Source: Candidatus Peribacteria bacterium
GTDB taxonomy: Bacteria; Patescibacteriota; Gracilibacteria; Peribacterales; Peribacteraceae
Reading direction: 5' to 3'
Assembly (NCBI GenBank): GCA_023245865.1
Contig: JAHFJN010000001.1
Span: 263,649-327,648, forward strand
DNA: 64,000 nt
How positions within the stretch are numbered: the first letter of the stretch is position 1; every line of letters starts with the position of its first letter. Shown here piece after piece: positions 1 through 64,000 of the stretch. Under the pieces are notes generated by a model. That model worked only from the letters and a program-made list of their open reading frames with translations, searched no databases and was not told the DNA's origin. Made by a program: the position numbers and the translations under genes.

Positions 1-258
1 TCCTTCGCTCAGAGCAGGCTCGACCACAACCTCATTGTGCCATGCTCGATCGGCGCAAAAGAGCATCTGTAATGCCGCAGCAGGCATGGTGCCCTTCCCA
101 AGCTCTTGTCTGATGGTTTGGCCAATGGGGCCATCTGTCGGCTCTTTTGTCAGTACGATATCCACAGTAAGCGACTGCAGAGACTCTGCAAGCAGACGGC
201 TGTGGAGCGTTGTTCCTGCGCCGTCGGGGCCCTCCAGTACAATGAATCGAGACCGCAT
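1..258 (-). CDS. tmk: Thymidylate (dTMP) kinase, N-terminal part; the gene runs off the left edge
   Basis: Not in the ORF track. Reverse complement from CAT 256-258 reads MRSRFIVLEGPDGAGTTLHSRLLAESL..TKEPTDGPIGQTIRQEL..LQMLFCADRAWH. These match the Tmk P-loop-like, TxEP and LLFxADRxxH blocks. Confidence 0.7.
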   Translation of the reverse strand, partial: MRSRFIVLEGPDGAGTTLHSRLLAESLQSLTVDIVLTKEPTDGPIGQTIRQELGKGTMPAAALQMLFCADRAWHNEVVVEPALSEG

Positions 259-315
259 ACTACTCGAATCGTAAACGACTTTGCGGTATAATGATAGGAT
301 ACACTCGCACAAACT

Positions 316-735
316 ATGTCAGAGTCCGACACCCTAGCAATACAGGCATACAGAGCTCCCTCCGGTGCACGCTTTTTGATGTGGTACTGGTCGGTACACC
401 CCAGAAAAGTTCTTCGAATGTACGCCTCATACGCGCAGGCCTTCGGCGAAATGTTTTCGATCATATTTCTCCTCAAAACTCTCTTTGCCCCGTGGAAGAG
501 CATACGAGACGCATACCCAACAAAGGGATTCGATATTTCCGCGATTTTGGAAACCTGGACACTCAACGTAACCGCGCGATCTATCGGCTGCATCATTCGT
601 ATCGTCGCGATTGTGGTCGGTGTCATTTTGCAAGTCATTGTACTCGGATTTTTCGTGGCTTACCTCACGCTGTGGTTTGCATTCCCGTTCCTGATTCTTG
701 CTCTGATTCCGCTTTCCGTACTTCCTTTACTCTGA
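316..735 (+). CDS. Small polytopic membrane protein, function unknown
   Basis: 139-aa ORF with a very hydrophobic C-terminal half (IVAIVVGVILQVIVLGFFVAYLTLWFAFPFLILALIPLSVLPLL). TATAAT at 287-292 lies upstream. Its TGA stop (733-735) directly abuts ATG 736 of the next gene. Confidence 0.6.
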   Translation: MSESDTLAIQAYRAPSGARFLMWYWSVHPRKVLRMYASYAQAFGEMFSIIFLLKTLFAPWKSIRDAYPTKGFDISAILETWTLNVTARSIGCIIRIVAIVVGVILQVIVLGFFVAYLTLWFAFPFLILALIPLSVLPLL

Positions 736-3147
736 ATGCGGTTGCATACAATCACACTGACAGGCACCCGTCCGTTCATCGCCCGAAGACTGCGATTGAT
801 TTTCTTGAGCAGATTTTCCTCCCCAGCGTACGTTGCCCTCGTACTCCTTTTAGGTTGGCAGCTTCAGCGAGCGCATGACGTTCGATTGCCATTGCTTTGC
901 ATTCTCATTCTTCTTCTTTTTATACATGTCATCAGCACCTACCTGCAGGAAATTCTTGAAAATGATGCTTTGCCACTGCCCGAGAATGCTCCGATCGTCG
1001 ACTACTTGTCCTCGGAATTAACCCATGCGCTCAGAAAAACTTCCTCTGTGGCTCCGTCAGATGTGCTTGATGCGGCTCTCAGAACAAAGCGAGGCAGATT
1101 TATCCTCGAGGAAATGAATATTACTGCATCTCATATGCGTGAGCGTTGTGAGAAGGAGGTCGATGAGTCGGTCGAATTGTCGTCGTTTCTAGACTTTGCA
1201 AAGAGTAAGCTTGCGACACTCGGAGAAACGCGAATTGATGCGAACGTCGTTCTGTGGTTGTTTTTTTTGTACGTCCAGAGTTGCAAAAAAGTTCAGGAGG
1301 AAGCGGATCTTTCCGATGAAGAGTTGCTCGGCATCATGCATTGGGAGGCTTTTCATCATCGTTTCCGTGTGCGTGAGAATCCTTGGGATGCCACGACGAT
1401 CATGCGTAACAGCTCCATGGGTCGAAGTTGGGTCATGGGTTACACGGATATGCTGGACCAATTGACAGTCGAAGTGCCTTGCGAGGCTCGCGTTGCAGGT
1501 GAGCGAAGCGTCGTCATACACACAGACGCAATCGATGCGGTACTGCGCTCACTCACACGCTCGAAGGGCCACAATACACTGATCCTCGGAAAGGTTGGAG
1601 TCGGAAAACGGTCACTCGTGGAAAATACCGCTTGCGCGCTGCGTACGTTCGAGCAGCAGAGGCATTTGTCTTTCACGCGCGTGCTTACGCTGCAAACGGA
1701 GACCCTGCTGTCGGGTGTGGGAAATCCCGATACCTTTCTTCTTCATGCGCTCAGTCGTGCGCAGCAGTCCGGTCGCTTTGTGCTGGTCATACGTGATCTG
1801 GCGTTGCTACTGCGTTCTGCAAACGGAAATCTGAAGGCAGTGCTGCTCAAATGCTTGCAGGCCCAAAGTATTGCAATTATCGGCATTGCTGACACGCAGG
1901 ATTATCATGCGCTCATTAAAACTGATCCGCTGCTCGATAACTTGTTTGAGAAAATCGTTGTGGAGGATCCCTCCGATGACGAAACGATGCAAGTGCTCAT
2001 GGCTCACTACTTTGCACTGGAATCGCGCAATGTTCGCATCACCTACAAGGCACTTAAATCCATTCTCGATCTTACGAAGCGTTACCTGAGCACACGCAAA
2101 GGTTTGCCCGGTATTGCGATTGACGTGATGGACGATTCGGTACTCCGTGCACGCGAACAAGCGGACGCATTCGTGCGTGAAGATCATGTACGCAGCGTCA
2201 TTTCCTTGAAGAGCAAGGTGAACGTGGAGCGCGTTGGCCAGGGGGAGAAGGAGCGTCTGTTGAATCTCGAAGAAACATTGAAGAAGAAAGTGATCGGGCA
2301 GGAGAACGCCATTCGTGCCGTTGTAAGTTCGCTCAAGCGAGCACGGATGGATCTCCACGACCGCCGAAAGCCCGTTGGAACATTCCTCTTCCTCGGACCC
2401 ACAGGTGTCGGTAAAACACAGACTGCGAAGGCACTTGCGGAGGAATACTTCGGTTCGAGTGACGCCATGATCCGGCTCGACATGAACGAGTACAGCCAGC
2501 CGAATTCCGTTTTCAACATCATCGGCGATGCCGGGTCGAGTGAGGGCTTCCTCGCACAGCGTGTTCAGGATAAGCCCTTCTCACTCGTGCTGCTGGACGA
2601 AATAGAAAAAGCACACCCTGCGGTGCTCAATTTGTTTCTTCAAATTCTCGACGAAGGCTTCCTCAATGACAGCCGTGGTATGAGAACGGACTTCCGCAAC
2701 ACTATTATCATCGCAACGTCCAACGCAGGAGCTCTCTTCATTCGAGAATTTATCAAATCACACGCAGACATCGACAAGAGTCAATTCAAGCAGGCTCTCA
2801 TAGAGACCGTGCTGCGCGAGAAACAATTCGCTCCGGAGTTTATCAACCGCTTCGATGAGGTTGTCCTGTTCCACCCGCTCAGCCCGGAGGTGGCGTCTCA
2901 GGTTGCGTCGCTCATGCTCACCGAGATTGTCTCGGATGTGCAAAAGCGTCGTGGAATCACGGTAAAATTCGGCGATGATGTTATCGCAACTGTTGTCGAG
3001 CGCGGATACAGCGTCGATTTTGGTGCACGTGAAATGCGCCGTACGATCACGGAATTGATCGAAGATTATCTTGCCGACTATCTGCTGAAACACGAGGTCA
3101 AGCGAGGTGAGGAAATCGTCATACACAAGGACGATTTGCGATCGTAG
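736..3147 (+). CDS. Membrane-anchored Clp/Hsp100-type double AAA+ ATPase (ClpB/ClpC-like)
   Basis: 803 aa. The N-terminus has hydrophobic helices (AYVALVLLLGW, LLCILILLLFIHVI). First P-loop is GKVGVGKRS. Second module has GPTGVGKT, Walker B LVLLDEIEKAH and the ClpB D2-small-like EFINRFDEVVLFHPL. Confidence 0.8.
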   Translation: MRLHTITLTGTRPFIARRLRLIFLSRFSSPAYVALVLLLGWQLQRAHDVRLPLLCILILLLFIHVISTYLQEILENDALPLPENAPIVDYLSSELTHALRKTSSVAPSDVLDAALRTKRGRFILEEMNITASHMRERCEKEVDESVELSSFLDFAKSKLATLGETRIDANVVLWLFFLYVQSCKKVQEEADLSDEELLGIMHWEAFHHRFRVRENPWDATTIMRNSSMGRSWVMGYTDMLDQLTVEVPCEARVAGERSVVIHTDAIDAVLRSLTRSKGHNTLILGKVGVGKRSLVENTACALRTFEQQRHLSFTRVLTLQTETLLSGVGNPDTFLLHALSRAQQSGRFVLVIRDLALLLRSANGNLKAVLLKCLQAQSIAIIGIADTQDYHALIKTDPLLDNLFEKIVVEDPSDDETMQVLMAHYFALESRNVRITYKALKSILDLTKRYLSTRKGLPGIAIDVMDDSVLRAREQADAFVREDHVRSVISLKSKVNVERVGQGEKERLLNLEETLKKKVIGQENAIRAVVSSLKRARMDLHDRRKPVGTFLFLGPTGVGKTQTAKALAEEYFGSSDAMIRLDMNEYSQPNSVFNIIGDAGSSEGFLAQRVQDKPFSLVLLDEIEKAHPAVLNLFLQILDEGFLNDSRGMRTDFRNTIIIATSNAGALFIREFIKSHADIDKSQFKQALIETVLREKQFAPEFINRFDEVVLFHPLSPEVASQVASLMLTEIVSDVQKRRGITVKFGDDVIATVVERGYSVDFGAREMRRTITELIEDYLADYLLKHEVKRGEEIVIHKDDLRS

Positions 3148-4350
3148 GTGTATCGTATACGCATGCACAGCAACATTTGGAAACTCAATTGCATTGCCGG
3201 TTCCATCGGGAGTGTCATATTCATTTCCGTCGTTGTGCCCTTTTGGCAAAGCAATGGCCTGACATTGCACCAGATTTTTTTACTGCAGAGCGCGTTCGGT
3301 TTTGCTCTCGTTCTGTCGCAGATTCCTACCGGATATCTTTCTGATGTGTGGGGGCGAAAAAATGTCATCGTTACGGGCATGTTTCTTCTGCTGCTCAGCA
3401 TGGTCGCTCAGGCAATGTCTTGGACTTTCTCGGGATTTCTTGTCGCTGAGGCGCTTCGTGGCTTTGGCCTGAGCTTTCTTTCCGGTACGGTGGAAGCAAT
3501 GCTCTACGAGAGCATGCATACTACGCCCGGTCAGCGAACGTATCGTGATCTGATAGGGAGTCAAATGTTCTTACGCTACGGGTTTGAGGCGATCACATCT
3601 GTCTTTGGCGGCTTTCTTGCAGTCTATGGACTGCGGATACCCGTGGTTGCGAGTATCGCACCGTTTGCATTTGGTTTTGTCGTTGCACTTTCCCTCAAAG
3701 AACTTCCCTTGAGAGCTCGCATCAAACAAGCTCACAGCAAGGCAATCGTAAATGTTTTTCGGTATACGCTTTTTCGACACGGCGAGATCCGCAGCATCAT
3801 GCTTCTTCACTCCACAGTGTCCGCATCGACACTTCTTATCTTCTGGTTTACGCAGCCATACCAATCTCTTGTCGGGCTTCCATTGGGTTTGTTTGGTATC
3901 ACGTATGCCACTATTGTCGGCTTCGGAGCCGTTGCCTCACGCTACGTTCACGTGCTTGAGAAACATGTCAGCGATAAGGCGTTGCTGTGTATCATCTGCG
4001 GCATGGTTGCGGGAAGTTACCTCTTCCTTGGCTCCGTTCTTTCCTGGTGGGGTCTCGTGTTCTTTCTGGTCGCGCGCATTGCGTACGGACTTATTTCTCC
4101 GCTCACGAACGATGTTTTGAATCGAATGACGCCGGCACACATGCGGGCAACCGCGCTTTCTCTTCGTTCCTCGATCACGAGTTTGCTCTTCGCATGTCTT
4201 TCTCCCATTGCAGGGTATCTCACCGACGCCTACACATTAAATCAAGCTATTTTTATTACGGGGTGCGGCATTACCGCTCTGCTCCTACTCCAGTTATTTT
4301 CAATGCGTCAATCTTTTCTCTCATCGAGTACTGTTAGAGTTCGTACATGA
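3148..4350 (+). CDS. MFS-type transporter
   Basis: 400 aa with about 12 hydrophobic segments and the MFS loop motif GYLSDVWGRKNV. Listed start is GTG 3148; ATG 3163 is an alternative. Confidence 0.75.
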   Translation: MYRIRMHSNIWKLNCIAGSIGSVIFISVVVPFWQSNGLTLHQIFLLQSAFGFALVLSQIPTGYLSDVWGRKNVIVTGMFLLLLSMVAQAMSWTFSGFLVAEALRGFGLSFLSGTVEAMLYESMHTTPGQRTYRDLIGSQMFLRYGFEAITSVFGGFLAVYGLRIPVVASIAPFAFGFVVALSLKELPLRARIKQAHSKAIVNVFRYTLFRHGEIRSIMLLHSTVSASTLLIFWFTQPYQSLVGLPLGLFGITYATIVGFGAVASRYVHVLEKHVSDKALLCIICGMVAGSYLFLGSVLSWWGLVFFLVARIAYGLISPLTNDVLNRMTPAHMRATALSLRSSITSLLFACLSPIAGYLTDAYTLNQAIFITGCGITALLLLQLFSMRQSFLSSSTVRVRT

Positions 4351-4670
4351 AAAAATTAAAGATCTCCGTCATCGGCGTTTCATTGCTCGTCCCGTTTCTC
4401 GTACAGGCACATCCGGGTCTTGTTGATAAAAATGGTTGCCATGTATGTACGAGGGCTTGTGAGGACCGCTACCATGTAAAAGAGGGTGCATATCATTGTC
4501 ACGTCGGAGACGATCGCATGAAGAGTTATACGTATGAAGAGATGAAGGCTATGAAAGGCGAAACTCCGAACACCAGTTCCGCACCTGCCGTGATGAAATC
4601 AAGCAAGAAGTCAGCAGCATCTGTCGCGACTGTGGAGAGGGCAAAGAAAGGAAACAAGCCAAGGAAATAG
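4347..4670 (+). CDS. Small secreted Cys/His-rich protein, possibly metal-binding
   Basis: 107 aa. Signal peptide MKKLKISVIGVSLLVPFLVQA, then NGCHVCTRACEDRYHVKEGAYHCHVGDD. ATG 4347-4349 overlaps the TGA 4348-4350 of the MFS gene. Confidence 0.6.
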   Translation: MKKLKISVIGVSLLVPFLVQAHPGLVDKNGCHVCTRACEDRYHVKEGAYHCHVGDDRMKSYTYEEMKAMKGETPNTSSAPAVMKSSKKSAASVATVERAKKGNKPRK

Positions 4671-4673
4671 CAT

Positions 4674-4719
4674 GAAAAACGTGTCATGGTGAGCACAGTC
4701 GAACCACAGACACGTTTTC
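4674..4719. terminator. Long hairpin between convergent genes, likely a bidirectional terminator
   Basis: GAAAAACGTGTC (4674-4685) pairs with GACACGTTTTC (4709-4719). It sits between the stop of 4347-4670 (+) and the stop of groEL (-). The loop contains TGAGCACAGTCGAA, which recurs at 37307-37320. Confidence 0.55.
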
Positions 4720-4723
4720 ATTT

Positions 4724-6364
<1,641 letters not shown>

Positions 6365-6419
6365 CTAGTAGGTTAGGAGATAGGAAATAGGAAATAGCTT
6401 CGTTAGAAGCATAAGAAAA

Positions 6420-6749
6420 TTATTTGACGAGACCGAGGACAGAATCGAGATGCAAAATCTTCACCTCGACGTCTTTACCATCTTTATCCTTTAACTTCAC
6501 CTCATCACCCGCGTACTTGCCAAAGAGTACCTTGTCACCGACTTTCAGGTAATCGTGGGGATTTGCCATGTCTTTGCCGATACCACCTTTACCGAGTGCA
6601 AGGATGATTCCTTCCTGAGGCTTTTCACCCTTCGCCGTGTCGGGGATGACAATACCAGAGGCCGTGACTTGTTCCGCCTCGAGTGGGAGAACGACGACGC
6701 GATCGCCGAGGGGTTGAATACTGACCGTGAGTTTGGGGAGGGATGCCAT
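6420..6749 (-). CDS. groES: Co-chaperonin GroES
   Basis: 109 aa: IQPLGDRVVV..ASGIVIPDTAKEKPQEG-like..VGDKVLFGKYAGDEVK. It lies immediately upstream of groEL on the same strand. Confidence 0.95.
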   Translation of the reverse strand: MASLPKLTVSIQPLGDRVVVLPLEAEQVTASGIVIPDTAKGEKPQEGIILALGKGGIGKDMANPHDYLKVGDKVLFGKYAGDEVKLKDKDGKDVEVKILHLDSVLGLVK

Positions 6750-6751
6750 AT

Positions 6752-6806
6752 GAATGGAGAATGTAGGATGTAGAATGCCTGCCTGCTGCAGGCAGGGAGA
6801 ATGTAG
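6752..6806 (-). repeat. ATGTAGAATG/ATGTAGGATG leader repeats flanking a GC palindrome in the groES 5' leader
   Basis: Plus strand has ATGTAGGATG at 6761-6770, ATGTAGAATG at 6768-6777, palindrome CCTGCCTGCTGCAGGCAGG at 6778-6796 and ATGTAG at 6801-6806. In the groES sense these read CATTCTACAT-type. Confidence 0.7.
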
Positions 6807-6831
6807 TGCGGCTGTCTCTGGCCGCAGTCAA

Positions 6832-6858
6832 TTAGCAGTCGGCATTTTAGAGTGATAA
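6832..6858 (-). promoter_or_regulatory. CIRCE operator (HrcA-binding inverted repeat) upstream of groES
   Basis: TTAGCAGTC-N9-GAGTGATAA versus consensus TTAGCACTC-N9-GAGTGCTAA. Confidence 0.8.
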
Positions 6859-6871
6859 TTTTTCCAGTCAA
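6844..6871 (-). promoter_or_regulatory. Putative sigma-70-type promoter of groES-groEL
   Basis: On the minus strand: TTGACT (6866-6871), 16-nt spacer, TAAAAT (6844-6849). The -10 overlaps CIRCE. Confidence 0.55.
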
Positions 6872-6877
6872 GGGATC

Positions 6878-8542
6878 TTGGTGACAGAGCGTACACTTGA
6901 TCGGATGTCCGATAGGAAACAGTCTTGGCTTGCTGCAGGAGCACTCCTTCTTTTGGTGCTCTGCCTCTACGCACCTTCACTCGAAAACGGTTTCGTTGAT
7001 TGGGACGACGGTTCACTCATCGAACAGAACCCGATCGTGCATGGACTCACGTGGGAGCATATCAAAAGCTCTTTTTCTACCTACGATCCGGAACTCTACA
7101 CGCCACTGACATTCTTAAGCTACCAACTGACCTACGCGATCGCCGATCTACAACCATTTGCGTATCACCTCGGGAATGTGATGCTCCATGCACTGAATGC
7201 GATTCTGATTCTTTGGATGGTATATGTATTGAGACGCAAAAAATTCGAAGCGTTCGTGTGTGGACTACTGTTCGCAGTCCATCCACTCAATACTGAGGCA
7301 GTTGCATGGGCGAGCGCACGGAAGGATGTGCTTGCGGCGTTTTTTTTCCTCTCATCCATTGTTGCGTATTTGTATAGAGGCGAGGGGAAAAAATATTATT
7401 TCCTGAGTATTCTGTTTTTTCTTTTGGGACTTCTCTCGAAGGTCAGCATCCTCATGCTGCCCCTTGCACTTGTTTTGATCGATCGATTGCAAGGCAGACA
7501 TTTCGATCGCAAACAATTGATGGAAAAAGCCCCGTACATGTTTCTGAGCATCGTCTTTGGAATCGTCGCAGTGTTTGGTAAGTTCGCAAATACATCTTTT
7601 TACTGGGAGAAATTTCTTCTCGGATGCAAAGCGATTGTTTTTTACCTCGGCAAATTATTTCTGCCCGGTCACTTTTCTCTTCTCTATCCTTACACGCAAA
7701 CAATTTCTCTCGCATCGACGGACATTCTTCTCTCCGTTCTTGCTGTGATCGCTCTTTGCGTTACATCGATCCTCGTACGTAAACGGTATCCTCTTGTTTT
7801 CTTTTGCTGGTGGTGGTACGTGATACTGCTTCTGCCAACCTTTACGACGATCGCCAAGGGGCACGATGCGGCACTGGATGTGTACTTTGCGTCTGATCGC
7901 TATGCCTATGTTCCCTCCATTGGGATCCTGATACTTATAGCGACAGTAGTCGATGTTCTTTACCGAAAATTCCAAGCAGTTGCCATCGCATTTGTCTCGT
8001 TCACTTTCCTCGTCCTCATCATGCTGACGTATCACCAGAGTCTTGTGTGGTCTGACACAGAATCACTCTTTCGGAGTGTCTTAGCATCATATCCCAATTC
8101 CCACGTGGCACATACGCAACTCGGCGTCGTCCTCTTCAATCGCGATGAAATCGATGGTGCTTTTGCAGAATTTCAGAAAGCGCTCGCCATCCGTCCCGAT
8201 GGAACTGCGTACTATGACATCGGACAGATCTATCTCAAAAAAGGAATGATCGATGAAGCAATGCAAGCGTACCGGAGTGCCATTGTCGCAAATCCCGTCG
8301 ATCCGGACCCGTACATTAATCTCGGTGCTCTTCTCCTACAGCAAGGCAAGGACAAGGAGGCACTCGCAATTCTTGAACCGGCAAAGGATTTGAAGTCCGA
8401 TTCCCGACTCTATATCAATTTGGGTCTCGCCTACGAGCATCTCGGACGCAAAAAGGATGCTATCGATGCCTACAAGCGTGCACTCGAACTTGATCCTGAG
8501 AATGAGGAGATCCGCCAATCACTGAGTGAGCTTTCGCAATGA
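6878..8542 (+). CDS. Polytopic membrane protein with C-terminal TPR repeats, TMTC/PMT-like (GT-C type) glycosyltransferase candidate
   Basis: 554 aa. N-terminus has NGFVDWDDGSLIEQNP and many TM segments. The C-terminus has TPR-like repeats (AFAEFQKALAIRPD.., AMQAYRSAIVANP.., AIDAYKRALELDPEN). GTG start listed; ATG 6905 is an alternative. Confidence 0.75.
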   Translation: MVTERTLDRMSDRKQSWLAAGALLLLVLCLYAPSLENGFVDWDDGSLIEQNPIVHGLTWEHIKSSFSTYDPELYTPLTFLSYQLTYAIADLQPFAYHLGNVMLHALNAILILWMVYVLRRKKFEAFVCGLLFAVHPLNTEAVAWASARKDVLAAFFFLSSIVAYLYRGEGKKYYFLSILFFLLGLLSKVSILMLPLALVLIDRLQGRHFDRKQLMEKAPYMFLSIVFGIVAVFGKFANTSFYWEKFLLGCKAIVFYLGKLFLPGHFSLLYPYTQTISLASTDILLSVLAVIALCVTSILVRKRYPLVFFCWWWYVILLLPTFTTIAKGHDAALDVYFASDRYAYVPSIGILILIATVVDVLYRKFQAVAIAFVSFTFLVLIMLTYHQSLVWSDTESLFRSVLASYPNSHVAHTQLGVVLFNRDEIDGAFAEFQKALAIRPDGTAYYDIGQIYLKKGMIDEAMQAYRSAIVANPVDPDPYINLGALLLQQGKDKEALAILEPAKDLKSDSRLYINLGLAYEHLGRKKDAIDAYKRALELDPENEEIRQSLSELSQ

Positions 8543-8545
8543 TTA

Positions 8546-9841
8546 TCAGCCGACCCATTCCTTGTGTGTGAACAGGTCGAGCAGGTGGAGCTGCAGTGTG
8601 AGTGCTGCGATGCAGTAGACGGAAAATACAATACAGGCAACGTATTTCGTACGTCCTTCAAGATTCGACTCTGTAAGTCTGTGCGAGACGATGATTGCAA
8701 GCAGAATAAAAACAGGGAGGCAGTAGCGAGACATGCTCCGAAAACCGAGAGAGGAAACTGCCGACGCCTGCAGGTAAAAAAGAATGATAGCGAGGGACAG
8801 GAGCCCATACCGTACCTCGATAAATTTAATAGCTGTGTCACACTGAGTGTTCGGCATCTTCCGTCCCTCGATACTATTTTGCTTTGCAAAATCACTCGGG
8901 ATGACACAGGAAGATGCCGAACGTATCGAAGTGCGGTGTAACATCGCAAGAGAAAGTAACACAAGAATCCAGAACATCAGCGTGGTGATGTTTGCACTCA
9001 CTTGATTCGGGTCCAGAAGGTGCTGGCCGAATGTTGGAAGAAAATGAAAACCGTCATGAAGCGGAAACAGATAATCCGGTACCACGAGCCACCCCACTCT
9101 TTGAATTTTGAGATAGAAATCCCAGTACCCGAATATGAAATGCAGATACGTAAAAAATACTACCACTCCCATCATCGATGCTATGGTAACGAGAATGCGT
9201 CGTTGTATCAGTGCATAGAGACTCACAACCAGTCCGAGGATTCTTGTAAGAGACATAGCAAAACCATGAAGTCCGGCAAGTATGCAAGCATATTTCGATT
9301 CGCAGTTGCACCAGTACAAAAATCCCATCATGAAAAAGAGAAACAGTGATTCCGAGTATCCCGTAACCAGAAAAAACGTCGATGGATAGACGATGATCGA
9401 AAGTATGCACAGCTGTCGCATTCGTTTTGAAACTCGTAATTGATTCAGAAATAGTTGCAAGTAGATCCAGAATCCCACACAGAATGCTTGCGAAACAAGA
9501 AGCATCGCAGTGCGAAATGGTATTCCGATCATTCGGTGGAAGAAGTGAACAAGGAGCGGATACGCAGGAAGGAAAGCGATGTTCGTCAATTGCTGAAATT
9601 TGTCTTGATCAATATCCTTCCAATCGTCTCTGTCGCGAGGGAGATTGCTGAAGTATCCCTTCTCTGCAATTCCTTGGTACCACACACTGTCGAATGCATT
9701 GAGATGCTCGTACGACACGATGGGAGATCGCTGACCTTGTACCAAAATGGCAAGGAGGATTTGGATGAATGTGATTCCGCATGCAATGGCGAAGATTCGC
9801 ATAAAGCCAGTTTCGCATACAAGCTGAATCCTTGCTATCAT
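8546..9841 (-). CDS. Polytopic membrane protein, PIG-V-like mannosyltransferase candidate
   Basis: ORF 8546-9880. I trimmed the start to ATG 9841 (MIARIQL..) because the longer form overlaps tRNA-Leu. It has a DSVWYQGIAEKGY motif and about 10 TM segments. ATG 9802 is also possible. Confidence 0.7.
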   Translation of the reverse strand: MIARIQLVCETGFMRIFAIACGITFIQILLAILVQGQRSPIVSYEHLNAFDSVWYQGIAEKGYFSNLPRDRDDWKDIDQDKFQQLTNIAFLPAYPLLVHFFHRMIGIPFRTAMLLVSQAFCVGFWIYLQLFLNQLRVSKRMRQLCILSIIVYPSTFFLVTGYSESLFLFFMMGFLYWCNCESKYACILAGLHGFAMSLTRILGLVVSLYALIQRRILVTIASMMGVVVFFTYLHFIFGYWDFYLKIQRVGWLVVPDYLFPLHDGFHFLPTFGQHLLDPNQVSANITTLMFWILVLLSLAMLHRTSIRSASSCVIPSDFAKQNSIEGRKMPNTQCDTAIKFIEVRYGLLSLAIILFYLQASAVSSLGFRSMSRYCLPVFILLAIIVSHRLTESNLEGRTKYVACIVFSVYCIAALTLQLHLLDLFTHKEWVG

Positions 9842-9850
9842 CTGTGTAGT

Positions 9851-9937
9851 GCCGATGTGGCGGAATTGGTAGACGCGCACGCTTCAGGAGCGTGTATCCG
9901 CAAGGATGTGAGAGTTCGAGTCTCTCCATCGGCACCA
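9851..9937 (+). tRNA. tRNA-Leu (anticodon CAG), class II, CCA encoded
   Basis: GCCGATG acceptor pairs with CATCGGC. Anticodon arm is CACGC-TTCAGGA-GCGTG, with a long variable arm TATCCGCAAGGATGT and T arm GAGAG-TTCGAGT-CTCTC, then ACCA. Confidence 0.9.
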
Positions 9938-9978
9938 GTATGGAGAGACGAGAAGCCTGTGGTGAGCTTGACGAACCA

Positions 9979-9997
9979 AGTCTCTCCATCGGCACCA
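9979..9997 (+). repeat. Exact 19-nt direct copy of the tRNA-Leu 3' end
   Basis: AGTCTCTCCATCGGCACCA occurs at 9919-9937 (tRNA 3' end) and again at 9979-9997. Confidence 0.85.
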
Positions 9998-10017
9998 TGT
10001 GATGTATACTGTTCACG

Positions 10018-12039
10018 ATGAAGCGCATCTCCTTATCACGGTCCAGCGAATGGGTTGTTCTCCTCCTCATTGCATTTTCCATACTCTGGCGCGGTGGCAA
10101 AGGGATCGAATCCACACTGTTGCTTGCACTCGTCGCTGGCTTTGTGACACTCATCTACAGTGCTCGCAAGATTCTGCGGATCAGGCATCGTTTGCCTGAC
10201 GGAGTACGGACCGGCCTGCCCAAGAGTAATGCCCAAGTACCACTTTCTCTTTGGGGGGTAGCGTTTCTCTTTGTTCTCTGGACGCTTCTTAGTTGGATTT
10301 TTTCTGATACCCGCAACTACGGACTCGATGAGGTAATCCGCGATGCGTCGTTGCTCCTTCTTTTTTTATGGATCGTTCGTGCAGGGGTTGATGGCATGCA
10401 GGGTGCGCTTTTTGATCGTTTCGTTCGATTCGTAGCGTACGGTGCGATTTCCTCCTCCATTGTCGGACTCTTTGTCTACATGCTGCAGCCTGCAAACCGG
10501 TTCGTCGGAACATTTTTTTACATATTCTCCCATGCTGACTACTGGCCCAACGCTTGGGCAGAGTTTGTCCTCCTCAGCTGGCCGTTTGTACTCATTGCCT
10601 ACATCAGAGAACAACGCACAAGGGTGAAGAGGTTGCTTCTTTGTGGCTTCACACTGCTTCTTACCTCCTTGCTTCTTAGCTACTCAAGAGGGGGTTTACT
10701 GGTCTTCTGCGTTCAGATGCTTCTGGGGGTCGGCTTTCTTATCACCCTTGCTCTTCATGATGTTCGGTTTCGCCGTACACTTCGCATGCAGCGCAGTCGT
10801 ACTGTCATTTGTTTCCTGGCGATTACCGCGTCTGCTTTCCTCCTTGCAGGCTGTATCAATGTTGTTCGCTCAACTTTGTACACAGTTCAATCTGCTCAAG
10901 AAAAGATTACATTCACCGCCGCCGAGGGTACATCGTCCATTCAGGAACGGATCCAATTTTGGAAGCAAGCGCTGACCCTTTCTTTCCATCATCCGCTTCT
11001 TGGATATGGCCCCTATAGTTTTCGATTTGAACAGCCTTGGCTTGCAGAAGGTGTGCTGCAGACATCGGATCATCCCCATAACGTTCTGCTGAAGCTTGCC
11101 ATGGAGCGTGGCTGGCCTGCCGTGTTCCTTTTCGTGTTGCTGATCGCAGCTGTCCTATGGAAATCTTTGCTTGCCTACCGCCGTGATGCGGCGTCCATCC
11201 TCATGATGATTTCTGTGCTCGGAGTACTTCTGCACAACTTGATTGATTACAATCTCCAATTTGTCGCCATTGCGTTACCGTTCTGGCTCTCGCTCGGGTT
11301 TCTTGTCGTTCCGGAATCCTCAGAGCAATCGATCGTTACATCATTCGGTAAATGGAAAAGAGCACAGTATCTATCCTACGTAAAAATTCTCGCAGCAATA
11401 GTCATTCTATGCGTGACTGGATTCGAATCGATCAGCCTTGCATCGACTGCACTTGCACGTAGTTTAATAGCACGGGGAGAACTATCGCGTTCATTGTACT
11501 GGTACGGTTTTTCCGATCACACTCTTTTTGGTAGAGATATCTATCTGAAAGAAGCTGAATTGTCTCTGCAACGTAGTAAGCTCATCGATGCCCAGGAATT
11601 TCTGTCGTCGTATCGTCAGCAAAACTCAGTCGATTATCGTTTCTGGAAGCTGCAGGGAGTCCTTCAGTTTCGTCAGGGCGACATTGTAGCTGCGAAGGAT
11701 TCACTCAAGAGAGCGTTCGAGATCGGAAAGTACATGGATCTCGATATCCTGCACCTCGTCCTCAGTACGGCAAAGACAGAACAGGACCGACAACAGCTTC
11801 TTCCCGGTAAAATGATCTATGATGCTGTTTTTTCGGATTTCTCTGATGCCATTCTTCATAATACTCACTATGTTTCCCTTTCGCAGAATCCTGAGTACCT
11901 CATGGCGGTTTCGAGAGATCTCGGTAAGCTCTTTCCGTCTGACGCGAAGCGTTACACTGTCATTGCCAGAAAGGCCTACAACGAGGCTTCCATACTGCGA
12001 AAAAATGCCGCAGCGCAGGGCACCGGGTTTCTTTGGTAA
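10018..12039 (+). CDS. O-antigen ligase/polymerase-like (Wzy_C-type) membrane protein with a soluble helical-repeat C-terminal domain
   Basis: 673 aa, many TM segments, SYSRGGLL and DHPHNVLLKLAMERGW motifs typical of the O-antigen ligase family. The C-terminal ~200 aa are TPR-like. Confidence 0.8.
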   Translation: MKRISLSRSSEWVVLLLIAFSILWRGGKGIESTLLLALVAGFVTLIYSARKILRIRHRLPDGVRTGLPKSNAQVPLSLWGVAFLFVLWTLLSWIFSDTRNYGLDEVIRDASLLLLFLWIVRAGVDGMQGALFDRFVRFVAYGAISSSIVGLFVYMLQPANRFVGTFFYIFSHADYWPNAWAEFVLLSWPFVLIAYIREQRTRVKRLLLCGFTLLLTSLLLSYSRGGLLVFCVQMLLGVGFLITLALHDVRFRRTLRMQRSRTVICFLAITASAFLLAGCINVVRSTLYTVQSAQEKITFTAAEGTSSIQERIQFWKQALTLSFHHPLLGYGPYSFRFEQPWLAEGVLQTSDHPHNVLLKLAMERGWPAVFLFVLLIAAVLWKSLLAYRRDAASILMMISVLGVLLHNLIDYNLQFVAIALPFWLSLGFLVVPESSEQSIVTSFGKWKRAQYLSYVKILAAIVILCVTGFESISLASTALARSLIARGELSRSLYWYGFSDHTLFGRDIYLKEAELSLQRSKLIDAQEFLSSYRQQNSVDYRFWKLQGVLQFRQGDIVAAKDSLKRAFEIGKYMDLDILHLVLSTAKTEQDRQQLLPGKMIYDAVFSDFSDAILHNTHYVSLSQNPEYLMAVSRDLGKLFPSDAKRYTVIARKAYNEASILRKNAAAQGTGFLW

Positions 12040-12070
12040 GCCAGAGTGTCTTTGTTCACAGCCTCAACAC

Positions 12071-12190
12071 TTAACGCAAGACCGGGAGGCTCATCACCAT
12101 GCTCAGAGAGAGGAAGGTGATGAAGGCTACGTGCATCAGCACGAGCGGTAGTGAAGCGGCACGATGAGTAGGATACTTCACGTATTTCAT
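12071..12190 (-). CDS. Candidate 39-aa hydrophobic micro-protein
   Basis: Not in the ORF track. MKYVKYPTHRAASLPLVLMHVAFITFLSLSMVMSLPVLR, preceded by AGGAG 4 nt upstream of the ATG. Confidence 0.3.
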   Translation of the reverse strand: MKYVKYPTHRAASLPLVLMHVAFITFLSLSMVMSLPVLR

Positions 12191-12437
12191 AGTACTCCTG
12201 TAACGGAGTGCGGGGAGTGTACGGAGGTGCGATTTATTGTCTAGTCACTATTGACGCAATTATGTGTTCGAGTTGAAATGTCTTCAATAGGTGCATTTTT
12301 GCCTAGGTGCCACTCATGTCTAATGGGATGCTGAATTGCATGCGAAATTTATGAACAAATTATTTGTACAAACTGACTGTAAACTTGGCCTTGGGATGGA
12401 TTGCTATAATGAGAAAATATTTCAAGGTAGTAATTGA

Positions 12438-12513
12438 TGGTCGGGATGACAGGACTCGAACCTGCGGCCTTACGGTCCCGAACCGTACGCTCTACCAACT
12501 GAGCTACATCCCG
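12438..12513 (-). tRNA. tRNA-Pro (anticodon CGG), CCA encoded
   Basis: Reverse complement: CGGGATG TA GCTC AGTTGGTA GAGC G TACGG TTCGGGA CCGTA AGGCC GCAGG TTCGAGT CCTGT CATCCCG ACCA. Confidence 0.9.
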
Positions 12514-12541
12514 GTAATCGTATGCTACAGTAGAGGAAAGT

Positions 12542-13420
12542 ATGATTCCAGCAACGTACTCATCTCTCGGCCGTGATCTTGCAGCCATGCTCAAGGGTGG
12601 AGTAATCATGGATGTCGTCAGTGCAGAGCAGGCGAAGCTGGCAGAGACGGCAGGGGCAAGCGCGGTGATGGCTCTTGAGCGTGTACCGGCGGATATTCGT
12701 CGCGATGGAGGCGTAGCGCGGATGAGTGACCCTTCACTTATTAAAGAGATTCAGGCATCCGTCACGATTCCTGTCATGGCAAAAATCCGTATCGGCCACA
12801 CGACGGAGGCGAGGATTCTCGAGGCTCTGAAAGTAGACTTTATCGATGAATCCGAAGTACTGACGCCCGCAGATCCGTTCGACCATGTTGATAAAACAAA
12901 ATTCGCAATTCCGTTTGTCTGCGGAGCGAGAAATCTCGGAGAAGCACTGCGGCGAATTCAGGAAGGAGCAGCTATGATCCGCACAAAAGGTGAGGCAGGC
13001 ACAGGCAATGTCATCGAGGCTGTGCGACATCTAAAGGAAATTCAACGTGACATTGCTTCCTTAAAACTGATGACAGAGAGTGAGCGTCGAGACAGGGCTG
13101 TCATGTATCGAGTGCCTGCTGAGCTTGTCGAACAGGTGTGTACCCTCGGCCGCCTGCCGGTCGTGACGTTTGTCGCCGGTGGCATTGCGACTCCTGCCGA
13201 CGCCGCGCTGCTCATGCAGCTCGGTGCAGAGGGGGTGTTTGTCGGCTCGGGCATCTTCAAGTCTGAGAGTCCTGCACGCACGGCCGCTGCGATCGTACTG
13301 GCGACGACGCATTTTGAAGACTCTATGAAGCTCGCAGAGGTATCAACGAATCTTCCAAAGCCGATGCAGGGACTGGAAATTGCGGCGCTCGAAACGCGTT
13401 TACAGGAGCGAGGATGGTAG
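12542..13420 (+). CDS. pdxS: Pyridoxal 5'-phosphate synthase, lyase subunit PdxS
   Basis: 292 aa: [80 protein letters not shown] lies 7 nt upstream of the ATG. Confidence 0.95.
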
Positions 13421-13950
13421 TGGGAATTCTGGCATTTCAGGGTGATGTTGCGGAGCATCGCAGCATTCTGACTCAGCTGGAGCTCTCCGCACGGGATGTG
13501 CGCACTCTGCATGAGCTCGCGGAAGTGACGCATTTGATAATTCCCGGTGGCGAAAGTACGGTGATTGGATTGCACATGAAGTTCACCGGTCTTGATACTC
13601 GTATAACGGAGCGCGTACGAGAAGGATCTCTCTTCGTGCTCGGGACATGTGCGGGGTTAATTTTGCTCGCAAGATTGGGGCTTTTGCATGCGACTGTTGA
13701 GCGTAATGCCTATGGATCACAAATCGATAGTTTTGATGCAGCCATCAACGTACGAGGAATAGATGCGCAAATGTACGCCGCCTTCATTCGCGCCCCAAAA
13801 ATAAGTCATGTGGACGGGTCCGTTGAAATACTTGCCGAATGTGACGGGATTCCTGTTGTCGTACGTGAGGGTAATATTCTCGCCTCGACCTGTCACCCGG
13901 AGCTGCGAGGTGAAAGCCTCTTGCACGAGATGTTTCTTGGGCTACGATGA
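13414..13950 (+). CDS. pdxT: PLP synthase glutaminase subunit PdxT
   Basis: 178 aa: [31 protein letters not shown]. It overlaps the pdxS stop by 7 nt. Confidence 0.9.
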
Positions 13951-13954
13951 AGGA

Positions 13955-14479
13955 ATGAAGCATCCAGTTGTGTATGTCGTTTGCGCGGTTGCCGCGCTAT
14001 CAGTGGTTCTCATCGTCTGGTCGCAAACATTTGTAGCCCCGATGCGTCTCACGAGCACGGCGTTTGGAGAAGGCGAACGAATCCCTGAGAAATACACGTG
14101 TGATGGAGAGAATGTGAACCCTCCTCTTGCCGTACGTGATGTCCCCAAGGGCACAAAGAGCCTGACGATCACGATGATCGACCCCGACGTGCCAAAAACT
14201 CCGTGGGTGCATTGGCTGGTATATGGCCTGGATCCTGGAACTGAAATAGTTGAAAACATGAAATTCGATATTGCGTCTGAAGGAATGACAAGTTTTAAAA
14301 AGAGTGCGTACGGGGGTCCCTGTCCGCCGAGTGGTAAGCATCATTATATTTTCACGGCTTATGCCGTTTCCACTCCTATGGTGTTTCATAAGGCACCGGA
14401 TATCAACGGCCTCAAGCGCGCGATGAAGGGAAATGTCCTTGGACGTGCAGAATTGACCGGAATCTACTATCATCCGTAA
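13955..14479 (+). CDS. PEBP (YbhB/YbcL) family protein with an N-terminal signal/anchor
   Basis: In frame with listed ORF 13808-14479, but the start is placed at ATG 13955 (MKHPVVYVVCAVAALSVVL). Motifs: IPEKYTCDGENVNPPL, DPDVP..WVHWLVY, GPCPPSGKHHYIF. Confidence 0.8.
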   Translation: MKHPVVYVVCAVAALSVVLIVWSQTFVAPMRLTSTAFGEGERIPEKYTCDGENVNPPLAVRDVPKGTKSLTITMIDPDVPKTPWVHWLVYGLDPGTEIVENMKFDIASEGMTSFKKSAYGGPCPPSGKHHYIFTAYAVSTPMVFHKAPDINGLKRAMKGNVLGRAELTGIYYHP

Positions 14480-14506
14480 GCTATTTCAGCTTTTCTCAAC
14501 AATTTT

Positions 14507-15088
14507 ATGAGTAATCAATTCCTGCCCATTCGCCGGTTGTGGATAGTTCTTGGAGTCATTGCCTTGGCCCTCCTCTGGATAGGTTTTGGATACAACGGAC
14601 TCGTGACAGAGAAAGAGAAAGTGAATAATGCATGGAGACAAGTGGAAACACAGTATCAACGAAGGGTGGATCTTGTTCCGAATCTCGTGCGTACCGTTCA
14701 GGGCGCTTCGAATTTTGAGAAGTCGACGCTGACGGACATAACGAAAGCGCGCACCGATTGGTTGGCTGCCTCAGGCAACAGAACGAAGCAAGTAGCAGCT
14801 GCCGAAAATTTGGACGGAGCGCTCTCTCGGTTACTTGTTTCTGTGGAGGCATATCCGCAGTTGCAAGCAACGCAAGCATTCAGGGACTTAATGACGCAGC
14901 TGGAGGGAACGGAAAATCGCATCGCGACTGCACGCAAGGATTACAATGATGCTGTGCTTTCGTATAACCTTTCCGTGAAGCGCTTCCCGCGTAATGTCAT
15001 CGCGGGGTTCTTTGGTTTTGCCGAGGAAGCGGGCTACCACGCGGTGTCCGGCTCTGAGAACGCGCCAAGTGTCAATTTTATGCAGTAA
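14507..15088 (+). CDS. lemA: LemA family membrane protein
   Basis: 193 aa with an N-terminal TM helix and NAWRQVETQYQRRVDLVPNLV..YPQLQATQAF..LEGTENRIATARKDYN. Confidence 0.85.
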   Translation: MSNQFLPIRRLWIVLGVIALALLWIGFGYNGLVTEKEKVNNAWRQVETQYQRRVDLVPNLVRTVQGASNFEKSTLTDITKARTDWLAASGNRTKQVAAAENLDGALSRLLVSVEAYPQLQATQAFRDLMTQLEGTENRIATARKDYNDAVLSYNLSVKRFPRNVIAGFFGFAEEAGYHAVSGSENAPSVNFMQ

Positions 15089-15090
15089 CC

Positions 15091-15930
15091 ATGAGAGTGC
15101 ACGCACTTACCTTGTGGGTCGCTACGAGCGTATTCATTCCGTACATGGCGTGTGCCGGTGCGACTCCCGCCAATGACGGATTTGTTACCGATGACGCACA
15201 TCTGCTCACAAGCAGCCAGGAGGCAACGCTTGAGAAAACCCTGCAGGACTACCAGTCGACGACAAGCAATGAAATAGCAGTCCTCACGGTCCCTTCTCTT
15301 AGCGGAGCTGATATCGCTCAATGGAACGTCGAAATATTTCGAAAATGGGGTATCGGTGGCAAGGAGAAAAATAATGGCATTCTCCTGACAATTGCTTACG
15401 CTGACCGACAAATCAATATTACGACGGGGTACGGTCTTGAGGGTGCGGTGCCCGATATTGTTGCCAAGGGTATTATCGATCAGGATATGAATCCTAGATT
15501 CAAAAAAGGGGATTACTATCAGGGGATTGCCGCAGCGGTCGATGCGCTCGAAAAACATATCGGAGGTGAGTACACAGCATCACGGTATGATCGGCAGAGC
15601 TCGAGCTTTGCCTCGTGGGTCTTCTTCTTTTTTATTTTTCTCAACTGGATTGCTGCATACCTTGCCCGCAGCAAGTCGTGGTGGGCGGGAGGGATCGTTG
15701 GTGCTGTCTTCGGTATTATTCTGACACTTGTGTACGCGTGGTGGGTTAGTATTCCGCTTCTTGTGATCATCGGACTGATATTCGATTACATTGCATCAAG
15801 GATCGGTCCTCGCATGCGTGGAAGGCGCAGCGGCACAGGAGGCTGGAGCGGGGGAGGGGGCGGCGGACTGGGAGGTGGGGGGTTTGGCGGAGGATCCACA
15901 GGTGGAGGGGGAGCAAGCGGTAGTTTTTGA
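15091..15930 (+). CDS. TPM-domain (YgcG-like) membrane protein with a Gly-rich tail
   Basis: 279 aa: signal peptide, then TPM block VTDDAHLLTSSQEATLEKTLQDY..NEIAVLTV..NNGILLTIAYADRQINITTGYGLEG. It also has 3 TM segments and a GGWSGGGGGGLGGGGFGGGSTGGGG tail. Starts 2 nt after lemA. Confidence 0.8.
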   Translation: MRVHALTLWVATSVFIPYMACAGATPANDGFVTDDAHLLTSSQEATLEKTLQDYQSTTSNEIAVLTVPSLSGADIAQWNVEIFRKWGIGGKEKNNGILLTIAYADRQINITTGYGLEGAVPDIVAKGIIDQDMNPRFKKGDYYQGIAAAVDALEKHIGGEYTASRYDRQSSSFASWVFFFFIFLNWIAAYLARSKSWWAGGIVGAVFGIILTLVYAWWVSIPLLVIIGLIFDYIASRIGPRMRGRRSGTGGWSGGGGGGLGGGGFGGGSTGGGGASGSF

Positions 15931-15949
15931 GTTTTGGTATGATGCTCGT

Positions 15950-16852
15950 ATGCGCAAAGTATTTTTCGTCACCTCGGCACTCGTCCTTTCCATTGTCATC
16001 AAAGCAGACGCGCAGGCGCAGCCGACATTGACGGTCACAGACATTTCACCCACAGGCTCGATTTCCCTCCCGCAGGGCGGGCAACGTATTAATATGCAGA
16101 CATTGTCTTTTGCAGCTTCGTGCGATCGCCCCATCGCTGTCCGCAACATTGCGATTCACCATCAAGGGCCCGGTGATACCCGCGACATCGCAGGCGTATA
16201 CATCACAAGGGAGGCTGAACGCCTGAGTAGAAGTATGGAGTTTTCCCTTCGTGATCGAGTTGTCATTCTCCCGATACGCTCTCTCACTATCGCGCCCTGC
16301 ACAACATCCATTATCGAGGTTATGATGGATATTTCTGAGAACGCTTCCGTCGGAGGGGGTCACGCCATCGGCATCGTTGACGCGAATGATGTGGATGCCG
16401 GCACTGCACGGATCGTATGGAAACCGCGATTGCCCATGCGGGCACCAGCTACCTCTCCTGCATCGCTTGGAAGCGTTGATGCCAGTTATCCATCACTTCC
16501 GCCCGACAGCACGCTTTTTGGAAAGCAGAGACTGCTGCTGCGACTTCAACTCAAATCGTCCGCAGCACATTCTCAATTGCTGAACGCAGTCACCCTCACG
16601 AACGACGGCAAGGCACGCGATGCGGACGTTCGTAATCTCTTCATGACAACAAGTAATGCTGTTCGAGTGTCGAAGATCGAACCGATGTTAACCGGCAATT
16701 GGGTTCGTATTGTTTTTGATCCGCCGTTTCTGCTCGAGCGAAATACTGCGACCCTTCTCATTTTGAGGGGCGACATAGTTTCGAGCCGTCGACGTACGAT
16801 TCATTTTATTCTTGAGCAGCCATCGGATGTCGAGATGACTGCGACGAATTGA
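15950..16852 (+). CDS. Secreted protein of unknown function with two similar beta-rich halves
   Basis: In frame with listed ORF 15791-16852. Start placed at ATG 15950 (MRKVFFVTSALVLSIVIKADAQA signal peptide). Confidence 0.6.
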   Translation: MRKVFFVTSALVLSIVIKADAQAQPTLTVTDISPTGSISLPQGGQRINMQTLSFAASCDRPIAVRNIAIHHQGPGDTRDIAGVYITREAERLSRSMEFSLRDRVVILPIRSLTIAPCTTSIIEVMMDISENASVGGGHAIGIVDANDVDAGTARIVWKPRLPMRAPATSPASLGSVDASYPSLPPDSTLFGKQRLLLRLQLKSSAAHSQLLNAVTLTNDGKARDADVRNLFMTTSNAVRVSKIEPMLTGNWVRIVFDPPFLLERNTATLLILRGDIVSSRRRTIHFILEQPSDVEMTATN

Positions 16853-16856
16853 CAGT

Positions 16857-17660
16857 ATGAGCAAGTTTTTTTTCATGAGCGCATTGCTGATTCTTACCTC
16901 CTGCGCGCCGAGAGTTGCGCTTCCAGCAGAGTTAGTTCTGGAGAGGGCATCCACGGAGAATCGCAATCTCAATGCCGCGCGCTTCGAGGCCGACGTCTCC
17001 TATAATGCGCTGATCACCGCGCGCATCACCGGCATTATGCAAAATGGTGGCAATCAGGCAGTGTCCGATGTCGATATCCACGCAGGGCCGATGAACTTCA
17101 TCGCTCGCTATGTTATTGCTTCCCCGGTGGAGCAATATTTGCTGGTACATGCAACGACTGTTGATTCACTCAAAAGTTTGGTTGGACAATGGTGGATACT
17201 CAACGCCAATCGCGTCTCCGATGATGCGTCGATACCTCTCAGTCCCGATCCTGCATTGATCCGCAAGCAAATGAGTATCATGCATGTGACGAACGATCGT
17301 GGCTTCGTACAGCTCGATGGTCATGCGGTCTACCACTATGATGTCGAGCTCGACCGGCAGAAGGCACTGGATTTTCTCAAAGAAGTTGCGCGTCAGAGCG
17401 GACAGAATGATAGTTCTGTTATCTTGCCTCAAGAATTACAGTTCAGGGGAGAGTGCTGGATCGACGCAGATTCTTTTCTGTTACGCAGGATAGTATGGAA
17501 CATTACGTCGACAGATCAGCAAAAACCACTACACATACAACTCGCCGTGGCGATTCACGACCAGAATTCCGCTATTGCAATTGAGCCGCCGAAGGATGCC
17601 AAGCCATTTCCCATCGAAACGAGTGTCATGACTGATATACTGCGCTCCGTACATTTGTAA
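16857..17660 (+). CDS. Putative lipoprotein, unknown function
   Basis: 267 aa. MSKFFFMSALLILTSCAP lipobox-like signal. Starts 4 nt after the preceding gene. Confidence 0.6.
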   Translation: MSKFFFMSALLILTSCAPRVALPAELVLERASTENRNLNAARFEADVSYNALITARITGIMQNGGNQAVSDVDIHAGPMNFIARYVIASPVEQYLLVHATTVDSLKSLVGQWWILNANRVSDDASIPLSPDPALIRKQMSIMHVTNDRGFVQLDGHAVYHYDVELDRQKALDFLKEVARQSGQNDSSVILPQELQFRGECWIDADSFLLRRIVWNITSTDQQKPLHIQLAVAIHDQNSAIAIEPPKDAKPFPIETSVMTDILRSVHL

Positions 17661-17667
17661 ATCTCCC

Positions 17668-19671
17668 ATGCCCGAAGAACCACTCTCCGTCGACAGTGTC
17701 AGTGCGGTGACACCCGAGCCTCCGAAGCCACAGGTTCCGGTTGCACAGACCCTGAGCCCCGCTGCGAAGCGATGGGAGTTTGTTCTGCTCACAACCTTCA
17801 GCCTTGCGTATATCGTCTACATTATTTGGTGCGTCGCGCTCCTCATCATCCTTCCGACAACCGGACCGTTGAAGTCACTCGTCCCGATCGGACTCGGGTC
17901 ACTCAGTGTCGGAGCATTGCTCTTTTTAACACTCGGTGTCGTCGTCCTTACACATATCGGTCAGTCGAAAGTCGCACCGCAAAACAGAAAACGTGCGCTC
18001 ATCAAACTTCTCGTTTTTGCCATCCCCGGCTTACTGCTGAGTGCAGCAACAGCCTACAGGATCATGCAAGAGCCTCCGCTAGGCATTGATATCGTGAGCC
18101 CTGCATCAAGTCAGGACCTCATTGCGCCTGTCACGATGACGTTCAATCTTGATACGGCGGTATCGACGCTCCGTGGACGCGGGTTTAAGCCCATTCAATT
18201 CAAGTGGGACATCAATGGAGATCATCAAGTGGACCAGGAAACCGTTGTTCCTGAACTCACGGCGACCTACGACCGTCAGGGTGTCTACACCGTTTCCGTG
18301 ATTATGGTGGGAAGTGATGGCGCAACTCGCACCGCCCTCAAACGCTTCATTATTTTACAGGCGGTATTTTCCATCCTGCCACCGTCTCCGATCGTTGAGA
18401 AACCGGTTATTTTTAATCTCAGTTCGCTCGTGACAGATCCCGCAGCCATTCAGAAAGTGCAATGGGACTTTGACGGTGACGGGAAGATTGATGAAACGAC
18501 CAACAGTCCTCAAATTGCGTATACCTTCTACAAGACCGGCAGCGTGAAGGTTTCCGCGCTCGTAGATCTGCAAAATAAAACTCAGGCGAAGTACGAGCGT
18601 ACAATCGAAATTCGTAATCCCCCCAAGCTGCCGTTCCCGGTTGATCTCAAAAGTGAACCGAGGCATTTGATCGGCTCTCCGCCGTTTGCGGTACTCTTCA
18701 CGGTGTCATCCAAAGAGCCGCTTGCTCGCATTGATTGGAATTTCGGAGACGGAGACAAAGGTGAGGGGCAAAAGGTTCTCCACACGTATAACCAGAATGG
18801 TACGTTCACAGTCGACGTGAAGGTACGCAGCCAGAGTGGGGTGATCGCGCCGCTTTCATCGCTCGTTCAGATCGTTGATCCCTTGCAAGTCGGTGATCTG
18901 ACGTTTGAGGGAAAACCGGAAGTGAAGGGTGATGTTATAGAAGGGGAGTCTCCGCTAACACTCAACCTCAAGCCGCGGACGTCGATACCGTACGTACAGT
19001 TCTTCTGGGAGGCGCCCGATGCGAGTGACGTGGGGTCCACGGATACGACATTGCAAGCAATATACCGAAAGGAAGCGAACTACACGGTGACGCTGATTGC
19101 GCAAGACCTGAACAACCATGTCATGCGTAAAAAAATAACCGTGCATGTGCTACCGCCGACTGCGTCGATCGTCATCAACGCGAGCCCTGAAACAGGGATT
19201 TCTCCTCTCACTGTCAATTTTGATGCATCTGCATCGGACATTCCGAACGACGATGCCATCGGCTACATCTGGAATTTCGGCGACGGATCGCCGGAGGTGA
19301 CGAAGGGCGCCAGCATTTCGCATCAGTACATCACTCCGCAGACCTACACCGTCAACTTGCGCATTCAAACATCAGACGGAAAAGAATACTCCTCGAGCAA
19401 AAAACTCGTTGTTCGAGCAGCGGCGCTCCAAGCTTGTTTTCAACCAAGCAGAACATCTATTGCGTCAGGACAGTCCGTCGACTTCGATGCCGGCTGTACG
19501 ACGGGCGCTGCGGCAAAGTATCTCTGGGACTTTGATGATGCCTCCACAACCGATGAGCAGCACCCCATTCATCTCTTCACAAGTACGGGTGTCCACACTG
19601 TGAAATTGCTTGTTGAGGACGCAAGTGGTGTGCGCAGCACGTATTCTATTTCCATCACCGTCACTCCATGA
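17668..19671 (+). CDS. Membrane-anchored protein with multiple PKD-like Ig-fold repeats
   Basis: 667 aa with about 4 N-terminal TM segments. It has repeated (W/F)DFGDG..-type units (KWDINGDH, WDFDGDGKID, WNFGDGDKG, WNFGDGSPE, WDFDDAST) spaced about 90 aa apart. Confidence 0.75.
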   Translation: MPEEPLSVDSVSAVTPEPPKPQVPVAQTLSPAAKRWEFVLLTTFSLAYIVYIIWCVALLIILPTTGPLKSLVPIGLGSLSVGALLFLTLGVVVLTHIGQSKVAPQNRKRALIKLLVFAIPGLLLSAATAYRIMQEPPLGIDIVSPASSQDLIAPVTMTFNLDTAVSTLRGRGFKPIQFKWDINGDHQVDQETVVPELTATYDRQGVYTVSVIMVGSDGATRTALKRFIILQAVFSILPPSPIVEKPVIFNLSSLVTDPAAIQKVQWDFDGDGKIDETTNSPQIAYTFYKTGSVKVSALVDLQNKTQAKYERTIEIRNPPKLPFPVDLKSEPRHLIGSPPFAVLFTVSSKEPLARIDWNFGDGDKGEGQKVLHTYNQNGTFTVDVKVRSQSGVIAPLSSLVQIVDPLQVGDLTFEGKPEVKGDVIEGESPLTLNLKPRTSIPYVQFFWEAPDASDVGSTDTTLQAIYRKEANYTVTLIAQDLNNHVMRKKITVHVLPPTASIVINASPETGISPLTVNFDASASDIPNDDAIGYIWNFGDGSPEVTKGASISHQYITPQTYTVNLRIQTSDGKEYSSSKKLVVRAAALQACFQPSRTSIASGQSVDFDAGCTTGAAAKYLWDFDDASTTDEQHPIHLFTSTGVHTVKLLVEDASGVRSTYSISITVTP

Positions 19672-19760
19672 GGAAAGCAGCTATTATCCGCGCCGTCGCG
19701 ACTGTCGGGGTCATCGCCATCATTCTTGGTGCGCTGCTTCCCGTTCTTTCGAGTTTTTGA
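19668..19760 (+). CDS. Candidate 30-aa single-TM micro-protein coupled to the PKD gene
   Basis: Not in the ORF track. ATG 19668-19670 overlaps TGA 19669-19671 of the PKD gene. Sequence: MRKAAIIRAVATVGVIAIILGALLPVLSSF. Confidence 0.3.
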   Translation: MRKAAIIRAVATVGVIAIILGALLPVLSSF

Positions 19761-19775
19761 TGGTATACTCAGAAC

Positions 19776-20636
19776 ATGAGGCACGGATTTTTACTCATTG
19801 ATAAGCCAACAGGGCCTACCAGCCATGATGTCGTCTCGCAGATCCGGCGGAGCCTTCATGAGCCCTCGGTAGGGCATCTGGGAACGCTCGATCCCGCCGC
19901 ATCGGGTCTCCTTGTGCTTGCCATAGGGGCAAAGGCACTGAAAGTGATAGAATTTTTTCAGGATCTTTCCAAGGAGTACGAAGCATCCATTCGTTTCGGC
20001 GCGGTAAGTTCAACGTACGATCGTGAGGGCGCCATCGAGGCAGTGAAACCAAAGCCTGGCTGGCAAGTTCCGGACGAACTGAAACTCAGGCGCATCATTG
20101 AGGATCGATTGACCGGAGACATTGCTCAAATTCCCCCGGCCTTTTCTGCGATTCACATTGATGGCAAACGAGCACACGAGCTCGCACGGCGGGGAAACTA
20201 TGTGCATTTGCCTGCACGCCCTGTTCACATTGAAAAGTGCGACATACTCACGTACGAGTTTCCACATCTGTCGCTTCGTATAGCGTGCGGCTCCGGTACG
20301 TACATTCGCTCTCTTGCGCATGATTTGGGACAACTCTCAGGCTTCGGTGCCTACCTCGATAACCTTCGTCGAACGAGAGTGGGGGGGTGGAGGATCGAAG
20401 ATGCACACTCACCCGAGTCCGCAGCATGGGGAGATGTTATTCCATTAAAAGATGTTTTGTCCGCATTCAATGCCATCGAGGTGACCGACGGCGAGGAAAA
20501 AGATATTCGCTGCGGCAAAAACATTCAGCGTGAGGTAAAAGCGGAGACCTTCGCATGGCACGATGGACTGCCAATCGCAGTGCTCGTCCCGAGCAAGGAC
20601 GGGTCCCGCACAGCGCATCCGAGGAAGGTGCTGTGA
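19776..20636 (+). CDS. truB: tRNA pseudouridine-55 synthase TruB
   Basis: 286 aa: GFLLIDKPTGPTSHDVV..GHLGTLDPAASGLLVLAIG..QIPPAFSAIHIDGKRAHELAR. Confidence 0.92.
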   Translation: MRHGFLLIDKPTGPTSHDVVSQIRRSLHEPSVGHLGTLDPAASGLLVLAIGAKALKVIEFFQDLSKEYEASIRFGAVSSTYDREGAIEAVKPKPGWQVPDELKLRRIIEDRLTGDIAQIPPAFSAIHIDGKRAHELARRGNYVHLPARPVHIEKCDILTYEFPHLSLRIACGSGTYIRSLAHDLGQLSGFGAYLDNLRRTRVGGWRIEDAHSPESAAWGDVIPLKDVLSAFNAIEVTDGEEKDIRCGKNIQREVKAETFAWHDGLPIAVLVPSKDGSRTAHPRKVL

Positions 20637-20668
20637 TAACATTTCACCTAATCAGGGTCGTAAGACCC

Positions 20669-21028
20669 TTACTCCAAGTCATAGTCTAGATTAAGATTCG
20701 TTCTATTTGCCAATAGTTCTGCCACGGTTAAACGGAGGTAAAGTGCTATGTACCCAGGCTTCTCTGGTACAAGAGTTTGAGCTTCATGCGACTTTCTCAC
20801 GTTATACGCAGTACCAGAAATTGATTCTGCAGGAGATTCCATACCTAAACGAGCAACATCCTCTGGATTGCGTAGTTGCTTTGCGAGGGCATCAACCATT
20901 GGTTGTTTGCCTTTGTATGTTTGGACAAAAAGTTCACCTTCATCTTGTTCTATGGCAATGCAGGGTGTTCCATCAATAGACGTCGCTATTCCGATTCTGC
21001 CGAGCGCTCTGAAATTCTGATGCTCCAT
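20669..21028 (-). CDS. Hypothetical protein
   Basis: 119-aa ORF. On the minus strand, TTGACG (21057-21062), 17-nt spacer and ATTATC (21034-21039) lie 5 nt upstream of the ATG. Confidence 0.5.
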   Translation of the reverse strand: MEHQNFRALGRIGIATSIDGTPCIAIEQDEGELFVQTYKGKQPMVDALAKQLRNPEDVARLGMESPAESISGTAYNVRKSHEAQTLVPEKPGYIALYLRLTVAELLANRTNLNLDYDLE

Positions 21029-21090
21029 GGAGTGATAATATCACTTAATATAATACCGTCAAGATAGAATAAATGGCTTATGTTAGCCAA

Positions 21091-21166
21091 TGGTGGGCCA
21101 GGCGGGACTTGAACCCGCGACCAATTGCTTAAGAGGCAACTGCTCTACCAACTGAGCTACTGACCC
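21091..21166 (-). tRNA. tRNA-Lys (anticodon CTT), CCA encoded
   Basis: Reverse complement: GGGTCAG TA GCTC AGTTGGTA GAGC A GTTGC CTCTTAA GCAAT TGGTC GCGGG TTCAAGT CCCGC CTGGCCC ACCA. Confidence 0.9.
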
Positions 21167-21244
21167 GTGATTCGAGAGACCGACTGTAAAGGGTGAACAA
21201 CCGAGCTGCAATGATTTATTACGCCATCGCAAGCGATGGCTAGG

Positions 21245-21262
21245 CAACTGAGCTACTGACCC
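21245..21262 (-). repeat. Exact 18-nt copy of the tRNA-Lys 5' end (nt 1-18), 96 nt upstream of the gene
   Basis: CAACTGAGCTACTGACCC occurs at 21149-21166 (in the tRNA) and at 21245-21262. In the tRNA sense it is followed by hairpin GCCATCG-CTTG-CGATGGC (21223-21240). Confidence 0.85.
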
Positions 21263-21288
21263 ATTCCTTCCGTCATAGGATAATCACA

Positions 21289-22023
21289 TTACTTCATCTT
21301 CACAATCATCTTGTCCAGATCCTTCACTCTCACTTCGGCTCGTGCTTTTTGAGTCGCTGTGAATTCGGATAAAAGCTGGTGAAGAAGTGTGCTCGATTTT
21401 TCATCCCCGAGTTTTTCAGCGAGTGCAAACCATGCGTATGCCTCGACAATATCAGGCTTTGCTCCCTCACCCTTCGCATACATGACCCCGAGATTATACG
21501 CAGCTTTGCTGTAGCCCTGCTTGGCAGATTGCCAAAAGAGATTCAAGGCCTTGCCCAGATCCTGTTTCATGCCCTCTCCGCGATACTCCATCACGCCGAG
21601 ATTGTATGCAGACCGTTCGTTATTATTCGTCACACCCTTCGTAAACCACTCGATCGCCTTTTGATAATTCTGTGCGACTCCCTTCACTCCTTGGTAGTAC
21701 GTCATGCCGACGTTAAACTGCGCCATCGCGTCTCCACGATTTGCCGCACGTGTGAGCAGATCCACACCCTTCCTTGCATCCTGCGCCACGCCCGAGCCCT
21801 CCAGGTACATCATACCGAGATCAAATTGTGCAGACAGGTCACCCTTGTCTGCCAGTGCTTGGAGCTCACTGACGGACTGTGGCTTTTTCTCTGGTGGAGA
21901 AGCTTGAACATTTCCGGTGCCCGCTTTCGACGATTGCGGAGTGTTTGGCTGGCAGGCGGAAATCGCAAGCACAGAAATCAACGACAAAAAAATGATGCGT
22001 ACATCCATGCAGCAATCGTACAA
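21289..22023 (-). CDS. Sel1-like repeat (SLR) lipoprotein
   Basis: 244 aa. LAISACQP lipobox. Repeated units: AQFDLGMMYLEGSGVAQD, AQFNVGMTYYQGVKGVAQN, AYNLGVMEYRGEGMKQD, AYNLGVMYAKGEGAKPD. Confidence 0.8.
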   Translation of the reverse strand: MYDCCMDVRIIFLSLISVLAISACQPNTPQSSKAGTGNVQASPPEKKPQSVSELQALADKGDLSAQFDLGMMYLEGSGVAQDARKGVDLLTRAANRGDAMAQFNVGMTYYQGVKGVAQNYQKAIEWFTKGVTNNNERSAYNLGVMEYRGEGMKQDLGKALNLFWQSAKQGYSKAAYNLGVMYAKGEGAKPDIVEAYAWFALAEKLGDEKSSTLLHQLLSEFTATQKARAEVRVKDLDKMIVKMK

Positions 22024-23475
22024 CTATTGACGCAGTGCAGCAATCGTTTGCGTCACTGACGCGAGAGGAGCAGCAGAGGTGTCTGCGGCAATCGGAGCAC
22101 CGAGCAATTCTGCAATACCTCTACTGACGGGGTATTCCTTTGCAAGTGAGTGCGGCATTTTCTCATACCGAGACACGATCGTCTCGTGCCGGGTCGATCC
22201 ACTGCCGTACGTGACGGTGTTGTTCCAGCCAACTTCGCTGCTTGCGAGTGGGCGATTCCTTACGAGGAAGTTTGTCGGGGCGGTTGATGCAAAATACGGT
22301 CCTTCCAGCTGTACCATTCGACCATCCGGAATCCCGTACAAATCTACGAATGCTTCCTCTCCTACCGTGTGTCCGAGGAAAACCAGATCACCAGGTGTGT
22401 CATTCGTAAATGTCAGGTCCTGCTTTCCGGGGTACACAGTCGCGTCGATTCCCATGCCATATTGCTTGTAGTGGATCACGTACAAACTGTGATTTTTGCG
22501 CTCGTGAATGGGGAGTCCTGCCAGTACAACCGCACGCATCGTTGTCGTCGCTCCTTGGCAGATTCCTCCACCCGCTTCCGGCACCAAGTCGTGCCCGTTC
22601 ACGATCACGAGCGAATCCAGCCAACCATTTCCGTGCGTGATCGGGCCTCCGAGCGTTGAGTTGAACGAGAATACTTTGCCCATCGGCGCGATAGCACCGT
22701 TAATTTTTTCATTGATCACTTTGTGAACATTCTTGATGCGTCCGTACGGTGAATGTGAGAATTCTGATTTGCCCGTCGAGAGGTGGACAAGAGTCTGCGG
22801 ACCCTCCGCGCCGGGGTAGGTGATCGTTCCCAATTTATATTGCAGTGATACCGTGAGCTCTGCTTGATCGTTGCCAAGGGCAGACACCATCTGCTCTGCA
22901 ACCGAATCTACATCAAGTGTAAATCCGTCGACAGGATTTCCCTTCAGCTCCACACGCATGATCGTATGATCTTTGTACGTATTGCTGACAAGAGCATGTT
23001 GCACGATTGGGATCTGTCCAAGACTAAACTCTATAAGCGAAGCTGCAATCTTATCTTTGTTCAGGAAAAACGGATGGTTTGGTACGGATGCATTCAATGT
23101 TACCCATTCAGGATGCGCCTGCAGGTTTGTCTGCCACGTCACATCGAGTGGATGGTCGTTCCCTTCCGATACAAAATGAAGAGAAATTGTTTTCTTCAAA
23201 AATTCTCTGCGCTCCTGCACAGAGTACGTGAGTCTCGAAGCGGAAATGTCCGTGCCCAGTCGAGTTCGAATACGGTTACTGAGCCTACGTGCGACGCGCT
23301 GTGTTGAAGGATCCATGGGAACAATGAATTCCTGCAGCGGCCGGACTGCCGTGCGAACAATAGCCGCAATGCCTGTCTCTGAGGTCATATGGATCATCGC
23401 AGCTTGCATACACACAAAGACACCAAGGAACCCCAAAGTGTGACACTGTTGACTTTTATTTCTTTTTGTTTTCAT
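22024..23475 (-). CDS. VanW family protein
   Basis: 483 aa. C-terminal block FSFNSTLGGPITHGNGW..GGGICQGATTTMRAVVLAGLPIHERKNHSLYV..GIDATVYPGKQDLTFTND matches the VanW signature. It abuts the Sel1 gene with a 0-nt gap. Confidence 0.8.
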   Translation of the reverse strand: MKTKRNKSQQCHTLGFLGVFVCMQAAMIHMTSETGIAAIVRTAVRPLQEFIVPMDPSTQRVARRLSNRIRTRLGTDISASRLTYSVQERREFLKKTISLHFVSEGNDHPLDVTWQTNLQAHPEWVTLNASVPNHPFFLNKDKIAASLIEFSLGQIPIVQHALVSNTYKDHTIMRVELKGNPVDGFTLDVDSVAEQMVSALGNDQAELTVSLQYKLGTITYPGAEGPQTLVHLSTGKSEFSHSPYGRIKNVHKVINEKINGAIAPMGKVFSFNSTLGGPITHGNGWLDSLVIVNGHDLVPEAGGGICQGATTTMRAVVLAGLPIHERKNHSLYVIHYKQYGMGIDATVYPGKQDLTFTNDTPGDLVFLGHTVGEEAFVDLYGIPDGRMVQLEGPYFASTAPTNFLVRNRPLASSEVGWNNTVTYGSGSTRHETIVSRYEKMPHSLAKEYPVSRGIAELLGAPIAADTSAAPLASVTQTIAALRQ

Positions 23476-23503
23476 TTGATCGTATTATACCATATTTATA
23501 TTA

Positions 23504-24868
23504 TTATGCAATCATAATCTTCCTTTGCAATCCTCCTAGCCCCAGGGCCACAACGCTTGCTAAAACCACGAACAATGAATCAAACGCCGCTCCTGTCGAA
23601 GGAAGCTCAGCGACAACACCCGATTGGCCGACCGTCACGCGTTCGTTGAGGGAAAGGTACCGAAGGTCACTGCCGGAGATACTTGCTGCATTATCAATGA
23701 TAGATCCGCTTTGCAGATCCGAGGCAATAAGCATCGTGTACGTGCGCTTCCAAACCTCCCCCGGCTGCAGCACAGGAAGATTCCACGTGATTTGTCCATC
23801 ACTCGACAGATCTCCACCAGCCGCACTCACCACACTCATTTGAGTAGGATCAAAGCGATCAGTGACGACGGCATCGGCGATTGCGTGTGTCATAACGTTC
23901 TGGACATAGACGGTGTAGTGCACTGTTCCGCCCGGCACCACCTCATTCGTGTCCGAAATTTTACGAAAGAGAATCTTGCGTGCAAGCTCCATTGGTTTCT
24001 GCTGAACAGGAGCATCATCGAGTTCGAGTGTGGGCTTCTCGGCCGTAAACCGATTTTGATACGGATACCACGGTACGATGTTTGTATTGTCCGAAGCGGA
24101 AACTCCACCCACTCTCGCCATTGCGTGGACGTACGTGTACGGTGTCAAGTGACGCCGAATCATTGTGTGAATGTGGAATACCTTCTTTTCATTCGGTCCA
24201 AAGGAGATGCTCGGCCATGTGATACTCGGATATGTATTGATGGATCCCTCGGGGTCCATGCTCTGAATACCAAGCAAATCAGACAGCGAGACAGAAACAT
24301 CTGTTTGTCTGGCATATTCGCTCGTATTGAGCACCGTAACAGTGTAATCGAGCGTCTCTCCCGGTCGTGCGGTTTCCATACTATCCGTAATACTGACGCG
24401 ATACGTATTATTGGTGAAAGGCGCGCTGCCAACGGCTGTGACATCTGTAGCGCTTGATCCCTCGGACTCTGCGCGTGCAAAAATCTGTGTGCCCTGCGTG
24501 AGGTTCGGAAGCAAGTTCACGTTCACGGCAAGAAGCATCGGGTAGCCGTCCTGCACGGTAACATGGTCCCAACGAATCGTATTTCCTCTCCTGTATCCTC
24601 CGTTATCCGCACTTACCGTGTTCGCTTCAGGAGGAATGACGAATGTCACATTCACGTCGCGGTTATAGCTGTAGTTCTGCTGCAGACGAATGATGTAAAC
24701 GAGGCTTCCGCCCGGTGCCACCACATCCTTACCATCGCCCAATGTTATAAAGAGAGGGGCGTTTTGGGCTGACCCGGACCTCGCCTCAACGAAGAGGAAT
24801 CCTGCTACGAGGATCGCTGCCAATGCCGTTAGGAGGCTCAACTGATTGAGGAGGGGCAAGCGCTTCAC
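23504..24868 (-). CDS. Cell-surface repeat protein with a C-terminal LPXTG-type sorting signal
   Basis: 454 aa, GTG start, N-terminal signal peptide. It has repeated beta-sandwich-like units (..GETLDYTVTVLNT.., ..GGTVHYTVYVQNV..). The C-terminus is ELPSTG plus a hydrophobic stretch plus RK. Confidence 0.8.
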   Translation of the reverse strand: MKRLPLLNQLSLLTALAAILVAGFLFVEARSGSAQNAPLFITLGDGKDVVAPGGSLVYIIRLQQNYSYNRDVNVTFVIPPEANTVSADNGGYRRGNTIRWDHVTVQDGYPMLLAVNVNLLPNLTQGTQIFARAESEGSSATDVTAVGSAPFTNNTYRVSITDSMETARPGETLDYTVTVLNTSEYARQTDVSVSLSDLLGIQSMDPEGSINTYPSITWPSISFGPNEKKVFHIHTMIRRHLTPYTYVHAMARVGGVSASDNTNIVPWYPYQNRFTAEKPTLELDDAPVQQKPMELARKILFRKISDTNEVVPGGTVHYTVYVQNVMTHAIADAVVTDRFDPTQMSVVSAAGGDLSSDGQITWNLPVLQPGEVWKRTYTMLIASDLQSGSIIDNAASISGSDLRYLSLNERVTVGQSGVVAELPSTGAAFDSLFVVLASVVALGLGGLQRKIMIA

Positions 24869-24897
24869 AAGGGGATGGGTGAAAGAAAAAGGAGAGC

Positions 24898-24926
24898 ATT
24901 AAAACAGAGTAAAGTATTATTGTCAA
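24898..24926 (-). promoter_or_regulatory. Putative promoter of the LPXTG-VanW-Sel1 gene string
   Basis: Minus strand: TTGACA (24921-24926), 17-nt spacer, TTTAAT (24898-24903). Confidence 0.5.
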
Positions 24927-25002
24927 ATATAATCTCAAAATAACTCAAATCAGCCTTTCTACTGTCCCATAGGGAGAGGGCCTGGGTAAGGGAAGCCACC
25001 CG

Positions 25003-25218
25003 TTACTTCGCCACAAACGCCGTCGCCCCGAGCCACGCCAGGTCGAAGACAGCCTTCATTGTCCGTGCAAATGTCGGGCTCTCCATAATCACGCCAAGCA
25101 GTTCATCTTTATTGAGCGACACCACTCCGAACGTGTCACCCTGAGCTCGCCGAAGGGTGGAGGCAGTGTGTGATACAATTATGCTCATATGCAGAAAACC
25201 TGCACTCACTGCAGTCAT
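25003..25218 (-). pseudogene. Probable C-terminal remnant of a TrmB-like regulator (paralog of 26934-27707)
   Basis: GDTFGVVSLNKDELLGVIMESPTFARTMKAVFDLAWLGA aligns by eye with ADTVALFAYDDELTIVKVENQNFADMFQKIFECLWERA at the C-terminus of the intact regulator. It has the same position and orientation relative to a Cys-rich paralog. The N-terminal wHTH part is missing. Confidence 0.4.
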
Positions 25219-26886
25219 GCATTCGAAGTCACGGATGATGATCTAAAATTCTATGACAAAGTTTCACCGGTGATTGCTGGTAGAAAGTTTGCAATTCCCG
25301 CACCCGTTGAGTGCTATGACTGTCGCCAACAACGTCGCCTTGCAATGCGTAACGAGAGGAAACTTTATTCACGAACATGCGATCTTTGCCATGCAAGCAT
25401 TATTTCCAACTATTCTCCGGACAAGAAAGTGACGGTGTATTGCCCTGCCTGTTGGTGGGGAGATTCCTGGAGCGCACTGTCATTTGGTCGAGACTTCGAC
25501 TTCAATCGTCCATTTTTCGAGCAGTACCGCGAGTTATCACAGAGTATGCCAAAAATCAGCAGCATCACACTCGGTGATAATATCAATAGTGACTACACAC
25601 ACGATGGCTACCGTCTGAAAAATTGCTATTTAATTTTCGACGGAGAACAAGCGGAGGATTGTTACTATGGTGAACTCTACGGACTTATCAAGGATTGCTG
25701 CGACTTTTTGTACGTGAAGGAGTGCGAGCTTTGTTATGAGTGCATCCACTGCAACAAGTGTTTTGATCTGCGGTTTTCCCGCTATTGCAATAATTGCTCA
25801 TCCTCTTGGTTTCTTCTCGATTGTAACAGCTGCAAAAACTGCATCGGCTGCACGAATCTCGTGCAGAAGGAATACCATATTTTCAATCAGCCATATTCGA
25901 AGGAGGAATTTGAATCAAAGAGAGTCGCAATGCGACTTGATACGCACAGCGGTGTAGTGGAACTACGGAGGAAGGCAGAGGACTTTTTCCTCACACATCC
26001 CAGGCGCGCGACACGCGGATACATGAACGAAGATGTCAGCGGCGATAATCTGAGTGAGTCAAAAAATACCTTCGATTCATATGATTGCATGGGCATGCGT
26101 GATTGTCGTTACTGCACCAACTGCATGATGGGCTGCAACGACAGTTATGACATCGATGCATGGGGCACTGATACTGCGAACTGTTACAATTGTGCGTACG
26201 TTGGGGCCGGGGCTCAGAACATGCTTGGTTGTTTCTATTGTGGATTTGGTGTCAGCAATTTATCTTACTGCATTTTCTGCTTACAGGGTGGTAAGGGAAG
26301 TTTGTTTGGATGTGAGGCGATTCGTAAGGAAGGATACTGCATCTTGAACAAGCAATACTCCCAAGATGAATATGAAGAGATGGTTCCTCGCATCATCGAG
26401 CATATGCAGAAGACAGGAGAATGGACGCAATTCTTTCCTTTGACCATGTCCCTGTTTGCGTACAACGAAACCGTTGCAAATGATTATTTTCCCCTAGCGA
26501 AGCAAGAAACACTGAACAGTGGCCTGCAGTTGAAGGAGACCGATGATCGTATGCCTGACGTGGAGAGAGTGATCAACGCATTGGAGCTTCCTGACTCGAT
26601 CAACGATATTCCCGATGACATTCTAAACTGGGCAATCCGCTGTGATCAATCTGGGAGACCGTTCAAAATCCAAAAGGCGGAGCTTGAATACTATAGAAAA
26701 ATGACCATACCGCTTCCACGAAAACACTTTGACATTCGTCATGCGAAACGGCTCGCATTACGCCCTCCAAGGAAATTGTGGAATCGACAATGTACGAAGT
26801 GCCAGAAAGTGATAGCAACCAGCTATGCGCCGGACAGTCCAGAGATTGTGTATTGCGAATCTTGCTATTTGCACCTTGTTTATTGA
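25189..26886 (+). CDS. Cys-rich protein with zinc-ribbon-like N- and C-terminal caps (paralog 1), unknown function
   Basis: 565 aa: CTHCSHAFEV..ECYDCRQQRRLAMRNERKLYSRTCDLC..VYCPACWW at the N-terminus, a dense Cys central region, and CTKCQKVIATSYAPDSPEIVYCESCYL at the C-terminus. TGATACAAT (25171-25179) lies 9 nt upstream of the ATG. Confidence 0.8.
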   Translation: MQKTCTHCSHAFEVTDDDLKFYDKVSPVIAGRKFAIPAPVECYDCRQQRRLAMRNERKLYSRTCDLCHASIISNYSPDKKVTVYCPACWWGDSWSALSFGRDFDFNRPFFEQYRELSQSMPKISSITLGDNINSDYTHDGYRLKNCYLIFDGEQAEDCYYGELYGLIKDCCDFLYVKECELCYECIHCNKCFDLRFSRYCNNCSSSWFLLDCNSCKNCIGCTNLVQKEYHIFNQPYSKEEFESKRVAMRLDTHSGVVELRRKAEDFFLTHPRRATRGYMNEDVSGDNLSESKNTFDSYDCMGMRDCRYCTNCMMGCNDSYDIDAWGTDTANCYNCAYVGAGAQNMLGCFYCGFGVSNLSYCIFCLQGGKGSLFGCEAIRKEGYCILNKQYSQDEYEEMVPRIIEHMQKTGEWTQFFPLTMSLFAYNETVANDYFPLAKQETLNSGLQLKETDDRMPDVERVINALELPDSINDIPDDILNWAIRCDQSGRPFKIQKAELEYYRKMTIPLPRKHFDIRHAKRLALRPPRKLWNRQCTKCQKVIATSYAPDSPEIVYCESCYLHLVY

Positions 26887-26933
26887 GCATTTACTTTCAC
26901 TATCATTAATTAATATATGATAGTAAATATGGA

Positions 26934-27707
26934 TTAGTTCTTTCCCGTATTTTTAGTCACTGGTGCACGCTCCCACAAACACTCGAAGATTTTTTGAAAC
27001 ATATCTGCGAAGTTTTGGTTCTCGACCTTCACGATTGTCAGTTCATCGTCGTAGGCGAAGAGTGCAACAGTATCGGCGAAAATCACCATCTCAGAAATAA
27101 ATTGCATCTCTGTGGGCAGCAGTCGGATCTCGTATTCGTCATCCTGTGGGATCTCCTTGATGTACCGCCGCGCTCCTGCATTGTCGACGAAGAGCTCGCG
27201 TCCGCGCAGTCGCGCTTTACCAAACAACAGGGGCACGACGTTTTGTCCGAATGCGTTGAACATCACTTCAGCGTTGAAGAACGCGCAAAAATCTTTCTGG
27301 AGCAGCACGTCACGGTACACCTGCTTCATCCCGTCGATGCCGTGGAGTGTCGTCACACGAGGGGGGCTGACGAGGGAGGGAGTCAACGATTGGAGGTAGG
27401 GAAGAGCTGATTCAAGCAGCATCTGCGTTTCACTCCACTGCTTCTCTCGATCTTTGGCATAGTGCACTAGTCTGTGGACGGGTTCTGCGATGAACTGCAG
27501 GACTTTGCCGGATTCAATATGGGAAACGAGAGCCTTCTCTTCAAGACTCTGGAGTACCAAATACGTATGACTGCGTGATTGCTTGGATGCCTTGGCGATA
27601 GCGCTTACGCGCCCGCTTTTCATGGCAAGCAGTGCTAAGTAGACCTCGACTTCTTTGTCATCGAGTCCAATGCGCTTGAGCAATGGTCGAATCGCAGAAT
27701 GTTGCAT
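26934..27707 (-). CDS. TrmB-family transcriptional regulator
   Basis: 257 aa. N-terminal wHTH: LLKRIGLDDKEVEVYLALLAMKSGRVSAIAKASKQSRSHTYLVLQSLEEKALV, plus a TrmB-like C-terminal domain. Confidence 0.8.
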   Translation of the reverse strand: MQHSAIRPLLKRIGLDDKEVEVYLALLAMKSGRVSAIAKASKQSRSHTYLVLQSLEEKALVSHIESGKVLQFIAEPVHRLVHYAKDREKQWSETQMLLESALPYLQSLTPSLVSPPRVTTLHGIDGMKQVYRDVLLQKDFCAFFNAEVMFNAFGQNVVPLLFGKARLRGRELFVDNAGARRYIKEIPQDDEYEIRLLPTEMQFISEMVIFADTVALFAYDDELTIVKVENQNFADMFQKIFECLWERAPVTKNTGKN

Positions 27708-27727
27708 TTGTCTATAATTATAGACAA
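27708..27727. promoter_or_regulatory. Perfect 20-bp palindrome, candidate operator with two face-to-face TATAAT boxes
   Basis: TTGTCTATAATTATAGACAA starts 1 nt upstream of the regulator ATG (27707). TATAAT reads on the plus strand at 27713-27718 and on the minus strand at 27717-27722. Confidence 0.6.
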
Positions 27728-27812
27728 TATGAGTTTAATTGTAAAGTATGCTAATAATTGACTCTTGATGTAGGCCATTTACAAATGTCAATAAATGTTC
27801 ATAATGATGGAC

Positions 27813-29510
27813 ATGAGTATCCGTCCATGTCGTTTATGCCAAGCAATGTTTGAGGTCGATGAAGAAGATCTTCATCTCTACGAAGAGATTTCTCCAACCT
27901 TCAACGGAAAAAAGGAATTGATTCCTCCTCCAACACTTTGCCCGTCGTGTAGGTCGCAGCGACGGCTCGCGTGGCGCAATGAAAGAACGCTCTACAAGCG
28001 AACGTGCGATGCATCCAGAAAAAGTACGTTGTCCGTTTTTTCACCGGACAAACCCTTCAAAGTGTATAGCGTTGAGCAGTGGTATGGTGATGCATGGGAT
28101 CCAAAATCGTACGGAAGAGATTTCGATTTCAATCGACCGTTTTTCCCGCAGTTTCGTGAGCTCATGGAAGCAGTGCCGCAGCTTGCACTTTCCGTCACAA
28201 ATAATCAAAACTCCGATTATGTGAATCAGGCAGGGTGGCTGAAAAACTGCTATCTGATTTTTGAAGCTGACTTTGCTGAGAATTGCATGTACTCGCATCA
28301 CATAGTCGATTCACGAAGCACGTTGGACGTACTCCAAGCATCGAGCCTCGAGCTCTGCTACGAGTGCGTGTTCTGTCGCAATAGCTATAACCTTCGCTAC
28401 TCACAGCAATGCGAGAACTGCTCTGATTCGTGGTTCCTCAAAAATTGCGTCGGGTGTCGCAATTGCTTTGGATGCATGAATCTGCGCAATAAAGAATTCC
28501 ACATCTATAACCAAAAATATTCTGAAGACGAGTACCGAGAGAAATTGGCCAGCATGCATCTCGATTCCTATTCTGCACTGAAGGTTTTGCGTGAGCAGTT
28601 CGTAGCATTTGCACAGCAATTTCCGAATCAATATTATTACGGAACGCAGAACGAAAACTCGACCGGAAATTACCTTTGGAACACGCAGAATTGCAGGAAT
28701 TGTTACGAAATTCAGGAATGCCAGGACTGCAAGCACGTTGTAAATTCTCGTTTCATGAAAAGGGTTCATGACACGACCGTGTTCGGCTCACAAAAAGGCG
28801 TGGAATATTGCTATGAAAATCATGAGATCGGAGACGCTGTCCGCAACGTCGCATTCAGCGATCAGATTTGGACAGGCGTGAGCAATGTGTATTATTCGAA
28901 GCTCTGCCTGCAGAGTTCTCACGATCTTTTCGGCAGCATGGGGCTGCGACACAGCAGTTACTGCATTCTCAATAAGCAATACACGAAAGAAGAATACGAG
29001 AATCTTGTGCCACGCATCATCGAACACATGAGAAAAACAGGAGAATGGGGGGAATTTTTTCCGATCGAGATCAGCCCCTTTGCATACAACGAAACTCTCG
29101 CATCGGTGCATTTCCCTATGGAGCAGAAGGAAGTGGATGCTCGAGGGTGGAAGTGGAAGGACATTCAAGTGGAGGAGCCGAAAGTTGATCAAATTGTCGA
29201 AGCTTCTGACTTGCCAGAAACAATCGCAGAAGTCTCAGATGATATTGTGAACAGCGCCGTTCGGTGTGAGAAGTCAGGTCGATTGTTCAAGATTATCAAG
29301 CAGGAGCTCGATTTCTACCGCCAACAAAATCTTCCTTTACCCCACGTACATCCCGATGAGCGACATCTTGAACGTGTCGCACTTCGAAACCCCCGAACGC
29401 TCTATGCTCGCACCTGCATGAAGTGCCAGAAGCCGATTGAAACGACCTATGCGCCAGACAGGTCAGAAATTGTGCATTGTGAGGAATGCTACCTGAACGA
29501 GGTCTATTGA
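27813..29510 (+). CDS. Cys-rich protein with zinc-ribbon-like N- and C-terminal caps (paralog 2), unknown function
   Basis: Listed ORF starts at 27795. ATG 27813 (MSIRPCRLC..) matches the paralog 1 N-terminus and sits 7 nt after CATAAT (27800-27805). It shares long blocks with 25189-26886: GRDFDFNRPFF, LKNCYLIF, VPRIIEHMxKTGEW, FAYNET, YAPDxxEIVxCExCYL. Confidence 0.8.
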   Translation: MSIRPCRLCQAMFEVDEEDLHLYEEISPTFNGKKELIPPPTLCPSCRSQRRLAWRNERTLYKRTCDASRKSTLSVFSPDKPFKVYSVEQWYGDAWDPKSYGRDFDFNRPFFPQFRELMEAVPQLALSVTNNQNSDYVNQAGWLKNCYLIFEADFAENCMYSHHIVDSRSTLDVLQASSLELCYECVFCRNSYNLRYSQQCENCSDSWFLKNCVGCRNCFGCMNLRNKEFHIYNQKYSEDEYREKLASMHLDSYSALKVLREQFVAFAQQFPNQYYYGTQNENSTGNYLWNTQNCRNCYEIQECQDCKHVVNSRFMKRVHDTTVFGSQKGVEYCYENHEIGDAVRNVAFSDQIWTGVSNVYYSKLCLQSSHDLFGSMGLRHSSYCILNKQYTKEEYENLVPRIIEHMRKTGEWGEFFPIEISPFAYNETLASVHFPMEQKEVDARGWKWKDIQVEEPKVDQIVEASDLPETIAEVSDDIVNSAVRCEKSGRLFKIIKQELDFYRQQNLPLPHVHPDERHLERVALRNPRTLYARTCMKCQKPIETTYAPDRSEIVHCEECYLNEVY

Positions 29511-29562
29511 TACCGTCTCGACTGCCCAAAAAGCACCAAATAGTGTATAATAAAGGCTAAAT

Positions 29563-31806
29563 ATGGCTTTGCGCTACCTCCACATCGTCGTGCCACAGGG
29601 GTCGCAGGAAAACAAGAAGCTGGAGTCCAAGTTCCAGGAATTGCTTGTGAATATGCGAAATACCTTCACAGGGAAGTCAATTTCGCTCGAATTCTTCGGA
29701 TACAATCAATACACGTATTTCTTCATCGTCCTCGATGAGAAGTTGCTCGAAACCGTCGAGGGATTGATCTACGCGACGTTCCCGGACGCCGAGATCAAAG
29801 AGACGCAAGACTATACACAGATCTTTGACTCAAAAAAGCTGGCGCTCGCGGGAGCGGCCATCAGCATGCATCACTCGGACATTTACCCTATCAAAACGTA
29901 CGATCTCTTCGAGGAGGACAGTTGCTCCCGGCTCTTCTCCGTGGTCTCCAAAATCGGAAGTCAAGACCAAGTGTGGGTGCAGATCATCACGGAGCCGCAG
30001 GACGATACTGGTGCCTATCACTTGCTTCGAAAAATCAAGACGCGGCTCGCGATCTTTTTTCACTTCTTCAGCATCCGCGACCGCATGCGCGAGGGTGGCC
30101 GCAAGTCCATCAACCATGTGCGGCATGATCTTGCCAAGAAAAAGGCGGAACAGAAGCCGTACCGGGTGAGTATCCGTTGCGCGTACATAGCTGAAACGGC
30201 CGAAGCTGCGAAAAGAAAACTGGAGGCGGTCATTTCTGCGTTTGCTCAATTCAATGATCGCGACATCAACAGTCTGCATGGGCACCTTGAACACAATACC
30301 GCATCATTTATTCAAAAATACCGCGCACGTGTACAAGGCACACCATGCATCATGAATACTCAGGAGGTCGCGACCCTCTATCATTTTCCGAATGCCGATT
30401 ACGTCTCACACGTCGTGCATGTGCTTGCACGCAAGGCCGATCCACCGCAAGATCTCCCCAAGATCGGCGAGAAGGACGTCAGCGGCTTTGGCATCACGAA
30501 CTATCACAATAACTTCGTGCCGTTTGGCATCAAGCGCAGTGACCGCCGGCGTCATCTCTACACGGTCGGAAAATCAGGATCGGGCAAGAGCAAATTACTC
30601 GAGCTCCTCATCAACGAAGACATTCAATCGGGGCAGGGGATTGCGGTTCTCGATCCGCACGGAGATCTCGTTGATGCGGTGTTGCGCTACATCCCCAAAC
30701 ACCGTATCGACGACGTGGTGCTCTTTAACCCTGCCGACACCGACTTCCCGATAGCGTTCAACCCCATGGAAATCGTGAGCGACGAATTCAAAATGCAAGT
30801 GACGATCGGTTTCATTCAGATCTTCAAAAAACTCTTTGGAGGCAACTGGACATACCGCCTTGAGCACGTCCTTCGCTATACGACCCTCGCACTCCTCGAT
30901 AGCCCAAACACAACGGTTCTGAGCATCCTTAAAATGCTGACAGATAAAAACTATCGGCAAAAGATCGTAGCGCGGATCGAAGACAGTGTCGTCAAAAGTT
31001 TCTGGGTTTCGGAATTTGCTGCATGGAGTGAAAAGTTCGATGCCGAGGCGATCACGCCGCTGCTCAATAAAGTCGGCCAGTTCGTTGCAACGGATATGAT
31101 CAGAAACATCATAGCGCAGCCTCAGACAAAGTTCGACATTCGCGACATTATGGACAATAAGAAAATTCTTCTCATGAAAGTAAGTAAGGGCCTGCTCGGA
31201 GAGGAAAATTCTTCGCTGATCGGTTCTATGATCATCACAAAGCTCTATCAAGCTGCCATGAGCAGAGCCGATACACCCGAGGAACAACGAAAAGACTTTT
31301 ACTTCTACGTCGATGAGTTTCAAAACTTTGCAACCGAAACCTTCGCAGAAATCCTCAGTGAAGCTCGCAAGTACCGACTGAATCTGACGCTTGCGCATCA
31401 ATACATGGGACAACTCAGTGACATCGTCCGCGAAACAGTCTTTGGAAACATTGGTTCGATGGTGAGCTTCCGTGTGGGCGCAGAGGATGCGCTCGTGCTC
31501 GAAGGAGAGTACAACCCCATTTTCAAGGAGCGAGACATCATCAACCTGGGTGTTCGTGAGTTTTACATCAAGATGCAGGTCAACGGCGAGCAGCGTGAAG
31601 CGTTCTCCGGTCGTACGCTTGATGCTCCGCAGGTAACAACGGACTACACGCAGGAGATCATCGAAGCATCACGGAGAAAATACTGCACGCCACGTAAAGA
31701 TGTCGAAACTGCTCTCAAGCAATGGGACGAAGCAGCATCAAAGCCTGCAGAGAAAGGAGAAATTCCGGAGGAGGATCTGGAAACGTTTGAGGAGCCGCTC
31801 ATTTGA
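29563..31806 (+). CDS. Soluble VirD4/TraD-like (type IV coupling protein-like) P-loop ATPase
   Basis: 747 aa. Walker A GKSGSGKS, Walker B-like FYFYVDEFQNF, then ARKYRLNLTLAHQYMGQL. No N-terminal TM segment is seen. TATAAT at 29546-29551. Confidence 0.8.
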   Translation: MALRYLHIVVPQGSQENKKLESKFQELLVNMRNTFTGKSISLEFFGYNQYTYFFIVLDEKLLETVEGLIYATFPDAEIKETQDYTQIFDSKKLALAGAAISMHHSDIYPIKTYDLFEEDSCSRLFSVVSKIGSQDQVWVQIITEPQDDTGAYHLLRKIKTRLAIFFHFFSIRDRMREGGRKSINHVRHDLAKKKAEQKPYRVSIRCAYIAETAEAAKRKLEAVISAFAQFNDRDINSLHGHLEHNTASFIQKYRARVQGTPCIMNTQEVATLYHFPNADYVSHVVHVLARKADPPQDLPKIGEKDVSGFGITNYHNNFVPFGIKRSDRRRHLYTVGKSGSGKSKLLELLINEDIQSGQGIAVLDPHGDLVDAVLRYIPKHRIDDVVLFNPADTDFPIAFNPMEIVSDEFKMQVTIGFIQIFKKLFGGNWTYRLEHVLRYTTLALLDSPNTTVLSILKMLTDKNYRQKIVARIEDSVVKSFWVSEFAAWSEKFDAEAITPLLNKVGQFVATDMIRNIIAQPQTKFDIRDIMDNKKILLMKVSKGLLGEENSSLIGSMIITKLYQAAMSRADTPEEQRKDFYFYVDEFQNFATETFAEILSEARKYRLNLTLAHQYMGQLSDIVRETVFGNIGSMVSFRVGAEDALVLEGEYNPIFKERDIINLGVREFYIKMQVNGEQREAFSGRTLDAPQVTTDYTQEIIEASRRKYCTPRKDVETALKQWDEAASKPAEKGEIPEEDLETFEEPLI

Positions 31807-31819
31807 TGGTTCGTCGAGC

Positions 31820-33805
31820 TCACCATGACACGGTTCTAATTTGAGGGAACGGAATCAACACTTCACCGTGCTCCACAAATTCACGCAGCTTTTTGAGCAT
31901 GTGCGCTTCGTAGTTCCATGAAAGCAGTAGAAATGCAGTTGCGGGCATCGAAGCAAGTTGATCCCAAGAAATGACAGGTACATGGGTACCGGGGGAGACG
32001 CATCCTTGCTTCAGAGGTGTGTCATCGATGATCGCGTCGATGAGATTTGTCCCGATCTTACATGCATTTAAAATCACGACCCCGCGCGCGGATGCTCCGA
32101 GAGCTATTGCTCGGCCATGTTTTCTTTTAAGCTCCTGAAGACTACTCACGATGCTTTTCTTGAATTCCTCAACGCGCCGTCCAACATCTAGGTACGTCTG
32201 ATCATTGCATACACCCAGTGCCTCTTCCTGTCGTAAGAGAGTTGATACGCTCGCATCAACCCCGGGATTACTGTCCGTTAGTTTGCCCGAAACCCGAATA
32301 GACCCCCCCTGCGTTTCTATCTGCTCAACGTTGACGATGGTAAGCCCAGACTTTGCAAAGAGCGGCACGAGAGCGGTAAGGGAAAAACAGTAGTCGTGCT
32401 CGTGGTAGACGGTGTCGAATTCTCCGTTCAAAATCGTAGAAAAGACGTAGACTGATTCCATGACAAAGGTTCCATCACGTGAGAGTGTTGCAGCTATGCC
32501 TCGCAAGAGCGAGCGGACATCGGGAGTGTGTGCAACGACATTCAATGCGAGAACCACATCGTATTTCCCATGTTGCCGTACGATATCGGGAGCAGTCTGA
32601 TCGTTAAAAAATGCTGCAACTTGCTCGACACCCTTTTCTTTCGCGTACGAGACAAGATTTTCCGCGGGGTCGACCCCGAGGACGTTTTTGGTGACGTCGA
32701 GGAACTGTTCAAGTAATGCTCCGTCATTCGATCCAACATCCATGATCTTCGTTTGATCGTTGATATGCAAACGTGATTTCAATGTGCTAGCGAGCTCTTT
32801 CAAATGGTAAATGTTAGTCTGAGAGGCGGAGGAAAGATGCTGATAGTGTGAGAAGAGCTCCTCCGGTGACACAATAGTCTTCAGCTGAACAAGCGTGCAG
32901 CGCCTGCACCAGCAGACATGGAGTGGGTACGCACGCTCACGCTCGAGCTCATTCGATTGCAAGAAAGCATTGACCGAGGGAACATCGCCAAGGTCGAACA
33001 TATCGCAAATGTCAGGGCTGTCACAGCCTTGGCACCGGGTGATCGTGTGACTTTTGGCATCATCCGGCTTTGGGAAAATAGTGCTGTAATAGATACCCGC
33101 TCTGGCAAGAATGTAGCGAGCGAGTACACCGAACGTCCGTACGGCATAGAGCGATGCTCCATGGAGACTGTGTGAGGTGTGCTCATCGCGGTAATCGGCC
33201 TCAGCCGGGACCTCCGCAGCTTTTGCATTCACATACGCAGCCTGCGCGATGATTTGAAAACTGAAAAGGTGCGTGTTGGAATTATGTTGCCACGCCGCAC
33301 GCTCGAGGAGTGGTCTGCTATAAATCCGGAAACCCGTATGGTACTCAGAGAAGGGGAGTCGCAGGACTAGTTTATCGATGAAGGTTAGCCCCCGGTTCGC
33401 AAGGTAGCGCACGAGTGGCATCCCAAGTTCTCGTGCGCGGCCAGGCACGATGAAGCGAGATCCTATAACGAATTCATAGCCTTGCAGCAGGTATGGCATC
33501 GCATCGCGAAGCGCAGCGGGGTTAAATTGTCCGTCCCCGTGAACCTCGACGATGTAGTCAGCACCCGACTCAAGAGCGAGTGCGATGCCGGCCTTTACAT
33601 TTCCCCCATACCCTCGATTGGGAGTATGCCTGTGAAGCTTCAAACCAAGCTTCTGCGCCTCGAGCTCGATTTCATCCTTCGATCCGTCGTCAGTCACGAT
33701 GATCTCGTCAACCAAGTCTTTTGGCAAACTCGCGTACGCTTTCGCAAGCATGCTCGCACAATTGTAAGTGAGAATGACGGCAATGACTTTTGGTTTTTTC
33801 ATCAC
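31820..33805 (-). CDS. Fusion protein: family-2 glycosyltransferase (N-terminal) plus sugar C-methyltransferase-like SAM methyltransferase (C-terminal)
   Basis: 661 aa. GT2 part: VIAVILTYNCASML..VTDDGSKD..EVHGDGQ. Then Cys cluster CQGCDS..CWCRRC, SAM motif IMDVGSNDGALLE, and a C-terminal domain like NDP-hexose C-methyltransferases. Confidence 0.8.
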   Translation of the reverse strand: MMKKPKVIAVILTYNCASMLAKAYASLPKDLVDEIIVTDDGSKDEIELEAQKLGLKLHRHTPNRGYGGNVKAGIALALESGADYIVEVHGDGQFNPAALRDAMPYLLQGYEFVIGSRFIVPGRARELGMPLVRYLANRGLTFIDKLVLRLPFSEYHTGFRIYSRPLLERAAWQHNSNTHLFSFQIIAQAAYVNAKAAEVPAEADYRDEHTSHSLHGASLYAVRTFGVLARYILARAGIYYSTIFPKPDDAKSHTITRCQGCDSPDICDMFDLGDVPSVNAFLQSNELERERAYPLHVCWCRRCTLVQLKTIVSPEELFSHYQHLSSASQTNIYHLKELASTLKSRLHINDQTKIMDVGSNDGALLEQFLDVTKNVLGVDPAENLVSYAKEKGVEQVAAFFNDQTAPDIVRQHGKYDVVLALNVVAHTPDVRSLLRGIAATLSRDGTFVMESVYVFSTILNGEFDTVYHEHDYCFSLTALVPLFAKSGLTIVNVEQIETQGGSIRVSGKLTDSNPGVDASVSTLLRQEEALGVCNDQTYLDVGRRVEEFKKSIVSSLQELKRKHGRAIALGASARGVVILNACKIGTNLIDAIIDDTPLKQGCVSPGTHVPVISWDQLASMPATAFLLLSWNYEAHMLKKLREFVEHGEVLIPFPQIRTVSW

Positions 33806-34900
33806 CTATTTTTCAGAAACGAGAGCAGGTTTTGGAGACGAAGCGACCGACCATCGGCTCTCTTTGCTCTCTCCATAGGCATTTTTCATCATGGTGAGAT
33901 TATAATAGATTGCGTCGTCCATGTCGCTGAGGACTCCGTCTTGAACGGCTTGCTTAATTTCATGCACGCCATCGGCGATGCTGTGCGTTGGCTTAAAGTT
34001 CAGGGCCTCGGCGAACTTTTGGAAGCGCACCTGATAGGAGCGGACATCGCTGTTCGCGTTAACGTAATCAATGCCGACTGCAGGAAAACATTTTTGAATT
34101 TCTTCGGCAAGTCCACGGATCGTGAAGTTCAGATGGTCTCCTCCAACATTGAAGATCTGCCCTTTGACAACCGCTGGCTCCGCACGAAGAACACGCAGAA
34201 TGCCATCGATCGCATCAAGGATGTGAATGAAAGGTCGGTACTGATCACCTTCGCCGTTCACAATAATGTTTTTGCCCTTGATGCAGTTTTTTGCCATCGC
34301 ATTGACAGCCAAATCGAACCGCATCCGGTTCGAGAGACCAAAGAGGGTACTGAAGCGAAGAACTGTCACGCGGAAGTCATCACTGCTGAGATCAAGTAAT
34401 TCGCGTTCGCTCGCGAGCTTCGTGAGCGCATAGAGCGTGATCGGACCGGTGTGCGAAAATTCATCGAGAAGTCTGCCAGTCGAAGATCCGTACACGCTGC
34501 ACGATGAACTGAAGATGAATTGTTGAACCTCCTGTGCGCGCGCAAGTCGTGCGATCGCGGTCGTCGCGAGGTAGTTGGTACTGATCGTGAGATCGGGGTC
34601 CAGATCGGCGGTTGGGTCATTGGAAATACTCGCGAGGTGAATGACAACGTCGACATTACTGAAGATAGAGCTGAACTGATCAATGTTGCGGATGTCCTGC
34701 TTGTACACATGCAGGTGCGGATGATGCAGGACGCTCTCGAGCGGAGTCTCGCCGAATGCAAAGAGATCGAGCACACTGACTTCGTATCCCTGTTCCAGCA
34801 ATATTGGCACGAGCATCGATCCCAAATAGCCCGCACCACCCGTCACGAGAACGTGGCGGCCTCGAGCGTTTGAACCTGCAATGCTATCATGAAGGCGCAT
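33806..34900 (-). CDS. NAD-dependent sugar epimerase/dehydratase (extended SDR)
   Basis: VLVTGGAGYLGS Rossmann motif and YALTK catalytic motif. Listed ORF extends to 34966; ATG 34900 (MRLHDS..) is the more conservative start. It abuts the upstream fusion gene with a 0-nt gap. Confidence 0.8.
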   Translation of the reverse strand: MRLHDSIAGSNARGRHVLVTGGAGYLGSMLVPILLEQGYEVSVLDLFAFGETPLESVLHHPHLHVYKQDIRNIDQFSSIFSNVDVVIHLASISNDPTADLDPDLTISTNYLATTAIARLARAQEVQQFIFSSSCSVYGSSTGRLLDEFSHTGPITLYALTKLASERELLDLSSDDFRVTVLRFSTLFGLSNRMRFDLAVNAMAKNCIKGKNIIVNGEGDQYRPFIHILDAIDGILRVLRAEPAVVKGQIFNVGGDHLNFTIRGLAEEIQKCFPAVGIDYVNANSDVRSYQVRFQKFAEALNFKPTHSIADGVHEIKQAVQDGVLSDMDDAIYYNLTMMKNAYGESKESRWSVASSPKPALVSEK

Positions 34901-36614
34901 GACAGCAATTAAAGAGCAATTGAATCGCTTTATCAACCCCTTGGTCGGTCTTCCTTTGGCGCTCATTCTTTCTCTCTATCTCAATGCGCCGACGCTCGTC
35001 CATCGATTCACAGACGCAAACTGGAGTAGTGCCATAGAGCAGAGCCTCCTTGAGCAAGATGAAGCGCGGTACATCGCTAAAACCCACGAAATTGTCGATG
35101 GGCACTGGAACATCGGCAACGCCAGCCTGAAGGAACACAATAATGCAATTTCACCGACCGGATACATCGAGTACGTGACAGCTGCGTTCATGAAAATGAC
35201 CGGACTGGACATAGTAAACGCGATAGCGATCACAGATTTGCTGTACACATTCCTGAATATTTTCCTGACATACCTGTGGGTGCAAAAACTTCTCAAAAAT
35301 AAATTCGCGACTGTCGTTCTCATCTTGATGTTGATGCTCGACGTGTGGAGCTTTCAGGGCGGGCTCGTTCGCGATTCAACGCCGAAAATAACACTCTTGC
35401 TTGTGAATATGTATTTGTGCGTCGTGGCACTCAGGGATACACAAACGCACTGGCTCCGTATCGCGCGAGGCACGCTCCTTGGGCTAATGTTCTACTCGTA
35501 TTCCTACCATTGGACAACGTTTCTGTGCTTTGAAATGCTCATGTGGTTCCATGGACTATTCATCGAAAAAAAGAATTGGAAAAGTCTCACGATCGATTGG
35601 CTCGAAGTCTTCGGTGTTTTCCTTGTGATTTCTCTCCCGCATGCAGTCACGCTTGCAGGCAGTAGTCACACACCGGAATTCATCGAGGGCTACCGACATT
35701 TTGGCTTGATAGAAACACATTTACCCTCTGCGCCTTCTCTTCAATTTGTGCTCATCCTCTGCATCGCAGCGCTCCTCGCAGCGCGCATGACTCGCCTCAC
35801 ACGTGACAGAACATCACTCCTTCTTCTGATGATTCTCGGCGGGGGACTGATCGCAGTGAATTCAAATGTAATCTCAGGCCGCGAAGCGGACTTCCTCGGA
35901 CACTACTCACGCGTACTCTCGGAATTTATATTGCTCACTGTAATCTACGGCGTTCTTAAATTCTTGAAACCAATCGCAGCCCGTGGAATTTTTTACGGCA
36001 TTACCATTATCTTCGTCCTCCGCCAATTTTCCGCACTGCCAGATGCGCTTGCGAAGGCCGATGAAGCAAGAAAATATTGGAGTGAAACAAAAGCGTGGGA
36101 GTTAATGCAGTGGATAGACGCCAATACGCAGCGTGAGAGTGTCATACTCGCCCCCTATGTGATGTCGGGGTACATTCCCGCGCTCACGGACAACTACGTT
36201 CTCACCGGTCCAGCCGCACAATTCTACTTTGTCACTGACAAAGAAATGCTCGAGCGCTACTTCATTGAGCTCTCGTTTTTCCCGGAGACCGCCGAACACT
36301 TCGACCCCGGTCAGCAGCATGTCTTTGGCAATTACCCGGGCCAAGCGTGGGCGCGAGCGCGTACTGCCTATCAATTGCGTACCCTCTTTCAAAAGCCATA
36401 CCCAAAGACTGTCCAGGATTTCATCGTGCATCAGGAACTCCTCAGTGAACTCAATGCTTGGTACCGAAGGCCCGACTACGAAAAGGCGAAGAAGTTGATG
36501 CAGAAGTACGAAATCGATTACTTGATCACCGATCACGATTTCCCCGAAACCTTCAAAACGATGTTTCAAGAACTTAAAACGATCGGAACGTATGTGATTT
36601 ACAAGAAAATATAG
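34899..36614 (+). CDS. Large polytopic membrane protein, unknown function (possible GT-C-like)
   Basis: 571 aa with about 11 TM segments followed by a soluble C-terminal domain. TATCAT (34885-34890) lies 8 nt upstream of the ATG. Confidence 0.65.
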   Translation: MTAIKEQLNRFINPLVGLPLALILSLYLNAPTLVHRFTDANWSSAIEQSLLEQDEARYIAKTHEIVDGHWNIGNASLKEHNNAISPTGYIEYVTAAFMKMTGLDIVNAIAITDLLYTFLNIFLTYLWVQKLLKNKFATVVLILMLMLDVWSFQGGLVRDSTPKITLLLVNMYLCVVALRDTQTHWLRIARGTLLGLMFYSYSYHWTTFLCFEMLMWFHGLFIEKKNWKSLTIDWLEVFGVFLVISLPHAVTLAGSSHTPEFIEGYRHFGLIETHLPSAPSLQFVLILCIAALLAARMTRLTRDRTSLLLLMILGGGLIAVNSNVISGREADFLGHYSRVLSEFILLTVIYGVLKFLKPIAARGIFYGITIIFVLRQFSALPDALAKADEARKYWSETKAWELMQWIDANTQRESVILAPYVMSGYIPALTDNYVLTGPAAQFYFVTDKEMLERYFIELSFFPETAEHFDPGQQHVFGNYPGQAWARARTAYQLRTLFQKPYPKTVQDFIVHQELLSELNAWYRRPDYEKAKKLMQKYEIDYLITDHDFPETFKTMFQELKTIGTYVIYKKI

Positions 36615-36631
36615 AGGTATACGATCGAGAT

Positions 36632-37261
36632 ATGGGAATAAACGCTCTAAAAGATCAGCACATTGAAATAAGTCCAAGAAAAACGAAAGGGAACGCTGCG
36701 ACCACTATAGCTAGGACACTTGTTCTGAGCGCAGGACTCTTGCTCGGTTCTTCCAATAACGTAGGTGCTGAAGAAGAATCCAACAAACCGGGCACCAATG
36801 AAGTGCAACCTGAAGAATTGCCGGATCTTGCAGACATCAAAACAGATGACGAAGGAAACTTCCCGATTGGTTCAAAATCAACAGTTACTATCAACGGACA
36901 AAAGCATGTCATCTATGTGAGGGAAACAAGGTTGAAAAAAGATGGTGTACAGAATGTCGCCGAAACCGATATTATGGTTGGTAATAAACGTTTGAGACTA
37001 TCATGTCTGCAAAGCCCAGTGGTAATTACGGGACAGAAGCTGAAGGTTAATAAAGATGGCGTAAAGGAGCTGCATATATCTGGGAAAAATGCTATCAGTA
37101 GCGGGAAGACTGTCGTACCGCTCGATGAATTTTGTAAGAGTCTTGAATGTTTTTTTGATGAAGATGATAAAAATGACGAAGTACCGTTCGATGTAGATAT
37201 CGGTGACATTTTCACCGTCGGCGCAACACTAAAACTAGCGGAAAGGGCGAATGCGATGTGA
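36632..37261 (+). CDS. Hypothetical secreted protein
   Basis: 209-aa ORF with an N-terminal hydrophobic stretch (TLVLSAGLLLGSS). Composition is visibly more A/T-rich than neighbouring genes. Confidence 0.5.
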   Translation: MGINALKDQHIEISPRKTKGNAATTIARTLVLSAGLLLGSSNNVGAEEESNKPGTNEVQPEELPDLADIKTDDEGNFPIGSKSTVTINGQKHVIYVRETRLKKDGVQNVAETDIMVGNKRLRLSCLQSPVVITGQKLKVNKDGVKELHISGKNAISSGKTVVPLDEFCKSLECFFDEDDKNDEVPFDVDIGDIFTVGATLKLAERANAM

Positions 37262-37327
37262 AGCTTTTTATGGTGGTTTACCATGAGCCAATAATTAGTG
37301 TCATCCTGAGCACAGTCGAAGGACGAG

Positions 37328-37402
37328 TGGTGGCCCAGGCCGGGATCGAACCGGCGACACCTCGCTCTTCAGGCGAGTGCTCTACCACTGAGCTACCGGG
37401 CC
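37328..37402 (-). tRNA. tRNA-Phe (anticodon GAA), CCA encoded
   Basis: Reverse complement: GGCCCGG TA GCTC AGTGGTA GAGC A CTCGC CTGAAGA GCGAG GTGTC GCCGG TTCGATC CCGGC CTGGGCC ACCA. Confidence 0.9.
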
Positions 37403-37647
37403 ATAGGGAAATGGTAGTGGAATTTGGCAATACGACAAGTTCTCGTTTTGTAGCTACAATACATCTAAGGAAAATCACATTCCGAACCATGTATGGGATC
37501 GTCTTCCTGATTCAACAAAGATTTGGGCACTCTAGAAGACGAATACGATGCACGCTGGGCAAAAGATCCACTTGTCAGTGCATGGAAGCTTCAAAGAGAT
37601 AAATAGGTACTCATAGAAATGGCATTTCCGAAGTTCCAATTCCCGAA

Positions 37648-37677
37648 TGGTGGAGCTTTCCGAACCAATCTCGAACT
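37648..37677 (-). repeat. tRNA 3'-end-like repeat, copy A
   Basis: TGGTGGAGCTTTCCGAACCAATCTCGAACT. The first 10 nt equal the complement of the tRNA-Ala 3' end (40104-40113). A degenerate tandem half-copy TTTCCGAAGTTCCAATTCCCGAA lies just upstream (37625-37647). Confidence 0.6.
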
Positions 37678-37693
37678 ACATTGAATTACAGCC

Positions 37694-38095
37694 TTACTGT
37701 TGCTCTTTCGATTTGTACCTAAGAGGTGAGTTTGCATCTCCGTTGTGTGACATTACCTTTGATAAAAGAAAGGCTGTGGCTGTCTCATTGAGAAGCGGAT
37801 CGTTTTCTGTAACCTCGGTGATTTTCGTAACCTGATTGCAATTATCTCTACCCTCACCCGCAAGAAAGCGACAAAAGCCGTTGATAGCTTCTCGGAATTT
37901 CCCGCGTTCATCTTGTATCACTGAGTTAGGTTGATCTCCATGCATTTCAAGAAAACCGTCTAAAATTGTTTTGCCTAAGCCGTCTTTTGTATCGAGTACC
38001 AATTCCTGCGCTGTGCCGGGTATTGCAGGCAAATACATCCCATCAGCAGCAGAACCTAACATTGGATATCCTTCGACTAAGACTTTGAAACGCAT
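37694..38095 (-). CDS. Hypothetical protein
   Basis: Listed ORF 37694-38203 begins with TTG directly after a terminator hairpin. The first ATG (MRFKVLVEGYP..) is at 38095. No recognisable motifs. Confidence 0.45.
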   Translation of the reverse strand: MRFKVLVEGYPMLGSAADGMYLPAIPGTAQELVLDTKDGLGKTILDGFLEMHGDQPNSVIQDERGKFREAINGFCRFLAGEGRDNCNQVTKITEVTENDPLLNETATAFLLSKVMSHNGDANSPLRYKSKEQQ

Positions 38096-38210
38096 AGGTG
38101 GATATTTTAACTGTTGTAGTATTTTTGTCAAGTGCAGTGCAGAGCTGGAGGGGCTTGAACCAGTGAGTATGCAAAGTCGCACGAAGTGTGCAGACTCGTT
38201 CAAGGTGCAT

Positions 38211-38232
38211 CAAAAAAGCGCCAAGTGGCGCT
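38211..38232 (-). terminator. Rho-independent terminator (minus strand)
   Basis: Minus strand reads AGCGCC-ACTT-GGCGCT followed by TTTTTT (plus strand AAAAAAGCGCCAAGTGGCGCT). Confidence 0.55.
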
Positions 38233-38365
38233 TTCTGATCAAACTGATCAAAGTGTGCATAGTTGTCATTGGCTGCGCTACGTGATCGTGCGCAGGGACG
38301 TAAAGCGACTGCGTCGCTACGTCCCACGTAAAATAGCTGCTCGCTTCGCTGTGCGCGATTTTACG

Positions 38366-38395
38366 TGGTGGAGCTGTAGGGATCAATTTCGAACT
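38366..38395 (-). repeat. tRNA 3'-end-like repeat, copy B
   Basis: TGGTGGAGCTGTAGGGATCAATTTCGAACT. The first 11 nt are identical to tRNA-Ala 40104-40114. The last 25 nt are identical to copy C. Confidence 0.7.
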
Positions 38396-38541
38396 CGACA
38401 GGCCTACAAAAGTGGATCCGCTTGAACGGTCAGAAAAGCTCATCGGGCTGAGGAATTCTCTGGATTTTGTAAAAAATATTCTCAAGAGTGCAGAAGCCAT
38501 GAAATGTACTCTTACGCTATGAAATGTTGTGGGTCGTCAAT

Positions 38542-38566
38542 GAGCTGTAGGGATCAATTTCGAACT
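38542..38566 (-). repeat. tRNA 3'-end-like repeat, copy C
   Basis: GAGCTGTAGGGATCAATTTCGAACT, 25/25 identical to 38371-38395. Confidence 0.7.
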
Positions 38567-38599
38567 TTTTGATCCACAGGTTAAGAGTAAGATTGAGGT

Positions 38600-38857
38600 A
38601 TGAAAAAAGTCTCAAAAGCTCTACGCAAAGAGAAAAAATCCAAGCAGGAGCCTGCCTCTTTTCACATTTTGGATATATTGTTTGGAGCAAGATCGGCTGC
38701 TGCGATCAGCTATTTTGGGGGACTTCTTGTCTTTGCATCCACGCAATCTGTTCCAGGCATAGGTACTGATGGTCATGGCAATTTAAATTTTGGCCGAGCA
38801 CCGTACTATTTCATCGCCGAAGTGTTCCGTCTTTTACAAGGTGGGGATTGTTTTTAA
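38600..38857 (+). CDS. Hypothetical small protein with one hydrophobic segment
   Basis: 85-aa ORF. GAGG lies 4 nt upstream of the ATG. Lys-rich N-terminus, then AAAISYFGGLLVFAS. Confidence 0.4.
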   Translation: MKKVSKALRKEKKSKQEPASFHILDILFGARSAAAISYFGGLLVFASTQSVPGIGTDGHGNLNFGRAPYYFIAEVFRLLQGGDCF

Positions 38858-38969
38858 TTGCTCTTGGTTTTGCTTTGCAGTTTACAGATGGCTTTCGATA
38901 TAGAAATCGGATACCCATCATTATCGGATGTGTGATTCCATTTCTTTTTCGTCTTTTCAGTACGTCCCA

Positions 38970-39776
38970 TTAGTCAGTTGTCGAAGCTGCAATTCCCACA
39001 AATCGCCCATCGGGCAGATACAACGTCCAAAAGAAACTACCCCACCATTCTTTGCCAGCATCAAAATAATTGGAGCAGTCCGTATTCCACCTGTAGATCA
39101 CCGCATCAGATGGAAGGTCACCCAATACTGTCTTAACCATCTCATCGAATAACTGCTGCAATTCGATACCGTGGATTCTCACACTGTATGGCGGCTCCGA
39201 AAAGGAGTATGCATATCCCTCATGCTGTGGTGATGTGCCAGCACTGAAGACAATATTCTTTTTGGATTCTTCCTCTCCTGCTCGAAAATAATCATTCAAG
39301 AAATCCCGATGTCGCCCTCGGGCAAACAAATGTTTTGTTTTTATATCAAAATACGGTCCCAAGAATTGCTCCATTGTTATACGCTCTCCGGTCATCCCAT
39401 CGGTTTTGTATGTCATATGCCAGTAGGTGCCTGGGTCCTTGTGTTCATTCTTGAATTCAACGACAACATCTTTACCTTCTTCTTTAATCGAAATGATGAG
39501 GTCTTTATTTCCGAATGTTTTCAGAGCTTCATCTATCGATTTGCAATCCTTGTATTGCATAAACAGGCTGTCTTTCGAAACATGTTCGCCAACTTCCTGT
39601 TCGCGTTTTTTCTGTAATGTATCCAAAGTCAAAATAGCAGCTTCACGATGTGCTTCTTCTGTGCTTCCTAAGGCACCTTCGCCATTGATTAAGACGTGAT
39701 CAATTACACCACCAATTTCCCTGTATTTATTCAATACACTCTCCTCAGCCGGAGATAACTGCTGGATAGCTTTCAT
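38970..39776 (-). CDS. Hypothetical protein (no signal peptide; Trp-rich C-terminal block)
   Basis: 268-aa ORF. C-terminus: YRWNTDCSNYFDAGKEWWGSFFWTLYLPDGRF. I cannot assign a family from memory with confidence. Confidence 0.6.
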   Translation of the reverse strand: MKAIQQLSPAEESVLNKYREIGGVIDHVLINGEGALGSTEEAHREAAILTLDTLQKKREQEVGEHVSKDSLFMQYKDCKSIDEALKTFGNKDLIISIKEEGKDVVVEFKNEHKDPGTYWHMTYKTDGMTGERITMEQFLGPYFDIKTKHLFARGRHRDFLNDYFRAGEEESKKNIVFSAGTSPQHEGYAYSFSEPPYSVRIHGIELQQLFDEMVKTVLGDLPSDAVIYRWNTDCSNYFDAGKEWWGSFFWTLYLPDGRFVGIAASTTD

Positions 39777-40015
39777 ACGGTTACTATATCAGAGATTCTC
39801 TAATATAACCTTGTCCCATCCTCATCAATCTTTATGACATTAGGATCATCCAATGGTTCCTGCTCCTGAATCTCTTTCATAAGGAGTAATAGACCGATGA
39901 CATTGGTAAAATCGTAGTTTTTCCATTTCGCAGGAAGCTTGTCTCTAAAGTCGTCCATAGTGGGCAAACCGTTGCTCTCCTATGCAAAGATTGCAACTCA
40001 GTGGACTGGACTTAA

Positions 40016-40037
40016 GTTCGAATCCCTTCAGCTCGAG
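40016..40037 (+). repeat. Inverted tRNA-Ala-3'-end-like fragment
   Basis: GTTCGAATCCCTTCAGCTCGAG on the plus strand resembles the sense 3' end of tRNA-Ala (GTTCGACTCCCCTCAGCTCCA), but in the opposite orientation to the gene about 70 nt away. Confidence 0.5.
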
Positions 40038-40103
40038 CTGTTCCTCTTCAAACTGACTTTTGCTCTTCAGATAAACGAAAAGTCTGTGTTGTGTCATATT
40101 CGT

Positions 40104-40179
<76 letters not shown>

Positions 40180-40231
40180 AACAAGTGAAGTATGAATCAA
40201 GTAATAAGAATTATGAAGAGCATTTGAATTC

Positions 40232-40265
40232 AAAAAAACCACCACCCCACAGAGCAGGGTGGTGG
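40232..40265 (-). terminator. Rho-independent terminator (minus strand)
   Basis: Minus strand: CCACCACCC-loop-GGGTGGTGG followed by TTTTTTT. It lies downstream of the small ORF 40309-40521. Confidence 0.6.
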
Positions 40266-40308
40266 CCGGACAACTTAGTCCTTTCTGGCAGACTCATGCT
40301 TCGTGGTG

Positions 40309-40521
40309 CTACGTCGCGACACGAAGTTTGTGGGTTCTCCAATGTAAGCTCGTCAAGCGATTCTCGCTCCGAGTAATGCTCGCCGCGTTCGTCAGGGCAC
40401 TGACTTGCGCGTTCTGATGGACCGTCATCGTGCTTGCCATTCTTTCTTGTGCTGGCACGACACTGAAGCCGAGGGCCACGACTGCTATCAGCAGTAGTGG
40501 CACGAGTAACTTCCGATACAT
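40309..40521 (-). CDS. Small secreted protein (70 aa)
   Basis: In frame with listed ORF 40309-40554. ATG 40521 gives MYRKLLVPLLLIAVVALGFSVVPAQE (signal peptide). GGAG lies 7 nt upstream. Confidence 0.45.
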   Translation of the reverse strand: MYRKLLVPLLLIAVVALGFSVVPAQERMASTMTVHQNAQVSALTNAASITRSENRLTSLHWRTHKLRVAT

Positions 40522-40665
40522 GATCGTTCTCCATCTTGAGAAATGTGGACTCAAAAATCACTTGTCCTTGCAAAGCAGGAAACAACCCCCTTTCTCGTCT
40601 GCTCGTGGTTTAAAGGACCAAGCCTAGTGCGAGTATAGAATAGAGACAGATGCCGTCAACGCTTT

Positions 40666-42395
<1,730 letters not shown>

Positions 42396-42442
42396 GCATA
42401 AATACTCTTCTAAAGTAGATTTGGTGTCAATTCTACATTCTA

Positions 42443-42471
42443 TTGACCAAGTAGTTTTGTCACTCTACAGT
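42443..42471 (+). promoter_or_regulatory. Putative dnaK promoter
   Basis: TTGACC (42443-42448), 17-nt spacer, TACAGT (42466-42471). Confidence 0.55.
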
Positions 42472-42483
42472 AGCGAGTGATAA
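42457..42483 (+). promoter_or_regulatory. CIRCE-like operator upstream of dnaK
   Basis: TTGTCACTC-N9-GAGTGATAA. The right half is identical to the groES CIRCE right half. The left half has 2 mismatches to consensus. Confidence 0.7.
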
Positions 42484-42520
42484 TTTCATTCTACATTCTT
42501 CATTTTACATTCTACATTCT
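42484..42520 (+). repeat. CATTCTACAT/CATTTTACAT repeat block in the dnaK 5' leader, right arm of the inverted repeats
   Basis: CATTCTACAT at 42487-42496 and 42508-42517, CATTTTACAT at 42501-42510. An extra AATTCTACATTC lies at 42429-42440. Confidence 0.7.
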
Positions 42521-42526
42521 ATCTCT

Positions 42527-44425
42527 ATGTCAAAAATCATTGGAATCGACCTTGGCACCACAAACTCCTGCGTCTCTGTCATTGAGGGCGGAGAACCCGT
42601 CGTGATACCAAACGCAGAAGGTAACCGAACAACTCCTTCTGTCGTTGGATTCAAAGATTCCGAAGTACTTGTGGGAGTTTCTGCGAAGAGACAAGCAGTG
42701 ACGAATCCAAAAAATACGATTTATTCCGCAAAGCGATTCATCGGTCATCGCTACAGTGAGGTGGAAAAGGAGGCAAAACAGATGCCTTTTGAGGTCAAGC
42801 GAGGGAAGGAAGACCGTGCAGTCATCGTCGTAAATGGCAAAGAAATGCTACCGCAGGAAGTGAGTGCGAAGGTTCTGCAGAAACTGAAAAACGACGCAGA
42901 GGCTTTCCTTGGAGGCAAGGTCGAGAAGGCCGTGATCACCGTCCCCGCATACTTCGATGACTCACAACGGCAAGCGACAAAAGAAGCGGGGCAAATAGCT
43001 GGACTCGAGGTTGTCCGCATCATAAACGAACCGACCGCTGCCGCACTCGCGTACGGACTCGACAAGGGGAAAGAGCAGAAGATTGCAGTGTACGACCTCG
43101 GTGGAGGTACATTCGATATTTCTGTCCTCGAACTTGGTGATGGTGTCTTTGAAGTATTGGCAACGAATGGCGACACGCACTTGGGAGGTGATGATTTTGA
43201 TCAGGTGATCATGGATTGGATTCTTGGTGAATTTAAAAAGGAGAGTGGCGTGGATTTGAGTAAAGACAAGATAGCAATCCAACGCTTAAAGGAGTCCGCA
43301 GAGAAGGCAAAGATAGAGCTGTCATCTGCAACGGAAACCGAAATCAATTTGCCCTTCATTACGGCCGATGCCTCCGGGCCAAAACATCTCCTTATGAAGC
43401 TTTCCCGTGCAAAGCTCGAATCGCTTGTTGCACCCCTCATCGATAAGACATTGGCGCCATGCCTTAAAGTCCTCAAAGATGCAAAAGTCAGCAAGAGCGA
43501 CATCCAAGAAGTAGTCCTCGTCGGCGGTATGACGCGGATGCCCAGAGTCATCGAGAAAGTGAAGGAGATCTTTGGTAAGGAACCACATAAGGGTGTGAAC
43601 CCTGATGAAGTCGTCGCAATAGGCGCTGCGATTCAGGCGGGAGTGCTTGGTGGAGACATCAATAAGGACATCGTTCTCGTGGACGTGACACCCTTGAGCC
43701 TTGGTATCGAAACGCTCGGCGGTGTCGCAACGAAACTCATCGAACGAAATACGAAGATTCCGACGAGCAAATCGCAAATCTTTTCGACAGCAGCAGACAA
43801 TCAACCCTCGGTCGAAATTCACATCACACAAGGAGAACGTGAACTTGCGAAGGACAATAAATCACTCGGTCGCTTCATCCTCGATGGCATTCCACCCTCA
43901 CCACGCGGCATTCCGCAGATAGAAGTCAGTCTTGATCTCGACAGCAATGGAATCCTCAATGTGAAGGCAGCGGATAAAGGAACGGGAAAGACGCAGCACA
44001 TCACGATTCAAGGATCGACGGGCTTGAGCAAGGACGAAGTGGAGAAAATGCGCAAAGACGCCGAGATGCATGCAGAAGAAGACAAGCAGAAGCGCGAATT
44101 GATCGACACGCGTAACGGCGCAGATGCATTCATGTTCAATCTTGAGAAGCAAATGCGCGAGCACGATGCGAAAATTCCCGATGAATCTAAGAAAACAATC
44201 AATGAAAAAATGAACGGTCTTCGAGATACCCTTAAAAAAGAAGATGCCACCTCAGAGGAAATCAAGGATAAAATGGATCAGCTCGCAGCAGCCTCGCAAG
44301 AAATCGGCAAGATTGTGTACGAGGAGGCGGCGAAGAAAACTGCGGATGAAAGTAAGGGAGCAGAAAAGAAGGAGGATAAGGTTGTTGATGCGGAAGTGGT
44401 GGATGACAAGAAGCAAGAGAGCTGA
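42527..44425 (+). CDS. dnaK: Chaperone DnaK (Hsp70)
   Basis: 632 aa: [40 protein letters not shown]. Confidence 0.98.
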
Positions 44426-44446
44426 AAGACATGTAATCGGAGAATG

Positions 44447-44471
44447 GGGCTCAAACGAGCCCTTTTCTTTT
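44447..44471 (+). terminator. Rho-independent terminator of dnaK
   Basis: GGGCTC-AAAC-GAGCCC followed by TTTTCTTTT. Confidence 0.7.
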
Positions 44472-44501
44472 GTTTGACTGGATGAAATAATAGTTTTAAC
44501 C

Positions 44502-45557
44502 ATGGCAAGCAATAACAAAATGAAAGAGCCGATACACGAGCTTAGAAGTAACATAGGCTATGGGAAGAAAAGACGAGAGATTCTGCGGTTACTGCAAGAT
44601 CCGATTCAGACAGAAATCTGTCGTTTATTTTCAGATGAGCACTTGTATGCTCACGAAATTGAGAAGAGGCTCAATGGACAACTGGCATTGGACGAAGAGC
44701 TAAAGGAACCAACCAGATCTCAAATTGTGAGAGAAGTTATCACACATTCCATACCCACTGAGGAACGAATTGCCATTGAAAAAATACAATGGGAGAGAAC
44801 ATATAGACATCGAGTCAATACTCCAGCAAAGCTAGCTCGAGATAGATATCAACGTAAAATTGGCTGTGTTGTTTTCACGGATACAGAACTCGAATACATG
44901 TTGAAAATTCGCAAACAAAAGAGAATGCAAAAAGGGCCAATCCATTGTGACAATGAAAAAATAGCAAATGCCATGAATGACCGTTTTTGCACAAGCAGGT
45001 TCACTGCAGATAACTGCAGGCAGAAATTTGCAAATTACAACATTGCACTAAGAAAGCGCACAGAGAGGAGTCAGGAAATTATTGCTCCGACTGTCACCAA
45101 GGCGATGATCAATCCTCAAGGCGAAGGTCACTTCCTTCTTTCAGTGATTCGTTGGACCATGCTTTCGGCAGAGTTGGAGACAATTGATGTAAATCAAGAC
45201 ATTCTTTCAAGAGCCATCAGCACTATCGAAGGTTTTTTGAAAACAAGAGAGTGGGAGCATGCGATAAATATTATTTGTGCTACGTACTCAAAATACACGC
45301 CCGATGTTATCCACATCCTGGAATTCGTATTGGCATGCTGTTACTTGGAGACAGGAAAAACGCAGGATGCAGAATTCGCTTTCAGACGCTGTGCTGAGTA
45401 CAAGTCAGGACCCTTGATAGGGAGAATCCAACAGGCAAGACAGAGTGTGAATTCAAATCCTGTCGCCGATATATTCTGCAAGCTCAACGAGGCGACTGCT
45501 GTACCCCCACTCGTTGTCGTACCACCCGAAGACCTTGGCGAGGTTGCCTTGTCCTGA
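44502..45557 (+). CDS. Hypothetical protein (A/T-rich orphan ORF)
   Basis: 351-aa ORF with no recognisable motifs. Its last ~35 codons run antisense through the 3' end of the gap gene. Confidence 0.5.
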   Translation: MASNNKMKEPIHELRSNIGYGKKRREILRLLQDPIQTEICRLFSDEHLYAHEIEKRLNGQLALDEELKEPTRSQIVREVITHSIPTEERIAIEKIQWERTYRHRVNTPAKLARDRYQRKIGCVVFTDTELEYMLKIRKQKRMQKGPIHCDNEKIANAMNDRFCTSRFTADNCRQKFANYNIALRKRTERSQEIIAPTVTKAMINPQGEGHFLLSVIRWTMLSAELETIDVNQDILSRAISTIEGFLKTREWEHAINIICATYSKYTPDVIHILEFVLACCYLETGKTQDAEFAFRRCAEYKSGPLIGRIQQARQSVNSNPVADIFCKLNEATAVPPLVVVPPEDLGEVALS

Positions 45558-46484
45558 GCCTGTCGAAGTGGCAACGACCTGCGTGAGTGCAGGGTCAAAA
45601 ATGCAACTGTGACTGTCTCCAACGATGTCGTTGGAAACAATGGGCCTTTTTTCGACTCTGAGGATGCCCTTGAGTGGCTTCGTAGATGCTGCCTTCTCGA
45701 ATGCAGCGTTGATAGATTCTACGGACATGGGTTTTGCAGATACAATCGTAAGATCATTGAGGCTGCCGGTCGGAGTCGGAACTCGGATCGCAATTCCGTT
45801 GAGTTTGCCATTGAGCTCCGGGATCACAAGCCCTATCGCCTTTGCGGCGCCGGTGCTTGTCGGCACAATATTGACTGCAGCCGCACGCGCTCTGCGAAGA
45901 TCCGCGTGCGGGAGATCAAGCAAATTCTGATCATTCGTGTAGCTGTGCACGGTCGTCATGAGTCCGTGCATAATGCCAAAGCTATCATGCAAAACCTTTG
46001 CCATCGGCGCGAGGCAGTTTGTGGTGCAGGACGCATTACTTATAACGTTCATGGCTGCAGGGTCATAGATGGCTTCATTGACGCCCATACAGATGGTTGC
46101 ATCTGCCTTATCCTTACAGGGAGCCGAGATGATGACTTTTTTCGCACCTGCTTTTATGTGGAGTGCCGCTTCGTCGCGCTTGGTGAACCGACCCGTGCAT
46201 TCGAGCACAACATCGACCTTCAAATCCTTGTGTGGCAGAGTGGCGGGATCTTTTATTGCGGTAATGGCGATTGATTTTCCCCTCACAACAATGGAATCTG
46301 CCGTCGAAGAAACGTTGCCACCTGCGTAAGTTCCGTAACTCGAATCAAATTCAAAGAGGTGAGCGAGCGTCGCAGGATCTGTCAGATCATTAATGAGCAC
46401 CACGTGAAGGTCGGGGTGTTTTTCGAGAATGATCCGTAGCACTTGCCTTCCAATTCTCCCAAATCCATTGATTGCTATATTCAT
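45453..46484 (-). CDS. gapA: Glyceraldehyde-3-phosphate dehydrogenase, GapA-like
   Basis: 343 aa: INGFGRIGR, LINDLTD (Asp after the first beta-alpha-beta, as in NAD-type enzymes), SNASCTTNC, WYDNEWGYS. Confidence 0.93.
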   Translation of the reverse strand: MNIAINGFGRIGRQVLRIILEKHPDLHVVLINDLTDPATLAHLFEFDSSYGTYAGGNVSSTADSIVVRGKSIAITAIKDPATLPHKDLKVDVVLECTGRFTKRDEAALHIKAGAKKVIISAPCKDKADATICMGVNEAIYDPAAMNVISNASCTTNCLAPMAKVLHDSFGIMHGLMTTVHSYTNDQNLLDLPHADLRRARAAAVNIVPTSTGAAKAIGLVIPELNGKLNGIAIRVPTPTGSLNDLTIVSAKPMSVESINAAFEKAASTKPLKGILRVEKRPIVSNDIVGDSHSCIFDPALTQVVATSTGSGQGNLAKVFGWYDNEWGYSSRLVELAEYIGDRI

Positions 46485-46489
46485 AGTGG

Positions 46490-47314
46490 CTAGATTGTAG
46501 CGAAGGTTCTCTGAAGCAACAACGTATCCACCTCCATCAAAGGGGATTCACACACAAGTACTCCGCCTATCTCCCTTTTTTTGAGAACGCGGAGAAAATC
46601 TTCCCACTGCGCATCACTTTCTTGCAGCGGCACATGATGTTTTTCGCCCTTTGCACCATACGCTATACCGGAGTAGTGGAGGTGCATGTGCCTCAGAGAC
46701 TTCGAGCCCAAATATTCCTGATAAAGGTCGAACATTTCATTCCATTCCTTGGTGCTGTTCACGGCACCGCCGGCACGCGCATGCAGATGCGCCGCATCAA
46801 TGCAGGGGTACAGACCGAATTCCTTGCTCACTGTAAGTACCTCCTGCATCGTACCAAATTGCGACTGCTTACCCATCGTTTCATACGCAAGATTGACATG
46901 CGGGAAGAGTGTATGTTTCTGCTTCATGATGTCATCAGTCGCTTTGCGGACATTTTCGAGACAATGCTCGGGGCTGGAGCCAAGATAGAAGGCGGCATGC
47001 ACACAAACGGATGCCGCCCCTGAGAGCTCTGCCATACTGAGTGCATCGACAATTCTTTTGATGCTCGCAGATCTCTTTTTAGGATCGGGCGTGTTGAGGT
47101 TGATGTAGTACGGCGCGTGAACAGTCAGTTGAAATGAAAGTGAGTGCGCAATAGCCGCAATTGCACGCATGTGAGTTGGATTCAAGGGTACACGCTGAAC
47201 CCACTCCATTTCCATAGCACGAATACCCATGGTGTCGGCATGCTTGATACCCTCGATTGTCCCGCCGGTTCCGGGGGTCGATTTCGGTACGCCGGGCGTT
47301 GCGAACGTGAGCAT
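46490..47314 (-). CDS. Xylose-isomerase-like TIM-barrel protein, endonuclease IV (AP endonuclease 2)-like
   Basis: Listed ORF extends to 47353. ATG 47314 (MLTFATPGVP..) avoids overlap with cca. It has His-rich metal-site blocks VHAPYYINL, CIDAAHLHA and HLHYSG. Confidence 0.75.
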   Translation of the reverse strand: MLTFATPGVPKSTPGTGGTIEGIKHADTMGIRAMEMEWVQRVPLNPTHMRAIAAIAHSLSFQLTVHAPYYINLNTPDPKKRSASIKRIVDALSMAELSGAASVCVHAAFYLGSSPEHCLENVRKATDDIMKQKHTLFPHVNLAYETMGKQSQFGTMQEVLTVSKEFGLYPCIDAAHLHARAGGAVNSTKEWNEMFDLYQEYLGSKSLRHMHLHYSGIAYGAKGEKHHVPLQESDAQWEDFLRVLKKREIGGVLVCESPLMEVDTLLLQRTFATI

Positions 47315-47334
47315 GGACGAACTATAGTTTCGGT

Positions 47335-48696
47335 ATGCCCGTTGATCAATCAATCATCGATGCAACTCTTCGGTCCCCGTACGGTGAGCAAGCTTATCTG
47401 ATCGTGGAGAAGCTTATGGATGCGGGCTTTGATGCGTGGTGGGTGGGAGGAGCCGTGCGCGACATGCTTCTTGGTACTATTCCCCATGACATCGATATTG
47501 CAACCGACGCCGAGCCTGACGAAATTGTCGATCTTTTCTCAAAGGTGGATACAAGGTCAAAGCTGCTCGGAAGCTTGCGCATTGCGATGAAAAAGTTCAG
47601 TTTCGAAGTGACGACGTTTCGCGAAGATGATGAAGCATCCGACGGCCGCCATCCTGAGTCGATTGCATTCAGCACGCGTGAGAAAGATGCACACAGGCGA
47701 GATTTCACCATCAATACGCTCTATTTTAATCCGATCAGTCGGGGTCTGTACGATCCGTTTGGCGGAGAGGCGGATTTGAAGGAAAAATTGATTCGATTCA
47801 TAGGAATTGCGGGCATTCGCATACAGCATGACGCACTACGGATGCTGCGCGCCGTGCGATTTCGCGCCCTGCTCAATGGACAATATCACCCGGAAACGTA
47901 CGCAGCGCTCCGGGAGCTGGCTCCGATGGTCGAGACTCTCTCCGGCAGCAGGCAACTGGAAGAGCTTCAAAAAATGCTGCTTGGGCCTCACCCCGATCGC
48001 GCACTCAATGACTTGTGGGAACTGTCGATTCTGCAGTACTTCCTGCCGGAACTCGCCGCATGCAAAGGCATTGCGCAACCGGCAGATTACCATCACGAGG
48101 GCGATGTCTGGGAGCATATGCTGCACATTGTTCGTGCGTTTCGTAAGGAGGATGGTATAGACATCAGAATCGCTGCACTCTTTCATGATTGTGGAAAGGT
48201 ACAAACGTTTTCCCTGCAAGAGCGCATCCGCTTTGACCATCATGCGAGTGTGTCATCAGAGAATGCGAGAGTTGCCCTCACTCGACTGCAAATGCCCGCC
48301 GGACGCATTGAGAAAATTTGTTGGCTGATCATGCACCATATGATGATGGGATCATTCTCAGAAATGAATGATACGCGCAAAGCTCACTGGTATTACCATC
48401 CATGGTTTGCAGAGCTTCTACAACTGTTCTGGTTGGATATCGCAGGGACAACACCTCAAGACTTTTCCTTGTACGACAGCATTGTAAAGGACTATCAACA
48501 CTTTCTTGATTCTCATCCGCGACCACAGAGACCGCTGCTCACGGGAGAGGAAGTCATGACACTTGCCGGCATCCGTCCGGGCGAAAAAGTAGGGGAGATT
48601 CTCCTGTCACTGCACACTGCTCAATTGGAAAAGAAAATCACAAGTAAAAAAGAGGCGGAGGAATTCGTTCAAAGCTTGGTGCAGGGACGCAGTTGA
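47335..48696 (+). CDS. cca: CCA-adding tRNA nucleotidyltransferase with HD domain
   Basis: 453 aa: WVGGAVRDMLLG..HDIDIAT, RRDFTINTL, and HD region YHHEGDVWEH..LFHDCGK. Confidence 0.88.
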   Translation: MPVDQSIIDATLRSPYGEQAYLIVEKLMDAGFDAWWVGGAVRDMLLGTIPHDIDIATDAEPDEIVDLFSKVDTRSKLLGSLRIAMKKFSFEVTTFREDDEASDGRHPESIAFSTREKDAHRRDFTINTLYFNPISRGLYDPFGGEADLKEKLIRFIGIAGIRIQHDALRMLRAVRFRALLNGQYHPETYAALRELAPMVETLSGSRQLEELQKMLLGPHPDRALNDLWELSILQYFLPELAACKGIAQPADYHHEGDVWEHMLHIVRAFRKEDGIDIRIAALFHDCGKVQTFSLQERIRFDHHASVSSENARVALTRLQMPAGRIEKICWLIMHHMMMGSFSEMNDTRKAHWYYHPWFAELLQLFWLDIAGTTPQDFSLYDSIVKDYQHFLDSHPRPQRPLLTGEEVMTLAGIRPGEKVGEILLSLHTAQLEKKITSKKEAEEFVQSLVQGRS

Positions 48697-50705
48697 ATGA
48701 GTGCAACATGGCCGAGGAGCGTGATCGACTGCGTGTCACCGGATTTGCGAAGGTCCAAACTGATCTTTTTACGCTCATCATCGACATTGGGCGACATGGC
48801 ATGTCGCAGTCCCCAGGTTAGGCGCGTATCGAGGCTTGCTGTTCCAGCAAAGAGAACACCTTCCGGTGTCGCAAAACCAGTATTCCACAAACGGACATGA
48901 TGACGTGACCGAGGGGAACCGGAGATACTTGCGTATTCAAAGGAAAAATCCTGTGGGAAGGAACGATAAAAAACCGGTGAGACAGGTGCGGACGGAGGAA
49001 ACTCTTCCGAAAGAAATGCCGCGATGGAAATTTTAAGGAGTGAGGGAAAGGAAATACTGTCCGCTCTGTTCCATCGGGCATCCTCAAACGCATGAAGCAA
49101 ACATTGTTCATTTGCGACGATGAGGATGTTCACCGGCTGTCGTTTTCTGCCGAGCAGAGTCTCTGTGAATTCCGGCAATACGCCATCAGTAAAAAGATGA
49201 GGGATCGCCTTCGTTTCAGTCATCTGATTTTCGGCTGTCGCTACTACCCCGTTGAAATGAACAGGGAAAACAGTGAGGAAAAGAATCAAAAAAAGAACTT
49301 CAGCAAGAATAGTTGTGATAACCAATCCCCAAAGATTCTTTCCATAAGCTGGCACCAGCCGTGATTGTTCACGCAACCACTCTCCAATACTGATGGCGAA
49401 GAGAAGGCTCATAAATCCCACAAGGTTGCCTGCAAGTACATCGCTTACATAGTGCACGCCAAGATACAGTCGGCTGAAATCCACCAAAACAATGATGGAA
49501 AGTGCCATAAAAAATGCCGAAACTCTTGATCGCCAGGAGGACTGTGTACGAATAATGACGTATGCGAGGAAGCCATAGAACGAAACGACAATCGTTGCGT
49601 GCGCACTGGGAAACGAATAGCCGTGCTCCTCAATGGCAGGCAAGAGTCCCGATGGGCGCAGGCGGTGAAACACAATTTTGCATATCAATGTAATAATTCC
49701 ACTGGAAAGAAGCGCGACCCAGAGGGTGATAACAAACGATCGTAATCGATGGTGCAAGAAGAAAAGTGAAAGAAGAAGAGAAAGAACAATAACGATAGAC
49801 CATTCTCCGAGCATGGTTATGAAGTAAAAAATTTTCAGAAGCAGGCCTGTGCGGAACGCAAGCAACAAATTTTCAAATCTGACATCGATAAGCGTCAATT
49901 GATCGCCATGGAGAAAGTCTTCCGTAATGCCGAGGAATATTGCAATAATGACCAGCATAACGCCCACAAGAAACGTCAGAGGGAGCCCGTTGAATTTTCT
50001 TGTCGCAAATCTTTGAGCGACTGCCGAGCCAAACGTCGGGTACCGTTTCCCTACAGCATCAGTGATCGGCCGAATACACTGCAATGTGTCGTTCAGAACA
50101 ATTTTTCCGTTGATGATGGCCCATCGCCAGAGCAAGAGAAATACTGAGACAGTCGCAAAACCAAGGACGCAGAGAAGTAGCAACCTGGACGACAGAAGCA
50201 ACGCAACTCTCCAGGCGGCTCCGAATACGTAGCCGATGCCGATGTAAAATACAGACCACGCAGTGGCACTGATACTATCCATACTATAAAAAAGAGTCCG
50301 CGACATCCCAGCAACACCCGCTAAAAACGGCATGATGGGCCGTGTAGGACCAATGAAGCGACCAAGGAAGATGCTTTTGCGCTGGTGACGCTGAAAAAAC
50401 GGACGTGCGCGGTCGATGTGTTTTTTGAGAAATGACCAACGCTCGAGATGCATCTGCCCTCTGCGACCGATCTCATAGCTGATACCGTCACCAAATATTG
50501 CGCCAACGGATGAAAACAGACAAAGCAGCCAGAAATGGTAGTATCCATGAACGGCAAAACCGCCCATGAGGACAATCACGATGGTTCCCGGTATGAATGT
50601 GCCCGTAAAAACGAGTGATTCCGCCAAGGAGATAAGAAACACAAGCCAGTATCCTATGAGTCCCAAGTGCTGCAGGTCCGCCAAGAAAGAGGGAAGGGAT
50701 TCCAT
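48669..50705 (-). CDS. Three-module membrane protein: DedA-like + PAP2 phosphatase + LssY_C-like C-terminal domain
   Basis: 678 aa. N-terminal DedA-type helices (LAESLVFTGTFIPG). PAP2 motifs KIVFHRLRP..SFPSAH..SRLYLGVHYVSD. The C-terminal soluble domain ends ..RHHVRLW..GTASLD. Confidence 0.8.
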   Translation of the reverse strand: MESLPSFLADLQHLGLIGYWLVFLISLAESLVFTGTFIPGTIVIVLMGGFAVHGYYHFWLLCLFSSVGAIFGDGISYEIGRRGQMHLERWSFLKKHIDRARPFFQRHQRKSIFLGRFIGPTRPIMPFLAGVAGMSRTLFYSMDSISATAWSVFYIGIGYVFGAAWRVALLLSSRLLLLCVLGFATVSVFLLLWRWAIINGKIVLNDTLQCIRPITDAVGKRYPTFGSAVAQRFATRKFNGLPLTFLVGVMLVIIAIFLGITEDFLHGDQLTLIDVRFENLLLAFRTGLLLKIFYFITMLGEWSIVIVLSLLLSLFFLHHRLRSFVITLWVALLSSGIITLICKIVFHRLRPSGLLPAIEEHGYSFPSAHATIVVSFYGFLAYVIIRTQSSWRSRVSAFFMALSIIVLVDFSRLYLGVHYVSDVLAGNLVGFMSLLFAISIGEWLREQSRLVPAYGKNLWGLVITTILAEVLFLILFLTVFPVHFNGVVATAENQMTETKAIPHLFTDGVLPEFTETLLGRKRQPVNILIVANEQCLLHAFEDARWNRADSISFPSLLKISIAAFLSEEFPPSAPVSPVFYRSFPQDFSFEYASISGSPRSRHHVRLWNTGFATPEGVLFAGTASLDTRLTWGLRHAMSPNVDDERKKISLDLRKSGDTQSITLLGHVALIQLRPCTKL

Positions 50706-50745
50706 GAAACCATTGTACGCTATGAGCGTTGCAGTACAATTTCTG

Positions 50746-50764
50746 CGGGCGCGTAGCTCAGTTG
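50746..50764 (+). repeat. Exact 19-nt copy of the tRNA-Ile 5' end (nt 1-19), 96 nt upstream of the gene
   Basis: GGGCGCGTAGCTCAGTTGG occurs at 50746-50764 and 50842-50860. It is followed by hairpin GTATC-GCCTTGGA-GATAC (50770-50787) and AGCTCTGACCAAC (50812-50824). The latter is the reverse complement of D-arm 50856-50868. Confidence 0.85.
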
Positions 50765-50841
50765 GGTCGAGTATCGCCTTGGAGATACGAGCATTATAAA
50801 AAAGCGCGAAGCAGCTCTGACCAACGGTGGTATAGTTGTCA

Positions 50842-50918
50842 TGGGCGCGTAGCTCAGTTGGTCAGAGCTCCGGACTTATAAACCGGCGGTCGATGGTTCA
50901 AATCCATCCGCGCCCACC
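50842..50918 (+). tRNA. tRNA-Ile (anticodon TAT), CCA encoded
   Basis: GGGCGCG TA GCTC AGTTGGTCA GAGC T CCGGA CTTATAA ACCGG CGGTC GATGG TTCAAAT CCATC CGCGCCC ACCA. Anticodon positions 34-36 are TAT. Positions 31 and 39 are A and A. Confidence 0.85.
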
Positions 50919-50919
50919 A

Positions 50920-51372
50920 CTAAGAAGCCTTCTCCGCCTCCACTATGACTGTGAGCGGCAACATCTGTTCACCCATTTTTACACGAACCTGATGGGATCC
51001 TGTCACTTTGATCGGCTCAGCGATTTCAATGGCAGACTCCTCCACTGTAATGGAATGCTCCTTCTTCAGAGCATCAGCAATCAATTTCTCCTGTATGGCT
51101 GCATAGAGTTTGCCGGTTTTCGTCACTTTACGAACGAAGGTAACAGTCTTTCCTTGGAGTGCCTGCGCCGCTCCGGCTTCTGCGGCCTTCTCGCGCTCGC
51201 GCTCCTCCGCACGCCTGCGAATGAGGTCTGCATAGCGCTTTCGCACAAGTGGTGTTGCCACGAGAGCGGCCCGTTTTGGGAGCAGGCAATTGAGCGCATA
51301 ACCATCACCGACGACGAGCAAGTCGTTTTTCTTTCCGATGCCCTTGATATCTTCCAGTAATAATATTTCCAT
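50920..51372 (-). CDS. rplI: Ribosomal protein L9
   Basis: 150 aa: MEILLLEDIKGIGKKNDLLVVGDGYALNCLLPKRAA. Confidence 0.9.
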   Translation of the reverse strand: MEILLLEDIKGIGKKNDLLVVGDGYALNCLLPKRAALVATPLVRKRYADLIRRRAEEREREKAAEAGAAQALQGKTVTFVRKVTKTGKLYAAIQEKLIADALKKEHSITVEESAIEIAEPIKVTGSHQVRVKMGEQMLPLTVIVEAEKAS

Positions 51373-51452
51373 GGATCGCTTTGATGAAAGAGCTAAAAGA
51401 TCCTACGCGAGACGTACATCTGCGTCAATACGATGCAGTTCGGCCCGGGACA

Positions 51453-53678
51453 TTACAAAAACAAGCTTGACAACCAGTGGAAAAAACTCAGCCATCCTTT
51501 TCCTGCCTCAAAAACACGATCCTGCTGTACATACCACCGATAGAGCGTGAGAAAACGATCTGAATGAAGCGAAAGATGACCAAGATCAACTCCAAGAATA
51601 TCATCCCTGTGCGCAAATGTGTAGACAGGGGAGTAGAGAAAGACGGCTGGGACATCTTTTTTTAGTATGTCCTGAAGGTGCGTGAGCGCAGTCGTACGCT
51701 CCTTTTCACTACTCGTACCTCTGATGGTCTCGAGCAAAGCATCAGATTGAAATGACGCATACTGTGAAAGATTGTATGCATCTAAACGCAGGTCGCTTCG
51801 ATTCTTCGTGAGCTTCTGAACGCCACTGCTATGCCAGTATGGATAGCTGTCGAGATTATCAAGAAGTGACTGACCAAAGAGAAGAATATCGTAATTGCGC
51901 TTCAGAAGACGCTCCTCGAAAACAGAACGCGTCTCCGACACTTCGATTTGCACATCCACACCAAGAGTTGCCCATTGTTTTTTTATTATCTCAGCAATTT
52001 TTTTATAAACGGCAGGTGACGGGCTCGTGACGAGCGCGAGAGACAATTTCTCTCCCCGGTCATTGATGCGTGTTCCGATCGAGTCCTCGGGTGTTTTTAG
52101 CCGCATGAATCCATGGTCGAGAAACAGATCTTTCACGGAAATTCTCTGTACGACGGGGATTTTTCCCGCCTTCGAGGCAAGGAAACGATCAACAAGATGT
52201 TGTTCAGTGAGCGCTCGCTGAAATGTCGCGGCATTGGCAGCCCGAAGAACATAGACGGAATCAATCGTTTTATTTTTTTCGCCGGTCAGTTTTATGAGAT
52301 TCAAGCCGATCGCCAAACTTCCGGTCCCTCCACTTGTGGGAAGGCCGACAATCCATGCACCGGAAGCCGCAGGATTTTGCCTGAGGGAAATGCCATTGAG
52401 CTTATTTTTTGCGCTGAGGTTATGACCGGAACCAGTGATGGTAAGAACGGCTCCTGTATCGAGCAGAACAACAGACTCAACCTTGAGGAATCCGGTGGCA
52501 TTCGCTTCTCGCTGCTCCAAGAGACGCTGCAAGCGTAATTTCTCAGGAAAGTACCACTCTGATTCAAAGAGTGCACCCTGTGCCGCTTCGGGATCAAAGT
52601 GATAGCGCCAGTCTGAAGAAGCAAGCTCAAGAAGGGGAGTATCAACAATGGCTGATTCGCCTATGGCATCAACGATCTCCTGCTTGTTGGTTCCCAACTG
52701 AAGGCCCAGCCTCAAATTTTGATCTTGCAATGCCTTGCGATCAATGTTGAAAAAGAGAGCAGTGTACTGAGGAAGATTGTAATTATGTGCGGTGAAACGA
52801 TTGGGGATTGCAGGCAGTCCCTTCTCCGTATGCGGCACGAGTCGAATGCCATCAAGATTTCTGAGGTCCGAAAGAAGTGTCGGATAATCGGAAAAAATGC
52901 GAAAAACAATGCGATCGATACGATACAGCGGCGTGAGTTCACGCGGGAATCTCTCGAGCGTGACTTCCGTACTAAGCTCGGTTTCCACGATACTCTTCAG
53001 ATGGTACGGTCCCGCTCCGATAGGATGAAAACCAAAGTCAAGCGTCTGATCAAGGAGTTTCACCGGAATGCCGACAAACGACTGCTTTGGGAGAAGACCC
53101 AATGTAAGATTGCTCGGGAAGAAGCTGTACGACACATCAAGATGAAACCGGACCGTACGATCGTCAATTTTTTCAATGGAGACTCCGCGAAAATTCTGAC
53201 GGAGCAGGCTGTTTGGGAACTCCGGATCCTGAATTGTTTTGTAGGTGAAAAGAACATCGTCCGCTGTCACGGGGTGCGGGCGTGTTTTTGTGGAATCGTG
53301 CCAATAGAGATTATCCTTCAAGCGAACCGTGTATGTCTTTCCATCGTTCGATGCATTCAAGGTCGCCAAGTCATCTTCAATCCTCTTGGTTTGAGGGTTG
53401 TAACGAAGCAGTCCGGAAAATATCAGGGAATTAATGTCATGGTTCACGTCATTGGTGACGGCAAACCAAGGATTTAGCGGCTGAAGGCTACCGACCGATC
53501 CCTCAATGTACGTCCCCCCGGAAGCAGGAACAAGAATGGTATTCGCACGATAGAAGGACCAATAGAGAATGAGAAAACTGAGAGCGGCGAGGACTCCAAG
53601 AGTGACAAAGGCCCACCGTTCCCATCGCACGTACGCGCCAAGAGTCCTCTTGAGGATGGAGGCAAGAATGCGGAACAT
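51453..53678 (-). CDS. ABC-transporter family-5 (peptide/nickel type) solute-binding protein with an N-terminal TM anchor
   Basis: 741 aa. TM segment WAFVTLGVLAALSFLILYW, then SBP_bac_5-like blocks (YWHDS..VTADDVLFTY, IGAGPYHLKS). Confidence 0.8.
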   Translation of the reverse strand: MFRILASILKRTLGAYVRWERWAFVTLGVLAALSFLILYWSFYRANTILVPASGGTYIEGSVGSLQPLNPWFAVTNDVNHDINSLIFSGLLRYNPQTKRIEDDLATLNASNDGKTYTVRLKDNLYWHDSTKTRPHPVTADDVLFTYKTIQDPEFPNSLLRQNFRGVSIEKIDDRTVRFHLDVSYSFFPSNLTLGLLPKQSFVGIPVKLLDQTLDFGFHPIGAGPYHLKSIVETELSTEVTLERFPRELTPLYRIDRIVFRIFSDYPTLLSDLRNLDGIRLVPHTEKGLPAIPNRFTAHNYNLPQYTALFFNIDRKALQDQNLRLGLQLGTNKQEIVDAIGESAIVDTPLLELASSDWRYHFDPEAAQGALFESEWYFPEKLRLQRLLEQREANATGFLKVESVVLLDTGAVLTITGSGHNLSAKNKLNGISLRQNPAASGAWIVGLPTSGGTGSLAIGLNLIKLTGEKNKTIDSVYVLRAANAATFQRALTEQHLVDRFLASKAGKIPVVQRISVKDLFLDHGFMRLKTPEDSIGTRINDRGEKLSLALVTSPSPAVYKKIAEIIKKQWATLGVDVQIEVSETRSVFEERLLKRNYDILLFGQSLLDNLDSYPYWHSSGVQKLTKNRSDLRLDAYNLSQYASFQSDALLETIRGTSSEKERTTALTHLQDILKKDVPAVFLYSPVYTFAHRDDILGVDLGHLSLHSDRFLTLYRWYVQQDRVFEAGKGWLSFFHWLSSLFL

Positions 53679-53682
53679 CGGA

Positions 53683-53895
53683 TCAAATGTACCAGTCGAG
53701 GACCGTCAGAAGGAAGAAGACAATTCCCATGATGATGGTTGCTTGGTGCAATACCTTTTCCGCGCCCCTGCGCTGCACGAATGTCGTGCCCATGCCGCCC
53801 ATGCTGGTGGAAAGGCCCGATGCCCTGTGCTGCAGGAGAATACACAGACTGAGTAAGCCTGCAAGAACCGCTTGGATGGAGAGGATGAAGGACAT
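53683..53895 (-). CDS. secG: Preprotein translocase subunit SecG
   Basis: 70 aa with two TM helices flanking a Gly-rich loop (GLSTSMGGMGTTF). Confidence 0.85.
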   Translation of the reverse strand: MSFILSIQAVLAGLLSLCILLQHRASGLSTSMGGMGTTFVQRRGAEKVLHQATIIMGIVFFLLTVLDWYI

Positions 53896-53963
53896 GGAAA
53901 TAGTGTAGTAGACGAGATGTTGTGTGTCTATACTTCGATAGGCTCAGCCTGATACAGATTGTG

Positions 53964-53982
53964 GGGCGCCTAGCTCAGTTGG
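53964..53982 (+). repeat. Exact 19-nt copy of the tRNA-Val 5' end (nt 1-19), 98 nt upstream of the gene
   Basis: GGGCGCCTAGCTCAGTTGG occurs at 53964-53982 and 54062-54080. It is followed by hairpin GAGTGTTC-ACTTGA-GAACAC(G)ACTC (53986-54010) and GCTCTAACCAA (54024-54034). The latter is the reverse complement of D-arm 54077-54087. Confidence 0.85.
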
Positions 53983-54061
53983 ATGGAGTGTTCACTTGAG
54001 AACACGACTCTATAAAGATAAACGCTCTAACCAAATTTTGTTGTATACTTTGCAGCAGCAA

Positions 54062-54138
54062 GGGCGCCTAGCTCAGTTGGTTAGAGCATCTCGTTTACAC
54101 CGAGAGGGTCAGGGGTTCGAATCCCTTGGCGCCCACCA
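54062..54138 (+). tRNA. tRNA-Val (anticodon TAC), CCA encoded
   Basis: GGGCGCC TA GCTC AGTTGGTTA GAGC A TCTCG TTTACAC CGAGA GGGTC AGGGG TTCGAAT CCCTT GGCGCCC ACCA. Confidence 0.9.
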
Positions 54139-54145
54139 CAAAGTC

Positions 54146-54463
54146 CTATTGCAACGACTTGAAGATCTCCTGCATCAGGTTAATGATCGTGGAGAAATTC
54201 AGATCGAAGGGAATGTCGAGGAGCTTGCTGATCCAGGCAACCGCAAAGAAAGCTACGAAGGTAACAATGAGACCGATGATGGCGTAACGGATCGTATGCA
54301 CAGCTTTCTTGATCTTCTCTTCGTTACCGGCGGAGAGGATGAAGGTGATACCCCCGACGATGATAAAAACGAGACAGAGAATGGATGCCACAATTAATGA
54401 GAGCGCTATGAACGTCGAGATGATATCGATGATGCTGCCTTTTTCGAGAAGATCATGAAGCAT
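54146..54463 (-). CDS. Small two-TM membrane protein with TrbC/VirB2-pilin-like topology
   Basis: 105 aa. Two long hydrophobic helices (ALSLIVASILCLVFIIVGGITFIL and YAIIGLIVTFVAFFAVAWI) are separated by a short polar loop. The family call is from topology only. Confidence 0.55.
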   Translation of the reverse strand: MLHDLLEKGSIIDIISTFIALSLIVASILCLVFIIVGGITFILSAGNEEKIKKAVHTIRYAIIGLIVTFVAFFAVAWISKLLDIPFDLNFSTIINLMQEIFKSLQ

Positions 54464-54481
54464 ACGAAGGAGTGGAGAAAT

Positions 54482-54757
54482 TTAAGAAGTAGGAGGCTCG
54501 AGAATTTTGAGATTGATGCGTTGCTGCATGGTACCACCGAGCATACGCAGCAACGTACGAAGTGCCTTGACAGTTTGGCCACCCTTTCCGATGAGCTTGC
54601 CCATATCGCGATCACTGACTTGCACGGTGAGCAAAATACCCAGTTCATCGACCTTCGCTTCAATCTGAAGCGCATCCTTGTCCTCGACAATGGAAGAAAG
54701 AACGTAGTGAAGAAAAGCATACCCGGGAACTTCTGTCGATGTATCGGTTGGAAGCAT
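54482..54757 (-). CDS. KH-domain RNA-binding protein (YlqC/UPF0109-like)
   Basis: 91 aa: ..VSDRDMGKLIGKGGQTVKALRTLL.. (GxxG KH loop). It is directly downstream of rpsP, as in many bacteria. Confidence 0.8.
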   Translation of the reverse strand: MLPTDTSTEVPGYAFLHYVLSSIVEDKDALQIEAKVDELGILLTVQVSDRDMGKLIGKGGQTVKALRTLLRMLGGTMQQRINLKILEPPTS

Positions 54758-54768
54758 ACCGAAAAAGT

Positions 54769-55113
54769 TTACTCTGTCTTGGGTACGGTGTCACTGGCAG
54801 GTTTTTCTGGTGCTGCAGGAGCAACCTCCCCCTTGGACTTCCTCTTGGTATAGCGTTTGATATAGGAATCCATTCCCTTCATACCGTCGCGATGCAAGAC
54901 ACGAGCCAGCGTATTACTGGGAATCGCGCCATTTTTCACCCAGTGTAGAATTCTCTCCGTATCATATTTCAACACCGGCGTTTTCTGGGCGGGAAGGTAA
55001 TGCCCGAGCACCTCCAAGAACTTTCCTTTAACAGCCCGTGCTTTCTCTGCGGCCACGATACGATAGGTCGCGAGATTACTTCGGCCGGTACGCTGCAGAC
55101 GAATAACAAGCAT
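54769..55113 (-). CDS. rpsP: Ribosomal protein S16
   Basis: 114 aa: MLVIRLQRTGRSNLATYRIVAAEKARAVKGKFLEVLGHY. Confidence 0.93.
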   Translation of the reverse strand: MLVIRLQRTGRSNLATYRIVAAEKARAVKGKFLEVLGHYLPAQKTPVLKYDTERILHWVKNGAIPSNTLARVLHRDGMKGMDSYIKRYTKRKSKGEVAPAAPEKPASDTVPKTE

Positions 55114-55128
55114 AACGAGGCGCCTATA

Positions 55129-55431
55129 CTAGTGAGAGGGAGTCGAGCGCGCAAGGCGTACATCTCGAATCACGGCAAATGGGCACTCTTGCTGCAAAAA
55201 AGAACGCAAATCAGAAAGAGCAGCCTGACATTCCTGGGCTGCAATGGAATGCGTGCAGGCTATAAAAAGCGTTCCATCATTGATTTTGAGTACTTCAAGA
55301 TAGGGCGCAGCGGAGGGAAGCTGCTCTGCGATCCATGAACGCGCTCGGTGGACGACCAAAGCAGAAACAGCGTGCTCCTGGAGACCGCGCTTTTGAAGAA
55401 CGCCGGGGAGAAGCTTGAAAATATGTTCCAT
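55129..55431 (-). CDS. DUF721 (DciA-like) protein
   Basis: 100 aa. The pattern KLLPGVLQKRGL...AL.V..A..W....L......L.V..I.DGTLFIACTHS.AAQE resembles DUF721. Confidence 0.6.
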   Translation of the reverse strand: MEHIFKLLPGVLQKRGLQEHAVSALVVHRARSWIAEQLPSAAPYLEVLKINDGTLFIACTHSIAAQECQAALSDLRSFLQQECPFAVIRDVRLARSTPSH

Positions 55432-55535
55432 GAATGAAGCGTGAATGTTCAGTATGAACGGCCTTTGCAGACTCTGTCTATTGCTTTTCTATGCAGTTTG
55501 TTCGCAAACTGTCTCACCTTCTCCCCAATATTATT

Positions 55536-57047
55536 ATGATGAAACATGCCAAATCGATTCTTTCCATTCCTTTTCTTCTCGGGGCGATCCTCGGTGCGGC
55601 CTCGAGCGGTCTGGCGTCAGGCCTGCTCGGATCCTCTGTTTTTACAGATGTGCCCGCAGGATCTAACTATGATGAAGCAGTGGGGGAGTTGAATGATGCC
55701 GGAATTATGAAAGGGATTGATGCAACTCATTTTAAGCCAAATGACACTGTTACACGTGCGCAGCTTGCAGTCATACTGAAGCATCTGCGAGATGAAATGA
55801 ACGGAGTGACAAAGGAAACTGTTCCCGTATCTGTGAGCAGTGCGACTTCCCGCAGCTCGCGTAAAAGTGTGAAAAGTTCCAGTGAAAAATCGAGTGCTGT
55901 TTCTTCATCGAGCAGCTCTGCTTCTGCCGGACAGGCAGCAGTACGAAATCCCAAGGGAACCGTGCGATTCACATCGAACAACTTTGTTACGGCGGAGAGC
56001 ATGGTGAATGCGACGATTGCCGTTGTTCGCACGGGCGGCGCTGAGGGAACGATCACGGTGGATTATGCCACGGGCACGGATGGTACAGCTGTTGCAGGAA
56101 CCGATTTCACGGCAACGAAAGGCACGCTCACGCTTGAAAACAAGCAGACAAGCAAGACCTTCACGATACCGATCGTAAACAGTGTCCTTGCGCAGGGTAA
56201 TAAGACCGTCACTATCACGCTTACAAACATAACAAATGGCGCGACGCTCGGCTCACCCGCAAGCGCCACACTGACAATCACCGATAACCAATCGAACACG
56301 GATGCTTCTTCCTCTTCAGCGGCAACTGTTGTCTCCTCCGCGGCTGCACCGAGTAATCCTGCAGGCACGCTATCCTTGGCCGCAAGTGCGTACATGGTCA
56401 ATGAAACGGCAGGCACCCTCACGGTGAATGTGAAACGTGACGGTGGTTCCACCGGGGCAGTTGGCGTGAACTACGCAACGATCGACGGATCCGCCATCGC
56501 AGGAAGTCAGTACACGGGTACCACAGGAACTCTGAGCTTCGCAGCAGGGGAGACGGTAAAATCATTCACTGTGTCGATAGTGAACAGCCCTTCCATCACA
56601 GGCAGTCGAACATTTGGTGTAACGATCAGTAGCCCCACCGGCGGGGCGACAATCGCAGCGGGTGGAAACACTGCCAATGTCATTGTCTTCGACAATGAAT
56701 CCGGCAACTTCGGATCGGGTTCATTCAAGCTCCAAAAGAGTACCGCAAATGTCAGTAAAGGTGCGGGGACCATTGCAATTTCCATTACGCGCGTTGGAGG
56801 AACCGTGGGGACGGCAACCGTCAATTACGTGACAAACAATGGCTCTGCATCTGCAGGCACAGATTTTACCGCAGTTTCTGGGACCGCAACATTTGCCCCC
56901 GGGGAGCAAGCGAAGAACATCCTTGTCCCGATCCTCAAGACCTCTGCGGTCAATGCCGGAAAGACATTTACGTTTGATCTAAGCTCGCCATCGTCGCCAA
57001 CCACACTCGTTGTCCCGTTTTCAGAAACGATCACGATCGATAATTAA
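55536..57047 (+). CDS. Surface protein: signal peptide + SLH domain + four Calx-beta repeats
   Basis: Listed ORF starts at 55491; ATG 55536 gives MMKHAKSILSIPFLLGAILGAASS. SLH: FTDVPAGSNYDEAVGELNDAGIMKG. Repeated Calx-beta units: ..V.RTGG..G..TV.YAT.DG(T/S)A.AG.D(F/Y)T...GTL(T/S)F..GE..K.F.(I/V).I. Confidence 0.8.
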   Translation: MMKHAKSILSIPFLLGAILGAASSGLASGLLGSSVFTDVPAGSNYDEAVGELNDAGIMKGIDATHFKPNDTVTRAQLAVILKHLRDEMNGVTKETVPVSVSSATSRSSRKSVKSSSEKSSAVSSSSSSASAGQAAVRNPKGTVRFTSNNFVTAESMVNATIAVVRTGGAEGTITVDYATGTDGTAVAGTDFTATKGTLTLENKQTSKTFTIPIVNSVLAQGNKTVTITLTNITNGATLGSPASATLTITDNQSNTDASSSSAATVVSSAAAPSNPAGTLSLAASAYMVNETAGTLTVNVKRDGGSTGAVGVNYATIDGSAIAGSQYTGTTGTLSFAAGETVKSFTVSIVNSPSITGSRTFGVTISSPTGGATIAAGGNTANVIVFDNESGNFGSGSFKLQKSTANVSKGAGTIAISITRVGGTVGTATVNYVTNNGSASAGTDFTAVSGTATFAPGEQAKNILVPILKTSAVNAGKTFTFDLSSPSSPTTLVVPFSETITIDN

Positions 57048-57096
57048 CATCGAGCTCTCAATAATTTCCCCGGTGCCAGTAATGACCCGGGGATTT

Positions 57097-58152
57097 TTAG
57101 AATGCTGACCGAAATATCGATAGGGCACTGGCAGCAGCCTGTTCCCAGGTCGTACCGATAAATGGCAGTGGCCTCTCAGAAGGCATACTCATAGCCGTAG
57201 CAAGACATTCCACTGTTGGCTCGACAAGAACACTTCTGCCGGCCGCAGTCTCGGGGATCGCTGCACGATGGGAAGCAATGACAGGACACCCGCACGCCAG
57301 TGCCTCAGCAATCGGCAGACAAAATCCCTCATAGAGGGATGCGGTGACAAAAGACCGTGCACCGGAATACAAACACGACATCGCTTGATCGGAAAGACCT
57401 GAAAGAACACGGACACCGAGCGGAAGTATGCCAAGCTGCCTTACTTCCTTGCCACCTGTCACAAGTATCAACTGAGATGAACCTCTCGGCAACATCAAAA
57501 ATGCTCCGAGCAACGTAGAAACATTCTTGTGCTGCTTACAATTTCCAACATACAGAAAGTACGGCTTGTCGAGACCGTAGGCCTTTTTGACAACGTCGAT
57601 CTCTTCAGCGCTACGAAAGCGATAGGATTCACTCACGCCTTCACGAACAACAGAGATGCGTTTCGCGATATTCGTCCCGTAGCTATCCACAATCTCCTGC
57701 ATCACAAAATTGCTGACGGTCATGATGTGAGAGGCGCGACGCACCGACCTTGCCAAAAGCAATCTGTATGCCACTTGCTTCAAAAACGAAGCCTCATTCG
57801 GAAAGTGATGCAAAATGAGATCATGAACGGTCATCACGAATGGAGTGGGGCAGAAGAAGGGAACATTGAAGTGAGGAGAGAAAAACAGATTTGCTTTCGA
57901 GCGCAGAATCAAGCGGGGAAGATGCCATTGTTCCGCAAAGGAATAGTGAGAAAAGTTCGACTCGACGACACTCACATGTTGCAGTTGTCGCGGAATCCAA
58001 TCCTCGCTTGCCGATCGCACGAAAAGGACATACCGAGATGCATGATCACGCTGAACCACACGCGTAATGAGTTCACGTGTGTAACGACCCAAGCCCGACT
58101 GTGTTGCGGCAAATCTGCAATCAATGGCGATGGTGTTCATAGATTGTGGCAT
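57097..58152 (-). CDS. Family-4 (GT-B) glycosyltransferase
   Basis: Start trimmed to ATG 58152 (MPQSMNTIAIDCRF..). C-terminal E(x7)E-type region: SLYEGFCLPIAEALACGCPVIAS. Confidence 0.8.
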   Translation of the reverse strand: MPQSMNTIAIDCRFAATQSGLGRYTRELITRVVQRDHASRYVLFVRSASEDWIPRQLQHVSVVESNFSHYSFAEQWHLPRLILRSKANLFFSPHFNVPFFCPTPFVMTVHDLILHHFPNEASFLKQVAYRLLLARSVRRASHIMTVSNFVMQEIVDSYGTNIAKRISVVREGVSESYRFRSAEEIDVVKKAYGLDKPYFLYVGNCKQHKNVSTLLGAFLMLPRGSSQLILVTGGKEVRQLGILPLGVRVLSGLSDQAMSCLYSGARSFVTASLYEGFCLPIAEALACGCPVIASHRAAIPETAAGRSVLVEPTVECLATAMSMPSERPLPFIGTTWEQAAASALSIFRSAF

Positions 58153-58161
58153 GATAGCTGC

Positions 58162-58977
58162 ATGACGGTACAAGATGCACTGGCACGCAGCAGCATACAG
58201 CACATAGACGCTGAAATTCTCCTTTGCTCGGTTCTAAAACGAGAACGAACGTGGTTACTGGCCCATCAGGAGACACAGCTCTCCTCTGCAGAGAAGCAAC
58301 AGTGGTCGACCTTCATGGAACGACGCAGTCGCTTCGAGCCGTCTGCGTACATTACCGGTGAACGGGAATTTTATGGCCGGAACTTTTTTGTTGATGCATC
58401 CGTACTCATTCCACGCCCTGCGACGGAGCAATTGGTGCAAACGACTCTCAGGATCATGCAGGGAGATATGGTCAAACAAGTCATCCCAGCAGATGAACAG
58501 ATTGTCATTGCAACATACGTTTGGGGAGATATTGCCTCACTCCGGACAATTGCAGACATCGGTACAGGCAGCGGATGTATCGCGGTGACACTTACCTGCG
58601 AGCGACCGGATTTTCGCATGATCGCAACGGATATCAGCTCCGATACCTTGCGTATCGCAAGGCGCAATGCGAAGCGCCACAACGTTCTGAGCCAGGTCAA
58701 ATTCCTCCAAGGAAATGCGCTGAAGCCATTGTCCTGCCTCAAGGAGCCTTTCCTTGTCGTCAGCAATCCGCCTTACATCCCGGAGGGAACGGCAATGATG
58801 AGAGACGTCATTGATTACGAACCGCATGAGGCATTGTTCAGTGGAAAAGACGGTATGAACGTCATTCGCACCATCATGAAAGACGCACGGCAGCATCCGC
58901 AGTGTGTAGGCGTTGTGATTGAGTGCATGGAAAAGCAAGCGGATCTTATCGTTCACCCCACTTCAACTTTGTCCTGA
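58162..58977 (+). CDS. prmC: Release-factor glutamine methyltransferase PrmC (HemK)
   Basis: C-terminal 271 codons of listed ORF 57529-58977. Motifs: ITGEREFYGRNFFVD..LIPRPATE, IADIGTGSGCIAV, VVSNPPYIP. ATG is at 58162. Confidence 0.85.
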   Translation: MTVQDALARSSIQHIDAEILLCSVLKRERTWLLAHQETQLSSAEKQQWSTFMERRSRFEPSAYITGEREFYGRNFFVDASVLIPRPATEQLVQTTLRIMQGDMVKQVIPADEQIVIATYVWGDIASLRTIADIGTGSGCIAVTLTCERPDFRMIATDISSDTLRIARRNAKRHNVLSQVKFLQGNALKPLSCLKEPFLVVSNPPYIPEGTAMMRDVIDYEPHEALFSGKDGMNVIRTIMKDARQHPQCVGVVIECMEKQADLIVHPTSTLS

Positions 58978-59806
58978 GAGTGTGGAAGAATGTATCTTCG
59001 CGGCGACGAATGAATTTCACTGTTTCATTGTGGATACACGCGATCACACGATCATTTTTCAGCAGTTCGTGGTAGACTTGCCCATCGAGCGTTAGGCTGA
59101 CGCTGCTTTGTTCGAACGAATCATTGCACCTTGTCACCTGTGACTCCACATCGGCGTTTCCCGGAAGCACGATCGGCCGCTGGTTGAAGCTGTGTGGGTT
59201 AATGGGAGTCAGAATCAAACCTGGAATACGCGGATGGACGACGGGGCCACCTGCTGCGAGTGAGTAGGCCGTCGATCCTGTTGGCGTTGCAATGATAAGG
59301 CCGTCGGCATGAAAGTTTGCAAGCTTTTCTCCGCTGACTTTTGTCTCTAGGTCGAGGAGACGAGAGATCGTTCCTTGCGATATAACAGCCTCATTGAGTG
59401 CAAAGCCATGAAAGATTTCTGCGTCATCCCGTAGCACAGAAACAGAAAGAACGCTGCGCTCTTCGACAACTCCTTCACCACGCAGCAATTGCGGCAGAAG
59501 TACATCTGCTTCGTCGATGTTGATTTCTGCCAGGAATCCGACCTCTCCTTTTTTCACGCTGATGATCGGCACTGAAAAATCATGAAGCTCTCGCACGGAA
59601 CGCAGGATCGAACCATCACCGCCGATCACGAGTAACGCATCGATCTCGGCATCACGCGATACGCTCTTGCAGTTCTTGAGTACCTCAACATGCTCCTTCG
59701 CCAAAATCGAAAGAACACGTGAAACGGTTGCGTCACTCTCATCGACACCCTGCTTCATGGTAAGGCCAATGGTCTGGTAGCGAAGATGCTTCATCCGATC
59801 CATCAT
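58946..59806 (-). CDS. nadK: NAD kinase
   Basis: Start trimmed to ATG 59806 (MMDRMKHL..). Motifs: VIGGDGSILRS, ALNEAVI, DGLIIATPTGSTAYSLAAGGP. Confidence 0.85.
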   Translation of the reverse strand: MMDRMKHLRYQTIGLTMKQGVDESDATVSRVLSILAKEHVEVLKNCKSVSRDAEIDALLVIGGDGSILRSVRELHDFSVPIISVKKGEVGFLAEINIDEADVLLPQLLRGEGVVEERSVLSVSVLRDDAEIFHGFALNEAVISQGTISRLLDLETKVSGEKLANFHADGLIIATPTGSTAYSLAAGGPVVHPRIPGLILTPINPHSFNQRPIVLPGNADVESQVTRCNDSFEQSSVSLTLDGQVYHELLKNDRVIACIHNETVKFIRRREDTFFHTLRTKLKWGER

Positions 59807-59813
59807 ACGATAT

Positions 59814-60890
59814 TTACACAACAGTTTCCATCCGTGCCAAGAAGAGATCGACAGTCCGCTTCCACGTGAAGAGGCTTGCTCTCGCCTTTGCCTTATCCGA
59901 GAGTGCTGCCCTGAGTGCATTGTCGCTCAGAAGTACCTGCAAACCCTTTTCAATAGACGAAACATCTTCCGGGTCAATCAGAAGTGCAGCATCGCCGACG
60001 AGCTCTTGAAGACTGCCACGAGCGGATGTGAGAACCACAATGCCGCTCTGCATCGCATCAAGGACAGACAAACCGAATCCTTCGTAGAGAGAAGGAAAGG
60101 CATAGATGGTCGCACGACTGAGCAAGTCCAAACAATCGGTATCCGACAGATATTGCTTCCAAAGCACACCAGGAGTTTTTCTGATGAGTCTGATGACAGA
60201 ATTATCTTTCCATCCGCGCTTGCCGACGAGCACAAGAGACGTTCCATCACGCAAATCCATAGGAAGAGAAGCAAATGCTTGTATCAACCTGCGTTGATTC
60301 TTACGCGGCGAGAGCGTCCCGATCGAGAGAATCATACTGGGCTGATCAGGATGCCTGAGAGTGGGCTCTGAGGTTGGACCTGCAAAGATCGTTGCAATAC
60401 GGCTTGGCTTGAGGGTTGAATAACGAGTGAGAAGATCGTGTTTCGTAGCGTCGCTCACGGTACAAAGAAATTCGGCAGTCGCTACGGTTCTACCGAGCGT
60501 GCATCGCTCAATCAGAGAAGCCTTACGCTCATGCGGCTCCGATCTGAAAGCAATCAAATCATGAATAATAGGAACAACCTTCTTCCTTCTACCAAGGAGA
60601 AAGGGAACGATGTAGCTTGTTGTACTGATGTACGCATCAATGTGCGGTTGTTCAAGGAGAATTCTCGCAACCGTGCAATGCCAGGAAAGCCCCCTTGCAC
60701 AAATCTTCACAAGATGAAATCTTTCATCATTGGTAAATAATAACCGCACGTGCTCGGGAGGATCTGTATTCGTAAAGAGCGTGAGTTCGTGTTCTCGTGA
60801 GAGAAGCTCACGTAAAAATCCGAGTGTCCACTGGCCTTTACCGGTTCGCTTGTCACTACATGCTTCACGAATATCTATACCGAGATGCAT
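59814..60890 (-). CDS. Family-4 (GT-B) glycosyltransferase
   Basis: Start trimmed to ATG 60890 (MHLGIDIREA..). C-terminal block: FPSLYEGFGLSVLDAMQSGIVVLTS. Confidence 0.8.
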   Translation of the reverse strand: MHLGIDIREACSDKRTGKGQWTLGFLRELLSREHELTLFTNTDPPEHVRLLFTNDERFHLVKICARGLSWHCTVARILLEQPHIDAYISTTSYIVPFLLGRRKKVVPIIHDLIAFRSEPHERKASLIERCTLGRTVATAEFLCTVSDATKHDLLTRYSTLKPSRIATIFAGPTSEPTLRHPDQPSMILSIGTLSPRKNQRRLIQAFASLPMDLRDGTSLVLVGKRGWKDNSVIRLIRKTPGVLWKQYLSDTDCLDLLSRATIYAFPSLYEGFGLSVLDAMQSGIVVLTSARGSLQELVGDAALLIDPEDVSSIEKGLQVLLSDNALRAALSDKAKARASLFTWKRTVDLFLARMETVV

Positions 60891-60913
60891 GCGAGTAGTG
60901 TACGCTACGTGTG

Positions 60914-61498
60914 ATGGCATCACGACTGCAACGAATTCTTCAATCGCTCGATCTTGAGGAGAGAATCCTGAATGGGGCTGCGTTCTTTTCTTTGATAGCG
61001 CTCTTTTTCCCTTGGCTTTCAGGTGAGTGGATAGGCGGAGAAACTGTCAATTACACGGGACTCAGCTTCTACACATCATTCATTGGCATGATCATTTTTA
61101 TTCTCCTTCTGTTTCTCCTTGCCCTGACAGCAGTACCCCTTCTGGGCGGTCCGATCGTTCTCAAAAGGAGGCAAAAAGAAATCACACGACTCTGCGTAGC
61201 AAGTCAAATAACCATCCTCACGCTTGCTGCGCTCTCAGTTCTCACAGAAGTGACGTATGAATTTTCGCGGATTGAAATTCGCTTCGGTATTTATAGCACA
61301 TTGGTGGGCAGCCTTATTGCAACACTCTATTCCTTCCTGAAATGGCAGGAATATCACCGACAGGAAGCACAAGATCTGTTCCGGCACCCTGAAGACCCGA
61401 CTCCTCTAAGCGAGCGGCAGGAAACCATCAGCCCCTTACCTCCTCCGCCCGCTCCACCGCCACCATTACCACCCGAAGAGCACCATTTGAGACCATAA
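60914..61498 (+). CDS. Membrane protein with a Pro-rich C-terminal tail
   Basis: About 194 aa (GTG 60911 or ATG 60914) with four hydrophobic segments. The tail is PLPPPPAPPPPLPPEEHH. Confidence 0.6.
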   Translation: MASRLQRILQSLDLEERILNGAAFFSLIALFFPWLSGEWIGGETVNYTGLSFYTSFIGMIIFILLLFLLALTAVPLLGGPIVLKRRQKEITRLCVASQITILTLAALSVLTEVTYEFSRIEIRFGIYSTLVGSLIATLYSFLKWQEYHRQEAQDLFRHPEDPTPLSERQETISPLPPPPAPPPPLPPEEHHLRP

Positions 61499-61528
61499 CC
61501 GGGGTTGCCGGCATGCTATACTGTCCTC

Positions 61529-61885
61529 ATGGATGAATCCGTTTCTGTGACAGAACAGGCAGCAACACCTTATCATGACGATGATTTAGTCTACGTTGAT
61601 CCTAAACTACGCATTGTGGTCTCAAGAGTGGAGTGGAATCTCAATGGCAGACCAAAATCCCTGCCCATGAAGGATAGCTTCGATGAAGCCGATGATGCTG
61701 ATGAAAAAGACGCAAGCTCGAAGAAAAATTCCAAGAGACCACGGCGTCAGCGATTTTATCCATGGGGAACCTATCGCTCCATGAAGCGGATTTACAAGCT
61801 CGAAGGAAAGCTGCCACGTGTGGAGTCGAGTTATACCTTAAACGACGTGCTGGAAAAGGCACTGAAGGAACCATTTTGGGATTAG
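61529..61885 (+). CDS. Hypothetical acidic/basic small protein
   Basis: In frame with listed TTG-start ORF 61505-61885. ATG 61529 sits 6 nt after TATACT (61517-61522). Confidence 0.45.
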   Translation: MDESVSVTEQAATPYHDDDLVYVDPKLRIVVSRVEWNLNGRPKSLPMKDSFDEADDADEKDASSKKNSKRPRRQRFYPWGTYRSMKRIYKLEGKLPRVESSYTLNDVLEKALKEPFWD

Positions 61886-61886
61886 A

Positions 61887-62855
61887 CTACTTCAACATTT
61901 TACACACTCTTTTTACCTCCGTCTTCGAGCCGATGATGAGGGGACTGCGTTGATCGAGAGAATCGATTTTTTTCTTGAGGATTGATTGCGTACCGTCGGA
62001 CGCAGCACCGCCTGCTTGCTCCATAAGATAGGCAAACGGACCGCACTCAATGACCAACCTCAGTTTACCGAGTGGATATTTTCCTCCGCCGATATTGGTG
62101 AATATTCCCTGACCTTTACTGAGGATATGGTGCACGTCCGCAACCATGCAACCGGAATACCGCAGTGTCATCTCTTCCTTCATCCAAACATCCATCAATG
62201 ATCGATAGCCGGCGTTTACGTTGACTGCACGCAAATTACCAGGACTGTAATTTTTTGCGATGTCCGCCACTCCCAAAAATTCACGGAGAAGGATGAATTC
62301 TCCGACTTCATTAAGAATAAATTCGTGTACGCTGTTGCCGACACTGTAGACAAGAAGCGTCCGTGGGCCATAGAGAACATACAACGCTGCGACTTGATCA
62401 CCGGGCGTGCTTCCGATCACGTGCATGCCTTTGTAAATGCCAAAAATGGAACCGATGGCAAAATTGACATCGACAAGAGAGGAGCCATCCAGAGGATCGA
62501 ACACAACGGTGTACGGTGCGGTCGGATCAAGCTCGACGGCCTCAGATTGTTCCTCCGAAACATACGAGGCCACGACTCTGCTTTCACAAAGATGCTGTCG
62601 AATGATGTCGTCGCTGAGCACATCAAGCTTCTCCTGCTCTTCTCCGAATTGGTTGCGCGTTCCGGCCAACCCCGCCTCAGTATTGCGGATTGCGTAATGA
62701 ATGTATTTGGCGGCACGTGAGATGTCGAGAATGAGGTGGCGCAAGCTATCCGGAACATTGCCGGTTCTATAGATATGATGATTGAGCGAGATGCGCTGCG
62801 GGATGGGACACACTGCTTCGTTTTGCATATCAATGAGAGGAAAAGAGAAGTTCAC
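61887..62855 (-). CDS. fbp: Fructose-1,6-bisphosphatase, class 1
   Basis: 322 aa: VVFDPLDGSSLVDVNFAIGSIFGIY and GKLRLVIECGPFAYLMEQAGG. Alternative start at ATG 62828. Confidence 0.9.
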   Translation of the reverse strand: MNFSFPLIDMQNEAVCPIPQRISLNHHIYRTGNVPDSLRHLILDISRAAKYIHYAIRNTEAGLAGTRNQFGEEQEKLDVLSDDIIRQHLCESRVVASYVSEEQSEAVELDPTAPYTVVFDPLDGSSLVDVNFAIGSIFGIYKGMHVIGSTPGDQVAALYVLYGPRTLLVYSVGNSVHEFILNEVGEFILLREFLGVADIAKNYSPGNLRAVNVNAGYRSLMDVWMKEEMTLRYSGCMVADVHHILSKGQGIFTNIGGGKYPLGKLRLVIECGPFAYLMEQAGGAASDGTQSILKKKIDSLDQRSPLIIGSKTEVKRVCKMLK

Positions 62856-63870
62856 CCATGCGAAGGGTCATTTCGGTGACGCGCATAGCATAGCCCCATT
62901 CGTTGTCATACCAGCTGAGAATTTGTGCCGCCTTCCCTCCGATCACCTTGGTCGATGGAGCATCAATGATGGAGGAATGCGGATCGGTTTGGAAGTCGAT
63001 GGAAACACACTGATCCTCAGAAACAGAAAGAATGTGTTTGAGCTCAGGTGTGTGCGAAGCGGCATGCAGACACGCATGGATACCATCGATGGTTGCAGTT
63101 TTCTTGAGAATGAAATCCATGGAAGCACAGCTGACCGTCGGAACGGGTACGCGAAACGCCATGCCGTCGATTTTTCCTGCCAGGTGCGGGAAAATTTTTG
63201 CGCATGCTTTCACCGCCCCCGTTTTTGTGGGAATCATCGAGAGCGTGGCGGCTCGCGCCCTGCGAAGCTCCCCACCGCCGTCTCTTGCTTTGTTATCGAG
63301 AAGATTCTGCGAAGTGGTGAATGCATGCACGGAGGTGACCAGGAGGAATTCGATACCAAACGCCGCATCCATCACCTTGATAACCGGAGCTATGCAATTC
63401 GTCGTGCAGGATGCATTGGAAATAATATGCATGTCAGCAGTGAGTTCGTGATCGTTCACGCCTTTGACGAACATCGGCGTGTCATCTTTGGTTGGTGCGG
63501 TGATGATCACGCGCTTGGCACCCGCGGCAAGATGTGCCTGCGCAGCCTTACTCGTTTCAAAATTACCGGTTGACTCCACGACGATGTCAACCGAAAGTCC
63601 TTTCCAAGGACACTGAGAAGGATCGCTTTCCTTGACAACATTCACAGTTCTGCCATTCACGGAAAAATTGCTTCCGTTGACCTGAACGTCCGCATCGAGT
63701 CGATGATGGAGCGAATCATATTTCAGCAAGTATGCACGCATTTCGGCATCGGAAGACGCATTCACCGCAACAACTTCGACTTGATCAGAAAAACGCTGAA
63801 TGAACTGCCTATGGACAAGTCGACCGATCCGTCCGTAGCCGTTAATCGCAACCCGCAGCATTGCGGGCAT
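62830..63870 (-). CDS. gapB: Glyceraldehyde-3-phosphate dehydrogenase, GapB-like
   Basis: 346 aa: INGYGRIGR, VVAVNASSD (Asn-Ala-Ser instead of the NAD-type Asp, as in B. subtilis GapB VAINASY), SNASCTTNC, WYDNEWGYA. Confidence 0.9.
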   Translation of the reverse strand: MPAMLRVAINGYGRIGRLVHRQFIQRFSDQVEVVAVNASSDAEMRAYLLKYDSLHHRLDADVQVNGSNFSVNGRTVNVVKESDPSQCPWKGLSVDIVVESTGNFETSKAAQAHLAAGAKRVIITAPTKDDTPMFVKGVNDHELTADMHIISNASCTTNCIAPVIKVMDAAFGIEFLLVTSVHAFTTSQNLLDNKARDGGGELRRARAATLSMIPTKTGAVKACAKIFPHLAGKIDGMAFRVPVPTVSCASMDFILKKTATIDGIHACLHAASHTPELKHILSVSEDQCVSIDFQTDPHSSIIDAPSTKVIGGKAAQILSWYDNEWGYAMRVTEMTLRMGELLFSSH

Positions 63871-64000
63871 TATACCATCAGACCCAAGATGATTCCAAGG
63901 AGTGCAAAGAAACTCCCCAGGATCCAGAGTCTCATCGTAACCTTACTTTCTCCCCATCCCAGGGCTTCAAAATGATGATGGATGGGAGCTGCAAGAAATA
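63870..64000 (-). CDS. mraY: Phospho-N-acetylmuramoyl-pentapeptide transferase MraY, C-terminal end; the gene runs off the right edge
   Basis: Not in the ORF track. Reverse complement reads ..[42 protein letters not shown]. Its TAA shares one nt with the gapB ATG (TAATG). Confidence 0.8.

Follow-up and report, generated by a model that had tools for sequence, protein, structure and literature searches.

Upstream of a tRNA-Ile gene in the genome of a Candidatus Peribacteria bacterium, the first 19 nucleotides of the tRNA are written out a second time, and between this stub and the gene lies a hairpin and a segment complementary to the D-arm. What such an element is, how it came about, and whether it acts on the tRNA, on a neighbouring gene or on nothing at all are the questions addressed here, using the 64-kb stretch of DNA that contains it (hereafter, the window) together with related genomes. 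The sequence features that an earlier note had listed for this locus all exist, but every coordinate was given there 1 nt too low; the positions found in this work are collected in Table 1.

Table 1. Positions of the tRNA genes, upstream modules and promoter-like sites in the window.
Feature	Position	Strand	Basis or details
tRNA-Ile(UAU), CCA encoded	50843-50919	+	ARAGORN and Rfam, 72.2 bits
Ile module			start-to-start 96 nt, spacer 77 nt
P1-like promoter candidate	50713-50740	+	TTGTAC 50713-50718, 16-nt spacer, TACAAT 50735-50740
5′ stub GGGCGCGTAGCTCAGTTGG	50747-50765	+	sequence; exact copy of tRNA-Ile nt 1-19
GAGT, CTTG-loop hairpin, ACGAG	50769-50791	+	sequence
Hairpin GTATCGC-CTTG-GAGATAC	50771-50788	+	7 bp, 4-nt loop
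A-rich linker	50793-50806		sequence; TATAAA 50795-50800, A6 run 50798-50803
Perfect TATAAT, facing DedA	50798-50793	minus	sequence
Anti-D segment AGCTCTGACCAAC	50813-50825	+	13/13 reverse complement of 50857-50869 (tRNA-Ile nt 15-27)
P2, extended -10 TGGTATAGT (TGG+TATAGT)	50828-50836	+	6 nt, then tRNA +1; conserved in sister genome L225
Module at tRNA-Val(UAC), 54062-54138	53964-54061	+	start-to-start 98 nt, spacer 79 nt
Parts of Val module			stub 53964-53982, hairpin 53988-54005, TATAAA 54011-54016, anti-D 54024-54034, TATACT 54044-54049
Module at tRNA-Lys(CUU), 21091-21166	21167-21262	minus	start-to-start 96 nt, spacer 78 nt
Parts of Lys module			stub 21262-21244 (18/19 identical), hairpin GCCATCG-CTTG-CGATGGC 21240-21223, antisense segment 21209-21191
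Mirror image at tRNA-Leu(CAG) 3′ end	9919-9997	+	19-mer AGTCTCTCCATCGGCACCA at 9919-9937 and 9979-9997
Antisense 10-mer ATGGAGAGAC between both tRNA-Leu 19-mer copies	9940-9949

A stub, a hairpin and an antisense segment upstream of tRNA-Ile

The second copy of the stub sequence is the start of tRNA-Ile itself (50843-50861), at a spacing of 96 nt. With up to two mismatches allowed, the 19-mer is found four times in the window (the Ile pair and a pair at tRNA-Val), as against 0.00 in shuffled sequences; for the anti-D 13-mer, at up to one mismatch, shuffles give 0.07 matches and none of them gave two. Exact local direct repeats of at least 16 nt number only five in the whole 64 kb, and four of the five are found at the ends of tRNA genes. 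The features of the Ile locus (the 19-mer, the anti-D segment and TGGTATAGT) are not due to chance, and an assembly artefact is excluded because assemblies made independently from three samples agree here at 100% identity, with no strain variation within the species. The GAGT that precedes the hairpin is able to pair with the stub's GCTC and so close a D-stem-like helix, and a tandem G·A/A·G is situated at the hairpin base. The neighbours of the module are the genes for DedA-PAP2, the CCA-adding enzyme and L9, the last of which is convergent, its stop codon (50920-50922) directly abutting the 3′ end of tRNA-Ile.

Several known kinds of element were considered for this sequence and rejected. 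Membership in the Rfam tRNA family (RF00005) takes a cloverleaf with T-arm and acceptor 3′ strand and at least 29 bits; a tRNA at 50747-50842 was rejected on the finding that cmscan of 50650-50950 in E-value mode recovers only the true tRNA (50843-50916), in agreement with ARAGORN. At gathering thresholds as well as in E-value mode, Rfam reports tRNAs only, both for the window region and for L169, L194, L197 and L145. The hairpin is not an intrinsic terminator: it is followed by GAGCATTATAAAAAAG, which has no U tract, and the terminator scan reports only 50951-50972. A T-box leader was dismissed on the lack of an Rfam match and on the position of the element, which is upstream of a tRNA gene and not of a gene for an aminoacyl-tRNA synthetase or for amino-acid metabolism, and a simple tandem duplication of the promoter and 5′ end on the dissimilarity between the 50 nt upstream of the stub and the 50 nt upstream of the tRNA. 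A decayed inverted tRNA arm was sought by comparing the leader with the reverse complement of the tRNA, and the antisense segment itself was the only significant match. Nor can the D-arm of the stub serve a functional 'swapped' tRNA, A21 not being kept and G19 being C in the Lys and L197 stubs. A box C/D-like guide was rejected on the occurrence of CTGA in the Ile antisense segment only. The antisense segment spans the end of the stub, which prompted the idea of an intron remnant (group I or BHB). The idea was rejected: a catalytic core is lacking, the end of the 5′ exon would not be U·G, and splicing is not required by the intact gene.

The same plan at other tRNA genes

Judging by the sources named for its homologues, the organism is a CPR bacterium (Candidatus Peribacteraceae/Peregrinibacteria). 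The module is common to three of the eight visible tRNAs of this genome (Ile, Val and Lys), always on the 5′ side and always in the same order: a 19-nt stub, 4-5 nt, a 7-bp hairpin with a CTTG loop, an A-rich stretch, an antisense segment and the tRNA. That the Ile and Val elements are of the same kind, as had been proposed before, is borne out by their spacers, which are homologous (alignment z=5.3) and about 60% identical. Both elements also have the motif GTTGG-NNN-GAGT...ACGA(G/C) in common with a Val element of the relative L231. The Lys antisense segment pairs with nt 1-19 of its tRNA through 12 Watson-Crick and 5 G·U pairs. In a sample of four elements, one of which was picked for its CTTG, both partners have changed in six of the seven hairpin pairs, whose CTTG loop stays constant, and none of 500 shuffles reaches the covariation score.

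A survey of 51 tRNAs that had not been selected for the pattern separates the stubs sharply: the best upstream match to tRNA nt 1-19 has 18-19 of 19 positions in five cases, all located at -92 to -98, and at most 12 of 19 in the rest. The same module plan is found at a tRNA-Gly in L197, a metagenomic contig from an unrelated AT-rich bacterium (start-to-start 99 nt, spacer 78-81 nt), and two other CPR contigs, L007 and L072, carry stubs of 30-35 nt at -92 and -97, both of them at tRNA-Pro. Among the 122 matches listed by a metagenome pattern scan, 12 represent partial 5′ copies, of several kinds, the other 110 being ordinary tandem tRNAs. A viral scan returned tandem tRNAs only, and a scan for the CTTG-loop hairpin found no further copies away from tRNAs. 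Neither a full-text literature search nor Rfam gave a description of such tRNA-stub elements, and the family appears to be undescribed in Rfam and the searchable literature.

Another idea is that the upstream unit is a tandem tRNA duplicate that has decayed, with ~96 nt representing one tRNA and a spacer of ~20 nt. Tandem tRNA genes do have the same spacing (92-99 nt), and the partial upstream copies in L107 and L146 carry T-arm remnants. In the window, however, there is no trace of a T-arm and no Rfam tRNA in 50747-50842, apart from the antisense segment the spacers do not significantly resemble the remainder of the tRNA, whether read directly or as its reverse complement, and 19 perfect bases followed by random-like sequence are quite unlike the decay of a pseudogene. 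Such an origin is very improbable, and for the window elements it is largely refuted.

Inversion of tRNA-Ile in one lineage

A genome scan anchored on DedA yielded few orthologous tRNA loci, the synteny upstream of DedA not being conserved. Relatives were located via the substrate-binding protein (SBP) encoded between tRNA-Val and tRNA-Ile, and the gene string S16-KH-pilin-[tRNA-Val]-SecG-SBP-L9-[tRNA-Ile] proved to be conserved in them. The stub and the anti-D segment are absent upstream of tRNA-Ile in all seven relatives (L225, L226, L227, L228, L230, L231 and L004), an absence that the earlier note had itself named as refuting its proposal, so the view of this element as a conserved regulatory '5′ mimic' of tRNA-Ile is not supported. 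In six of them (L225, L226, L227, L228, L230 and L231) tRNA-Ile is also oriented opposite to the window.

The nature of the change is evident from the sister genome L225 (93% identity in the substrate-binding protein), in which L9, 67 nt, tRNA-Ile, 6 nt and DedA follow one another on one strand. Relative to this order, tRNA-Ile and about 45-65 nt of its upstream DNA are inverted in the window, with the CCA end now placed against L9. The sequence GGTGGTATAGTT is identical in the two genomes and lies at the same distance from tRNA-Ile +1; TGGTATAGT is considered to be the ancestral tRNA-Ile promoter because it is conserved in the sister, and its proposed role as a promoter that starts at tRNA +1 is credible, the whole block GGTGGTATAGTT being kept upstream of the gene. 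The window anti-D segment aligns to L225 GTCTCTGCGTATCATA, which is not complementary to the D-arm, and the L225 stretch homologous to the A-rich linker is catgatatgtagag, without TATAAT. Elsewhere, L226 has a large serine recombinase beside tRNA-Ile, and L227 and L228 diverge directly after the gene. In the Peribacteraceae, tRNA-Ile is a recombination hotspot. The module upstream of the gene does exist, yet close relatives do without it, so it is dispensable, an outcome of local rearrangement of tRNA genes, and any function is putative.

One possible outcome of such an event is a functionless scar. Inversion of the promoter and tRNA, through a template switch or fold-back, would have left templated copies, direct in the stub and inverted in the anti-D segment, and these would be perfect since the event is recent, or would be kept so by slippage or quasi-palindrome correction from the selected tRNA. 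The inversion of tRNA-Ile, its stub and its anti-D segment are all found in this genome only. Compared with L225, the anti-D segment is a tight cluster of changes beside the perfectly conserved GGTGGTATAGTT, as is typical of templated (quasi-palindrome) mutation, and within the 41 nt adjoining DedA there is a stretch that almost repeats DedA sequence close by.

The inversion also changed the situation of DedA. In L225, 6 nt separate tRNA-Ile from the start of DedA, which lacks its own promoter, whereas the window DedA is cut off from upstream transcription by the inverted tRNA. The earlier suggestion that the minus-strand TATAAT serves DedA is plausible because the inversion of the tRNA block removed the upstream tRNA and promoter of that gene. 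Taken further, the entire element might be the post-inversion promoter and 5′ untranslated region of DedA (and of SecG at the Val locus), with the TATAAT, the hairpin and the reverse-complemented stub making up an mRNA leader that would carry 19 nt antisense to the tRNA. The perfect TATAAT and the location of three of the four D-loop-type elements in divergent intergenic regions agree with such a role. On the other hand, at the Lys and L007 elements the gene upstream is co-directional, and the minus strand of the Val element is without a good -10 sequence. That the region mainly serves the neighbouring gene is quite unlikely.

Persistence and loss at tRNA-Val and tRNA-Lys

At tRNA-Val, the 45 nt that precede the stub in the window match, almost base for base, the 45 nt that precede the true gene in L225 (z=14.2). 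The two genomes differ by exactly the 98 nt between both 19-mers, and the L225 flank joins tRNA +1 directly. The last 27 nt before tRNA-Val in the window resemble the tRNA-Val promoter of the outgroup L227. The simplest history suggested by these alignments is that the Val module was ancestral to the window/L225 pair and was lost in L225 by deletion between the repeats, in agreement with the preservation of the orthologous module in L231 (71% identity). There, tRNA-Val is inverted as in the window, a 19/19 stub is found at -97 (start-to-start 97 nt, spacer 78 nt), and the hairpin has the same flanks, GTTGG-NNN-GAGT...ACGAG. Between these two genomes the Val spacer has diverged to near randomness, and the stub is 19/19 in both. 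Position 7 of the stub follows its own tRNA (T7/A66 in L231 Val, C7/G66 in window Val and G/C in Ile), a covariation that rests on one variable position.

The L231 Val element contains no antisense segment, which contradicts the claim that the anti-D segment is a constant part of the family. In the tRNA-Lys sister contig L229, the upstream flank and a 12-nt stub are kept, followed by a 70-nt spacer that is unrelated in sequence, has a hairpin at the same offset and is missing the antisense segment. With this segment missing at both loci, the complete switch of three parts cannot be regarded as constant. The module as a whole is absent at tRNA-Val in L225, L226, L227, L230 and L232; in L232 the gene is inverted and has no stub, and in L226, L227 and L230 it is un-inverted and has no stub. 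Its clean absence at tRNA-Val in L225 and L232 indicates that the module is dispensable.

These observations cut both ways for a neutral scar. Loss of the module in L225 and L232 was harmless, and L072, L107, L146 and L194 hold partial 5′ copies resembling plain duplications. Yet the Val module also occurs in a relative with 71% identity in the neighbour protein, where the spacer is saturated with changes and the stub is nevertheless intact and changes together with its tRNA; the hairpin is conserved, as is the length of the spacer, and no decayed stubs have been found. Gene conversion, which might keep the copies alike, is implausible for a 19-nt tract without homology on its 5′ side. Moreover, identity between the homologous Ile and Val modules is only about 60%, which does not suit a very recent Ile event.

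A second rearrangement-based reading is a miniature non-autonomous insertion element of ~78 nt that targets D-loop position 18/19-19/20, makes an 18-19 bp duplication, carries an outward promoter and is excised precisely. The length is fixed at 77-79 nt with a conserved internal hairpin, at least three copies occur in 84 kb and always at the same tRNA position, the element is patchily present among close relatives, and L225 resembles an exact empty Val site (although deletion between the repeats would produce the same appearance equally well). However, inspection of the spacer ends revealed no terminal inverted repeats, and the copies are either ~60% identical (Ile versus Val) or without significant similarity in the spacer alignment (Lys and L197), unlike the near-identical copies of a MITE. 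In addition, the last 45 nt at the 3′ end of the Ile 'insert' have their orthologue in the native upstream region of tRNA-Ile in L225, the duplication always starts exactly at tRNA +1, a position that a DNA transposase could not recognise, and no transposase was seen nearby. An insertion element is unlikely.

Candidate promoters and predicted folds

At the Ile locus, TACAAT of the P1 candidate is separated by 6 nt from the first base of the stub and overlaps a 7-bp inverted repeat, ATTGTAC/GTACAAT. A strict sigma-70 consensus scan of 50600-51000 reported no promoter; the -35 of the P1 candidate is weak, and P2 is an extended -10 that is conserved in L225. The other stubs are also preceded by promoter-like sites. 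Upstream of the Val stub there is TGaTACAGA, then 5 nt, in a flank that constitutes the only tRNA-Val promoter region in L225; the corresponding sites are TTGTGA-17-TATCCT for Lys, where it is conserved in the sister genome, TTGCAA-17-TATCAT for L197, and a strong TTGCAA-16-TACAAT for L007, located directly after a canonical terminator. Since such sites precede the stubs, transcripts that carry the stub are likely, judging from the sequence.

In all four long precursors tested (Ile, Val, Lys and L197), the predicted minimum-free-energy fold is strand-swapped, with an advantage over the enforced cloverleaf of 11.8 kcal/mol for Ile, 7.0 for Val, 2.5 for Lys and 11.0 for L197. In the predicted swap, the antisense segment pairs with the 5′ region of the true tRNA and stub nt 1-7 pair with the 3′ acceptor strand. 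RNA folding thus supports the earlier proposal that, in a transcript from further upstream, the anti-D segment would sequester the D-arm. Pairing of the antisense segment with the true tRNA is perfect (13/13 in Ile, 11/11 in Val), whereas its pairing with the stub is imperfect; the Ile anti-D segment pairs at only 10 of 13 positions with the D region of the stub, and two of these pairs are G·U. Stub nt 1-14 lie outside the antisense coverage in Ile and Val, and their sole obvious partner is the tRNA 3′ acceptor strand. Over all stub:antisense pairings, the non-Watson-Crick positions comprise 9 G·U, 0 A·C and 7 other mismatches. The occurrence of G·U without A·C fits pairing in RNA of the tRNA-sense strand only, and consequently does not fit an mRNA leader read from the opposite strand. 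The Ile leader alone is no more stable than shuffled sequence (z=-0.09). In L007, an 11-bp leader-trailer helix surrounds the true tRNA.

Discussion

The best single explanation of these data, and one that we hold tentatively, is a leader module born by rearrangement that works at the RNA level through the strand-swap fold; a neutral scar is nearly as likely. The module would be an accessory unit of ~97 nt that consists of the stub, the D-stem-like GAGT, the tetraloop hairpin with its G·A pairs, the A-rich linker and the ancestral promoter region of the tRNA. At tRNA-Ile it may have been born when the block of promoter and tRNA inverted in this Peribacteraceae lineage, and earlier, in a like manner, at tRNA-Val. 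Normal synthesis of tRNA-Ile would proceed from the conserved TGGTATAGT, starting at or beside +1. Transcripts that start at the stub or upstream of it would contain the tRNA 5′ strand twice and the antisense segment once; the latter would pair perfectly with the true D-arm, and stub nt 1-7 would take the 3′ acceptor strand of the tRNA, resulting in a strand-swapped, non-canonical precursor. The swap may be what selection sees, in cis: upstream-initiated or read-through transcripts would be diverted, and only promoter-proximal or co-transcriptionally well-folded transcripts would mature. What the sequences show is the anatomy of the module, its recurrence, the inversion, its absence from orthologous Ile loci, its conservation and covariation at Val, and the predicted folds; transcription of the stub, formation of the swap in vivo and any benefit from it are inferred.

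Support for the leader module comes from its recurrence and from the fixed geometry of the stub, spacer and hairpin; from stubs that are either almost perfect or not there at all, none of the 51 tRNAs having a decayed intermediate; from the streamlined nature of the genome; from the way in which the stub tracks its own tRNA as the spacer is randomised; from the compensatory changes in the hairpin, the G·U pattern and the strand-swapped folds; and from the promoter-like sites upstream of the stubs together with the conservation of P2 in the sister genome. Counting against it are the absence of the module at orthologous tRNA-Ile in seven relatives and its loss at tRNA-Val in two, the optional nature of the antisense segment, the shuffle-like stability of the Ile leader and the failure of P1 in the strict scan. 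Short repeats could stay perfect without any function through slippage or quasi-palindrome correction, and the ties of the module to rearrangement events argue against an important one. We know of no bacterial precedent for a strand-swap leader mechanism. It is a little less likely that these elements make up a bacterial family of pre-tRNA leaders, in which a copy of the 5′ strand offers two acceptor stems and the antisense segment biases the choice between them. Such a family would represent a protein-free cis switch of tRNA maturation, made by inversion of tRNA genes and kept by selection in the Peribacteraceae and possibly in L007 and L072 (CPR) and in L197.

The putative leader module shares some properties with several known systems. 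As in three-segment attenuators and riboswitches, with their choice between 1:2 and 2:3 pairing, the middle antisense segment of Ile can pair with the upstream copy or the downstream tRNA, and this choice would decide whether the pre-tRNA can be processed. Unlike them, the Ile module has no ligand-binding domain or terminator, and the natural examples control mRNAs rather than tRNA maturation. The tRNA example reported in the literature, that of the synthetic RNase P riboswitch leaders (PMC7897497), is an engineered one. Pre-tRNA and pre-rRNA leader-trailer stems provide another parallel, the 5′ end of the Ile precursor being likewise predicted to pair with the 3′ region of the mature RNA; but leader-trailer stems extend the stem, whereas the window leader pairs with the acceptor 3′ strand itself and so competes with the true 5′ strand. 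The arrangement is also reminiscent of the tandem P1/P2 promoters of rRNA and tRNA operons, in that two promoter-like sites ~96 bp apart lie upstream of a stable RNA gene, both of them 5-7 nt from the G that opens the same 19-nt sequence. However, classical tandem promoters, such as those of the E. coli rrn operons, do not duplicate the start of the mature RNA, and at Ile the regions upstream of P1 and P2 are dissimilar and the strict consensus is not reached.

If the stub is selected for pairing with the acceptor 3′ strand, this would be the first natural tRNA precursor with two alternative 5′ acceptor strands, and the strand-swap leader, if true, would be a new way of controlling tRNA maturation. 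If it is only a scar, then single tRNA genes flip inside the conserved operon-like strings of tiny CPR genomes and leave precise footprints, which would be useful for annotation and for reconstructing rearrangement mechanisms.

The att repeats at tRNA genes are likewise exact copies of a terminal tRNA segment beside an intact gene. They usually involve the 3′ part of the tRNA, with kilobases of DNA and an integrase in between; the Ile copy is of the 5′ part (nt 1-19), 77 nt lie between its repeats and no integrase is found nearby, so an att-type repeat was rejected. The only 3′-end tRNA repeat in the window is that of tRNA-Leu, which presents the mirror image of the module, complete with an antisense 10-mer between the two copies (Table 1).

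Divergence at tRNA-Ile

The tRNA-Ile of the Peribacteraceae appears to be a hotspot for integration or recombination, since in one relative (L226) a large serine recombinase gene directly follows it, and two others (L227 and L228) are near-identical as far as this tRNA and carry unrelated genes beyond it. Relatedness between the sister genome L225 and the window shifts sharply, and does so exactly at tRNA-Ile: the DedA-PAP2 proteins on one side are only 52% identical, that of L225 having no LssY_C domain, while the substrate-binding proteins on the opposite side are 93% identical.

Two Logan contigs from the window's organism terminate within tRNAs, L003 in tRNA-Ile and L002 and L213 in tRNA-Val, which suggests that the short repeats at these two loci break short-read assembly graphs.

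The tRNA-Ile has a UAU anticodon in the window and in all of the Peribacteraceae sequences L004 and L225-L231. Such a tRNA is uncommon among bacteria, in which AUA is usually decoded by a lysidine-modified CAU tRNA. In the window, as in each of the relatives examined, a gene of the CCA-adding enzyme / poly(A) polymerase family adjoins DedA; despite its presence, CCA is encoded in all eight tRNAs visible in the window genome.

Coordinates of the features discussed
Feature	Sequence	Position
tRNA-Ile(UAU)	window	50843-50919
CCA-adding enzyme / poly(A) polymerase family gene	window	47335-48696 (+)
DedA-PAP2	window	48669-50705
DedA-PAP2	L225	3248-4495
Serine recombinase	L226	9176-10836
Divergence point	L227/L228	after 9926
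End of L003	window	50878
End of L002 and L213	window	54110
tRNA-Leu(CAG) with its 3' repeat	window	9851-9997 (+)
10-nt antisense	window	9940-9949
Start of next gene	window	10018
Intergenic region	window	38204-38599
25-nt direct repeat	window	38371; 38542
11-bp inverted repeat	window	38324-38334 / 38358-38368
tRNA-Pro(GGG) arrangement	L007	4853-4951
tRNA-Gly(GCC) upstream units	L194	231-340; 427-536
tRNA, anticodon TGA	L038	5174-5249
13-nt antisense	L038	~5094-5106

Other repeats and antisense segments

The final 19 nt of tRNA-Leu(CAG) (AGTCTCTCCATCGGCACCA) recur 60 nt downstream, with a perfect antisense segment (ATGGAGAGAC) between the two copies, a layout that mirrors the 5' modules; directly after the second copy come a promoter-like TGTATACT and the beginning of the next gene. 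Elsewhere in the window, an intergenic stretch of ~400 nt contains an exact direct repeat (GAGCTGTAGGGATCAATTTCGAACT) and an inverted repeat. This region, for which Rfam gave no match, may be an unannotated RNA or a further rearrangement footprint.

On another CPR contig (L007), tRNA-Pro(GGG) lies between a leader of 11 nt (CCAAAACACAT) and a trailer complementary to it (ATGTGTTTTGG), which together lengthen the acceptor stem; folding prediction gives a very stable structure (z=-5.9). A separate family, found upstream of tRNA-Gly(GCC) on four metagenome contigs (L145, L169, L193 and L194), copies nt 1-36 of the tRNA and combines a conserved CCAAAG... linker with a perfect 13-17-nt antisense to nt 31-47; on L194 the unit is tandemly repeated in at least two copies. 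The Candidatus Uhrbacteria tRNA with the anticodon TGA (L038) has, 80 nt upstream, a segment that is perfectly antisense to its anticodon arm; a stub is absent.

Follow-up and report, generated by a model that had tools for sequence, protein, structure and literature searches.

Three tRNA loci of the window carry an upstream module

The stretch of DNA analyzed here at its full length of 64 kb (the window) is part of the cellular genome of a member of the candidate phyla radiation (CPR; Peribacteria/Peregrinibacteria). Three of its tRNA genes, namely those for tRNA-Val(TAC), tRNA-Ile(TAT) and tRNA-Lys(CTT), are preceded by an exact copy of their own 5′ part, after which come a hairpin and an A-rich run (Table 1). 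A phage origin of the window is ruled out by the presence of ClpB, GroEL, DnaK, SecG, L9 and S16, with homologues in Peribacteria, and a comparison of the window with a phage database returned matches to tRNAs only.

At the Val locus, nucleotides 1–19 of the tRNA recur with a spacing of 98 nt (53964–53982 and 54062–54080, 19/19), beginning at tRNA +1 as the sequence-only reading of this DNA had claimed. Likewise, the segment 54024–54034, which that reading took for a perfect reverse complement of the genuine D-arm, matches 54077–54087 in 11 of 11 positions, and the hairpin (53986–54010), TATAAA (54011–54016) and TATACT (54044–54049) are all present in the sequence. The same architecture had been assigned to the Ile and Lys loci at 50746 and 21262, respectively; both indeed carry the module, although the Ile copy starts one base further on, at 50747. 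The copies span nucleotides 1–19 of tRNA-Ile (50747–50765 and 50843–50861, 19/19) and, on the minus strand, nucleotides 1–18 of tRNA-Lys (21245–21262 and 21149–21166, 18/18), each with a spacing of 96 nt, in agreement with the offsets of 98, 96 and 96 nt reported for Val, Ile and Lys. The copy, the hairpin and the A-rich run are thus common to all three loci, as is CTTG in or inside the hairpin loop, but the inverted D-arm copy is not: the Ile arm (50813–50832 and 50850–50869) matches in 17 of 20 positions, with an exact core of 13 nt, whereas the Lys module has none. Nucleotides 21193–21210 of the Lys spacer can pair with the 5′ copy, with many G·U pairs; the Lys stem has five G·U pairs.

Table 1. 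Features of the module at the Val, Ile and Lys loci (coordinates of the window)
Locus	Feature	Coordinates	Strand	Details
Val	Promoter-like upstream region (P1)	53925–53963	+	TATACT 53929–53934; TGATACAGA 53950–53958
Val	9-nt perfect palindrome GGCTCAGCC	53941–53949		In the window, missing from L208 (window/L208 alignment)
Val	Exact copy of tRNA-Val nt 1–19	53964–53982	+	Acceptor 5′ strand and D-box to G19
Val	Hairpin	53986–54010	+	Perfect core GTGTTC 53988–53993 / GAACAC 54000–54005; loop ACTTGA
Val	A-rich run TATAAAGATAAAC	54011–54023	+	Sequence
Val	Inverted copy of tRNA-Val nt 16–26	54024–54034	+	D-loop and D-stem 3′ strand
Val	Proximal spacer	54035–54061	+	P2 −10-like box TATACT 54044–54049, then 12-nt leader
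Val	Intact tRNA-Val(TAC)	54062–54138	+	ARAGORN / Rfam
Ile	Distal −10-like box	50730–50746	+	TACAAT 50735–50740, then 6-nt leader
Ile	Exact copy of tRNA-Ile nt 1–19	50747–50765	+	Sequence match
Ile	Canonical insert	50766–50792	+	GTCGA, hairpin GTATC / GATAC (loop GCCTTGGA), GAGC
Ile	A-rich run ATTATAAAAAAG	50793–50804	+	Sequence
Ile	Inverted copy of tRNA-Ile nt 15–27 (AGCTCTGACCAAC)	50813–50825	+	Sequence match
Ile	Proximal promoter-like box GGTGGTATAGTT and leader	50826–50842	+	Orthologous to the L208 promoter adjoining tRNA-Ile
Ile	Intact tRNA-Ile(TAT)	50843–50919	+	ARAGORN / Rfam
Lys	Exact copy of tRNA-Lys nt 1–18	21245–21262	−	Sequence match
Lys	Perfect palindrome GCCATCG-CTTG-CGATGGC	21223–21240	−	Sequence
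Lys	A-rich run (GTAATAAATCATTG) and spacer	21167–21222	−	Sequence
Lys	Intact tRNA-Lys(CTT)	21091–21166	−	ARAGORN / Rfam

This three-locus pattern far exceeds chance. The window contains 10 occurrences of the D-box 11-mer TAGCTCAGTTG, where 0.8 would be expected, and the copies outside the tRNA genes are the three upstream ones only, besides one match with a single mismatch at 7124; the other four tRNAs of the window have no upstream copy. The shared start point and register at three loci argue for a common mechanism over random decay, as had been proposed, and the recurrence of the architecture at 38 of 129 orthologous loci and at other tRNA types, described below, bears this out. A second tRNA or a tRNA pseudogene is rejected, in line with the earlier reading: ARAGORN and Rfam call just seven true tRNAs in the window, neither makes a call on the copies, and nothing is detected on 53964–54061 or 50747–50842 even at E-values up to 10. 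Outside their tRNA-derived parts, the three modules are less than 62% identical to each other, and the gap of 77–79 nt between the repeat copies leaves no room for an open reading frame (ORF).

The module belongs to a lineage-wide family

A census of the tRNA-Val, tRNA-Ile and tRNA-Pro loci of 80 Peribacteria species (n = 129), in which an exact upstream copy of at least 11 nt was required, detected such a copy at 38 loci (~30%). The copies start at nucleotides 1–4 of the tRNA in 41 of 46 cases, and their ends cluster at nucleotide 19 (17 copies) and at nucleotides 12–13 (16 copies). Further members were identified in metagenomes upstream of tRNAs for Ala, Pro, Thr, Trp, His, Val(GAC) and Ile(GAT), at least one of these loci (L084) being also from Peregrinibacteria. 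The canonical insert has the frame GCTC-AGTTGG-GTCGA[hairpin]GAGC, and the core motif, GTCGA…GAGC with the A-run, is common to many tRNA types; the hairpin of the Val locus in the window is a non-canonical variant of the family insert GTCGA[palindrome]GAGC. An A-rich run follows the hairpin in every family member, and in relatives the gap between the repeats measures ~155 nt at most, again too short for an ORF. No naked partial duplicate lacking the insert was seen, and searches of viral contigs for the module core yielded only chance matches in coding sequence. A search of the literature, including the Peribacteria genome paper, found no published description of the module.

The modules form a lineage-wide non-coding family of ~75–115 bp on the 5′ side of tRNA genes in Peribacteria/Peregrinibacteria. 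Their elements follow each other in the order of a promoter-like −10 box, the exact copy of tRNA nucleotides 1–19, a GC-rich perfect palindrome in a D-arm-like frame and an A-rich run, often with an inverted copy of nucleotides ~13–30 of the same tRNA, then a second −10-like box and the intact tRNA.

This comparison alters two parts of the initial picture. The hairpin had been placed where an anticodon arm would sit, but canonical members carry it within the D-arm-like frame given above; with stems of 2 to 12 bp and loops of 3 to 8 nt in that frame, a mimic of the anticodon arm is rejected. Similarly, CUUG had been taken for a shared functional motif, yet as an exact loop it is present in only 7 of the 41 elements compared, with 3 more in which it is embedded, and is accordingly not a universal loop. 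In the comparison with orthologous loci of relatives, which the sequence-only reading had suggested as a check, the copy is exact at the 38 loci that carry it and absent from ~70% of all loci compared, the CUUG loop is not general and the hairpins are replaced wholesale.

Counterparts at the 3′ end of tRNA genes also occur, in the window at tRNA-Leu (9919–9937 and 9979–9997) and in relatives at tRNA-Ile (L022, L035, L036 and L068).

Gain, loss and exchange of modules

The close relative L208, in which the adjacent SBP protein is 93% identical in amino acid sequence, has empty sites without a module at both the Val and the Ile loci. Comparison with the window thus reveals a presence/absence polymorphism with a clean empty site at a conserved target. 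At the Val locus, the P1 region of the window is orthologous to the sole promoter region of tRNA-Val in L208, where the promoter leads directly into the tRNA; the window has a 98-nt insertion, to which the proximal spacer 54035–54061 belongs, and its 19-nt copy occupies the start position of L208's own tRNA-Val. At the Ile locus, the block sits between two promoter boxes and not at nucleotides 19/20 of the gene, and the distal box region 50730–50746 is similar to TGCGTATCAT of L208. No single simple insertion topology fits both loci.

Modules also amplify in tandem, the units being identical in L007 and L046 and near-identical in L123. L067-Ile, L088 and L184 each have a distal unit that is older, its copy being mutated and its hairpin decayed, and in L067-Ile a perfect repeat of 74 nt flanks the newest hairpin and A-run only. 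Modules are lost, for instance by recombination between the 19-nt repeats that restores a clean empty site. Different tRNA loci of a genome exchange module cores: the highest within-genome identities are those of L015, where the Val and Ile modules are 73% identical over their full length, each with the acceptor strand of its own tRNA, and of L067, where the Val and Ile cores are ~90% identical (core only). Several near-identical copies per genome, as in a miniature inverted-repeat transposable element (MITE), were not found. In five cases (L006, L106, L168, L186 and L067-Ile), the repeats are perfect for 15–40 nt upstream of +1.

Redundant tRNA copies with palindromic loop insertions of the same kind were detected in L130, the third unit of L138, L176, L051 and L184, and small structured inserts occupy tRNA loop positions in L130, L138, L176, L036 and L081, sometimes nested or several per gene. 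The insert-bearing copies look degenerate: in L130 the anticodon loop has 8 nt, and in L184 palindromes stand in place of arms. Moreover, the orientation of the tRNA genes flips among relatives, and assemblies break at these loci.

Palindromes, promoters and RNA folding

The hairpins were compared in a hand-anchored census of 41 elements. The genuine ones comprise ~200 Watson–Crick pairs, 3 G·U pairs and no A·C pair, and each stem sequence is different; among the loops are the stable RNA tetraloops G-CUUG-C and GNRA. Between close relatives, the hairpin is swapped while the flanks are kept (L015 versus L157, L084 versus L106 and L019 versus L123). Direct CGAG stands on both sides of the palindrome in 24 canonical copies, and imperfect inverted ends are made up by the D-box together with the inverted D-arm. 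A cognate inverted copy of at least 9 nt is present in 22 of the 41 elements, reaching 19 nt at most, and missing in 19, including Lys; it includes the tRNA-specific nucleotides 26–32, and some elements show a short direct copy and a 2–4-nt turn before the inverted copy, that is, a fold-back junction. That the palindromes and the direct and inverted repeats are kept perfect points to a templated process at the DNA level rather than to compensatory evolution at the RNA level.

The identity of the 5′ copy averages 18.8 of 19 nucleotides. In ~25 of 39 elements, similarity of the promoter regions is at chance from position −1 on, yet the 19 nt are perfect, and paralogous modules that are 27% diverged keep perfect 19-nt copies. 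An exact 19-mer beside unrelated flanks requires very fast turnover, exact copying from tRNA +1 or selection on the copy, and the 5′ boundary of the copy is not fully explained by a DNA-level model.

With respect to expression, a classical −35/−10 scan was uninformative, and a census of −10 boxes only was used instead: a −10-like TAnnnT at tRNA-like distance lies upstream of 87% of the 5′ copies and 78% of the tRNAs. Scans for an intrinsic terminator at the hairpins found none on either strand; the A-run lies 3′ of the hairpin on the tRNA strand, and hence a T-run precedes the hairpin on the other strand. As a general feature, extended pairing of the 5′ copy with a downstream segment is rejected, given a mean z of −0.5 for the duplex between the copy and the rest of the element. 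Although the Val and Lys leaders fold better than shuffled sequences on the sense strand (z = −2.6 each) and their antisense strands do not, the Ile sense leader has z = −0.09, and across 39 elements, with composition controlled, sense and antisense do not differ significantly (−1.13 versus −0.82, P = 0.10). Rfam gave no match on any module examined, and on inspection the core nucleotides of GUCGA[stem]GAGC do not fit a hammerhead, a kink-turn or another motif. The residue A19 of L020, the same in the tRNA and the copy, is not a proof of co-evolution, a 2-nt deletion being an equally good explanation.

GIY-YIG nucleases at tRNA genes of relatives

Relatives encode ORFs of the GIY-YIG family (Pfam PF01541, E = 8e−13) that are 80–110 aa long and consist of the catalytic domain, with no obvious DNA-binding domain. 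Of 14 such ORFs, 8 have a tRNA no more than 350 nt away, compared with an expectation of 0.21 (P = 0.0036), and in L051, L176 and L184 the ORF takes the place that the module occupies elsewhere, with a partial copy of a tRNA on one side and an intact copy of the same tRNA on the other. A structured region between the tRNAs and these ORFs was considered as a group I intron and discarded, there being no Rfam match. Within the 64-kb window, an iterated HMM search detected no GIY-YIG ORF, and the class B motif (CCACCTTCG / CTACGGTGGRCARG) does not occur.

By analogy, the likely driver of module formation would be a homing-endonuclease-like nuclease comparable to SegB of phage T4, a putative link that draws on the relatives and on this parallel. 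SegB is a GIY-YIG homing endonuclease whose recognition site is a conserved tRNA box and whose activity causes segments to be amplified in tandem, with microhomology at the tRNA 5′ end (PMC2330249, PMC13096335). In phages T4 and T6, the segB gene adjoins tRNA genes, recognition of the conserved box lets one enzyme reach many tRNA genes, and cleavage leads to non-reciprocal copying; the enrichment of GIY-YIG ORFs beside tRNAs, and their position between partial and intact copies, in the relatives studied here is similar. The differences are that the setting here is a cellular CPR chromosome rather than a phage, that the short ORFs have the catalytic domain only, that the breakpoint is in the D-loop (nucleotides 19/20 or 12/13) instead of the T-loop or the 3′ end, that only the 5′ part is duplicated, with a palindrome as filler, where SegB repeats the whole gene, and that the window has no such ORF.

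Origin of the module

The explanation that we consider best, and in which we place even confidence, is that the module may be a DNA-level insertion-duplication that results from recurrent breakage at the D-loop and template-switch repair, and that survives only by regenerating an intact tRNA. Under this model, tRNA genes sharing the D-box TAGCTCAGYTGG would break repeatedly, or undergo template switching, at the D-loop (nucleotides 19/20), and repair would take the palindrome and the A-rich core from another module, with the shared D-box as the homology anchor. The only viable outcomes would be those that duplicate the tRNA's own 5′ segment and leave a complete gene, which would be why the copy is always cognate and in register. 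Transcripts from the distal promoter would probably include the module as a 5′ leader, to be removed by RNase P, and any effect, such as a second promoter, would be a by-product. Among the candidate explanations advanced by the sequence-only reading, the DNA-level ones, that is, 5′ duplications kept identical by templating and scars on the 5′ side, fit best; a leader that acts as an RNase P decoy or a folding regulator is less probable. We see a small chance for one or both of two further readings. The modules could be the product of a mechanism undescribed in bacteria, a dedicated mobile element targeted to the tRNA D-loop, possibly assisted by a nuclease or a reverse transcriptase, that copies exactly from the mature 5′ end; and the distal unit could be a selected leader RNA in which the tRNA-identical 5′ strand and the anti-D segment would control the maturation of single-copy CPR tRNA genes. 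Copying exactly from the mature tRNA 5′ end would account for a repeat that begins at +1 next to unrelated flanks.

A functional, cis-acting leader RNA strikes us as rather doubtful. Here, the distal transcript would begin with the 5′ 19 nt of the tRNA, folded in a D-arm-like junction with a variable hairpin, and would modulate how the downstream tRNA folds, how RNase P processes it or how much of it is made, the anti-D segment pairing with either the decoy or the real D-arm; or the module might simply provide a second, co-regulated promoter. The exactness of the 19 nt beside unrelated flanks, even in 27%-diverged paralogous modules, the −10-like boxes kept at both promoters with tRNA-like spacing, the conserved junction nucleotides around a variable distal stem with CUUG or GNRA loops, the complementarity of the anti-D segment to the cognate tRNA over up to 19 nt, and the folding of the Val and Lys sense leaders (z = −2.6 each, not matched by the antisense strands; five G·U in the Lys stem) are consistent with such a role. 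However, the module is dispensable, being absent at both loci in L208 and at ~70% of orthologous loci; its hairpins are nearly without G·U and replaced wholesale; the copy does not as a rule pair with the remainder of its element (mean z −0.5); the difference in z between sense and antisense is not significant (P = 0.10, 39 elements), with Ile at −0.09; 19 of 41 elements, Lys among them, lack an anti-D segment of 9 nt or more; decayed distal units are tolerated; and no Rfam family matches. A neutral origin, by chance slippage that duplicated the promoter and the 5′ part of the tRNA, with palindromes arriving later, gene conversion keeping the copy identical to the tRNA, and neither a nuclease nor a dedicated mechanism involved, is in our estimate improbable. 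Repeats that are perfect 15–40 nt upstream of +1, the tandem arrays and the 9-nt palindrome indel between close relatives, which indicates that small palindromes arise readily, are as it would predict, but no naked partial duplicate was seen and the breakpoints are non-random (nucleotide 19 or 12–13). The same core motif at many tRNAs and in many lineages further argues that the events were not independent local accidents, and 19 nt is short for RecA-type conversion between unrelated flanks.

Scars or miniature derivatives of integrative elements, with the 5′ part of the tRNA as the attachment site of a site-specific recombinase (attL/attR type), would account for a direct repeat bounded exactly by the mature tRNA end and for the regeneration of an intact gene, both of which are features of tRNA-targeting islands; the 3′-end counterparts at tRNA-Leu of the window and at tRNA-Ile of the four relatives named above likewise accord with this origin. 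It nevertheless appears very unlikely: only 75–115 bp separate the repeats, and none of more than 40 cases showed an integrase or cargo there, a cognate acceptor strand would be needed for each of more than 8 tRNA types, and the core motif was not found in viral contigs. Least plausible of all are intron-like intervening sequences as in the disrupted tRNA genes of archaea, with the distal copy and the insert-bearing copies as exons. Small structured inserts at the loops of several tRNA genes, sometimes nested or multiple, do resemble the non-canonical tRNA introns of Thermoproteales; however, the lineage is bacterial, an intact tRNA is adjacent in nearly all cases, inspection of the junctions revealed no evident bulge-helix-bulge, and the insert-bearing copies look degenerate (L130, L184).

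Parallels and implications

Fungal mitochondria harbour mobile endonuclease ORFs that bring along a substitute for part of the gene they interrupt, as well as small palindromic elements rich in GC; examples are the Allomyces atp6 element, the double-hairpin elements and the GC clusters of yeast. There too, the insert carries the displaced part of the gene, such that an intact gene and a fragment result, and small perfect palindromes accumulate in the same genomes. However, these cases involve protein-coding genes of organelles, whereas here bacterial tRNA genes are concerned, the 5′ part is duplicated together with its promoter, and most copies lack an ORF. The partial tRNA duplications of attL/attR sites similarly have a repeat that ends at the mature tRNA terminus and an intact tRNA gene; the present repeats differ in lying on the 5′ side, in being separated by less than 120 bp, in lacking a recombinase and cargo, and in having the same core at many tRNA types. 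With the disrupted tRNA genes of archaea (non-canonical or multiple introns, intron transposition and split tRNAs), the family shares short structured inserts at the D-loop and other loops, common to different tRNAs and sometimes nested, but the organism here is a bacterium and a complete tRNA follows the interrupted copy. Small bacterial palindromic repeats, including REP/BIME, Correia and Rickettsia palindromic elements and MITEs, are also short non-coding palindromic inserts with many copies per genome that can be co-transcribed and can carry promoter-like boxes. In contrast to these, the copies described here are not near-identical, have a single target class, the tRNA D-loop, and come along with cognate direct and inverted copies of the target.

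Taken together, the module resembles a trace left by selfish DNA or break repair more than it does a regulatory RNA. In practical terms, the annotation of tRNAs, the prediction of promoters, the calling of small RNAs and assembly can all be led astray by the exact 19-mers and perfect palindromes. If a functional reading were true, the module would represent a novel type of cis-element for the maturation of tRNAs. For a selfish insertion in an essential RNA gene, duplication of the interrupted part seems to be the only way to persist, a rule that is known from organelles and phages and that, to our knowledge, has been undescribed for tRNA genes of bacterial chromosomes. In the small genomes of CPR bacteria, tRNA genes are present in single copy. 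Should they be hot spots of nuclease-driven or template-switch rearrangement, they would be among the most fragile and dynamic sites of CPR genomes, which would account for the flips in tRNA orientation and the breaks in assemblies at these loci.

Anatomy of the modules

Each of the three modules in the window places a copy of the 5′ part of a tRNA, a hairpin and an A-rich run ahead of the intact tRNA gene, and the sequence agrees with the initial description of such copies before tRNA-Val, tRNA-Ile and tRNA-Lys, which start 98, 96 and 96 nt, respectively, from the start of the tRNA. The Lys module is without an inverted D-arm copy. ARAGORN and Rfam called seven tRNAs in the window, none of them on the upstream copies, and the other four tRNA genes (Leu, Pro-CGG, Phe and Ala-CGC) lack an upstream copy. 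The 11-mer TAGCTCAGTTG occurs 10 times in the window against 0.8 expected and, outside tRNA genes, is confined to the three upstream copies, bar one mismatched match.

Features of the modules in the window and tRNA-adjoining nuclease ORFs in related loci
Feature	Location	Strand	Remark
Exact copy of tRNA-Val nt 1-19	window 53964-53982		upstream of tRNA-Val, 54062-54138
Exact copy of tRNA-Ile nt 1-19	window 50747-50765		upstream of tRNA-Ile, 50843-50919
18-nt copy of tRNA-Lys start	window 21245-21262	minus	upstream of tRNA-Lys, 21091-21166
Inverted D-arm copy, Val	window 54024-54034		11/11 match
Inverted D-arm copy, Ile	window 50813-50825		exact core of 13 nt
Small GIY-YIG ORF, 80-110 aa	L051 ~10145-10530	minus	between partial and intact tRNA copies
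Small GIY-YIG ORF, 80-110 aa	L176 ~7960-8391	plus	between partial and intact tRNA copies
Small GIY-YIG ORF, 80-110 aa	L184 5450-6300	minus	between partial and intact tRNA copies

Comparison with loci from other genomes and metagenomes (L-numbers) distinguishes two classes of insert. Class A, to which the window modules belong, comprises tRNA nt 1-19, a perfect palindrome in the canonical frame GTCGA-palindrome-GAGC, an A-rich run whose consensus is about CATAAAAAAG, and a spacer with a -10-like box that leads into the tRNA. Between the A-rich run and the spacer, 22 of 41 elements carry an inverted segment, 9 nt or longer, from nt ~13-30 of the cognate tRNA. The inverted copy reaches 19 nt and takes in the tRNA-specific nt 26-32; in L090, L137 and L084, nt 24-32 stand before it as a short direct repeat, followed by a turn of 2-4 nt, and this arrangement is a fold-back junction. 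The string GCTC-AGTTGG-GTCGA...GAGC resembles a D-arm with the hairpin inserted in its loop, so that the sequence-only reading, which set the hairpin at the position of the anticodon arm, was mistaken on this point; CTTG, taken there as the shared loop, forms the loop of just 7 of the 41 elements.

Class B consists of tRNA nt 1-12/13, a structured 30-45-nt insert (CCACCTTCG...CTACGGTGGRCARG, sometimes nested) and nt 13-24; the motif was not found in the window, and both classes of insert are present in L069 and in the distal unit of L184. The form CCACCTTCG-hairpin-CTACGGTGGRCARG, which splits the 5′ copy at nt 12/13 and is nested in L036 and L081, lies upstream of tRNA-Ile or tRNA-Val in L018, L029, L036, L037, L038, L044, L061, L065, L079, L081, L082 and others, and downstream of tRNAs in L055, L084 and L178. 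At its ends it is similar to a longer structured region, ACCTTCGCGCAGCGAAGGT...GCTACGGTTGGCARGCC, located after the tRNA CCA end and before GIY-YIG ORFs; neither the class B family nor this region had an Rfam match. A larger D-loop insert of ~115 nt (L143, L145, L186, L100 and L176) has the same GTCGAG-hairpin-CGAG start and goes on with a long extra stem, ACGGGTGG...CCACCCTGG, after which the upstream copy picks up at tRNA nt 21-34 and stops just before the anticodon.

A mirror-image module is found at the 3′ end of tRNA-Leu(CAG) (window 9919-9997, plus strand), where the last 19 nt of the tRNA (9919-9937, ending exactly at CCA) are repeated at 9979-9997 with the inverted 10-mer ATGGAGAGAC (9940-9949) between the two copies. 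Copies of the 3′ end (nt 57-77) are likewise found after tRNA-Ile in L022, L035, L036 and L068, at a distance of 147-228 nt.

Distribution across relatives

The recurrence of this architecture proved far wider than the window could reveal. Among orthologous loci fetched from 80 species-level genomes via the gene for the ABC substrate-binding protein (SBP) that lies between tRNA-Val and tRNA-Ile, 38 of 129 tRNA genes have an upstream exact direct copy of at least 11 nt. The copies start at tRNA nt 1-4 in 41 of 46 cases, with end points concentrated at nt 19 (17 copies) and nt 12-13 (16 copies). A metagenome motif scan added members upstream of tRNA-Ala (TGC, GGC), Pro, Val (GAC), Ile (GAT), Trp, Thr (TGT, GGT) and His, one of which, L084, was assigned to Peregrinibacteria. 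Given the census and the metagenome members, the module family is real, lineage-wide and unattached to any single tRNA. Upstream of tRNA-Val in L064 and L075, runs of N (scaffold gaps) abut repeated units; assemblies probably break or collapse at module arrays, and unit copy numbers may therefore be underestimated.

The SBP homologues are found in Candidatus Peribacteria/Peregrinibacteria genomes about 1.0-1.25 Mb in size. A phage origin of the window was considered and rejected; it encodes ClpB, GroEL, DnaK, SecG, L9, S16 and SBP. The anticodon TAT, uncommon for tRNA-Ile in bacteria, belongs to the tRNA-Ile that adjoins the SBP/L9 genes in essentially every Peribacteria genome sampled. In L020 (5495-5571, minus strand), tRNA-Val has A19 and U56 (GGTTTGAATCC), an apparent compensatory change of G19-C56, the universal tRNA tertiary pair.

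Evidence for fast turnover at the DNA level

The close relative L208, with an SBP 93% identical to that of the window organism, is empty at both tRNA-Val and tRNA-Ile. At Val, its region orthologous to the promoter at 53925-53963 leads directly into the tRNA, which identifies a 98-nt insertion in the window. At Ile, the tRNA and promoter cassette is inverted (window 50706-50919 vs. L208 3098-3247), and the Ile block of the window is flanked by a pair of -10-like boxes that lie next to each other in L208. The promoter region of the Val module also contains a 9-nt perfect palindrome, GGCTCAGCC (53941-53949), that is absent from L208, a small palindromic indel between near relatives. Across the 80 species (L004-L083), the strand of tRNA-Val and tRNA-Ile relative to the same neighbor genes has switched many times.

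Among close relatives, the hairpin is swapped outright while the flanks are kept: the Ile modules of L015 and L157 are about 90% identical apart from a replaced hairpin, L019 and L123 differ mainly at the hairpin apex, and L084 and L106 agree at 29 of 30 positions in the distal promoter and leader but have a wholly different copy-to-tRNA stretch. The genuine hairpins comprise about 200 Watson-Crick pairs, three G.U and no A.C pairs, with nearly all stem sequences different; G.U intermediates are normally seen in RNA stems that evolve by compensatory change. Moreover, tandem units are identical in L007 and in L046 (two each) and near-identical in L123 (two), and L067-Ile, L088 and L184 retain an older distal unit with a mutated copy (3/19 in L067) and a decayed hairpin. 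These arrays and decayed distal units indicate repeated events at one site, with old units displaced upstream; in L067-Ile, the newest hairpin and A-run alone are enclosed by a 74-nt perfect repeat. Furthermore, cores move between tRNA loci, as the Val and Ile cores of L067 are about 90% identical and the corresponding L015 modules are 73% identical over their full length, including the promoter box, with the acceptor strand cognate in each.

Extra tRNA copies with similar palindromic inserts in their loops occur in L130, L138 (third unit), L176, L051 and L184. L130 (1700-1992, minus strand) has two tandem tRNA-Pro-like genes with an apparent 8-nt anticodon loop, TTTAGGGA; each is complete apart from the class A insert that it contains, and a downstream duplicate is missing. 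In L138 (~300-560, minus strand), an intact tRNA-His with a class A module upstream is followed by a second tRNA-His-like copy with a palindrome, an A-run and another palindrome between nt 19 and nt 24.

GIY-YIG nucleases adjoining tRNA genes

In L051, a tRNA-Ile copy is split by a perfect palindrome into nt 1-40 and nt 48-63 and is followed by a small ORF; this ORF extends into the intact tRNA-Ile and encodes a GIY-YIG catalytic domain (PF01541, E = 8e-13). L176 has a like layout (copy of tRNA-Gln nt 1-34, ORF, tRNA-Gln), and in L184 the order is mirrored, with tRNA-Ala first, then the ORF and two decayed 3′ copies, and a two-unit class A/B array lies upstream. The ORF takes its stop codon, TAG, from the tRNA sequence, at nt 8-10 in L051 and within the D-arm CTAGAGC in L184. 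An iterated profile search of the collected loci yielded 14 GIY-YIG ORFs, eight of them at most 350 nt from a tRNA, where 0.21 would be expected by chance (P = 0.0036). The same search found no GIY-YIG ORF in the 64-kb window, so a nuclease link in the window genome would be one of analogy.

Mitochondrial endonuclease ORFs, which carry a substitute segment for the gene into which they have inserted, parallel this layout of ORF and tRNA copy. Another parallel is SegB of phages T4/T6, a GIY-YIG homing endonuclease that recognizes the conserved T-loop box of tRNA genes and, according to recent work, drives tandem amplification of segments with microhomology at a tRNA 5′ end (PMC2330249, PMC13096335).

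Origin of the modules

Several features would fit a functional leader RNA. The stretches that precede the copy and the tRNA resemble each other only at chance level, from position -1 on, in about 25 of 39 elements, and the 19-nt copy still averages 18.8/19 identity; it remains perfect in paralogous modules that are 27% diverged. A -10-like box at the usual spacing for tRNA promoters of these genomes is kept in 87% and 78% of cases in the two units (plain tRNAs 74%, shuffles 44%), minimal hairpins carry GNRA loops and many hairpins G-CUUG-C, and the Val and Lys leaders beat shuffles in folding on the tRNA strand only (z -2.6 each). However, the Ile leader has a z of -0.09, sense and antisense z over the 39 elements do not differ significantly (-1.13 vs. 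-0.82, P = 0.10), the MFE difference between strands is a composition effect, pairing of the copy with the rest of the module is not general, and the module is dispensable in a close relative; we consider such a function unlikely. The sharp +1 boundary could be explained without selection if the core and proximal spacer were copied from another module, because homology between donor and recipient would stop at G19 on one side and resume at the first bases of the tRNA on the other. Plain slippage with conversion appears distinctly unlikely, a derivation from att-site scars is improbable, and intron-like sequences are very improbable indeed.

The explanation with the best support, held with confidence and doubt about evenly balanced for the full reading, is that the module is a DNA-level insertion-duplication. 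Break or template-switch events would recur in the D-loop of tRNA genes, plausibly driven by the GIY-YIG nucleases associated with tRNA genes in this lineage; the product would be tolerated because the 5′ part of the tRNA is duplicated, and could be lost by recombination between the repeats. The module is probably co-transcribed with the tRNA and then trimmed by RNase P. Our literature search found no published description of such modules, and a published account of closed Peribacteria genomes makes no mention of them; they represent a variant of two known kinds of element, homing-endonuclease-linked partial gene duplications and small palindromic repeats.
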